From contig NC_016803.1 in the NCBI RefSeq assembly GCF_000189295.2, forward strand, positions 2,940,001-2,972,000: DNA of 32,000 bases, read 5' to 3'. A model generated the notes under the pieces. The model did no database searches and was not told where the DNA came from. It saw nothing but the letters and a program-made list of their open reading frames with translations. The translations under genes were made by a program, and so were the position numbers. Positions 1 to 32,000 of the stretch are shown piece by piece. This DNA is from Pseudodesulfovibrio mercurii. GTDB lineage: Bacteria > Desulfobacterota > Desulfovibrionia > Desulfovibrionales > Desulfovibrionaceae. Numbering within the stretch: position 1 is the first letter of the stretch; each line of letters starts with the position of its first letter.

Positions 1-105
1 CTGGGTCAGGGTCTGGTCGATGCGCAGGCCGACCTCCCGTCCGGGGACCATTTCCCCGGAGACGAGGTGCTGCTCGATGATCTTGCGGGTGATGTTCTTG
101 CCCAT
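1..105 (-). CDS. aconitate hydratase family protein, N-terminal 35 codons only (gene runs off the left edge)
   Basis: ATG at 105-103 with an AGGAGAG Shine-Dalgarno just upstream (rc of 109-115). Translation MGKNITRKIIEQHLVSGEMVPGREVGLRIDQTLTQ matches the conserved aconitase N-terminus. The frame is open to position 1. It is absent from the ORF track because it is truncated. Confidence 0.6.
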   Translation of the reverse strand, partial: MGKNITRKIIEQHLVSGEMVPGREVGLRIDQTLTQ

Positions 106-221
106 GCTCTCTCCTAGAATACGTTGGGTCTCTCTCCAAGCCGTCCGGGCGCGCGGTCGCCGGGTCTCTCACCTCCCGGACGCCCCCGGTACGGGGTCAT
201 CTGCTGCGATCGGCGCGGGGC

Positions 222-527
222 TCAGAACAGGAAGCCGTTCTTGACGCCTTCCGAGGGTTCCATGTCCGTGATGCCGAGTTTGATGCGGTGAATCTTGTTG
301 GTCCGGAACTGGATCTCCACGTCCAGGCGCAGCTTGTCCTGCTGGGCGCGGAAGATTTCCTCGTGGTGGTAGATGCCCGCCACGGGGTCCTCCGCGGCCA
401 TGAGGTCGCGCACGGCCCGCTTGGTCTTTTCCAGTTCCAGGGTCAGCTGGGCAACCTCCGCCTCAAGGACGTCGATGTCGTCGCTCAGCCGTTTCTCACC
501 GGATTTTGATTCGTCTGCGTGTGTCAT
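222..527 (-). CDS. hypothetical 101-aa protein with an N-terminal coiled coil; no family recognised
   Basis: ORF track entry with strong GC3 codon bias on this strand. Helical charged N-half (DIDVLEAEVAQLTLELEKTKRAVRDL) and a beta-like C-half ending GFLF. ATG 527-525 lies 32 nt inside the upstream gene (stop 498-496). The SD is weak, so translational coupling is plausible. Confidence 0.6.
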   Translation of the reverse strand: MTHADESKSGEKRLSDDIDVLEAEVAQLTLELEKTKRAVRDLMAAEDPVAGIYHHEEIFRAQQDKLRLDVEIQFRTNKIHRIKLGITDMEPSEGVKNGFLF

Positions 528-2304
528 CTTTCTGCTCGCGTTCCGGTTTGGGTTTCATCTTGCCCGTGGGCAGGGAGTTGTAGAAGTTCCAGAATTCCGG
601 CCAGGTGGCGGTCACCTCGCCGTGGTTTTCGAGGACGATGCCGGGCACGGCGAAGGCGGCCAGGGCGCAGCCCATGGACCAGAGCGGGTCCGGGCTGAAC
701 CAGGTGCCCTCCCAGCCGGGACGGCCGGGCTTGAGGGCGATGACGTCGCCGTCGATCTCGTAGCTCGCGCCCATGCGGTCCAGGAGCTCCACGGCCACGT
801 CGTTGTCCGCGCCGGAAAGGCGGGCGTCGCCCACCTTGAGGGCCAGAGCCAGGGCCATGGGCATGAGGTCCGGGGACGCGCCCAGGGGGATGTCGGCGGA
901 GGCGGGCAGCTCGCCCTCCATGGTGGCCACGATGTTCTCGGTGGCCACGTCGATGCGCAGGCCCAGGGCCTTGAGCTGGTCGAGCACGCGGTCGGCCTGC
1001 TCGTTCCGGGGCCAGGCCCCCTCGACGTTGATCCGGCCGCCGCTCAGGGCGGGCAGGGCCAGGAGCATGGCGTTCAGGGGCACGGACAGGGGCAACTGCG
1101 GCTGGGCTTCGATGACCGGGACGCCGTCGGACACGGAGACCGAGTCCTTGGCGAGGTCGGCCTTGATGGAGCAGGCCTTGAGCACGGCCACGGATTCGGC
1201 CACGCGGTCGCGGGCCTCGCGGGTCAGCCCCTTGATGGTCAGCCCGCCGGGGAAGGACCATGCGGCCAGGGTCAGGGCGGCCGCGAAATCCGGGTCCACG
1301 TTGCCGGGCAGGGTCACGGACTCGTCCATGGCTCCGCCGCACTCCAGGCGCACGGGCAGGCCGGGGTTGTTCGGGTTCATGGGCACCAACCGCGCGCCGA
1401 GCGACGGCAGGACCTTGTTCAGGGAGGCCGCGTCGAGCAGCTGCAGGGAGGGCTTGCCCGTGAACTTGCACCGCCCGGCGTGGCCCAGGGCCAGGCAGAG
1501 CAGCATGTAGAAATTGAACTTGTCCTCGCCCACGAAGACCATCTTGCCCTCGAATTCCAGGGTCCGGCCGCCGTCGTTGCGGATGAAGTCGTCGTCCCAG
1601 TGGATGGGCGCGTCGACCTGCTTGAGGGCCTTGGCCAGGTCCTTGTTCGGGGCGTTCATGGTCACCGGGGACAGGGTCGCGGACGCGCCGGAGGAGGCGG
1701 CCATGGCCAGCAGCATCCGGGTGTAGCGGAAGGAGCGCGGGCCCTTGAGTCCGGCCGAGATGGGCTCCACGCGCGGGGCGAGCTTGTAACCCTCGCCCTC
1801 GAACTTCTTGCGGGCGTCGGCCAGGGAAAATTGGTTGAGCAGGGTGAAGAGCTGTTTGGTCAGCTTGGCGTCCAGGCCCAGGCGGCCAGCCGAGCGGTCG
1901 AAGGCCGCGCGCAGCAGCTTTTCGAGCTGGGGGTCCACCAGGGATTTCTGCCGGGACTTGCGCCAGGCCCCTTCCTTGCGGATGAGGAAGGCGCGCTTTT
2001 CCAGCAGGCCCAGGATCTGGTCGTCGATTTCGGCGATGTCGTTGCAGCGCTGGCCGGTGACGATCTCGGCCTTGGACGGACCGTCGTCGTCCTGGACCGG
2101 GGGTTCGGGCCTGCGGCCGAAGAAGTCGCGGTTGTCGCGCCGGGGGCCGCGTCCGGGGCCGCGCTTGTCGAACTTGCGCGGGGGGCGGCGGTCGTCGCGT
2201 CGCGGGCGGTCCGCGCCGTTGCGGGGGGATTCGTCGGAGACGCCCTCGGCGTCCCTGCGGGGGCGGTCCTCCAGGGGACCGTCTTCTTTGCGGATCTTGA
2301 TCAT
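496..2304 (-). CDS. chorismate-mutase-like / EPSP-synthase-fold fusion protein with Arg-rich terminal tails
   Basis: ORF track, 602 aa, ATG 2304-2302. Residues ~85-165 resemble an AroQ chorismate mutase helix bundle (IAEIDDQILGLLEKRAFLIRKEG...QLFTLLNQFSL). Residues ~175-580 follow the enolpyruvyl-transferase/EPSPS pattern (LKGPRSFRYTRMLLAMAASSG, PRNEQADRVLDQLKALGL). The canonical PGSKS, LGNAGT and DHR motifs are not recognisable by eye. The first ~70 aa are Arg/Asp/Pro-rich low complexity. Confidence 0.7.
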   Translation of the reverse strand: MIKIRKEDGPLEDRPRRDAEGVSDESPRNGADRPRRDDRRPPRKFDKRGPGRGPRRDNRDFFGRRPEPPVQDDDGPSKAEIVTGQRCNDIAEIDDQILGLLEKRAFLIRKEGAWRKSRQKSLVDPQLEKLLRAAFDRSAGRLGLDAKLTKQLFTLLNQFSLADARKKFEGEGYKLAPRVEPISAGLKGPRSFRYTRMLLAMAASSGASATLSPVTMNAPNKDLAKALKQVDAPIHWDDDFIRNDGGRTLEFEGKMVFVGEDKFNFYMLLCLALGHAGRCKFTGKPSLQLLDAASLNKVLPSLGARLVPMNPNNPGLPVRLECGGAMDESVTLPGNVDPDFAAALTLAAWSFPGGLTIKGLTREARDRVAESVAVLKACSIKADLAKDSVSVSDGVPVIEAQPQLPLSVPLNAMLLALPALSGGRINVEGAWPRNEQADRVLDQLKALGLRIDVATENIVATMEGELPASADIPLGASPDLMPMALALALKVGDARLSGADNDVAVELLDRMGASYEIDGDVIALKPGRPGWEGTWFSPDPLWSMGCALAAFAVPGIVLENHGEVTATWPEFWNFYNSLPTGKMKPKPEREQKDDTRRRIKIR

Positions 2305-2539
2305 GTCTTGCCGTCTTCCTTATGTAGATTATGGTTCCCGCCTCGACGGGAAAGGCTTCTCTAGCCCGAAAGCGCGCGATATGCAAGACCCGGTTGACCG
2401 GCGCGCCCGAGCGGCCTTTAGGTTTCCACACTGGACAAGCCGGGCCGCAAGAGGCACATTGCAATGAGACGCTCCCGGTCCATCGGGCCCGGCCCGGCGT
2501 CGTTTCGCACTGCACTTCAATTCCATGGAGGTAATAGCC

Positions 2540-2980
2540 ATGAGGAAAGTACTGATAGCCGCGCTGCTGACGTGTTTCGTGGCCGCGGGCTACGGCTGCG
2601 CCGCCAACAAGGCCCAGCAGGGGGCCACCGTGGGCGGCCTGGCGGGCGCGACCATCGGCGCCCTGACGTTCAAGAACAAGCTCCTCGGCGCGGCCGTGGG
2701 CGCGGGCGTGGGCACGCTGGTCGGCTACATCGCGGGCAACGAGTGGGACAAGCGCGACGAGGCCGAGGTCCAGAAGACCCTGGAGACCGGCAGGTCCGAC
2801 GAACCCCATACCTGGACCAACCCGGACACCGGGGCCAGCTATGCCGCCACCCCGACCCCGCCGTACATGTCCGAGAACAAGGTCTACCGCGACGTGTACA
2901 TCAAGGACCAGAAGGACGGCGACACGATCATGGCCAAGGCCTGGCGCGACGACAAGGGCGTCTGGCACCTGAAGCAGTAG
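2540..2980 (+). CDS. glycine-zipper outer-membrane-type lipoprotein
   Basis: ATG 2540 sits 7 nt after a GGAGGT SD; the ORF-track start 2525 has no SD. Signal peptide MRKVLIAALLTCFVAAGYGC has a lipobox-like Cys. A Gly-zipper segment follows (GATVGGLAGATIGAL...GAAVGAGVGTLVGYIAG). Confidence 0.8.
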   Translation: MRKVLIAALLTCFVAAGYGCAANKAQQGATVGGLAGATIGALTFKNKLLGAAVGAGVGTLVGYIAGNEWDKRDEAEVQKTLETGRSDEPHTWTNPDTGASYAATPTPPYMSENKVYRDVYIKDQKDGDTIMAKAWRDDKGVWHLKQ

Positions 2981-3010
2981 CCGGTCCGACCGGAAACCGA
3001 CCGACCCCGA

Positions 3011-3038
3011 AGGGCCGCCAGCTGGCGGCCCTTTTTTT
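3011..3038 (+). terminator. rho-independent terminator of the lipoprotein gene
   Basis: AGGGCCGCCA/TGGCGGCCCT 10-bp GC stem followed by T7 (3032-3038), 31 nt after the stop codon. Confidence 0.85.
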
Positions 3039-3204
3039 GTCCTTCCGGCCGCCGCGCCCGCTCCTTTTCATTTTTTCCCCATCTTACTCATGGACGGGGA
3101 ATGTGAAGGATGCTACCTGACAATTGCGAATTTGAACAAATGACGCGGTGTTATCGCTGGCATTCGGCAATTAATTTTCATTTTTGTGATTCTGTGAGGG
3201 CCGT

Positions 3205-5889
3205 ATGGGGACATCGGACACATTGCAGTACAAGGATGTTGAAATTCCGGCAACTCTGGCCGGGCTGATCAACCACATGGCGGACGTGGAGGGCTATCGG
3301 GAGGAACTCCACAACCTCGGCAACCAGTGGGACTTGTTGACCATCCTTGGGCAAATGAGCGGGACCGGCACGGACATGACCGGCACCCGGCAGGGATTTT
3401 TACGGCTGACCTCGGAACTGCTCAGCCAGCTCGGCCTGGAGACCCTGAAAAAGACCACCCAGGAGCTCGCGGGCAAGGCCCAGGTGGCCGTGGACATCGT
3501 CATCCGCAACCTGTTCGAACGCACGGCGGATATCGGCTTCCTGGCCACGGACGACGACATCCGCGAGTTCCTGCGCACCGCCGCAGACCTGAACGGTCAA
3601 CTGGCCGAGGCCGCGCCCGGTTCGGAGGCGGAGCGCGAACTCGCGGACCTGCTCGCCGGGCACGTGGACCGGCTGGTGGCCCGATTCCGTGAGTATGTGG
3701 CCAAGTATACGGTTTATTTTAATATCATCCTCATGGACACCGAGGGAAACGTGCTGGCCCAGCTGGACCGGGACAACGACATCCGCCACTCCGCCGACCC
3801 CCTGGTGGCCGAGTCCCTGACCACCGCCGCCGAGTATGTGGAGGTCTTCCGCGAGAGCGACCTGCTCGCCGGGCGGGGGGATTCGCTCCTCTACGCCTAC
3901 CGCGTGGCCGAGACCAACGAGGCCGATTCGGCCCCGCTCGGCGTGCTCTGCCTCTGTTTCCGCTTCCAGAACGAGATGGAGGGGGTCTTCCGCAACCTGG
4001 GCAGCGAGGGCGACTGGTCGGTCATGACCCTGCTGGACAGGACCGGCCGGGTCATCGCCAGCAGCGACGCCTACCACGTGCCCCTGGGCGCGGTCCTGGA
4101 CTTCGACGTGGAGGCCAAGTTCACGATCACCCGCTTCGCCGGGCGGCAGTACCTGGCCAAGACCTGCGCCACCAAGGGGTACCAGGGCTTCTTCGGCCTG
4201 GGCTGGTACGGCCACGTGATGATCCCGCTGGAGCACGCCTTCAACCAGTCCGGGTCGGCCGGGCTGCGCCAGCAGGTGGACCAGGCCATCCTCGAGGCGG
4301 TCATGAACGACCCCCGGCTCTTTTCCGAAAAGCTCCGCTCCATCCCGGTCCAGGCCGAGAACATCCAGCGCGAGCTGGAGCGCACGGTCTGGAACGGCAA
4401 CGTCCGGGAGAGCGACGCCCAGAGCAAGGTCCTGCTGTGGAACATCTCGGACGCGGGCGCGCGGACCAAGATGGTCTTCGAGCAGTCCATCGGCAACCTG
4501 CACGAGACCGTGGTCTCCGGCATCCTCAACGACGTCGAGTTCCAGGCCGCCCTGGCCGTGGACATCATGGACCGCAACCTCTACGAGCGGGCCAACGACT
4601 GCCGATGGTGGGCCCTGACCTCGGCCTTCCGCAAGATTCTGTCCCAGCCCTCCATCTCCACCCTGGACGCCGAGACCATCGGGGCCATCCTCGGCTACAT
4701 CAACGGGCTGTACACGGTTTACGCCAACCTCTTCGTCTACGACGAGCGCGGCCGCATCCTGGCCGTGTCCGATCCGGGCGAGTCGCGCATCGTCGGCAAC
4801 GCCCTGTCCGACGACCTGAGCCGCGTGACCCTGTCCCTGAAGGGGTCCCAGGACTATGCGGTCTCGCCCTTCGAGGCCACCAGCCTCTACGGCGGGCGGC
4901 ACACCTACATCTACGGCGCGGCCATCACGGACATCGCGCGGCCCGAACGGGTGGTCGGCGGCATCGGCATCGTCTTCGACTCCGAGCCGCAGTTCCGGGA
5001 GATGCTTATGGACTCCCTGCCGCGCAGCGAGCGGGGCGACGTGCTCGAGGGGTGCTTCGGCGTGTTCGCCGACCGCAAGGGCAAGGTCATCAGCTGCACC
5101 AGCCCACGGTTCGAGGTGGGCGGGACCCTGGGCGTGGACACCGGCTTCTCCTGCCTAGCCCGGGGCGAGGGCGGCTCCCGGATCATCGAGTTCGACGGCT
5201 CCTACTACGCGGTCGGGGCCCGGTGCAGCGCGGGCTACCGCGAGTACAAGGTGGACGACGGCTACAAGAACGACGTCATCGCCATGGTCTTCGAGCCCCT
5301 GGCCGAGGTCTCGGAGCGGAGCCGGACCGTGGTCCGCCGCCGCGAGATCGGCATGGGCGTGAGCCACAAGCGGGCCACGGGCGCGGACTGCATCGAGCTG
5401 GCCACCTTCTACATCGGCGACAAGTGGCTGGGCATCAACGCGATCCACGTGGACGAGGCGGTCACCCCGAGCGGGCTGACCACCATGCCGGGCACGCCGG
5501 ACTACGTCATCGGCAAGTTCGTGCACAACGACGAGCTGATCACGGTCATCGACATCCGCACCCAGCTGCGCCTGCCCTCGGTCCGGTTCGACCCCAAGGC
5601 CCCCATCGTGGTGGTCCGGGCCGACAACGCCAACATCGGCATCGTGGTCGACGCCCTTGGCGAGATTCCGGAGATTTGCATGGACCGCGTGGACCGGGCC
5701 AGTTCGGTGCTGGATTCGCAGAAGGGGTACGTGGACTGCATCATCAAGCCCGAGCTGCACAGCGAGCAGAAGGATTTGCTGGTGGTCATCGATCCCACCC
5801 GGCTGGTCAAGGCCCTGATCTGCGGGCTCAAGGACGACGAGGCTGACGCAGGGCGGCCAAAGCCCCCCGCAGGGTCACCGCGCCGATGA
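3205..5889 (+). CDS. large cytoplasmic CheW-domain protein with a duplicated helical plus Cache/PAS-like sensor module
   Basis: ORF track, 894 aa, ATG 3205 with GTGAGGG SD. The C-terminal ~150 aa are CheW-like (IELATFYIGDKWLGINAIHVDEAV...IGIVVDALGEIPEI). The N-terminal ~700 aa contain two tandem similar modules, each starting DIxxRNLxERxxD (VDIVIRNLFERTADIGFLA and VDIMDRNLYERANDCRWWA). No hydrophobic TM segment was seen. Confidence 0.8.
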   Translation: MGTSDTLQYKDVEIPATLAGLINHMADVEGYREELHNLGNQWDLLTILGQMSGTGTDMTGTRQGFLRLTSELLSQLGLETLKKTTQELAGKAQVAVDIVIRNLFERTADIGFLATDDDIREFLRTAADLNGQLAEAAPGSEAERELADLLAGHVDRLVARFREYVAKYTVYFNIILMDTEGNVLAQLDRDNDIRHSADPLVAESLTTAAEYVEVFRESDLLAGRGDSLLYAYRVAETNEADSAPLGVLCLCFRFQNEMEGVFRNLGSEGDWSVMTLLDRTGRVIASSDAYHVPLGAVLDFDVEAKFTITRFAGRQYLAKTCATKGYQGFFGLGWYGHVMIPLEHAFNQSGSAGLRQQVDQAILEAVMNDPRLFSEKLRSIPVQAENIQRELERTVWNGNVRESDAQSKVLLWNISDAGARTKMVFEQSIGNLHETVVSGILNDVEFQAALAVDIMDRNLYERANDCRWWALTSAFRKILSQPSISTLDAETIGAILGYINGLYTVYANLFVYDERGRILAVSDPGESRIVGNALSDDLSRVTLSLKGSQDYAVSPFEATSLYGGRHTYIYGAAITDIARPERVVGGIGIVFDSEPQFREMLMDSLPRSERGDVLEGCFGVFADRKGKVISCTSPRFEVGGTLGVDTGFSCLARGEGGSRIIEFDGSYYAVGARCSAGYREYKVDDGYKNDVIAMVFEPLAEVSERSRTVVRRREIGMGVSHKRATGADCIELATFYIGDKWLGINAIHVDEAVTPSGLTTMPGTPDYVIGKFVHNDELITVIDIRTQLRLPSVRFDPKAPIVVVRADNANIGIVVDALGEIPEICMDRVDRASSVLDSQKGYVDCIIKPELHSEQKDLLVVIDPTRLVKALICGLKDDEADAGRPKPPAGSPRR

Positions 5890-6670
5890 CCAGAACCCCG
5901 CCCGCCACGGCCCACGGGCCGGGCAATTCGCCGTAGCCCACGGCCACGAACACGGGGTTGAGGATGGGTTCGAGCATCATGATCAGGATGGCCTCCAGGG
6001 CCCCGAGCCGTTTGATGGCCCAGGTGTACAGGGCCAGGGACACGCCCTGCTGGATCACGCCGAGGTAGAGCAGGCCGAGCCAGCCGCCGGGGGAGGGCGG
6101 CGCGCCGAACAGGAAGGGCAGCCCGGCCAGGGCGGTCAGGCCGTGCCCGAGGATGACCGACTCCACGGGCGAGGCGTCCTTCTGGGCGCGCATGCACAGG
6201 GTGAAGGCGGCGTAGGACAGCCCGGTGCCCACGGCCAGGAGGTTGCCCCACAGCCCGGTGGGCGAGAGCCGGTCCATGAAGAACAGGGCCATGCCGCCCA
6301 CGGTCACGGCGATGAACACCCAGTCGGACCGGCGCGTTTTTTCCCCGAGCAGCCAGGGCGCGAACAGGGCCACGTAGACCGGCGCGGTGTAGGCCAGCAG
6401 GATGGCGTTGGCCGAGGTGGTCAGCTTGGTGGCCGCCACGTTGGTGATCAGCAGCCCGGCATAGCCCAGGGCCGCCCCCCACTGCACGGCCGAGAAACGG
6501 AAGGTCAGCCGCCCCCGGAACAGCACGGCCAGCGTGGCTGCGGCCAGGCCGCTGCGCACCCCGGTGATGGCCATGGGATGCCACTGCACCAGCTTGATGG
6601 CCAGCCCCCCGGAGCTCCAGATGAGCGCCGTGGCCGCCATAAGCAGTATGGCCCTGGTCTTGTCGGTCAT
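5828..6670 (-). CDS. EamA/DMT-family transporter
   Basis: Only the distal 280 codons of ORF 5828..7558 are transporter-like: hydrophobic, with a two-EamA-half pattern. ATG 6670-6668 is preceded by an AAGGAA SD. The upstream part of the ORF is an Arg/Pro-rich shadow. Confidence 0.85.
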   Translation of the reverse strand: MTDKTRAILLMAATALIWSSGGLAIKLVQWHPMAITGVRSGLAAATLAVLFRGRLTFRFSAVQWGAALGYAGLLITNVAATKLTTSANAILLAYTAPVYVALFAPWLLGEKTRRSDWVFIAVTVGGMALFFMDRLSPTGLWGNLLAVGTGLSYAAFTLCMRAQKDASPVESVILGHGLTALAGLPFLFGAPPSPGGWLGLLYLGVIQQGVSLALYTWAIKRLGALEAILIMMLEPILNPVFVAVGYGELPGPWAVAGGVLVIGAVTLRGALAALRQPRRP

Positions 6671-6768
6671 GGTCGTTCCTTGGTGCAGGAAAAACCCGTG
6701 CGCGACAAGCGGGAAATGCAGGGAACCGACCGAAATCCTTTTTGAAGCGTCGGCTCGGTTGGACTCGG

Positions 6769-7365
6769 TCAGTAGGTCGTGGAGCGCGTCGCCTCGGTGT
6801 AGGGCGCGCCCGAGGCGTACAGGGCCAGGCGGTGCTCCATCTCTGCTGTGAGCTCCGCCGGGAATCCCTCGATCTTGCGCGCCTGTTCGATGAGTTGTCG
6901 CTCCAGGGAGGCGGCCTCGTCGAACCGGCCGTTGCGGGCAAGGGCGGCGGCGTGGGTGTCCAGCGTCCCCAGGTCGGCCGACAGGGAACAGGCCTTGCGG
7001 GAGAACTCCAGGGCCCGCTTGCCGTCCCGGACGGAGTCGTCGACGCAGGTGGCGAGAATCCAGGCCATGTTGCTGTAGGATTGATAGTCCCCGGGATTTA
7101 CGCGCACGGCCGAGGCGTAGCGGTCCAGGGCCTGACGCCACTGTCCCAGGTCCTGGTACGTGACGCCCATGTTGAACAGGGCCGAGGCGCGCACTCTGGG
7201 GGCCGGGTTTTGGTCCAGGCATTGCTCGTACAGCCGCAATTCCTCGGCCGGGTCGCCGTCGGGCGCGGTGGACAGGGCCTCGGCCTCCCGACATACCCGG
7301 GGGATGTCCTGAGCAACGGCCCAGGACGGCAACAGCAATGTCAGGCACAGGATCAATAGCTTCAT
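6769..7365 (-). CDS. secreted tetratricopeptide-repeat protein
   Basis: ATG 7365-7363 gives the signal peptide MKLLILCLTLLLPSWAVAQD. TPR-like repeats are present (ALFNMGVTYQDLGQWRQALDRYASAVRVNPGDYQSYSNMAWIL). The longer ORF-track start at 7509 is rejected. The SD is weak. Confidence 0.75.
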   Translation of the reverse strand: MKLLILCLTLLLPSWAVAQDIPRVCREAEALSTAPDGDPAEELRLYEQCLDQNPAPRVRASALFNMGVTYQDLGQWRQALDRYASAVRVNPGDYQSYSNMAWILATCVDDSVRDGKRALEFSRKACSLSADLGTLDTHAAALARNGRFDEAASLERQLIEQARKIEGFPAELTAEMEHRLALYASGAPYTEATRSTTY

Positions 7366-7557
7366 GGCGACCACGTCGAGTTGTGATGACCCGTTTTCCC
7401 AAGGGGATACCATCCCGCAGGCCCTCCCGGCAACACCCCAGGCCTTCCCGTCGCCACTCCCTTGAGCGATTCGGCCGCCGCTGGCGCGCGACAGCGGCCC
7501 TCGACGCATCGGGAGCCCGCATTCCGCGCCGCCGCCCGGTCGGCTTTCCGCCGACCA

Positions 7558-7592
7558 ACGAAAAGGGGAGGCTGCTCGCGCAACCTCCCCTT
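7558..7592 (-). terminator. rho-independent terminator of sat
   Basis: On the minus strand: AAGGGGAGG-loop-CCTCCCCTT followed by TTTTCG, about 30 nt after the sat stop (7625-7623). A second 7-bp hairpin, GGTCGGC/GCCGACC, lies at 7538-7556. Confidence 0.75.
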
Positions 7593-7622
7593 GAATGGTC
7601 AGTCGAAAACCGACCGGCGGAC

Positions 7623-8909
7623 TTACTTCATGTCCTGACCGGAAGCGGCCTTCTGCATTTTGACCTCGACCTTTTCGGTCAGGCCTTCGTAGTATTCGCG
7701 CAGGATGACCAGGACTTCGTCACGCCCGAAGTGATCCGGAACCTCGGCGCCTTCGGACAGGGCCTTGCGCAGCTTGGTGCCGGACAGGATGACGCGGTCT
7801 TCCTTGGTGTGCGGGCAGGTGCGCATGGAGGCCATGCCGTCGCACTTGTAGCAGTAGAAGGTCCAGTCGATCTTCATCGGCTGGCAGAGCAGGGCCTTGC
7901 CGGGCTCGGGGCAGGCTTCCTTGGCGTAGGGGATGCGATCGAAGATCTCCTGGGCCTCGAACAGGCCGTAGAAGTCGCCGACGCCGGCGTGGTCACGGCC
8001 GATCAGCATGTTGTTGATGCCGTAGTTCTGGCGGAAGGTGGCGTGCAGCAGACCTTCGCGGGGACCGGCGTAACGCATGTCGAGGGGGTAACCGGCGTTG
8101 ATGACGTTGTCGGCCACGAAGTAGCCGTCGATCAGGGTCTGGATGCACTTGATGCGCACGCTGCCCGGAATGTCGCCCGGCTTCAGGTTGCCGATCAGGG
8201 AGTGGATGACGCAGCCGTCACACACTTCGATGGCGATCTTGGCCAGGAACTCGTGGGAGCGGTGCATGGGGTTGCGCAGCTGGAGAGCGGCGACCTTGGA
8301 CCAGCCGCGTTTTTCCATCTCGGCGCGGATCTGGGCGGGGGTCAGGTAGACGCCCGGGAAACGCTTGGCGTAGTCGCCCTCGGACAGGACCTTGACGGGA
8401 CCGGCCAGGTTGTACTTGCCCTGAGCCATGACCATCTGGACGCCGGGGTGATCTTCCATGGCGACTTCCCAGAACTTGTCGTCGGCGGAATCTTCGCCCT
8501 GGCCCTTGTAGACCAGTTCGCATTCCCACTTCTTGTCGGCTTCGGTCATCTCGTACTTTTCTTCGATCTTCATGGTCGCGTAGACGATGCCGTCCTTGGC
8601 CTTCAGGGCCACCTCGTCACCAACCTTGACGTCATCGTCATTGGTGTCGAGGGTGATGGGGACGGGCCAGAAGGTGCCGTCGGCCATGAGGAACTTTTCG
8701 CAGACGCCGGCCCAGTCGGCCTTCTTCATGAAGCCGTTCAGCGGAGAGAAGCCGCCGATACCCATCATGATCAGGTCGCCCTTGGCGCGGTCGGAAATGT
8801 CGATGGTCTTCAGGCCAGCAGCCTTTTTGACTTCAGCTTCCAGCGCTGCGCCTTCGAGCAGACAGCAAACGAGACCTTTACCACCGTGAGGTGCTACGAG
8901 GTTGGACAT
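7623..8909 (-). CDS. sat: sulfate adenylyltransferase (ATP sulfurylase)
   Basis: 428 aa with ATP-sulfurylase motifs [11 protein letters not shown] and GRDHAGVG. Desulfovibrio-type N-terminus [21 protein letters not shown] 6 nt upstream of ATG 8909-8907. Confidence 0.97.
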
Positions 8910-9026
8910 GTAAGCCTCCTAAATAGTTTGTCAGTGATTCCATTGCCTTAATTCATGGCGAGCCGCCTCGGCCGCTTGCAAAACCATGAGTAATTCCCAA
9001 TTATAGGGTCCGCCTTTATTGGCTGT

Positions 9027-9044
9027 TTGTGAAAGTCGTGTCAA
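9027..9044. promoter_or_regulatory. candidate Rex-type operator upstream of sat, overlapping a TTGACA -35-like hexamer on the minus strand
   Basis: TTGTGAA-AGTC-GTGTCAA compared with the Rex consensus TTGTGAA-N4-TTCACAA: the left half is 7/7 and the right half 4/7. The minus strand reads TTGACA (9044-9039)-N18-AATAAA, a possible sat promoter. Match by eye only. Confidence 0.3.
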
Positions 9045-9374
9045 GCGCTTTTTTCCGCCCGTCCCGCAACATTTTGGACCCGGTCGGTCCCTTCGGGGGC
9101 CGGGTAGACCTTTTCGGGAGAAAGTCTAGAGAATTAGGGGGTACTGGGAATATTTTTGGTCAGTCTTTTCAGGACATTGTGTTGTCACTAGAATATTACC
9201 GTATAAAATGAAAAAAGGCTTGCAATTGATTGTTCGTTTAAACTAAAAACGGTAAAGGTTTCAACAGGTGTTTTTTCGTTGCCTGGCGCCGGTCCGCGCC
9301 GGGTCGGAAGGCCTATTGGCCGGGCTTTTCCCGGCCATGGGGCCGATCCCCGAGACACGGTTGACGATGTACGC

Positions 9375-9392
9375 TTGTTCAAAAATTCACTT
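9375..9392. promoter_or_regulatory. weaker Rex-like box next to the putative aprBA promoter
   Basis: TTGTTCA-AAAA-TTCACTT matches the Rex half-site positions 10/14. It ends 5 nt before the TTGACA at 9398. Confidence 0.2.
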
Positions 9393-9397
9393 TCACG

Positions 9398-9426
9398 TTG
9401 ACAAGGGTGTTTCGTCTTGCTAATCC
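9398..9426 (+). promoter_or_regulatory. putative sigma70-type promoter of aprBA-qmo
   Basis: TTGACA (9398-9403), a 17-nt spacer, then TAATCC (9421-9426). This predicts a leader of about 90 nt before aprB. No TSS data. Confidence 0.4.
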
Positions 9427-9523
9427 CAAATTCCGCCCGGTTTGCAACGGGTGTCGATTTTTGTTTTTAGGTAGAGGATGTCGGTTATTGTGAATAATAA
9501 AACCCTATTTAGGAGGAGAAGTT

Positions 9524-10024
9524 ATGCCGACCTTTGTTAACCCGGAAAAATGTGACGGCTGCAAGGGTGGCGAAAAGACCGCTTGCATGTACATTTGCCC
9601 CAACGATCTGATGATCCTGGATCCCGCCGAAATGAAGGCTTACAACCAGGAACCGTCCGCCTGCTGGGAATGTTACTCCTGCGTGAAAATTTGCCCCCAG
9701 GGCGCTATTGAAGCCCGTCCGTACGCCGACTTCGCCCCTATGGGTGGTACCTCCATCCCGATGCGTTCCGCTGAAGACATCATGTGGACCATCAAATTCC
9801 GTAATGGCAGCGTGAAGCGCTTCAAGTTCCCCATCCGCACCACCGCTGAAGGTTCCATCAAGCCTTTCGACGGCAAGCCCGAACCCGGCGATCTGGACTC
9901 CGAGCTCCTCTTCACCGAGACCGCCCTGGCCGCCCCCAAGGCCGCCATCATGGAGCAGGCTTCCGTGACTGATGCCGACCTGAAGAAAGAGTGGAAGCTG
10001 GAAGACTACGCCAGCCTGGTCTAA
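9524..10024 (+). CDS. aprB: adenylylsulfate (APS) reductase beta subunit
   Basis: 166 aa with two ferredoxin-type Cys clusters (CDGCKGGEKTACMYICP, CWECYSCVKICP) plus an AprB-type C-terminal tail. AGGAGGAG SD at 9511-9518. Confidence 0.97.
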   Translation: MPTFVNPEKCDGCKGGEKTACMYICPNDLMILDPAEMKAYNQEPSACWECYSCVKICPQGAIEARPYADFAPMGGTSIPMRSAEDIMWTIKFRNGSVKRFKFPIRTTAEGSIKPFDGKPEPGDLDSELLFTETALAAPKAAIMEQASVTDADLKKEWKLEDYASLV

Positions 10025-10086
10025 GACCGGTTCGCGCAATCTTATCCAAGACAACTTGAATCACTTCAAATACTAGGAGAAATATT

Positions 10087-12084
10087 ATGCCTCTGCTTCC
10101 CATCAAAGAAGCCTCCAAGGGTGTTGCTCTCGCCGAGCCGGAAATCATCGAACAGCACGCTGATATCCTCATGGTCGGCGGCGGCATGGGCTGCTGCGGC
10201 GTCGCCTTCGAGGCCGTGCGCTGGGCCGACAAGGTCGATCCGTCCCTGAAAATCATGCTCTGCGACAAGGCCGCCCTCGAGCGTTCCGGCGCCGTTGCCC
10301 AGGGCCTGTCCGCCATCAACACCTACATGGGTCAGAACGATGTCGACGACTACGTCCGCATGGTCCGCACCGACCTCATGGGCATCGTCCGCGAAGACCT
10401 GATCTTCGACCTGGGCCGCCACGTTGACGATTCCGTCCACCTCTTCGAAGAGTGGGGCCTCCCCGTCTGGGTCAAGAAAGACGGCAAGAACCTCGACGGC
10501 GCCAAAGCCAAGGCCGAGGGCCTGGCCATCCGCACCGGTTCCGATCCCGTCCGTTCCGGCCGCTGGCAGATCATGATCAACGGTGAGTCCTACAAGTGCA
10601 TCGTCGCCGAGGCCGCGAAGAACGCCCTGGGCGAGGACCGCTACGTGGAGCGCGTCTTCATCGTCAAGATGCTGCTGGACGCCAACGAGCCCAACCGCAT
10701 CGCCGGTGCCGTCGGCTTCTCCACCCGTGAAAACAAAGTGTACGTCTTCACCTGCAACGCCGCTGTCGTGGCTTGCGGTGGCGCCGTCAACGTGTACCGC
10801 CCCCGCTCCACCGGTGAGGGCATGGGCCGCGCCTGGTACCCCGTCTGGAACGCCGGTTCCACCTACACCATGTGTGCTCAGGTCGGCGCCGAGATGACCA
10901 TGATGGAAAACCGCTTCGTCCCCGCCCGCTTCAAGGACGGTTACGGCCCGGTCGGCGCCTGGTTCCTGCTCTTCAAGGCCAAGGCGACCAACTACAAGGG
11001 TGAGGACTACTGCGAGACCAACCGCGCCATGCTGAAGCCTTACGAGGATCGCGGCTACGCCAAGGGTCACATCATCCCCACCTGCCTGCGCAACCACATG
11101 ATGCTCCGTGAAATGCGTGAAGGCCGCGGCCCGATCTTCATGGACACCAAAACCGCTCTGCTGCAGACCGTCAACGGCGACCTGTCCGGCCCCGAGTGGA
11201 AGCACCTCGAGTCCGAAGCTTGGGAAGACTTCCTCGACATGTGCGTCGGCCAGGCCAACCTGTGGGCCGCCACCAACTGCGCTCCCGAGGATCGCGGTTC
11301 CGAGATCATGCCCACCGAGCCTTACCTCCTGGGTTCCCACTCCGGTTGCTGCGGCATCTGGGTTTCCGGTCCGGACGAAGCCTGGGTCCCCGAGATCTAC
11401 AAAGTCAAGGCCGACAATGGCAAGGTCTACAACCGTATGACCACCGTCAACGGTCTGTTCACCTGCGCTGACGGCGTCGGCGCTTCCGGCCACAAGTTCT
11501 CCTCCGGTTCCCACGCTGAAGGCCGTATCGTCGGCAAGCAGATGGTGCGCTGGTGCGTGGACCACAAGGACTTCAAGCCCGCGCTGAAGGAAACCCCGGC
11601 CGACATGGCTAAGGAAATCTACCAGCCGATGTACACCTACCTGGAGAACAAGGGCGGTTCCACCGATCCCGTCGTGAACCCGGCCTACATCACCCCGCAC
11701 AACTTCATGATGCGCCTCATCAAGTGCACCGATGAATACGGCGGAGGCGTCGGCACCCTGTACATGACCTCCAAGGCTCTGCTGAACACCGGCTTCTGGC
11801 TGCTCGGCATGATGGAAGAAGACTCCAAGAAGCTCGCCGCCCGTGACCTGCACGAGCTGATGCGCTGCTGGGAGCAGTTCCACCGCCTGTGGACCGTCCG
11901 CCTGCACATGCAGCACATCGAGTTCCGCGAGGAATCCCGTTACCCGGGCTTCTACTACCGCGGCGACTTCATGGGCCTGGACGACTCCAAGTGGAAGTGC
12001 TTCTGTAACTCCACCTACGATCCCGCCACCGGCGTGACCACCGTCTTCAAGAAGCCCTACGTCAAGATCATCCCCGACGCCTAA
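10087..12084 (+). CDS. aprA: adenylylsulfate (APS) reductase alpha subunit
   Basis: 665 aa with an FAD-binding N-terminus (ILMVGGGMGCCG). Length and overall sequence are typical of Desulfovibrio AprA. Starts 62 nt after aprB, with a TAGGAGAAA SD. Confidence 0.97.
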   Translation: MPLLPIKEASKGVALAEPEIIEQHADILMVGGGMGCCGVAFEAVRWADKVDPSLKIMLCDKAALERSGAVAQGLSAINTYMGQNDVDDYVRMVRTDLMGIVREDLIFDLGRHVDDSVHLFEEWGLPVWVKKDGKNLDGAKAKAEGLAIRTGSDPVRSGRWQIMINGESYKCIVAEAAKNALGEDRYVERVFIVKMLLDANEPNRIAGAVGFSTRENKVYVFTCNAAVVACGGAVNVYRPRSTGEGMGRAWYPVWNAGSTYTMCAQVGAEMTMMENRFVPARFKDGYGPVGAWFLLFKAKATNYKGEDYCETNRAMLKPYEDRGYAKGHIIPTCLRNHMMLREMREGRGPIFMDTKTALLQTVNGDLSGPEWKHLESEAWEDFLDMCVGQANLWAATNCAPEDRGSEIMPTEPYLLGSHSGCCGIWVSGPDEAWVPEIYKVKADNGKVYNRMTTVNGLFTCADGVGASGHKFSSGSHAEGRIVGKQMVRWCVDHKDFKPALKETPADMAKEIYQPMYTYLENKGGSTDPVVNPAYITPHNFMMRLIKCTDEYGGGVGTLYMTSKALLNTGFWLLGMMEEDSKKLAARDLHELMRCWEQFHRLWTVRLHMQHIEFREESRYPGFYYRGDFMGLDDSKWKCFCNSTYDPATGVTTVFKKPYVKIIPDA

Positions 12085-12104
12085 GCTTAGGTAATGATCA
12101 CCCC

Positions 12105-12134
12105 GAGAGCGCGGGTCCCCGGACCCGCGCTCTC
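12105..12134 (+). terminator. strong intra-operon hairpin after aprA (partial terminator or mRNA 3'-end stabiliser)
   Basis: Perfect 14-bp GC-rich stem GAGAGCGCGGGTCC/GGACCCGCGCTCTC, 20 nt after the aprA stop. It is followed by TTAAAAATA, which is not a clean U-tract. Confidence 0.6.
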
Positions 12135-12165
12135 TTAAAAATACCGGGGCTAAAATGGTCTGAAT

Positions 12166-12210
12166 CCGGGCCGGGAAAACCGCTCCCGGTCCGGGTTTAG
12201 GCCATTTTTT
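12166..12210 (+). terminator. second hairpin plus T6 tract in the aprA-qmoA spacer
   Basis: CCGGGCCGGGA/TCCCGGTCCGG forms 11 bp with 1 mismatch. It is followed by GTTTAGGCCATTTTTT (T6 at 12205-12210). Confidence 0.45.
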
Positions 12211-12248
12211 GGCTTGAGCCTCAACTTTATTCGGGAGGAGTTAAGAGA

Positions 12249-13484
12249 ATGTCGAATAACAGTATTCTCGTAGTAGGCGGAGGGTTCGCAGGAATCACCG
12301 CCGCCCTCGAAGCCGCCGAAGTCGGCTACGAGGTGTACATCGTTGAAACCAATCCCTACCTCGGTGGACGGGTTGCGCAGCTGAATCAGTATTTCCCCAA
12401 GCTGTGCCCCCCCTCCTGCGGTCTGGAGATTCAGTTTCAGCGCATCAAAAACAACCCCAACGTCAAGGTCATCACCATGGCCGACGTCACGTCGGTTTCC
12501 GGTTCCGCCGGCAACTACGACGTGAAGATCACGCAGCGCCCGCGCTACGTGAATGAAAAATGCACCGCCTGCGGCGACTGCGAGAAGGCCACCAAGACCC
12601 GTGTCAGCTCCGAATTCGACTTCGGTACCGGTACCCGCGGCCTGGCCTACAAGACCCATCCCTTCATGTTCCCCATGCGCTACGTGGTGGACGCTAAGAA
12701 CGCCTCCGAGACCGAGCTGGCCGCCATCAAGAACGCCTGCCCGTACGACGCGGTGGACCTGGACGACGCGTCCAAGACCATCGACCTGGCCGTCGGCGCC
12801 ATCGTCGTGGCCACGGGCTGGAAGCCCTACGACGTGGCCAACCTGACCAACTTGGGCGGGGGCAAGCTCAAGAACGTGGTCACCAACATGCAGTTCGAGC
12901 GGCTGTGCGCGCCCAACGGCCCGACGAACGGCAAGATCAAGCGGCCTTCCGACGGCGCCGAGCCCAAGAAGATCGCCTTCGTGCAGTGCGCCGGTTCCCG
13001 CGACCAGAACCACCTGAACTACTGTTCGTACATCTGCTGCATGGCCTCGCTGAAGCACGTCCGCTACGTGCGCGAGCGCTCCGACGCGGCCGCGACGATC
13101 TTCTACATCGATCTGCGCACGCCGGGCCGGTACGACAAGTTCAAGACCCTGACCGAGGCCGATGACAAGCTCAGCCTGGTCAAGGGCAAGGTGGCCGCCA
13201 TCGTCGAGGACGCCGCCGGCAACCCCATCGTCACCGTGGAAAATGCCCTGACCGGCATCAAGACCGACGAGAAGTTCGACATGGTCGTGCTCGCCACCGG
13301 CATGCAGGCCAGCTGCGCCGGTCTGCAAGTCCCGGCCGGGGCCATCGACGCCGACGGTTTCGTCATCGACGGCGAGGGCATCATCGCCGCCGGTTGCGCC
13401 AAGCAGCCGCTCGATGTCATGAAGACCGCCCAGTCCGGCACCGCAGCCGCGATGAAGGCGATTCAAACCGTGGTAGGGAGGTAA
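12249..13484 (+). CDS. qmoA: quinone-interacting membrane-bound oxidoreductase subunit A (HdrA-like flavoprotein)
   Basis: 411 aa with an FAD fold (ILVVGGGFAGITAALEAAEVGYEVYIVE) and GGGAGGAG SD. Located directly after aprBA. Confidence 0.95.
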   Translation: MSNNSILVVGGGFAGITAALEAAEVGYEVYIVETNPYLGGRVAQLNQYFPKLCPPSCGLEIQFQRIKNNPNVKVITMADVTSVSGSAGNYDVKITQRPRYVNEKCTACGDCEKATKTRVSSEFDFGTGTRGLAYKTHPFMFPMRYVVDAKNASETELAAIKNACPYDAVDLDDASKTIDLAVGAIVVATGWKPYDVANLTNLGGGKLKNVVTNMQFERLCAPNGPTNGKIKRPSDGAEPKKIAFVQCAGSRDQNHLNYCSYICCMASLKHVRYVRERSDAAATIFYIDLRTPGRYDKFKTLTEADDKLSLVKGKVAAIVEDAAGNPIVTVENALTGIKTDEKFDMVVLATGMQASCAGLQVPAGAIDADGFVIDGEGIIAAGCAKQPLDVMKTAQSGTAAAMKAIQTVVGR

Positions 13485-13487
13485 GCA

Positions 13488-15755
13488 ATGGCTGAAAAGC
13501 TTGGAGTATATATCTGTGGAGGCTGCGACATCGGGGCCAACCTGGATGTCGAAGGACTGGCCCAGTTCTGCGCCAACGGCAAACACTCCTCCGTTGTCGC
13601 TTCGGCCAAGTCCAACCCGGTGCTGTGCAGCCCGGAAGGCAAGGCCATGATCGAGGCCGACATCGCCGAACAGGGCCTGGACGGCGTGGTCGTCTGCGCC
13701 TGCTCGCCCCGCGCCAAGTGGGACGTGTTCAAGTTCGGCGACAAGGTCCAGGTGGAGCGGGTCAACCTGCGCGAGCAGTGTGTGTGGTCCTATCAGGAGG
13801 ACCCCCAGTTCCCCGGCCAGATGGAAATCATCGCCAAAGACTACTGCAACATGGGCATGACCAAACTGGTCAACAGCCGGATTCCCCAGCCGGAGCTGCC
13901 CGACGCCTTCAAGACCGTGCTGGTCGTGGGCGGCGGCTTCACCGGCCTGAATGCGGCCCTCAACGCCGCCAGCCTGGGCTACAAGGTGGTCCTGGTCGAG
14001 AAGGCCGAGACCCTGGGCGGCAAGGCCGCCACCATGTACAAGTCCTTCCCCCTGGGCGCGCCCTATTCCGAGCGTGAGCAGGAGATCAACATCAACGACC
14101 TGATCGCCAAGGTCGAGGCCAGCGACAAGATCTCGGTCCTCACCGGGTCGGTCCTGGAATCCCTGGCCGGCGCCCCGGCCCAGTACAAGGCCACCATCGC
14201 GGGCACCGAATACGAGATCGGCGCGGTGGTCATGGCCACCGGCTGGGTCCCGGGCAAGGGCAAGTTCCTGGCCCCGCTGGGCTACGGCTCCATCAAGAAC
14301 GTGGTCACCACCGCCGAGTTCGAGGCCATGGCCAAGAACGGCGGCATCAAGACCGCCGACGGCCGGACCCCGTCCTCCGTGGCCTTCATCGTGGATACCT
14401 CCCTGCTGACCAAGGGCATCTCCTACGATCCCTGCGGCGCGGCCTGCGAGGAAGAGCTGCCCTGCGACGAGAACTCCGACGAGGAGGCCTGCGAGGGCTT
14501 CGTCTACAAGGACAAGGAATCCGCCAAGCACCTGGCCTACTCCTCGGAGCTGACCTCCCTGGTCGCCCTGAAGCAGGCCAACTACGTTCGTGAGCTCGCC
14601 CCCGACGCCGTGGCCTACATCGTCTACGACCACATGATGGTCCCCGGCATCAACGAGAAATACTATCAGGCCGCCCAGGATGATCCGGGCGTCATGCTGA
14701 CCAAGGGCACGGTCACCGGAGTCTCCGAGGCCGGTTCCTCCGTGGTCGTCAAGGCCAAGAACACCCTGCTCGGCGCCGACGTCGAGCTGGTCGCCGACAT
14801 GGTCGTGGTCCCCACCGCCATCGTCCCGACCACCGCGGCCGACCCGACCATGAACTTCGTCTACCGCCAGGGCCCGGCCTTCCCGGACCTCGAGCTGTTC
14901 GACGGATTCGCGGATTCCAACTACATCTGCTTCCCCTACGAGACCCGCCGCACGGGCGTCTACGCAGCCGGTTGCGTGCGCCAGCCCATGGGGTTGGGCC
15001 TCGCCGCCGAGGACGCGGCCGGTGCCGCCCTCAAGGCCATCCAGTGCATCGAGTCCGCCAACCGCGGCGTGTCCGTGCATCCCCGGTCCGGCGACCTGAG
15101 CTTCCCGGAGTTCAACTTCATGCGCTGCACCCAGTGCAAACGCTGCACCGAGGAATGCCCGTTCGGCGCCCTGGACGACGACGAGAAGGGCACTCCGCTG
15201 CCCAACCCGACCCGCTGCCGCCGCTGCGGTACCTGCATGGGCGCCTGCCCGGAGCGCGTCATCTCCTTCGCCAACTACGGCATCAGCCAGATCGGCCAGG
15301 CCATCAAGGAAGTGAAGGTCCCCGACACCCTGGACGCCGGCGGCCCGCGCATCATCGTGCTGGCCTGCGAGAACGACGCCTACCCGGCGCTGGACATGGC
15401 CGCCATGCGCGGCAAGTCCTGGTCCCCGTACGTCCGCTTCCTGCCGGTGCGCTGCCTCGGCTCGGTCAACGCCATCTGGGTCGCCGACGCCATGAGTAAG
15501 GGCATCGACGGCGTGATGTTGCTCGGCTGCAAGTACGGTGACGACTACCAGTGCCACTTCGTCAAGGGCTCCGAGCTGTGCAACCGCCGCAAGGAGAACA
15601 TCGCCGAGTCCCTGGGACGTCTCGGTGTCGAGCCGGAACGCGTCGAACAGTACGAGATCTCCATCGACATGTACGACAAGGTTCCGGAAATGATCGACGA
15701 GTTCGTCAACAACATCACCACCAACTTCGGCCCCAACCCGTTCAAGGGTTACTAG
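13488..15755 (+). CDS. qmoB: Qmo subunit B (HdrA-like flavoprotein with FeS motifs and an MvhD-like C-terminus)
   Basis: 755 aa. ATG lies 3 nt after the qmoA stop. GGGFTG FAD fold, two 4Fe-4S motifs (CTQCKRCTEECP, CRRCGTCMGACP), and an MvhD-like tail (IIVLACENDAYPALD...RCLGSVN). Confidence 0.95.
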   Translation: MAEKLGVYICGGCDIGANLDVEGLAQFCANGKHSSVVASAKSNPVLCSPEGKAMIEADIAEQGLDGVVVCACSPRAKWDVFKFGDKVQVERVNLREQCVWSYQEDPQFPGQMEIIAKDYCNMGMTKLVNSRIPQPELPDAFKTVLVVGGGFTGLNAALNAASLGYKVVLVEKAETLGGKAATMYKSFPLGAPYSEREQEININDLIAKVEASDKISVLTGSVLESLAGAPAQYKATIAGTEYEIGAVVMATGWVPGKGKFLAPLGYGSIKNVVTTAEFEAMAKNGGIKTADGRTPSSVAFIVDTSLLTKGISYDPCGAACEEELPCDENSDEEACEGFVYKDKESAKHLAYSSELTSLVALKQANYVRELAPDAVAYIVYDHMMVPGINEKYYQAAQDDPGVMLTKGTVTGVSEAGSSVVVKAKNTLLGADVELVADMVVVPTAIVPTTAADPTMNFVYRQGPAFPDLELFDGFADSNYICFPYETRRTGVYAAGCVRQPMGLGLAAEDAAGAALKAIQCIESANRGVSVHPRSGDLSFPEFNFMRCTQCKRCTEECPFGALDDDEKGTPLPNPTRCRRCGTCMGACPERVISFANYGISQIGQAIKEVKVPDTLDAGGPRIIVLACENDAYPALDMAAMRGKSWSPYVRFLPVRCLGSVNAIWVADAMSKGIDGVMLLGCKYGDDYQCHFVKGSELCNRRKENIAESLGRLGVEPERVEQYEISIDMYDKVPEMIDEFVNNITTNFGPNPFKGY

Positions 15756-15765
15756 GAGGTACGGC

Positions 15766-17037
15766 ATGTCCAATACCGTCAAGGTACAACCGGACCTTAA
15801 GTTCGTGAAAGAGTTGCAGGCCGTAGGCGGCGACTCCCTGAAGAAGTGCTACCAGTGCGCCACCTGCTCGGTGGTCTGTCCCCTGTCCCCCGCCGACAGC
15901 CCCTATCCCCGCAAGGAGATGGTCTGGGCCCAGTGGGGTCTCAAGGACCGTCTGGTCAATGATATCGACATCTGGCTGTGCCACAACTGCGGCACCTGCT
16001 CCGACCTGTGCCCGCGCGGCGCCAAGCCGGGCGACCTCCTGTCCGCCCTGCGCAACATGGCCTACCGCAACCTGGCCCCCATGCCGATCATCGGCAAGTG
16101 GATGTCCAGCTCCAGCGGGCTGCTGCCCCTGGCCGCCATCCCGGCCATCATCTACGCGCTGATCTGGATCTTCCAGGCCTCGCGCCTGGGCTCCTTCCTG
16201 CCCACCTTCGAGTTCGACCACGCCACCCATGCGTGGAAGGTCGCGTCGGACGGCGTCATCGCCTTCGGCGGCCTGTTCGTCGGCGACTACTTCATCGATC
16301 CGATCTTCGGACTGGTCTTCCTGTTCATGCTCTGGGGCTTCTATGCGGGCGTCCGGAACATGCTCAAGGCCTTTGACGACCAGCCCAAGACCTTCATCGT
16401 GGGCCGCAAGAGCGAACCGTGCTTCTGCGCCTGCCTGATCGACACCATCAAGTACGAAGTCCTCCAGCACACCCAGTTCCTGGAGTGCAGCGACGAGGAA
16501 TCCGACGAACTCGACATCAAGCGCGCCTCCGGCCACCGCTGGCTCATGTTCGCCTTCATCGCGCTCATGATCGTCACCGGCGTGGTCGCCGCAGGTCACT
16601 GGGGCGGCTGGTTCCTGCGCAAGATCGGCGTCGAGGGCCTGGGCAACATCGTGTCCGCCATCGGGCACACCCCCATGCCCCTGTGGTCCCCGGTCAAGCT
16701 GCTCGCCTACGTGGGCGCGGGCCTGGGCATCTACGGCCTCATGGCCCTGACCAAGCGTCGGGTGAACCTGGACCAGTCCAAGCAGTCCTCCAGCTGGTAC
16801 GACTGGTACCTGCTGACCCTGATCTGGACCATCTTCCTGACCGGTCTCGGCGCGCTGGTGTTCCGCGTGCTGGGCGTGGCCCTGCTGGCCTACCCCATCT
16901 ACTACGTGCACCTGATCGCCGTGTTCATGTTGCTGGCATACCTGCCGTGGTCCAAGCTGGGCCACCTGGTCTACCGCACCGTGGCCCTGTCCTACGCCAA
17001 GAAGATTGGCCGCATCCCCATGGGCGCCGACCGCTAG
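15766..17037 (+). CDS. qmoC: Qmo subunit C (HdrC-like FeS domain fused to an HdrE-like membrane cytochrome b domain)
   Basis: 423 aa with TAGGAGGT SD. Two 4Fe-4S motifs (CYQCATCSVVCP, CHNCGTCSDLCP) are followed by multiple hydrophobic helices. Confidence 0.95.
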   Translation: MSNTVKVQPDLKFVKELQAVGGDSLKKCYQCATCSVVCPLSPADSPYPRKEMVWAQWGLKDRLVNDIDIWLCHNCGTCSDLCPRGAKPGDLLSALRNMAYRNLAPMPIIGKWMSSSSGLLPLAAIPAIIYALIWIFQASRLGSFLPTFEFDHATHAWKVASDGVIAFGGLFVGDYFIDPIFGLVFLFMLWGFYAGVRNMLKAFDDQPKTFIVGRKSEPCFCACLIDTIKYEVLQHTQFLECSDEESDELDIKRASGHRWLMFAFIALMIVTGVVAAGHWGGWFLRKIGVEGLGNIVSAIGHTPMPLWSPVKLLAYVGAGLGIYGLMALTKRRVNLDQSKQSSSWYDWYLLTLIWTIFLTGLGALVFRVLGVALLAYPIYYVHLIAVFMLLAYLPWSKLGHLVYRTVALSYAKKIGRIPMGADR

Positions 17038-17088
17038 TCGCCTGGGCGAACCATACAAACGAAGCTTACTTAGTTAAGGAGGCATCAA

Positions 17089-17742
17089 ATGGCTGAAGCT
17101 AAGGTTTTCCCCATGAACGCTTTCGTGTCTGTGCTGCGCGGCGAGGCCGCCGACCAGACTCAGCTCGATATGCTGGCTTACATCACCCAGGCTGAAACTC
17201 TGGACGCGGACGTCGCCCCCGTGGCGCAGGCCCTGTCCAAGGCCTGGATCTACGAACAGGAACCCGGCCTGACCGGCTACGCCGAGGGCGACATCTCCAA
17301 GCTCGGCAACCAGGTCAAGATTGAGGCCCTGCCCGCGGCCGAGGCCGCCCGCGCCAAGGGCGTCCTGGACATCCTGGCCGGTCTCAAGGCCGACAACGCC
17401 GCCCTCAAGGCCCAGGTCGAGAAGCTTGAGGCCGAGAAAAAGGAACTGGCCGCCAAGATCGGCCCCATGGAAGCCAAGATCAAGACCGTCGACGCGCAGA
17501 ACGCCGCCGGCGAGCAGAAGGTCACCGTGGCCTCCACCAAGCTCGACGAGATGACCAAGAAGCTCAACGACCTCATGGCCGAAGTGGAAAAGGTCAAGAG
17601 CCAGGGCGTGGTTGTGGCCGGTGTGGCCGGCGCAGCCGGTGATGCCGGTGCCGCTGCCGCCCCCGTCGACGGCCCGGCCGTCGGCGGCGAGCCCGAGGCC
17701 GATTTCGGTCTGGGCAGCGACGCGTTCGGCGGCGACTGGTAG
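17089..17742 (+). CDS. hypothetical coiled-coil protein, promoter-distal gene of the apr-qmo cluster
   Basis: 217 aa with a strong AAGGAGG SD. Starts 51 nt after qmoC, with no terminator in between. A globular N-terminal ~95 aa is followed by a central coiled coil (LKAQVEKLEAEKKELAAKIGPMEAKIK...LNDLMAEVEKVKSQG), an Ala/Gly-rich linker and an acidic tail ending FGGDW. Confidence 0.8.
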   Translation: MAEAKVFPMNAFVSVLRGEAADQTQLDMLAYITQAETLDADVAPVAQALSKAWIYEQEPGLTGYAEGDISKLGNQVKIEALPAAEAARAKGVLDILAGLKADNAALKAQVEKLEAEKKELAAKIGPMEAKIKTVDAQNAAGEQKVTVASTKLDEMTKKLNDLMAEVEKVKSQGVVVAGVAGAAGDAGAAAAPVDGPAVGGEPEADFGLGSDAFGGDW

Positions 17743-17766
17743 CCCCGGACCATCCGACGCAAAAAC

Positions 17767-17799
17767 AAGGCCCCGCGCTCATGCGCGGGGCCTTTTTTT
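17767..17799 (+). terminator. rho-independent terminator ending the apr-qmo cluster (A-tract upstream, so possibly bidirectional)
   Basis: AAGGCCCCGCGC-TCAT-GCGCGGGGCCTT 12-bp stem followed by T7. It is preceded by AAAAACA. Confidence 0.9.
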
Positions 17800-17821
17800 G
17801 CGCCGTCGGTCCGGGGGTGCC

Positions 17822-17942
17822 GGCTTGCGATAGCGGGCCATCTGCGAATTTCCCGAGGGGCGATTTGATCCTCACGTACTTGGGGTACGCTGCGGTCAAA
17901 TCGCCCCTCGGAAAATCCACATCTGACCCACTCTCCCAAGCC
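17822..17942 (+). repeat. type I structured intergenic repeat, copy A (nested hairpins)
   Basis: Shares conserved flanks and loops with 24836-24954. Closing helix GGCTTG/CAAGCC. 16-bp perfect stem 17853-17868 with 17896-17911. Apical stem CGTAC/GTACG (17875-17889). Confidence 0.8.
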
Positions 17943-17952
17943 TCGGTGTGTC

Positions 17953-17993
17953 GAGAGCCGCTGTTTGGGGGCTGCGCCCCCAAAGGCGCTCCA
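17953..17993 (+). repeat. type II hairpin module (GAGAGCCGC...stem-CTGCG-stem...CGCTCCA)
   Basis: GAGAGCCGCTGTTTGGGGGCTGCGCCCCCAAAGGCGCTCCA. Same architecture as 24973-25011 and, in inverse orientation, 31047-31084 and 31105-31138. Confidence 0.75.
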
Positions 17994-18026
17994 AGGGGGG
18001 CGATAGTATTTGTAGGGAAAGGGCTG

Positions 18027-18047
18027 CCTGGGTGCTGCGCACCCAGG
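18027..18047 (+). repeat. type II-like hairpin, second tandem unit
   Basis: CCTGGGTG-CTGCG-CACCCAGG. It is followed by GGGGGCGATGG, just as the first unit is followed by GGGGGGCGATAG. Confidence 0.55.
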
Positions 18048-18102
18048 GGGCGATGGGGAGGATGGTAGAGGGAGGAGACCGGGGGAATCCCGGCGACCAG
18101 AA

Positions 18103-18636
18103 CTATAGGCCGGACGTGAGGGTTGTTTTTTGGATCGCGTCATAGGCGGTAAAGCAGCCCCAGGCGAAGAGGCCGTATGAGGTGATCATGAAAGCCATCC
18201 CTATGAGCTGAAGAAGACATCCCGCCGCTTTACGGAATGTCGATTTTTTGGTGAGGCATTCTTCGACGCTGTTCGAATAGTTCCAGCGATACTTGAGATC
18301 GAACGCGTAGCAAATCTGGCTCAAATAGCTGAACACCCACGTGACGGACGCAAACAGCGCCCCGGCGACGAAGAATTGGAGTGCCGGCAATAATTCGTTA
18401 TTCCGCAGCTGGAAGTTCGAGGCTAGGAAGCCGAGCAGGGCGACGGCGGCACCGCCGTTCAGCAGCGTCGCACCTCGGATTGCACCCGAGGCAAAACCGA
18501 TAATCGATTGGATTAAAATTTGAAAATGTCCGAGGGCATGTTCGACATGATAGTAAATTATTTCCGAAGTTGTCGGTTCACGGTCTCGCATAAGTCGTCC
18601 TGCCTGGAGGTTTTGGATGTAATGCGGGTATTTCAT
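18103..18636 (-). CDS. orphan hypothetical membrane protein (about 3 hydrophobic helices) in a low-GC island
   Basis: ORF track, 177 aa. Hydrophobic stretches: GATLLNGGAAVALLGFLASNF, LLPALQFFVAGALFASVTWVFSYL, CLLQLIGMAFMITSYGLFAWGCF. Hand-counted lines give 43-50% GC against 68% in the adjacent ydfG line. There is no SD at ATG 18636. An alternative ATG at 18591 has an AGGA-type SD. Confidence 0.6.
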   Translation of the reverse strand: MKYPHYIQNLQAGRLMRDREPTTSEIIYYHVEHALGHFQILIQSIIGFASGAIRGATLLNGGAAVALLGFLASNFQLRNNELLPALQFFVAGALFASVTWVFSYLSQICYAFDLKYRWNYSNSVEECLTKKSTFRKAAGCLLQLIGMAFMITSYGLFAWGCFTAYDAIQKTTLTSGL

Positions 18637-18687
18637 GAAAGCAATATATAATATAAATATAAATAAAGAAAGATAAATATTTTAAAA
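18637..18687 (-). promoter_or_regulatory. extremely AT-rich block directly upstream of the orphan gene (likely promoter; possibly a leaderless or short-leader mRNA)
   Basis: 5 G/C in 51 nt. The minus strand reads ...TTTATTTATATTTATATTATATATTGCTTTC-ATG, with TATATT ending 6 nt before the ATG. Confidence 0.35.
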
Positions 18688-18709
18688 CGCCAGTCGCCGA
18701 CATCGGCGT
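18687..18709 (-). terminator. possible terminator between ydfG and the orphan gene
   Basis: The minus strand reads ACGCCGATGTCGGCGACTGGCGT followed by TTTTAAAATATTT. It contains an inner CGCCGA/TCGGCG palindrome. Confidence 0.4.
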
Positions 18710-18780
18710 AACCATTCATTAGGTCGCCTCACTGAACAACCTGGAATATCGGGGAAATGGTAAGCGTCGAGCCCGAAGCA

Positions 18781-18815
18781 AGACGGGCCATCCCCTTGAA
18801 GGGAATGGCCCGTCT
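18781..18815 (-). terminator. long hairpin 23 nt downstream of the ydfG stop (no U-tract)
   Basis: AGACGGGCCAT/ATGGCCCGTCT 11-bp stem with an inner TCCC/GGGA pairing. Confidence 0.45.
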
Positions 18816-18837
18816 GCATTGGTCGTTGCCGGGGGCG

Positions 18838-19593
18838 CTATTTGTCGCGCGCGATGGCGAAGGGGGCGAAGGCCTGCTGCACGGGCATGACCTCCAGGGA
18901 GTTGATGTTCACGTGGGCGGGCAGGTTGGTGGTCCAGAAGACGCACTCGGCGATGTCGTCGGCGGTGATCGGCCGGGTGCCCTCGTAGACCTTGTCCGCG
19001 GCCGCCTTGTCGCCCTTGAAGCGGACCACCGAGAACTCGGTCTCGCACAGGCCGGGCTCGATGTTGGTCACGCGGACCCCGGTGCCGAGCAGGTCGGCGC
19101 GCAGGTTCTTGGAGAAGTGGTTCACGAACGCCTTGGTGCCGCCGTAGCAGTTGCCGCCGGGGTAGGGGTAGTTGCCCGCCACGGAGCCCAGGTTGACCAC
19201 GTGGCCCGCGTTGCGCTCGACCATGCCGGGCAGCACGGCGCGGGTCATGAAGGTCAGCCCCTTGATGTTCGTGTCGATCATGGTCTCCCAGTCGTCCAGG
19301 TCGCACGCCTGGGCGGGCTCCAGGCCCAGCGCCAGGCCCGCGTTGTTGACCAGCACGTCGATGGCCGCGAACTCGGCGGGCAGGTCCTCGATGGCCTTGG
19401 CGCACGCCTCGCGGTCGCGCACGTCGAAGTTCACGGTGTGCACCTTGGCCGGGGAAAGGGCGGCCTTGAGTTCCTCGAGGCGCTGGGCGCGGCGGCCGGT
19501 GATGACGAGATTCCAGCCCTCGGCCGCGAACCGGCGGGCCATGGCCTGGCCGAATCCGGCGGTGGCGCCGGTGATGAGTATGGTTTTTGCCAT
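18838..19593 (-). CDS. ydfG: NADP-dependent 3-hydroxy acid dehydrogenase, SDR family (YdfG-like)
   Basis: 251 aa from ATG 19593 (AAGGAG SD). Near full-length collinearity with E. coli YdfG as I recall it (TGATAGFG, VNNAGLALG, YGGTKAF, LPAHVNINSLEVMPV). The ORF-track start 19686 is rejected. Confidence 0.85.
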   Translation of the reverse strand: MAKTILITGATAGFGQAMARRFAAEGWNLVITGRRAQRLEELKAALSPAKVHTVNFDVRDREACAKAIEDLPAEFAAIDVLVNNAGLALGLEPAQACDLDDWETMIDTNIKGLTFMTRAVLPGMVERNAGHVVNLGSVAGNYPYPGGNCYGGTKAFVNHFSKNLRADLLGTGVRVTNIEPGLCETEFSVVRFKGDKAAADKVYEGTRPITADDIAECVFWTTNLPAHVNINSLEVMPVQQAFAPFAIARDK

Positions 19594-19856
19594 TGTCGAA
19601 CTCCTTTGAATGTCTGAACACGGGGGCGCCCTGCGGCGCGCCGCCATTTGAACCATGATTCTGGCACGAACGCGGTCGGAAGTCACGAATTCACAATAAA
19701 ACCCATTTTTGCCTGCGAAAACAAGGGGTCATCAAGAATAAAATTCATCACTTTTCCAAATTTGCCAAATTTTCCCCTGACGAACCATAAATCCGGCGAG
19801 TATTAGACTTTTTTTGCCAAATAAGGTAAGAAGTGGGGTCCAATCAAAAAAGGACC

Positions 19857-19880
19857 GTCATTTCAACCTATTGAAATGAC
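19857..19880. promoter_or_regulatory. perfect 10-bp inverted repeat, candidate operator upstream of the liv operon
   Basis: GTCATTTCAA-CCTA-TTGAAATGAC, 60 nt upstream of the livG ATG in an AT-rich leader. Two TTTGCCAAAT direct repeats lie at 19761-19770 and 19813-19822. Confidence 0.4.
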
Positions 19881-19899
19881 AAAAGGGGCGTCTCCCCCC

Positions 19900-19928
19900 T
19901 TGTCCTGGAAGACGATTTCTACTATTTA
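19900..19928 (+). promoter_or_regulatory. possible sigma70-type promoter of the liv operon
   Basis: TTGTCC, a 17-nt spacer, then TATTTA. It would give a very short leader before ATG 19940, so it is uncertain. Confidence 0.25.
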
Positions 19929-19939
19929 ATTAGGTAAAT

Positions 19940-20695
19940 ATGGCAAATCTCACTCTTGACGACATCTGTGTCCGTTTCGGCGGATTACAGGCCTTGACCG
20001 ATGTGGCCTTTTCCGTGTCCGAGGGCGAGGTCGTGGGTCTGATCGGTCCCAACGGGGCGGGCAAGACCACGGTCTTCAACGTCATCACCGGCGTGTACAA
20101 GGCCTCCAGCGGCTCGGTCTCCTACGACGGCACGAGGATCACGGGACTGCGGCCCTACCAGGTGCTGTCCATGGGCATCGCCCGAACCTTCCAGAACATC
20201 CGCCTGTTCCAGAACATGACCGCGCTGGAGAACTGCATGGTCGCCCAGCACAGCCGCTCCAAGTCCGGCGTGGTCGGCGCGATCCTGCGCAGCCCGGGCC
20301 AGCGGCGCGAGGAGGAGCGGATCGTCGAGAGGTCGCAGAAGGCGCTCGATTTCATGGGCTTGGGCCGCCGGGCCGACGAGGTGGCCTGCAACCTGCCCTA
20401 CGGCCACCAGCGCAGGCTCGAGATCGCCCGCGCCCTGGCCTCGGAGCCACACACCATCCTCCTGGACGAGCCCGCCGCCGGGCTGAACCCGGCCGAGTCC
20501 AAGGAACTCATGGAGTCCATCGGCCGGATCACCGGCCTGGGCATCAACGTGCTCATGGTGGAACACGACATGAAGGTCGTCATGGGCATCTGCAACCGCA
20601 TCGTCGTACTCGACCACGGTGTGATGATCGCCGAGGGGCGGCCTGAGGAGATTCAGCGCAACCCCGACGTGATCGAGGCATATTTGGGCCAGTAA
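19940..20695 (+). CDS. livG: branched-chain amino acid ABC transporter ATP-binding protein LivG
   Basis: 251 aa with Walker A GPNGAGKTT and Walker B ILLDEPAAGLNP. The C-terminal NPDVIEAYLG is typical of LivG. Confidence 0.9.
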   Translation: MANLTLDDICVRFGGLQALTDVAFSVSEGEVVGLIGPNGAGKTTVFNVITGVYKASSGSVSYDGTRITGLRPYQVLSMGIARTFQNIRLFQNMTALENCMVAQHSRSKSGVVGAILRSPGQRREEERIVERSQKALDFMGLGRRADEVACNLPYGHQRRLEIARALASEPHTILLDEPAAGLNPAESKELMESIGRITGLGINVLMVEHDMKVVMGICNRIVVLDHGVMIAEGRPEEIQRNPDVIEAYLGQ

Positions 20696-20736
20696 AAGAG
20701 AGGCTGGCTGAACCGCAACGAATGGAGAGAGTGTTT

Positions 20737-21891
20737 ATGAAACGTTTACTGGTACTCGCAGTGGCTCTGCTCGCTCTGGGCCTGCTCCTCGCGGGCTGCG
20801 GAGGCGGCGAAGAGAAAAAGGCCGAACAGGTCCTCAAGATCGGCACCATGTCCCCCCTGACCGGCCCCTACGCCGCCGACGGCACCGACATCCGCCAGGG
20901 CGCGGAGATCGCCGTGGAGGTCTTCACCGAGGCCGGCGGCATCCCCGGATTTTCCAAGATCGAAGTCTTCCCCGAAGACACCGCCTGCGACCCGAAGCAG
21001 GCCGTTGCCGCAGCCAACAAGCTGATCAACGAGAAGGTCACCGCCGTGGTCGGCGCGTACTGCTCCAGTTCGACCATCCCGGCCTCCGAGACCCTGGCCG
21101 AGGAAAACATCATCATGCTGACCCCGGCATCCACCAATCCCAAGGTCACCGAGCGCGGCCTGAAGTACATGTTCCGCACCTGCGGGCGTGACGACCACCA
21201 GGCCCCGGCCGCCGTCAAGTTCATGCAGAGCGTCGAAGGCGTGAAGACCGTCTTCATCGTCGACGACAAGACCACCTACTCCCAGGGCCTGGCCGAGGGC
21301 GTGGCCGCCGCCGCCGAGGCCGCGGGCATCAAGGTCCTCGAACACGACCACGTCAACCAGGGCGACAAGGACTATTCCGCCGTGCTGACCAAGGTCAAGG
21401 CCGCCAACCCCGACCTGTTCTACATCTCCCTGCAGAACTCCGCCACGGGCGCGCTCATGGTCCTCCAGGCCAAGCGCATGGGCATCAACGCCATCCTCAT
21501 GGGCCAGGACGCCGTCTACCATCCGAAACTCATCGAGATCGCCAAGGGCGACGCCGAGGGCATGTACTGCACCTTCGGCGCCATCGACAAGAACGCGCCC
21601 AAGTTCAAGGAGTTCCTGGCCAAGTACAAGGCCAAGACCGGCAACGAGCCCGGCGCGTACTCCGCCTACGCCTTCGACTCCGCCACCGCGTACCTGATGG
21701 CCGTCAAGGCCGCGGGCACCACCGATCCCGCCAAGGTCCGCGACGAGCTGCTCAAGCTCGACTTCACCGGCGCGTCCAAGCAGATCAACTACCAGGAGAA
21801 CGGCGACTCCGGCTCCAACTACACCGTGTACAAGGTCCAGGACGGCCAGTTCGTGCCCTACTGGAACTCCCTGACCGGCGAGAAGTACTAG
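20737..21891 (+). CDS. branched-chain amino acid ABC transporter substrate-binding lipoprotein (LivJ/LivK family)
   Basis: ATG 20737 sits 5 nt after a GGAGAGAG SD. Signal peptide with lipobox (LLLAGC). Type I periplasmic binding fold pattern (KIGTMSPLTGPYAADG...VGAYCSS). Confidence 0.9.
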   Translation: MKRLLVLAVALLALGLLLAGCGGGEEKKAEQVLKIGTMSPLTGPYAADGTDIRQGAEIAVEVFTEAGGIPGFSKIEVFPEDTACDPKQAVAAANKLINEKVTAVVGAYCSSSTIPASETLAEENIIMLTPASTNPKVTERGLKYMFRTCGRDDHQAPAAVKFMQSVEGVKTVFIVDDKTTYSQGLAEGVAAAAEAAGIKVLEHDHVNQGDKDYSAVLTKVKAANPDLFYISLQNSATGALMVLQAKRMGINAILMGQDAVYHPKLIEIAKGDAEGMYCTFGAIDKNAPKFKEFLAKYKAKTGNEPGAYSAYAFDSATAYLMAVKAAGTTDPAKVRDELLKLDFTGASKQINYQENGDSGSNYTVYKVQDGQFVPYWNSLTGEKY

Positions 21892-21911
21892 GCCTCAACC
21901 CGTCTAACCAA

Positions 21912-21939
21912 CCGGGGCCCCGTTGCGGCGGGGTCCCGG
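21912..21939 (+). other. intercistronic hairpin after the binding-protein gene
   Basis: CCGGGGCCCCG-TTGCGG-CGGGGTCCCGG forms 11 bp including one G-U pair. It lies between the SBP stop (21891) and the livH start (21953). Confidence 0.5.
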
Positions 21940-21952
21940 ACACTGGAACAAC

Positions 21953-22855
21953 ATGGACTTTTTTCTGCAACAGCTGATCAACGGCATCACGCTCGGCGGC
22001 GTCTACGCCCTCATCGCCCTGGGCTACACCATGGTGTACGGCATCATCCAGCTCATCAACTTCGCCCACGGCGAGTTCTTCGCCGCGGGCGGGTACATGG
22101 GCGTGATCCTGATCTCCTATCTTTCCTCGCAGGGGCTGCATCCCTACGCCTGCCTGGCCATCTCCCTGGTCCTGGCCATGGGCTACTGCGCCCTGCTGGC
22201 CATGGCCGTGGAACAGCTGGCCTACAAGCCGCTCAGGCAGGCCTCGCGCCTGGCCGCGCTGCTGTCCGCGCTGGGCATGTCCATCTTCCTGCAGAACGGC
22301 CTGATGCTCACCCAGGGCGTCTACGACCGGCCCTATCCCACGGAGATCACCTCCGGCGGCTTCGAGGTGGGCGCGCTGTCCATCTCCTACATGCAGATCC
22401 TCATCGTGGTCGTGACCGCGCTGCTCCTGGTGGGCCTGAACATCCTGGTCTTCAAGACGCGCATCGGCCGGGCCATGCGGGCCACGGCCCAGGACAAGGT
22501 CATGTCCGCCCTGGTCGGCATCAACTCCAACCGGATCATCGCCCTGACCTTCGCCGTGGGCGCCGGACTGGCCGCCGCCGCCGGCATCATGGTCGGGCTG
22601 TACTACGGCTCGGTCAACTACACCATGGGCTTCGTGCCCGGCATCAAGGCCTTTGCCGCGGCCGTGCTCGGCGGCATCGGGAACATCACCGGCGCGCTCA
22701 TCGGCGGGCTGATCATCGGCATGGTCGAAATCTTCGCCGCCGGATACATCTCCGGCGAGTACAAGGACGTGTTCGCCTTCATCATCCTGATCGGCGTGCT
22801 GTACTTCAAACCCACCGGCATCATGGGAGAGAACGTTGACGATACGCGAGTCTAA
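21953..22855 (+). CDS. livH: branched-chain amino acid ABC transporter permease LivH
   Basis: ATG 21953. MDFFLQQLINGITLGGVYALIALGYTMVYG is the typical LivH N-terminus. The ORF-track TTG 21923 extension is rejected. Confidence 0.9.
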   Translation: MDFFLQQLINGITLGGVYALIALGYTMVYGIIQLINFAHGEFFAAGGYMGVILISYLSSQGLHPYACLAISLVLAMGYCALLAMAVEQLAYKPLRQASRLAALLSALGMSIFLQNGLMLTQGVYDRPYPTEITSGGFEVGALSISYMQILIVVVTALLLVGLNILVFKTRIGRAMRATAQDKVMSALVGINSNRIIALTFAVGAGLAAAAGIMVGLYYGSVNYTMGFVPGIKAFAAAVLGGIGNITGALIGGLIIGMVEIFAAGYISGEYKDVFAFIILIGVLYFKPTGIMGENVDDTRV

Positions 22856-24026
22856 ACGACTGTGGATGGCCTGCGGCGTCGGGCTGCTCTGGTTCCTCCT
22901 GCTCCTGTGGCCCATGCTCGGCATCAAGCCGGACGGGCTGGAGTTCGCCACGACCTTCAAGGTCTTCGGCTATGTGGCCGTGGCCGCGGTCTTCATCATG
23001 TTCTTCTACCAGGTCAAGGAGGCGGGCTACCTCGACTCCGTGGGCAAGCCCGTCAAGGGCGCGGCCGGAGCCCTCGCCGCGGCCTATGAAAAGGCCCCCA
23101 CCTGGCTGCTCCTGGGCATCGTCATGGCCGGGGCCATCGTCTATCCCCTGGTCACCGAGCGCTATGCCCACGACGTGGCCATCAGCGTGCTCATCTACGT
23201 CTGCCTGGGCCTGGGCCTGAACGTGGTGGTCGGCCTGGCCGGGCTCCTCGATCTCGGCTACATCGCCTTCTACGGCGTGGGCGCCTACACCTACGCCATC
23301 CTGAGCATCAACTACGGCCTGTCCTTCTGGCTCTGCCTGCCCATCGCCGCGTTCATCGCGGCCATCGCGGGCTGCATCATCGGCTACCCGACCCTGCGCA
23401 TGCGCGGCGACTACCTGGCCATCGTCACCCTCGGCTTCGGCGAGATCGTCCGGCTCGTCCTGAACAACTGGATGTCCCTGACCAACGGCCCCAACGGCAT
23501 CCTGTCCATCCCCCGGCCCGAGCTCTTCGGCTACGAGTTCCGTTCCCTGTCGAGCATGTATTACGTCATCCTCGGCCTGGCCGTGGTGACCATCCTGGCG
23601 GTCTACCGGCTCAACTATTCGCGCGTGGGACGCGCCTGGGAGGCCATCCGCGAGGACGAGACCGCCGCCGAGCTCATGGGCGTGAACACCTTCCTGCTCA
23701 AGCTCCTGGCCTACGCCATGGGCGCGACCTTCGCCGGGTTCGCCGGGGCCTTCTTCGCCGCGCGCATGAAGTTCGTCGGGCCCGAATCCTTCACCTTTCT
23801 GGAATCCGCCATGGTCCTGGCCATGGTCATCCTCGGCGGCATGGGCTCCATCCCCGGCGTCATCCTCGGCGTGCTCGCCCTGGTGGCCCTGCCCGAGGTC
23901 TTCCGCGAATTCGAACTCTACCGCATGCTCGTGTTCGGCGGCGCCATGACCCTGATGATGCTCATCCGCCCGGCGGGCATCTGGCCCGCCAAGCGCGTCG
24001 GTCGCCGGTCCGAGGAGGCGGAGTAA
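22836..24026 (+). CDS. livM: branched-chain amino acid ABC transporter permease LivM
   Basis: TTG 22836 with a GGGAGAG SD, overlapping livH by 20 nt. An alternative ATG lies at 22866. LivM-type core GLNVVVGLAGLLDLGYIAFYGVGAY. Confidence 0.88.
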   Translation: MTIRESKRLWMACGVGLLWFLLLLWPMLGIKPDGLEFATTFKVFGYVAVAAVFIMFFYQVKEAGYLDSVGKPVKGAAGALAAAYEKAPTWLLLGIVMAGAIVYPLVTERYAHDVAISVLIYVCLGLGLNVVVGLAGLLDLGYIAFYGVGAYTYAILSINYGLSFWLCLPIAAFIAAIAGCIIGYPTLRMRGDYLAIVTLGFGEIVRLVLNNWMSLTNGPNGILSIPRPELFGYEFRSLSSMYYVILGLAVVTILAVYRLNYSRVGRAWEAIREDETAAELMGVNTFLLKLLAYAMGATFAGFAGAFFAARMKFVGPESFTFLESAMVLAMVILGGMGSIPGVILGVLALVALPEVFREFELYRMLVFGGAMTLMMLIRPAGIWPAKRVGRRSEEAE

Positions 24027-24029
24027 CCC

Positions 24030-24752
24030 ATGACAGATACAACGCCCATTCTCGAACTGAACAACGTGGTCTCGGCCTACGGCCGCATCCAGGCCCTCAA
24101 GGGCATCTCGCTCAAGGTCTATGAGGGCGAGGTGGTCTCCATCATCGGGGCCAACGGCGCGGGCAAGTCCACCACGCTGATGACCATCTGCAACATCGTC
24201 AGGGCCGTGTCCGGCGACATTCTGTATCGCGGCGAGCGTATCAACGCCGTGCATTCGGACATCCTGCCGACCATGGGGCTGTGCCAGGTGCCCGAGGGGC
24301 GGCGCATCTTCCCGCGCCTGACCGTACTCGAAAACCTGGACATGGGCGCGTTCTTCCGACGAGACGCCGCTGGGGTCAAGGACGACGTGAACCGCGTCTT
24401 CGACCTGTTTCCCAAGCTGCGCGAACGGCGCAAGCAGCTCGGCGGCACCCTGTCCGGCGGCGAACAGCAGATGCTGGCCATGGCCCGCGCGCTCATGAGC
24501 CGCCCCAAGGTCCTGCTCCTGGACGAGCCGTCCATGGGTCTGGCCCCGCTCCTGGTCAAGCAGATCTTCGACATCATCAAGATGATCAACGAGCAGGGCG
24601 TCACCGTGGTCCTGGTCGAGCAGAACGCCAACCTCGCCCTCCAGGCCGCCTCCCGGGGCTATGTCCTTGAGACGGGCAAGGTCGTCATGGAAGACGAAGC
24701 TGGGGCGTTGCTGGCGAATCCGGATATACGCAAAGCGTACTTGGGCGAATAG
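24030..24752 (+). CDS. livF: branched-chain amino acid ABC transporter ATP-binding protein LivF
   Basis: 240 aa with GANGAGKST, LSGGEQQMLAMARAL and LLLDEPSMGLAP. The C-terminal KAYLGE is typical of LivF. Confidence 0.9.
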   Translation: MTDTTPILELNNVVSAYGRIQALKGISLKVYEGEVVSIIGANGAGKSTTLMTICNIVRAVSGDILYRGERINAVHSDILPTMGLCQVPEGRRIFPRLTVLENLDMGAFFRRDAAGVKDDVNRVFDLFPKLRERRKQLGGTLSGGEQQMLAMARALMSRPKVLLLDEPSMGLAPLLVKQIFDIIKMINEQGVTVVLVEQNANLALQAASRGYVLETGKVVMEDEAGALLANPDIRKAYLGE

Positions 24753-24778
24753 CCGCCATAGTTATAGAGATTGGAGGT

Positions 24779-24810
24779 CCCCCGGAAGCCGTGCGCTTCC
24801 GGGGGGCTTT
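24779..24810 (+). terminator. terminator-like hairpin after livF
   Basis: CCCCCGGAAGC/GCTTCCGGGGG 11-bp stem followed by GCTTTG, a short U-tract. Confidence 0.55.
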
Positions 24811-24835
24811 GCGTATGTCCGGCTTTGCGGGAGGC

Positions 24836-24954
24836 GGCTTCCGATAGCGGGCCATCTGCACATTTTTTCCGGCCGCGACAATCCTCACGTAGACGGCTAC
24901 GCTGCGGTTGTCGCGGCCGGAAGAAAATGCACAGCTGACCCACTCTCGAAAGCC
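24836..24954 (+). repeat. type I structured intergenic repeat, copy B
   Basis: Conserved CGATAGCGGGCCATCTGC, ATCCTCACGTA, TACGCTGCGG and CTGACCCACTCTC as in copy A. It has a different perfect 15-bp stem (24867-24881 with 24908-24922) and apical stem CGTAG/CTACG. Confidence 0.8.
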
Positions 24955-24972
24955 TATTCCGAGCGCGGGGGA

Positions 24973-25011
24973 GAGAGCCGCTGTCGGGTGCTGCGCACCC
25001 GAATCGCTCCA
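24973..25011 (+). repeat. type II hairpin module
   Basis: GAGAGCCGCTGTCGGGTGCTGCGCACCCGAATCGCTCCA. Confidence 0.75.
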
Positions 25012-25077
25012 TGAAGAGTGAAGACCAAAGGCCGTTGACCCGGTGGAGGGTTGAAGGCCGTTTTGTTTGGGCTCGCA

Positions 25078-25150
25078 CCCCGCGAAGCGGCGAAAAAAGT
25101 TTTGGAGAGTCCAGAGAACCTTTTTCAAAAGGTTCTCTGGCGGGGTCCGG
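25078..25150 (+). repeat. type III module (CCCCGCGAAGCG..AAAAAGTTT.GGAG plus a long palindrome)
   Basis: CCCCGCGAAGCGGCGAAAAAAGTTTTGGAGAGT, then a 14-bp hairpin CCAGAGAACCTTTT/AAAAGGTTCTCTGG (25111-25140), then GGGGTCCGGGG. Related in inverse orientation to 26499-26608. Confidence 0.7.
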
Positions 25151-25244
25151 GGCAGCGCTCCGGCCGCCGGAGGCATGCCTTGAAAAAGAGGGCGGCCCGG
25201 TCCACGGGAGTGGGCCGGGCCGGGCGAAATGGGGGTTTTGTTTG

Positions 25245-25715
25245 TTAGGCGTAGTCGCCGCGGTTGAACTTGAACTGTTCGGTGGCGGCGAGGGTTTCCA
25301 GTTCATCGACGATGGACTTGAGTCCGGGGTGGGTGGTCTCGAGGTCGGGTTGTCCGGCCTTGAGGCTGGCCACGTCGTCGGCGATCTCGTCGAGGGTGCC
25401 GTAGGCGGACTTGAGTCCGGCCTCGGGGTCGGCGAGGGTGGCGGCGTAGTCGTCCCACTTGTCGAGGATGGATTCCACCTGGCCCGCGATTTCCGCGCCG
25501 TCGTCGGACACGGCCTGCACTTCGGCGACCGACCCGGCGGCGAACAGGGGATTCACGATTAAGGGCGGCGCAACGGACGGCGAGACAGCCGTTTCTCCCC
25601 GCGCCACTTCCTGATTGAGAAGATCCCCGAAGGCCGCGTCGGACTGCGTCGCCTTGTTGCGGCGCTGTGATTGTTCCGGCTGGACGCCCTCGATCTGATC
25701 AGGACGGATCTCCAT
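25245..25715 (-). CDS. hypothetical acidic 156-aa protein
   Basis: ORF track. ATG 25715 with an AGGAG SD, GC3-biased codons, Asp/Glu/Ala-rich. No family recognised. Confidence 0.65.
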   Translation of the reverse strand: MEIRPDQIEGVQPEQSQRRNKATQSDAAFGDLLNQEVARGETAVSPSVAPPLIVNPLFAAGSVAEVQAVSDDGAEIAGQVESILDKWDDYAATLADPEAGLKSAYGTLDEIADDVASLKAGQPDLETTHPGLKSIVDELETLAATEQFKFNRGDYA

Positions 25716-25750
25716 GGTTCAACTCCTATCCTGTGGTTTGCCTGGAATGT

Positions 25751-25766
25751 TGCAAGGACCCTGCCA
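25751..25766 (-). promoter_or_regulatory. sigma54 (-24/-12) promoter for the 156-aa gene
   Basis: The minus strand reads TGGCAGGGTCCTTGCA, against the consensus TGGCACG-N4-TTGCW. GG and GC have correct spacing. The -12 element ends 35 nt upstream of the ATG. Confidence 0.6.
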
Positions 25767-25785
25767 ACGCCTACCTATTGACAAC

Positions 25786-25813
25786 TTGCTGGAAAATCAT
25801 ATTCTTATACAAT
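25786..25813 (+). promoter_or_regulatory. possible sigma70-type promoter facing usp
   Basis: TTGCTG, a 16-nt spacer, then TACAAT. It would give a leader of about 165 nt. A weaker sigma54-like CGGCAACTCTAATGCA lies at 25861-25876. Confidence 0.3.
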
Positions 25814-25985
25814 GAAAGGCCCGGCAATTTCTGCCGCCGGGGCGGTGCCGCCCGTGCACACGGCAACTCTAATGCAGAAGAAAAAGGTTGTCTATCCGCA
25901 GCGGGAAAGGCATAGAAAAAGTAGGCAGGAGTCATTCCCCTCCGTTTTTCGGGGGGTGGACCATACAGCAAGGAGGAAGAAGGAC

Positions 25986-26426
25986 ATGGCCGAAATCAAG
26001 AAGGTTTTGTGCGCGGTTGATTTCTCGGATTACAGCCCCATGGTCGCCGACTACGCCAGTATGATGGCCAAGAGTTCCGGGGCGAAGATTCTGGTACTCT
26101 ACGTGGCGCCGTCCCTGAGCCAGTACGTGGGCTTCCACGTGCCGCCCAGTTCCATCGAGAGCTTCGTGGGCGAGATCGTCACCGGCGCCGAGGACACCAT
26201 GAATGCGTTCGTCAAGGAGAACTTCAGCGATCTCAACGTGGAAGGCAAGGTCGTCACCGGCTATCCCGCCGAGGAGATCCTGGCCATCTGCGAGGCCGAG
26301 AAGTGCGACATGATCGTCATGGGCACCCACGGCCGCAAGGGCATCGACCGCATCCTCTTCGGCTCGGTGGCCGAAAAGGTGGTCAAGAGCTCCAAGGCCC
26401 CGGTTCTCACCGTCCGACCCAGCTAG
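25986..26426 (+). CDS. universal stress protein (UspA family)
   Basis: 146 aa from ATG 25986 (AAGGAGGAAG SD). Motifs KKVLCAVDFS and MIVMGTHGRKGIDRILFGSVAEKVVKSSKAPVLTV. The ORF-track start 25812 is rejected. Confidence 0.9.
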   Translation: MAEIKKVLCAVDFSDYSPMVADYASMMAKSSGAKILVLYVAPSLSQYVGFHVPPSSIESFVGEIVTGAEDTMNAFVKENFSDLNVEGKVVTGYPAEEILAICEAEKCDMIVMGTHGRKGIDRILFGSVAEKVVKSSKAPVLTVRPS

Positions 26427-26454
26427 TTCCTTTACGGACCAGGATAAACCATAT

Positions 26455-26481
26455 AAGGAACGGTCTCGGCCGTTCCTTTTT
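26455..26481 (+). terminator. rho-independent terminator of usp
   Basis: AGGAACGG-TCTCGG-CCGTTCCT followed by TTTTTATTT. Confidence 0.85.
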
Positions 26482-26498
26482 ATTTGCGCCTGCGGCGC

Positions 26499-26608
26499 CC
26501 GGGGGAAGGGGAGAGAGGGAACCCTTTGCAAAGGGCTTCCCTCTCTCCCCCTTCCCCCGGACCCCCAACCCCTCTCACCCTCCGAAACTTTTTGGGCGCT
26601 TCGCGGGG
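26499..26608 (-). repeat. type III module, inverse orientation, with a 23/24-bp palindrome
   Basis: CCGGGGGAAGGGGAGAGAGGGAA ... TTCCCTCTCTCCCCCTTCCCCCGG (26499-26560) surrounds an inner CCCTTTGCAAAGGG. The rc of 26582-26608 is CCCCGCGAAGCGCCCAAAAAGTTTCGG, matching 25078-25104. Confidence 0.7.
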
Positions 26609-26686
26609 AGGGACGCGGGGAGACGCTTCAGGGACGGCAAGGCACGGCCATCCGCGTCCGCGAGGCGATTTTTCGAGGAGAGAGTG

Positions 26687-27787
26687 ATGAGAGAGTTTAC
26701 CGTTCGTCCGGAGATTTTGGATTTCGCGCCGTACGTGCCGGGTCTGACCATCGAGCAGATTCAGGAGCGGTACGGGCTGACCTCGGTCATCAAGCTGGCC
26801 AGCAACGAGAACCCGCTGGGCACGTCGCCGCTGGTGGTCAAGGCCATCGAGCGCAACGCGGCGCGGGCCTTCCGCTATCCGGAGAACCACACCCCGAGGC
26901 TGACCCGGGCCGTGGCCGAGGTTGCGGGCGTGCCCGAGGAGTGCGTGCTGGTGGGCAACGGGTCGGACGAGATCATCGACATGCTCTTCCGTATGAAGGC
27001 GGTGCCGGGCATCTCCAACGTGGTCTTCTACGAGCACAGCTTCGCCATGTACGGCATGTGCGCCAAGCTGTGCGGCCTGGAGTGCCGGGTGGTGCCGCGC
27101 GGCGAGGACTGCGCCCTGCCCCTGGACGCCCTGGCCGAGGCCGCGGACGAGAACACGGCCATGGTCGTGGTCACCAGCCCGGACAACCCCACGGGGCTGG
27201 CCGCCGGGGTGGAGGACCTGACCGTGCTGGCGGGCGTGCTGCCCAGGGACTGCCTGCTGGTGGTGGACGAGGCGTACATCGAGTTCGCCTGGCCGCCGGA
27301 GTCCTATTCCCCGGTCCAGGCCTTCGACAAGTTCGAGAACCTGGTCTGCCTGCGCACTTTTTCCAAGGCCTACGGCCTGGCGGGCATGCGCCTGGGCTAC
27401 GGGATCATGCCCGCGCCCCTGGCCGCGCTCATGCGCAACGCGCGCATCCCGTTCACGGTCAACCTGCTGGCCGAGGAGGCCGGGCTGGCCGCCATCGAGG
27501 ACGAGGTCTTCTTCAACGAGACCCTGGCCACGGTCATGCGCGGGCGCGAGTATTTCACCAACGAGCTGACCCGGCTCGGCTGCAAGGTCTGGCCGAGCCA
27601 GTCCAACTTTGTCATGTTCCGGCCGCCCATGGACGCCAAGACGGTCTTCCAGACCCTGCTCGAAGGCGGTATCATCGTCCGCCACCTGGGCAGCTTCGGC
27701 CTGGCCGACTGCATCCGCGTGAACGTGGGCACGGACAAGGAGAACCGGTTGTTCATCCAGGCCCTGGGGGACATCCTCAATGGGTAA
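26687..27787 (+). CDS. hisC: histidinol-phosphate aminotransferase
   Basis: 366 aa from ATG 26687 (GAGGAGAGAG SD). Motifs KLASNENPLG and the PLP-lysine motif TFSKAYGLAGMRLGY. The ORF-track start 26303 is rejected. Confidence 0.9.
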   Translation: MREFTVRPEILDFAPYVPGLTIEQIQERYGLTSVIKLASNENPLGTSPLVVKAIERNAARAFRYPENHTPRLTRAVAEVAGVPEECVLVGNGSDEIIDMLFRMKAVPGISNVVFYEHSFAMYGMCAKLCGLECRVVPRGEDCALPLDALAEAADENTAMVVVTSPDNPTGLAAGVEDLTVLAGVLPRDCLLVVDEAYIEFAWPPESYSPVQAFDKFENLVCLRTFSKAYGLAGMRLGYGIMPAPLAALMRNARIPFTVNLLAEEAGLAAIEDEVFFNETLATVMRGREYFTNELTRLGCKVWPSQSNFVMFRPPMDAKTVFQTLLEGGIIVRHLGSFGLADCIRVNVGTDKENRLFIQALGDILNG

Positions 27788-28439
27788 ACCCCTGATCGTG
27801 ACCATCGACGGCCCGGCCGGGGTGGGCAAATCGACCATGGCCAAGCGGCTGGCCCGGCTGCTCGGCATCCCCTACCTGGACACCGGGGCCATGTTCCGGT
27901 CCGTGGCCTGGAAGCTCGGGCAGGGGGCCTGGGACTGGCCCGAACCGAAGCTGGAGCAGGCCCTGGCGGGGTTCGAATACGGCCTGTCCGGGGAGGGCGA
28001 GGACTCGGTCCTGTCCCTGAACGGCGCGCCCATCGGGGACGAGATCCGCACCGAGGAGGTCGGCATGTGGGCCTCGAACGTGGCCACCCTGCCGGTCATC
28101 CGCACCTTTCTGAAGCGGGCCCAGCAGCGGTTGGGCGAGCGGTTCTCCCTGGTGGCCGAGGGCCGCGACATGGGCACCGTGGTCTTCCCGGACGCCCCGC
28201 ACAAGTTTTTCCTGGACGCCTCCGTGGAGGAGCGCGCCCGGCGGCGTTTCCTGCAACTGCGGGACATGGGCAAACCCGCCGACCGCGCAGCGCTCGAAGC
28301 GCAGATCGCCCGGCGCGACGCCCAGGACCGCAACCGGGCCGTGGCCCCGCTGAAGGCGGCCGACGACGCGGTGGTCATCGACACCACGGCCATGGACCGC
28401 GAACAGGTCCTGGCCGCCTTGAAAGAAGCCGTGGCCTAG
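27780..28439 (+). CDS. cmk: cytidylate kinase
   Basis: 219 aa with P-loop IVTIDGPAGVGKST and YLDTGAMFR. The ATG overlaps the hisC stop by 8 nt. Confidence 0.93.
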   Translation: MGKPLIVTIDGPAGVGKSTMAKRLARLLGIPYLDTGAMFRSVAWKLGQGAWDWPEPKLEQALAGFEYGLSGEGEDSVLSLNGAPIGDEIRTEEVGMWASNVATLPVIRTFLKRAQQRLGERFSLVAEGRDMGTVVFPDAPHKFFLDASVEERARRRFLQLRDMGKPADRAALEAQIARRDAQDRNRAVAPLKAADDAVVIDTTAMDREQVLAALKEAVA

Positions 28440-28481
28440 GATACACCCGGTATCGAAGCCACAATCAGGAGATATTTCGTC

Positions 28482-29759
28482 ATGCTTGATCTCAAATTGA
28501 TGCAGAAGAATCCGGACCTGGTCCGCGCGAGCCTGGAAAAGCGCCATTCGAAAATCGACGTGCGCGAGTTCACCGACCTGGACGAGCGGCGCAAGCAGCT
28601 CATCGGCGAGGTGGAGTCGCTCAAGGCCGAGAAGAACGCGGTGGGCCCGGAGATCGCCAAGCGCAAGAAGGCGGGCGAGGACGCCTCGGACCTGCTCGAA
28701 AAGATGGGCAGGGTGGCCGAGCGCACCAAGGAGCTCGACCGCGAGCTGGCCGAGGTGGAAAAGGCCGAACAGGACTGGATGATGTCCGTGCCGAACATCC
28801 CCCACGAGTCCGTGCCGCTGGGTGCGGGCGAGGAGGACAACCCGGTCCTGCGCTACTGGGGCGAGAAGCCGGTCATGGATTTCGAGCCCAAGGAACACTG
28901 GGAGATCGGCACCGCCCTGGGCGGCCTGGACTTCGAGTGCGCGGCCAAGCTGGCCGGGGCCCGGTTCTCCATCAGCTTCGGCTGGTGCGCCCGGCTGGAG
29001 CGCGCCCTGGCCCAGCTCATGCTCGACACCCAGACCGAGCGGCACGGCTACACCGAGGTCCTGCCCCCGTTCATGGTCAACCGCAAGACCATGACCGGCA
29101 CGGGCCAGCTGCCCAAGTTCGAGGAGGACCTGTTCAAGCTGACCGACGAGCGCGAATTCTACCTCATCCCCACGGCCGAGGTGCCCCTGACCAATATCTA
29201 CGCGGACGAGGTCATCCCCGAGGAGAAGCTGCCGGTCAAGTTCTGCGCCCAGACCCCGTGCTTCCGGTCCGAGGCCGGCTCCTACGGCAAGGATACCAAG
29301 GGCCTCATCCGCCAGCACCAGTTCTACAAGGTGGAGATGGTCAACTTCGCCCATCCCGACCACTCCTACGAGGCGCTTGAGGAGATGACCCATTCGGCGG
29401 AGCGCATCCTGGAAATCCTCGGCCTGCACTACCGGACCATCGTCCTGTGTACGGGCGACATGGGCTTCAGCGCGGCCAAGACCTACGACATCGAGGTCTG
29501 GCTGCCCGGCCAGGGCAAGTACCGCGAGATCTCGTCCTGCTCCAACTGCGAGGACTTCCAGGCGCGGCGGGCCAACATCCGCTTCCAGCCCAAGGACTCC
29601 AAGAAGAAGCTCTATCCCCACACCCTGAACGGCTCCGGCCTGGCCGTGGGCCGCTGTCTGGTGGCCGTGCTGGAGAACTACCAGCAGGCCGACGGCTCCC
29701 TGGTCATTCCCGAGGCGCTTCGGCCCTACATGGGGGGGCTGGAGGTGGTTACGCCTTAA
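28482..29759 (+). CDS. serS: seryl-tRNA synthetase
   Basis: 425 aa with an N-terminal coiled-coil arm and class II motifs ([29 protein letters not shown]). AGGAGA SD. Confidence 0.97.
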
Positions 29760-29777
29760 CAGGCGTGGTGTTTTTAG

Positions 29778-29827
29778 AGACGACATGGGCCGGGAGAGCG
29801 AGTGCTTTCCCGGCCCTTTCGTCTTTG
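29778..29827 (+). terminator. terminator-like hairpin after serS
   Basis: GGGCCGGGA/TCCCGGCCC (29787-29795 with 29808-29816), with an outer AGACGA/TCGTCT pairing, then TTTGGG. Confidence 0.55.
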
Positions 29828-29849
29828 GGAAGAGGGCGTGTACGGGGGA

Positions 29850-29995
29850 ATGGCCGCTCATCCGCGTCGGGGCTTTGGGTTGTCATCCTTACATTGTGTT
29901 TCGCCTTAACGGCGACTTCCTTTTTTGCCGGCGCACAAAAAAGGAAGCAAAAACTGCGCTGCGGTGCTGCCGCGCCCCGACGGACCCAAGAACCC
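29850..29995 (+). repeat. possible degenerate type I copy carrying an inserted T6/A6 hairpin
   Basis: GGCC..CATCCGCG, ATCCTTACA (29885-) and CTGCGCTGCGG (29954-29964) echo the type I conserved segments. Stem CGTCGGGGC/GCCCCGACG (29865-29873 with 29974-29982). Inner 12-bp hairpin CTTCCTTTTTTG/CAAAAAAGGAAG (29916-29947). Confidence 0.4.
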
Positions 29996-30085
29996 GTAGG
30001 CGGCTTTCGCTGGTTGTGAGCGAATGTCTGCCGCCCAGACGCGCTCAAACCTGCGCTTCCGCCGCCGATTACCGCTCTTCGGGTG

Positions 30086-30202
30086 TGGGGAGTGGGCCGG
30101 GGTGGATGGCCGGGGTACGAAGAAGCGGGTTGCGGGAAGGTTGGCCGCGCATCCACATCGGGCTGGGGAGTGGGTCGGGGTGGATGGCCGGGTACGAAGA
30201 AG
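30086..30202 (+). repeat. two ~40-nt direct repeats with 78-nt period
   Basis: TGGGGAGTGGGCCGGGGTGGATGGCCGGGGTACGAAGAAG (30086-30125) against TGGGGAGTGGGTCGGGGTGGATGGCCGGGTACGAAGAAG (30164-30202): one substitution and one 1-nt indel. The 14-mer GGGAGTGGGCCGGG recurs at 25206-25219. Confidence 0.8.
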
Positions 30203-30406
30203 GGAGGGGAGCAGAGAAATGGTCGCGGTTGCGTGGTCGTACTTCGTTTCCTCTCACGGACCTTCGTGTCCCTTTCTCCCCTGCGACCAATGGAGCGATT
30301 CGGGCAGGGCAGGGGTGGTTCGGCAGGGACTTTTTGCGCTGGCCTTCTCTTGTCGGCGACAGTACACTTCCGCTTGCTATTTCATCCGAAAACAGGGAAT
30401 TGCCGC

Positions 30407-30697
30407 ATGTTCATCCTGCTCCTCACCTACGTGAAGCCCCTCTCCGAGATCGACCGGCTCATTCCGCCGCATGTCGAATATCTTGAAAAGAATTATGCCG
30501 CCGGGACGTTTCTGTTTTCCGGGCGGCGGGAACCGCGCACGGGTGGGGTGATCATCGCCCGTGCCGGATCGCGGGCCGAAGTGAAGGCGATCATTGCCGA
30601 GGACCCCTTCCTGATCGAGGGAGCCGCCGAATACGAAATCGTGGAGTTCCACCCGAGCAAGACCGCCCCGGACCTGGACGCCTACCGTGAGCCCTAG
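30407..30697 (+). CDS. YciI-like (YCII-related domain) protein
   Basis: 96 aa from ATG 30407. MFILLLTYVKPLSEIDRLIPPHVEYLEKNYAAGTFLFSGRREPRTGGVIIA...DPFLIEGAAEYEIVEFHPSK fits the YciI family pattern. The upstream part of ORF 30083..30697 runs through repeats and is rejected. Confidence 0.75.
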   Translation: MFILLLTYVKPLSEIDRLIPPHVEYLEKNYAAGTFLFSGRREPRTGGVIIARAGSRAEVKAIIAEDPFLIEGAAEYEIVEFHPSKTAPDLDAYREP

Positions 30698-31046
30698 ACC
30701 CGGAGCGCTTCGGGTGCCCCCGGCACCCGACAACGGTTCTTTGTCCCTCCAACCCGCACGCCTTCCCGCCTCCTGCCGCACCTCTTCCCCGCACCGTCAC
30801 AGCCCTGGAGCGGGCGCGTAGAAGCCGACCGCGAAGGGGTGGCGGCTCTTGTTCCACCGAAGCTCGGTCTCCCTCAAAAGGGACCATCCCGCTCCGGGAG
30901 TGGGTCTATACTTTTAATCAGATGGAGCCGCTCCGAGCGGATCGGATTCTTGCGCCCCCTCCCCGGGCGGCCGCGTACCCCGCACGGCCCTTTTTTTCAT
31001 CTATTTTTTGGGGCCAGCAAAAAAAATGGACCCCGCCGGGAGGGCA

Positions 31047-31138
31047 TGGAGCAATGTGCGGGCGCAGCCCGCACGACGGCTCTCGCGCCGCAGGCGCGTT
31101 CTTCGGAGCGAGGGGCGCAGCCCCCGATGCGGCTCTTC
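31047..31138 (-). repeat. two tandem type II hairpin modules, inverse orientation
   Basis: The rc of 31047-31084 is GAGAGCCGTCGTGCGGGCTGCGCCCGCACATTGCTCCA. The rc of 31105-31138 is GAAGAGCCGCATCGGGGGCTGCGCCCCTCGCTCC. A GCGCC-GCA-GGCGC hairpin lies between them. Confidence 0.7.
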
Positions 31139-31172
31139 CCCAAGGCATGGGGCCAGCCTTCCCGGCCGCCTC

Positions 31173-32000
31173 TCATTCCTCATTTTGCTCATTGTCGAGC
31201 AACGCCCGCTTGCGCGGGATACCCCATCGGTATCCCGCCAACCGCCCCGACTTCCCCACCACGCGGTGGCAGGGAATAACCACGGCCAGGGGATTGGCGG
31301 CGCAGGCCGAAGCCACGGCGCGAACCGCGCCGGGGTTGTCCAGGGCCGCGGCGATGTCCGTGTAGGTCCGGGTTTCGCCTACGGGGATGCAGGCCAGCTC
31401 CTTCCAGACGCGGATCTGGAAGGCCGTGCCCCGGATGTCCAGGGGCAGGTCCAACCCGTGGTCCGGGCGGGCGATGAACGCGGCCACTTCGGCCAGGAGC
31501 GGGGCGAGGTCGGCCCGGGCGTCGCATAGGTCGGCCTCGGGAAAACGGTCGCGCAGGGCCCGGACCAGATCCTCGGGGGTGTCGCCGAGCTCGACGGCGC
31601 ACACGCCGAGGTCGGTGAACCCGGCCAGGACCGGGCCGAGGAAGGAGTCGGCCACGGCGTAGCGGATGGTCATCCCCCGGCCGCCCTTGCGGTAGGCGGC
31701 GGGGTTCATGCCCAGGGTCCGGCCCGCGCGCTCGTAGAACCGGCTGGCCGAGCCGAAGCCCGCGTCGAGGAGGGCGCGGGTCACGGACGAGCCGCTGCGC
31801 AGGGCGGAGCGGACGCGCTCGTCGCGCAGGGCCTGGGCGTACTCCTTGGGCGAGACGCCCGCGCGGCTCTTGAACAACCGCTGGAAATGGGTCGGGCTCA
31901 ACCCCGCGCCCCGCGCCAGGTCGTCCAGGGACGGCGCTTCGTCGCCCGCGTCCAGGGCCTGTTCCATGGCCCGACAGGCCCTGATGACGCGGTTTGAGGC
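31173..32000 (-). CDS. ada: bifunctional Ada-type regulator / O6-methylguanine-DNA methyltransferase, C-terminal ~275 codons (start lies beyond the right edge)
   Basis: The frame is open from stop 31175-31173 to position 32000; the ATG at 31967 is internal, since upstream codons read ASNRVIRACRA. AraC-type HTH (SPTHFQRLFKSRAGVSPKEY) plus a methyltransferase domain with PCHRVV active site. Collinear with E. coli Ada from about residue 85 onward, as I recall it. Confidence 0.88.
   Translation of the reverse strand, partial: ASNRVIRACRAMEQALDAGDEAPSLDDLARGAGLSPTHFQRLFKSRAGVSPKEYAQALRDERVRSALRSGSSVTRALLDAGFGSASRFYERAGRTLGMNPAAYRKGGRGMTIRYAVADSFLGPVLAGFTDLGVCAVELGDTPEDLVRALRDRFPEADLCDARADLAPLLAEVAAFIARPDHGLDLPLDIRGTAFQIRVWKELACIPVGETRTYTDIAAALDNPGAVRAVASACAANPLAVVIPCHRVVGKSGRLAGYRWGIPRKRALLDNEQNEE

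Follow-up and report, generated by a model that had tools for sequence, protein, structure and literature searches.

The window, a stretch of 32,000 nucleotides from Pseudodesulfovibrio mercurii ND132, contains two plus-strand operons, the qmo cluster and the liv operon, each of which ends in a convergent intergenic region whose downstream neighbour lies on the minus strand, and each of these regions holds a copy of the same element of about 120 nt. At the qmo locus, the bidirectional terminator of the qmo-associated gene, scored on both strands, occupies 17767..17801 (hairpin 17767-17794), and copy A (17822..17942) begins 21-28 nt later; at the liv locus, a terminator-like hairpin lies 3' of livF on the plus strand at 24778..24812 (hairpin about 24778-24806), and copy B (24836..24954) begins ~28 nt later. 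These positions, and the placement ~21-28 nt after a plus-strand terminator hairpin between convergent genes, are as given in a preliminary description of the two copies. The 18-mer CGATAGCGGGCCATCTGC occurs exactly twice in the window (vs 0.05 times expected by chance), and a search of the window with a covariance model returned copies A and B as the only matches, the model of the minus strand giving 129/126 bits.

Copy A lies on the plus strand, which is that of its upstream gene, and its main part (module 1) is a 121-nt imperfect hairpin that folds better on the minus strand, built from an outer stem (GGCTTG/CAAGCC), a core (GCGGGCCATCTGC opposite CATCTGACCCAC), a perfectly paired 16-bp inner stem that varies within the family (CCGAGGGGCGATTTGA/TCAAATCGCCCCTCGG) and an apical stem (CGTAC-N-GTACG). 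Module 1 of copy B, also on the plus strand, is a hairpin of 119 nt with the outer parts and core of copy A and a different, equally perfect inner stem of 15 bp (TTCCGGCCGCGACAA/TTGTCGCGGCCGGAA). The preliminary description was correct that these inner stems of 16 and 15 bp are perfectly self-complementary and different (their sequences are in fact unrelated), and that the copies also differ in the apical stem (CGTAC/GTACG vs CGTAG/CTACG) and the closing helix (GGCTTG/CAAGCC vs GGCTTC/GAAAGCC). The conserved segments, which it had taken to be unpaired, are mostly not loops: CGATAGCGGGCCATCTGC pairs against CTGACCCACTCTC(G) as an imperfect basal helix, so that the entire 120 nt form one long imperfect rod.

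The likeness between the copies extends 3' into a second, smaller hairpin repeat (module 2; GAGAGCCGCTGT-hairpin-CGCTCCA), found at 17953..17993 (+) behind copy A (GAGAGCCGCTGTTTGGGGGCTGCGCCCCCAAAGGCGCTCCA) and at 24973..25011 (+) behind copy B (GAGAGCCGCTGTCGGGTGCTGCGCACCCGAATCGCTCCA). The copy B composite runs on, to ~25176, through a terminator-like hairpin with a T-run at 25030..25069 (+) that has its wobble pairs on the plus strand (GGCCGTTGACCC..GGGTTGAAGGCC GTTTTGTTTG) and a member of a second repeat family at 25077..25176 (+; CCCCGCGAAGCGGCG-AAAAAGTTT-GGAG.. followed by a palindrome and GGCCGCCGGAGGCAT). We rejected module 1 as an intrinsic terminator, since neither window copy has a T-run on either side of it and a separate terminator comes after module 2. 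A third hairpin similar to module 2 lies just right of copy A, at 18020-18055.

The ORF at 25245-25715 (-) encodes a protein with 100% identity to DND132_2656 of P. mercurii; it has no Pfam match in a direct scan, and its homologs in several Pseudodesulfovibrio records are named FliX (flagellar assembly regulator, PF10768). The ORF at 18103-18636 (-) encodes 177 aa, is low in GC, has no Pfam match and is preceded by an AT-rich upstream region (18640-18700); because the ~830-nt stretch containing it has no counterpart at the syntenic locus of two sister species, it looks like a recent acquisition. If this ORF is transcribed, its 3' UTR would cross copy A on the well-folding strand and reach the bidirectional terminator. 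Elsewhere in the window, at 30085-30205 (+), two tandem units of ~45 nt (GGGGAGTGGGYCGGGGTGGATGGCCGGGTACGAAGAAG) look like the element's minus strand lacking its centre, which is likewise deleted in the copy of P. thermohalotolerans, and the alignment is too weak for us to claim them as relic copies.

When species-representative genomes were searched for exact matches to the 18-mer, 86 places came up, 41 of which are full or variant copies: the two in the window and 39 in the genomes of two sister species, D. caledoniensis lm2024 and P. karagichevae 9FUS, to which the window DNA is ~90% identical. The element had been described as one of two copies, and at least 39 more thus exist in these sister genomes; the remaining 18-mer matches are chance occurrences inside genes or belong to distant relatives. 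Among the copies we distinguished 31 distinct canonical units of 118-123 nt, as well as variants that have ~54 nt inserted in the apical loop, carry extra sequence near the 3' end or have undergone deletions. About six types of inner hairpin circulate in the family, each common to several copies, and the difference between copies A and B, presented earlier as compensatory change, is a difference between two of these types and not the stepwise covariation of a two-copy RNA.

The copies are parts of mosaics with a regular order, in which the hairpin (module 1) is followed by the small second hairpin (module 2), often by a terminator of its own, and by another palindromic repeat; in most copies module 2 gives way to an A/G-rich spacer, which leads to a terminator hairpin with its T-run and then to the further palindrome. 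Module 2 (GAGAGCCGCTGT - GGGTGCTGCGCACCC - CGCTCCA) acts as an independent small REP-like unit, and at one P. indicus locus (L212) two tandem module-2 units stand in the absence of module 1. The second multicopy family, present in the window at 25077-25176 (+) and 26487-26612 (-), consists of CCCCGCGAAGCGGCG-AAAAAGTTT-GGAAGG, a long G/A-rich palindrome (GGGGGAAGGGGAGAGAGGGAACCCTTTGCAAAGGG...) and then GGCCGCCGGAGGC; it comes after the hairpin composite at many D. caledoniensis and P. karagichevae loci and also occurs alone in the window, between usp and aminotransferase genes. The ~54-nt sequence TCGCTGCTGTCGTCATCTCTAAGACCGAGCAAGCTCGGCCTAAGAGCTGAGGCA is inserted at one identical point of the apical loop in four copies (L017, L018, L031 and L069) with CGCTGC on both sides, and resembles yet another very small mobile repeat, with 6 bp duplicated.

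To place the copies relative to genes, we called genes with a codon-usage caller trained on the Pfam-supported genes of the window. The upstream gene is co-oriented with the element in 36 of 39 copies, or at ~26 of 28 loci after orthologous pairs are collapsed, and in tandem gene arrangements 12 copies are sense and 2 antisense. In 24 of the co-oriented copies no more than 25 nt separate GGCTTC from the stop codon, which often abuts it (TAG-GGC-GGCTTC), and about ten others, including both window copies, sit 65-91 nt from the stop codon behind a terminator. The genes concerned are core genes, such as qmo, liv and nusG-rplK. At the left junction, a run of 2-10 G ending in C separates the stop codon from GGCTTC in the 41 copies, the commonest abutting stop codon being TAG, and at two metagenome loci (L176 and L203) the ORF terminates at a TAG within the element's own GATAGCGGG.

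Comparison of the qmo and liv loci among related species revealed turnover. At the qmo locus, the D. caledoniensis copy and copy A differ by three double compensatory changes; that of P. karagichevae is decaying, a chimera of arms in which four positions are mismatched and 5 nt of the 18-mer are deleted; in P. thermohalotolerans nothing is left of the inner hairpin; P. cashew carries a divergent family member with the core altered on both arms (GCGGCGCATCCAC / GCGGCTGCACCAC); and in P. profundus and P. piezophilus, whose flanks are not alignable, the element is absent after the same terminator. At the liv-fliX locus, D. caledoniensis and P. karagichevae have a different type of inner hairpin within identical outer parts, as would be expected if recombination or conversion had replaced it; in Desulfovibrio sp. 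Huiquan2017 a deletion between GGGGGCTTTC repeats has removed the 5' half; and P. indicus lacks module 1 and has two tandem module-2 units. Because the element is dispensable at these loci, is swapped between copies and decays, it is not a dedicated or locus-specific regulator of qmo or liv. For nine of 14 D. caledoniensis copies the orthologous P. karagichevae locus is also occupied, and many copies are therefore old and stable; the other five have no partner among the P. karagichevae loci compared.

Base pairing has been kept through these sequence changes, as was originally proposed. For the 31 distinct copies, RNAalifold predicted 45 pairs, 15 of which have changed on both sides, and 97% of the paired cells remained paired, vs 86.6% when columns were shuffled and 36-43% when partners were slid; covariation scored 0.259, vs 0.081 in shuffles. 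These values are to be read with the caveat that the copies are related by subfamily and that palindromes can covary for mechanical reasons: because each inner-hairpin type is common to several copies, the covarying cells are not independent events. Within a single inner type, the states CCC/GGA, TCC/GGA, TCC/GAA, TTC/GAA and CCC/GAA were found, and the imperfect ones are all C.A on the plus strand. Of the claim that selection acts on structure, the maintenance of pairing thus stands, and an alternative that had not been considered, the correction of one palindrome arm by the other, has to be set beside it.

The strand that folds is the one opposite to the gene. The minus strand gives the better fold in all 31 copies, with a mean of -86.7 kcal/mol vs -66.0 kcal/mol on the plus strand (copy A, -89.6 vs -65.3; copy B, -85.6 vs -67.9), and it contains 5-10 G.U pairs per copy vs 0-2 on the plus strand. 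Over the alignment, 14 column pairs and 167 cells show C.A on the plus strand, equivalent to G.U on the minus strand, as against 3 column pairs and 16 cells with G.U on the plus strand; the other plus-strand mismatches (T.C, C.C and C.T) are purine-purine on the minus strand. The terminators 3' of module 2 served as an internal control: there, 24 G.U pairs lie on the plus strand vs 8 on the minus strand, and the plus strand is the more stable. Since these neighbouring terminators show the opposite bias, the strand asymmetry of the element does not reflect a genome-wide mutation bias. The wobble-pair signature thus belongs to the gene-antisense strand, the gene-sense strand having C.A where the antisense has G.U, and the orientation rule conflicts with the folding strand in that the sense strand is the one that folds poorly. 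The initial reading of the element as a possible structured RNA is supported with respect to compensatory change and is not supported by the poorer fold of the plus-strand RNA and the wobble signature of the minus strand. The other possibility offered with it, a DNA hairpin that a protein recognises, may still hold. No sigma-70-like promoter for a minus-strand transcript was seen beside copy A or B.

Relatives containing the same 18-mer were found in a Desulfobacterales MAG, a Deltaproteobacteria MAG and Binatia, the hairpin of the Desulfobacterales MAG lying within a unit of ~235 nt that has perfect 13-bp terminal inverted repeats (CCTGAATCCGTGA). A metagenome scan with the pattern GCGGGCCATCTG...CAKCTGRMCC returned at least 120 places, and about 70 of the matches listed form long hairpins, for most of which the same strand again gives the better fold. 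Altogether, 78 distinct hairpins among the matches listed have in common an inverted 13-nt core, GCGGGCCATCTGC / GCAKCTGRCCCRC, although both database scans required the exact 5' core, so that the conservation of that arm is partly a matter of ascertainment. Beyond the core, the members of this superfamily share a loosely conserved apical motif (..CTC..ACGTA-N-TACG..), their outer and inner stems are family-specific and mutually complementary, and their mismatches are fixed at the same positions across phyla. The superfamily extends over Desulfobacterota, Binatia, Acidobacteria-like soil contigs and one gut contig; a single match on a viral contig was rejected as coding-like rather than hairpin-like.

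Because the scans constrained the 5' core, we recounted the strand asymmetry on the 12-bp outer stems of the superfamily, which lie outside the search pattern. In the 26 distinct outer stems among the matches listed, there are 237 Watson-Crick pairs, 24 C.A on the plus strand and 5 G.U on the plus strand. Superfamily members lie ~2-45 nt from stop codons, in either orientation (roughly 9 vs 6 loci among the matches listed). In the nusG-rplK spacer of an uncultured lineage (L094, L154, L156 and L162), a relative is located 2 nt after the nusG stop codon.

No known family accounts for the element. The window had 0 matches at the gathering thresholds of Rfam 15, in agreement with the earlier failure to recognise a named RNA family; at a permissive E-value level only sub-threshold long-hairpin noise appeared (MIR1858, 34 bits vs a threshold of 137), and 18 loci of relatives yielded tRNAs only. 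Among the papers searched, nothing relevant was found on Desulfovibrio MITEs or repeats or on the core sequence, and resemblances to hammerhead, boxA, dif and oriT, judged by inspection only, found no support. The preliminary description had proposed looking in the genome for a Y1 (RAYT-like) transposase, and none was found in the flanks of the copies: all-against-all clustering of 3363 ORFs from 119 loci (~1.5 Mb of flanks) revealed no recurrent transposase, RAYT or recombinase, the top clusters being spurious ORFs across repeats or common families (ABC ATPases, kinases). In a tblastn search of the flanking loci, for which RAYT-like and IS608 TnpA-like sequences served as queries, the only matches were L141 and L192, two loci that we had rejected as hairpin copies because the pattern there matches by chance within a RAYT/IS200-like gene, in which GCGGGCCATCTGTTTCAGGGGCGCTTCAAG encodes ..GHLFQGRFK...

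The closest likeness is to small palindromic repeats. REP sequences are in general multicopy, extragenic and located mostly just downstream of genes (PMC3733652). Like REPINs and BIMEs, the present element is multicopy, extragenic and mostly just 3' of genes, between unidirectional or convergent genes; like REPINs, it pairs an inverted short motif into a hairpin of ~100 nt with a variable yet paired middle, and like REPs and BIMEs it is clustered with other small repeats as mosaics. However, its 13-nt core is not itself palindromic and carries no GTAG or CGTC tag, its conserved motif lies inside the stem with at least 12 bp of family-specific stem outside, and no RAYT was found near any copy. 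The inverted doublet, the long hairpin and the extragenic position 3' of genes are therefore those of a REPIN, whereas the tagged palindromic unit of 20-40 nt and the RAYT are missing. The CGTC REP families, with their stems of 8-9 bp, differ in size and architecture, and on these grounds we rejected membership in the GTAG and CGTC REPs.

ERIC and Correia elements are lineage-restricted, imperfect palindromes of ~120-150 nt in transcribed spacers, with variants that have internal insertions at fixed points, and their orientation matters for the RNA hairpin in the mRNA. Our element resembles them as a long imperfect palindrome with fixed-point internal insertions whose orientation matters for an mRNA-borne hairpin, and it differs in that its sequence shows no relation to theirs, neither a TA duplication nor terminal-repeat tips were detected, the core is cross-phylum and the orientation is much more strongly fixed (~26/28 loci). 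With MITEs it shares small size, non-coding sequence, inverted-repeat arms, subfamilies, nested insertions and a patchy distribution among congeners, and one relative lies within the unit with perfect 13-bp terminal inverted repeats. However, the inverted repeats are imperfect and extend over the whole element, no cognate insertion sequence was found, and the tips vary between families as the subterminal core is conserved, which is the reverse of the usual transposon ends. No direct repeat that could be a target-site duplication was present at the left and right junctions of the 41 copies, and a clean empty site was absent from the loci compared, including the qmo and fliX-liv loci of other species. 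A MITE, which had been named at the outset as an alternative to a structured RNA, thus largely describes the element in spirit (multicopy, mosaic, with nested insertions, decay and syntenic absence), except that neither a target-site duplication nor a transposase was found.

The element is multicopy and modular, keeps a fixed orientation, with a stop codon or a first terminator before it and a terminator after it, and exchanges its inner hairpin. On balance, we therefore regard it as probably a copy of a non-coding, non-autonomous palindromic repeat of the REP/REPIN/ERIC/Correia kind, belonging to an undescribed family and forming one module of the mosaic clusters at gene ends in Pseudodesulfovibrio. 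The inverted 13-nt core, with its fixed mismatches in a long hairpin, may be the structure recognised by a trans-acting factor that is responsible for spreading or maintaining the repeat; the hairpin would be read single-stranded on the bottom (antisense) strand, DNA being the most plausible form. Pairing could be kept by compensatory change through G.T or G.U intermediates on the bottom strand, probably aided by arm-to-arm correction. Copies would survive at gene ends in the orientation in which the weakly folding strand enters the mRNA, where they would form a 3'-UTR hairpin before the terminator, presumably with at most a modest effect on mRNA ends. Transposition is not demonstrated, because neither a target-site duplication nor a clean empty site was found, and the near-invariance of the core across phyla, together with the strictness of the orientation rule, may just as well reflect a host function. 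A crude test on local GC skew showed no replication bias in orientation, which counts against a bottom strand folding as DNA.

A broader and more tentative proposal, which we consider rather unlikely, is that the core GCGGGCCATCTGC / GCAKCTGRCCCRC marks a cross-phylum class of strand-specific hairpins whose folded bottom strand is read by dedicated machinery, being either a new mobile or recombination site or an antisense-strand RNA, homing to the first bases after stop codons.

The fixed orientation invites a reading in terms of the transcript: the element could be a cis-acting 3'-UTR RNA of the sense strand, a rod whose fixed C.A, U.C and C.C mismatches form a platform for protein binding or processing and which stabilises the upstream mRNA or yields a 3'-UTR-derived small RNA ending at the composite terminator. 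Its position directly after the stop, its orientation at ~26 of 28 loci, the plus-strand terminator with plus-strand wobble pairs 3' of module 2 in most copies, mismatch positions conserved across copies and families, covariation, and retention at orthologous loci in three species would all suit such an RNA. However, the sense strand folds worse by ~20 kcal/mol and has its transition-type mismatches as C.A throughout rather than as G.U, and about ten copies, both window copies among them, lie behind a terminator, which implies poor transcription from upstream. Considering also that other superfamily families show both orientations at gene ends (roughly 9 vs 6 loci among the matches listed) and that congeners have the element deleted, truncated or absent at the same loci, we judge a sense-strand RNA to be unlikely.

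Because the template strand is the better-folding one and whole inner hairpins are exchanged between copies, we also considered a folded single-stranded DNA site on the bottom strand, serving as substrate for a recombinase or an HUH/Y1-type enzyme in the manner of integron attC sites or REP/RAYT substrates, in which the extrahelical or mismatched bases of the core would specify the strand and the variable inner part need only pair. The logic would be that of attC, with a conserved base of the stem, a variable self-complementary centre, a better-folding bottom strand and a fixed orientation at the 3' end of an ORF, sometimes overlapping its stop codon. However, the R'/R'' consensus of attC (RYYYAAC ... 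GTTRRRY) is absent, there are no cassette arrays and no IntI, the neighbours being housekeeping genes such as qmo, liv and nusG-rplK, and genes for an integrase, a RAYT or an IS200-type enzyme are absent from the vicinity of the ~120 loci. In addition, orientation is unbiased with respect to local GC skew (22:19), in a crude test that is uninformative on replication-linked orientation and whose 8-kb windows are confounded by gene strand. Such a role seems quite improbable.

Finally, complementarity might be kept by mechanism alone (template switching, gene conversion from arm to arm, or homogenisation of copies by recombination), which would make the covariation uninformative on function. Inner hairpins are indeed swapped as blocks, the arms of one ortholog form a chimera in which four pairs are mismatched, and in one soil family locus-specific flanks that lengthen the hairpin by 15-25 bp stay complementary among orthologs. 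Ordinary bidirectional terminators, too, sit inside much longer perfect palindromes (L002, L022, L030 and L045, upstream of the element, and L210; e.g., CCAGCTCCTGAGAGACAAAAAAAAGCCCCGCC...GGCGGGGCTTTTTTTTGTCTCTCAGGAGCTGG), which suggests a general process extending or symmetrising inverted repeats in these genomes. However, a sufficient explanation of this kind is very improbable, since blind symmetrisation leaves unexplained the strand bias of the mismatches (14 vs 3 column pairs; 24 vs 5 in the outer stems), the opposite bias of the adjacent terminators and the fixation of mismatches at the same positions across phyla.

If the element is only a selfish repeat, as the preferred reading of a palindromic repeat family allows, it would still explain a large share of the intergenic DNA of Pseudodesulfovibrio, provide annotators with a motif to mask, and serve as a warning against taking covariation between two copies for a regulatory RNA. 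If the core is a recognition site, then a 13-nt motif has been kept across phyla in hairpins that are otherwise free to change, and an unknown enzyme or process would be at work at gene ends, where the elements lie only a few bases from stop codons, the template strand is shaped for folding and dozens of natural variants are available. And should the cross-phylum class be true, the way in which the orientation rule clashes with the strand that folds would be a mark of their mode of action.
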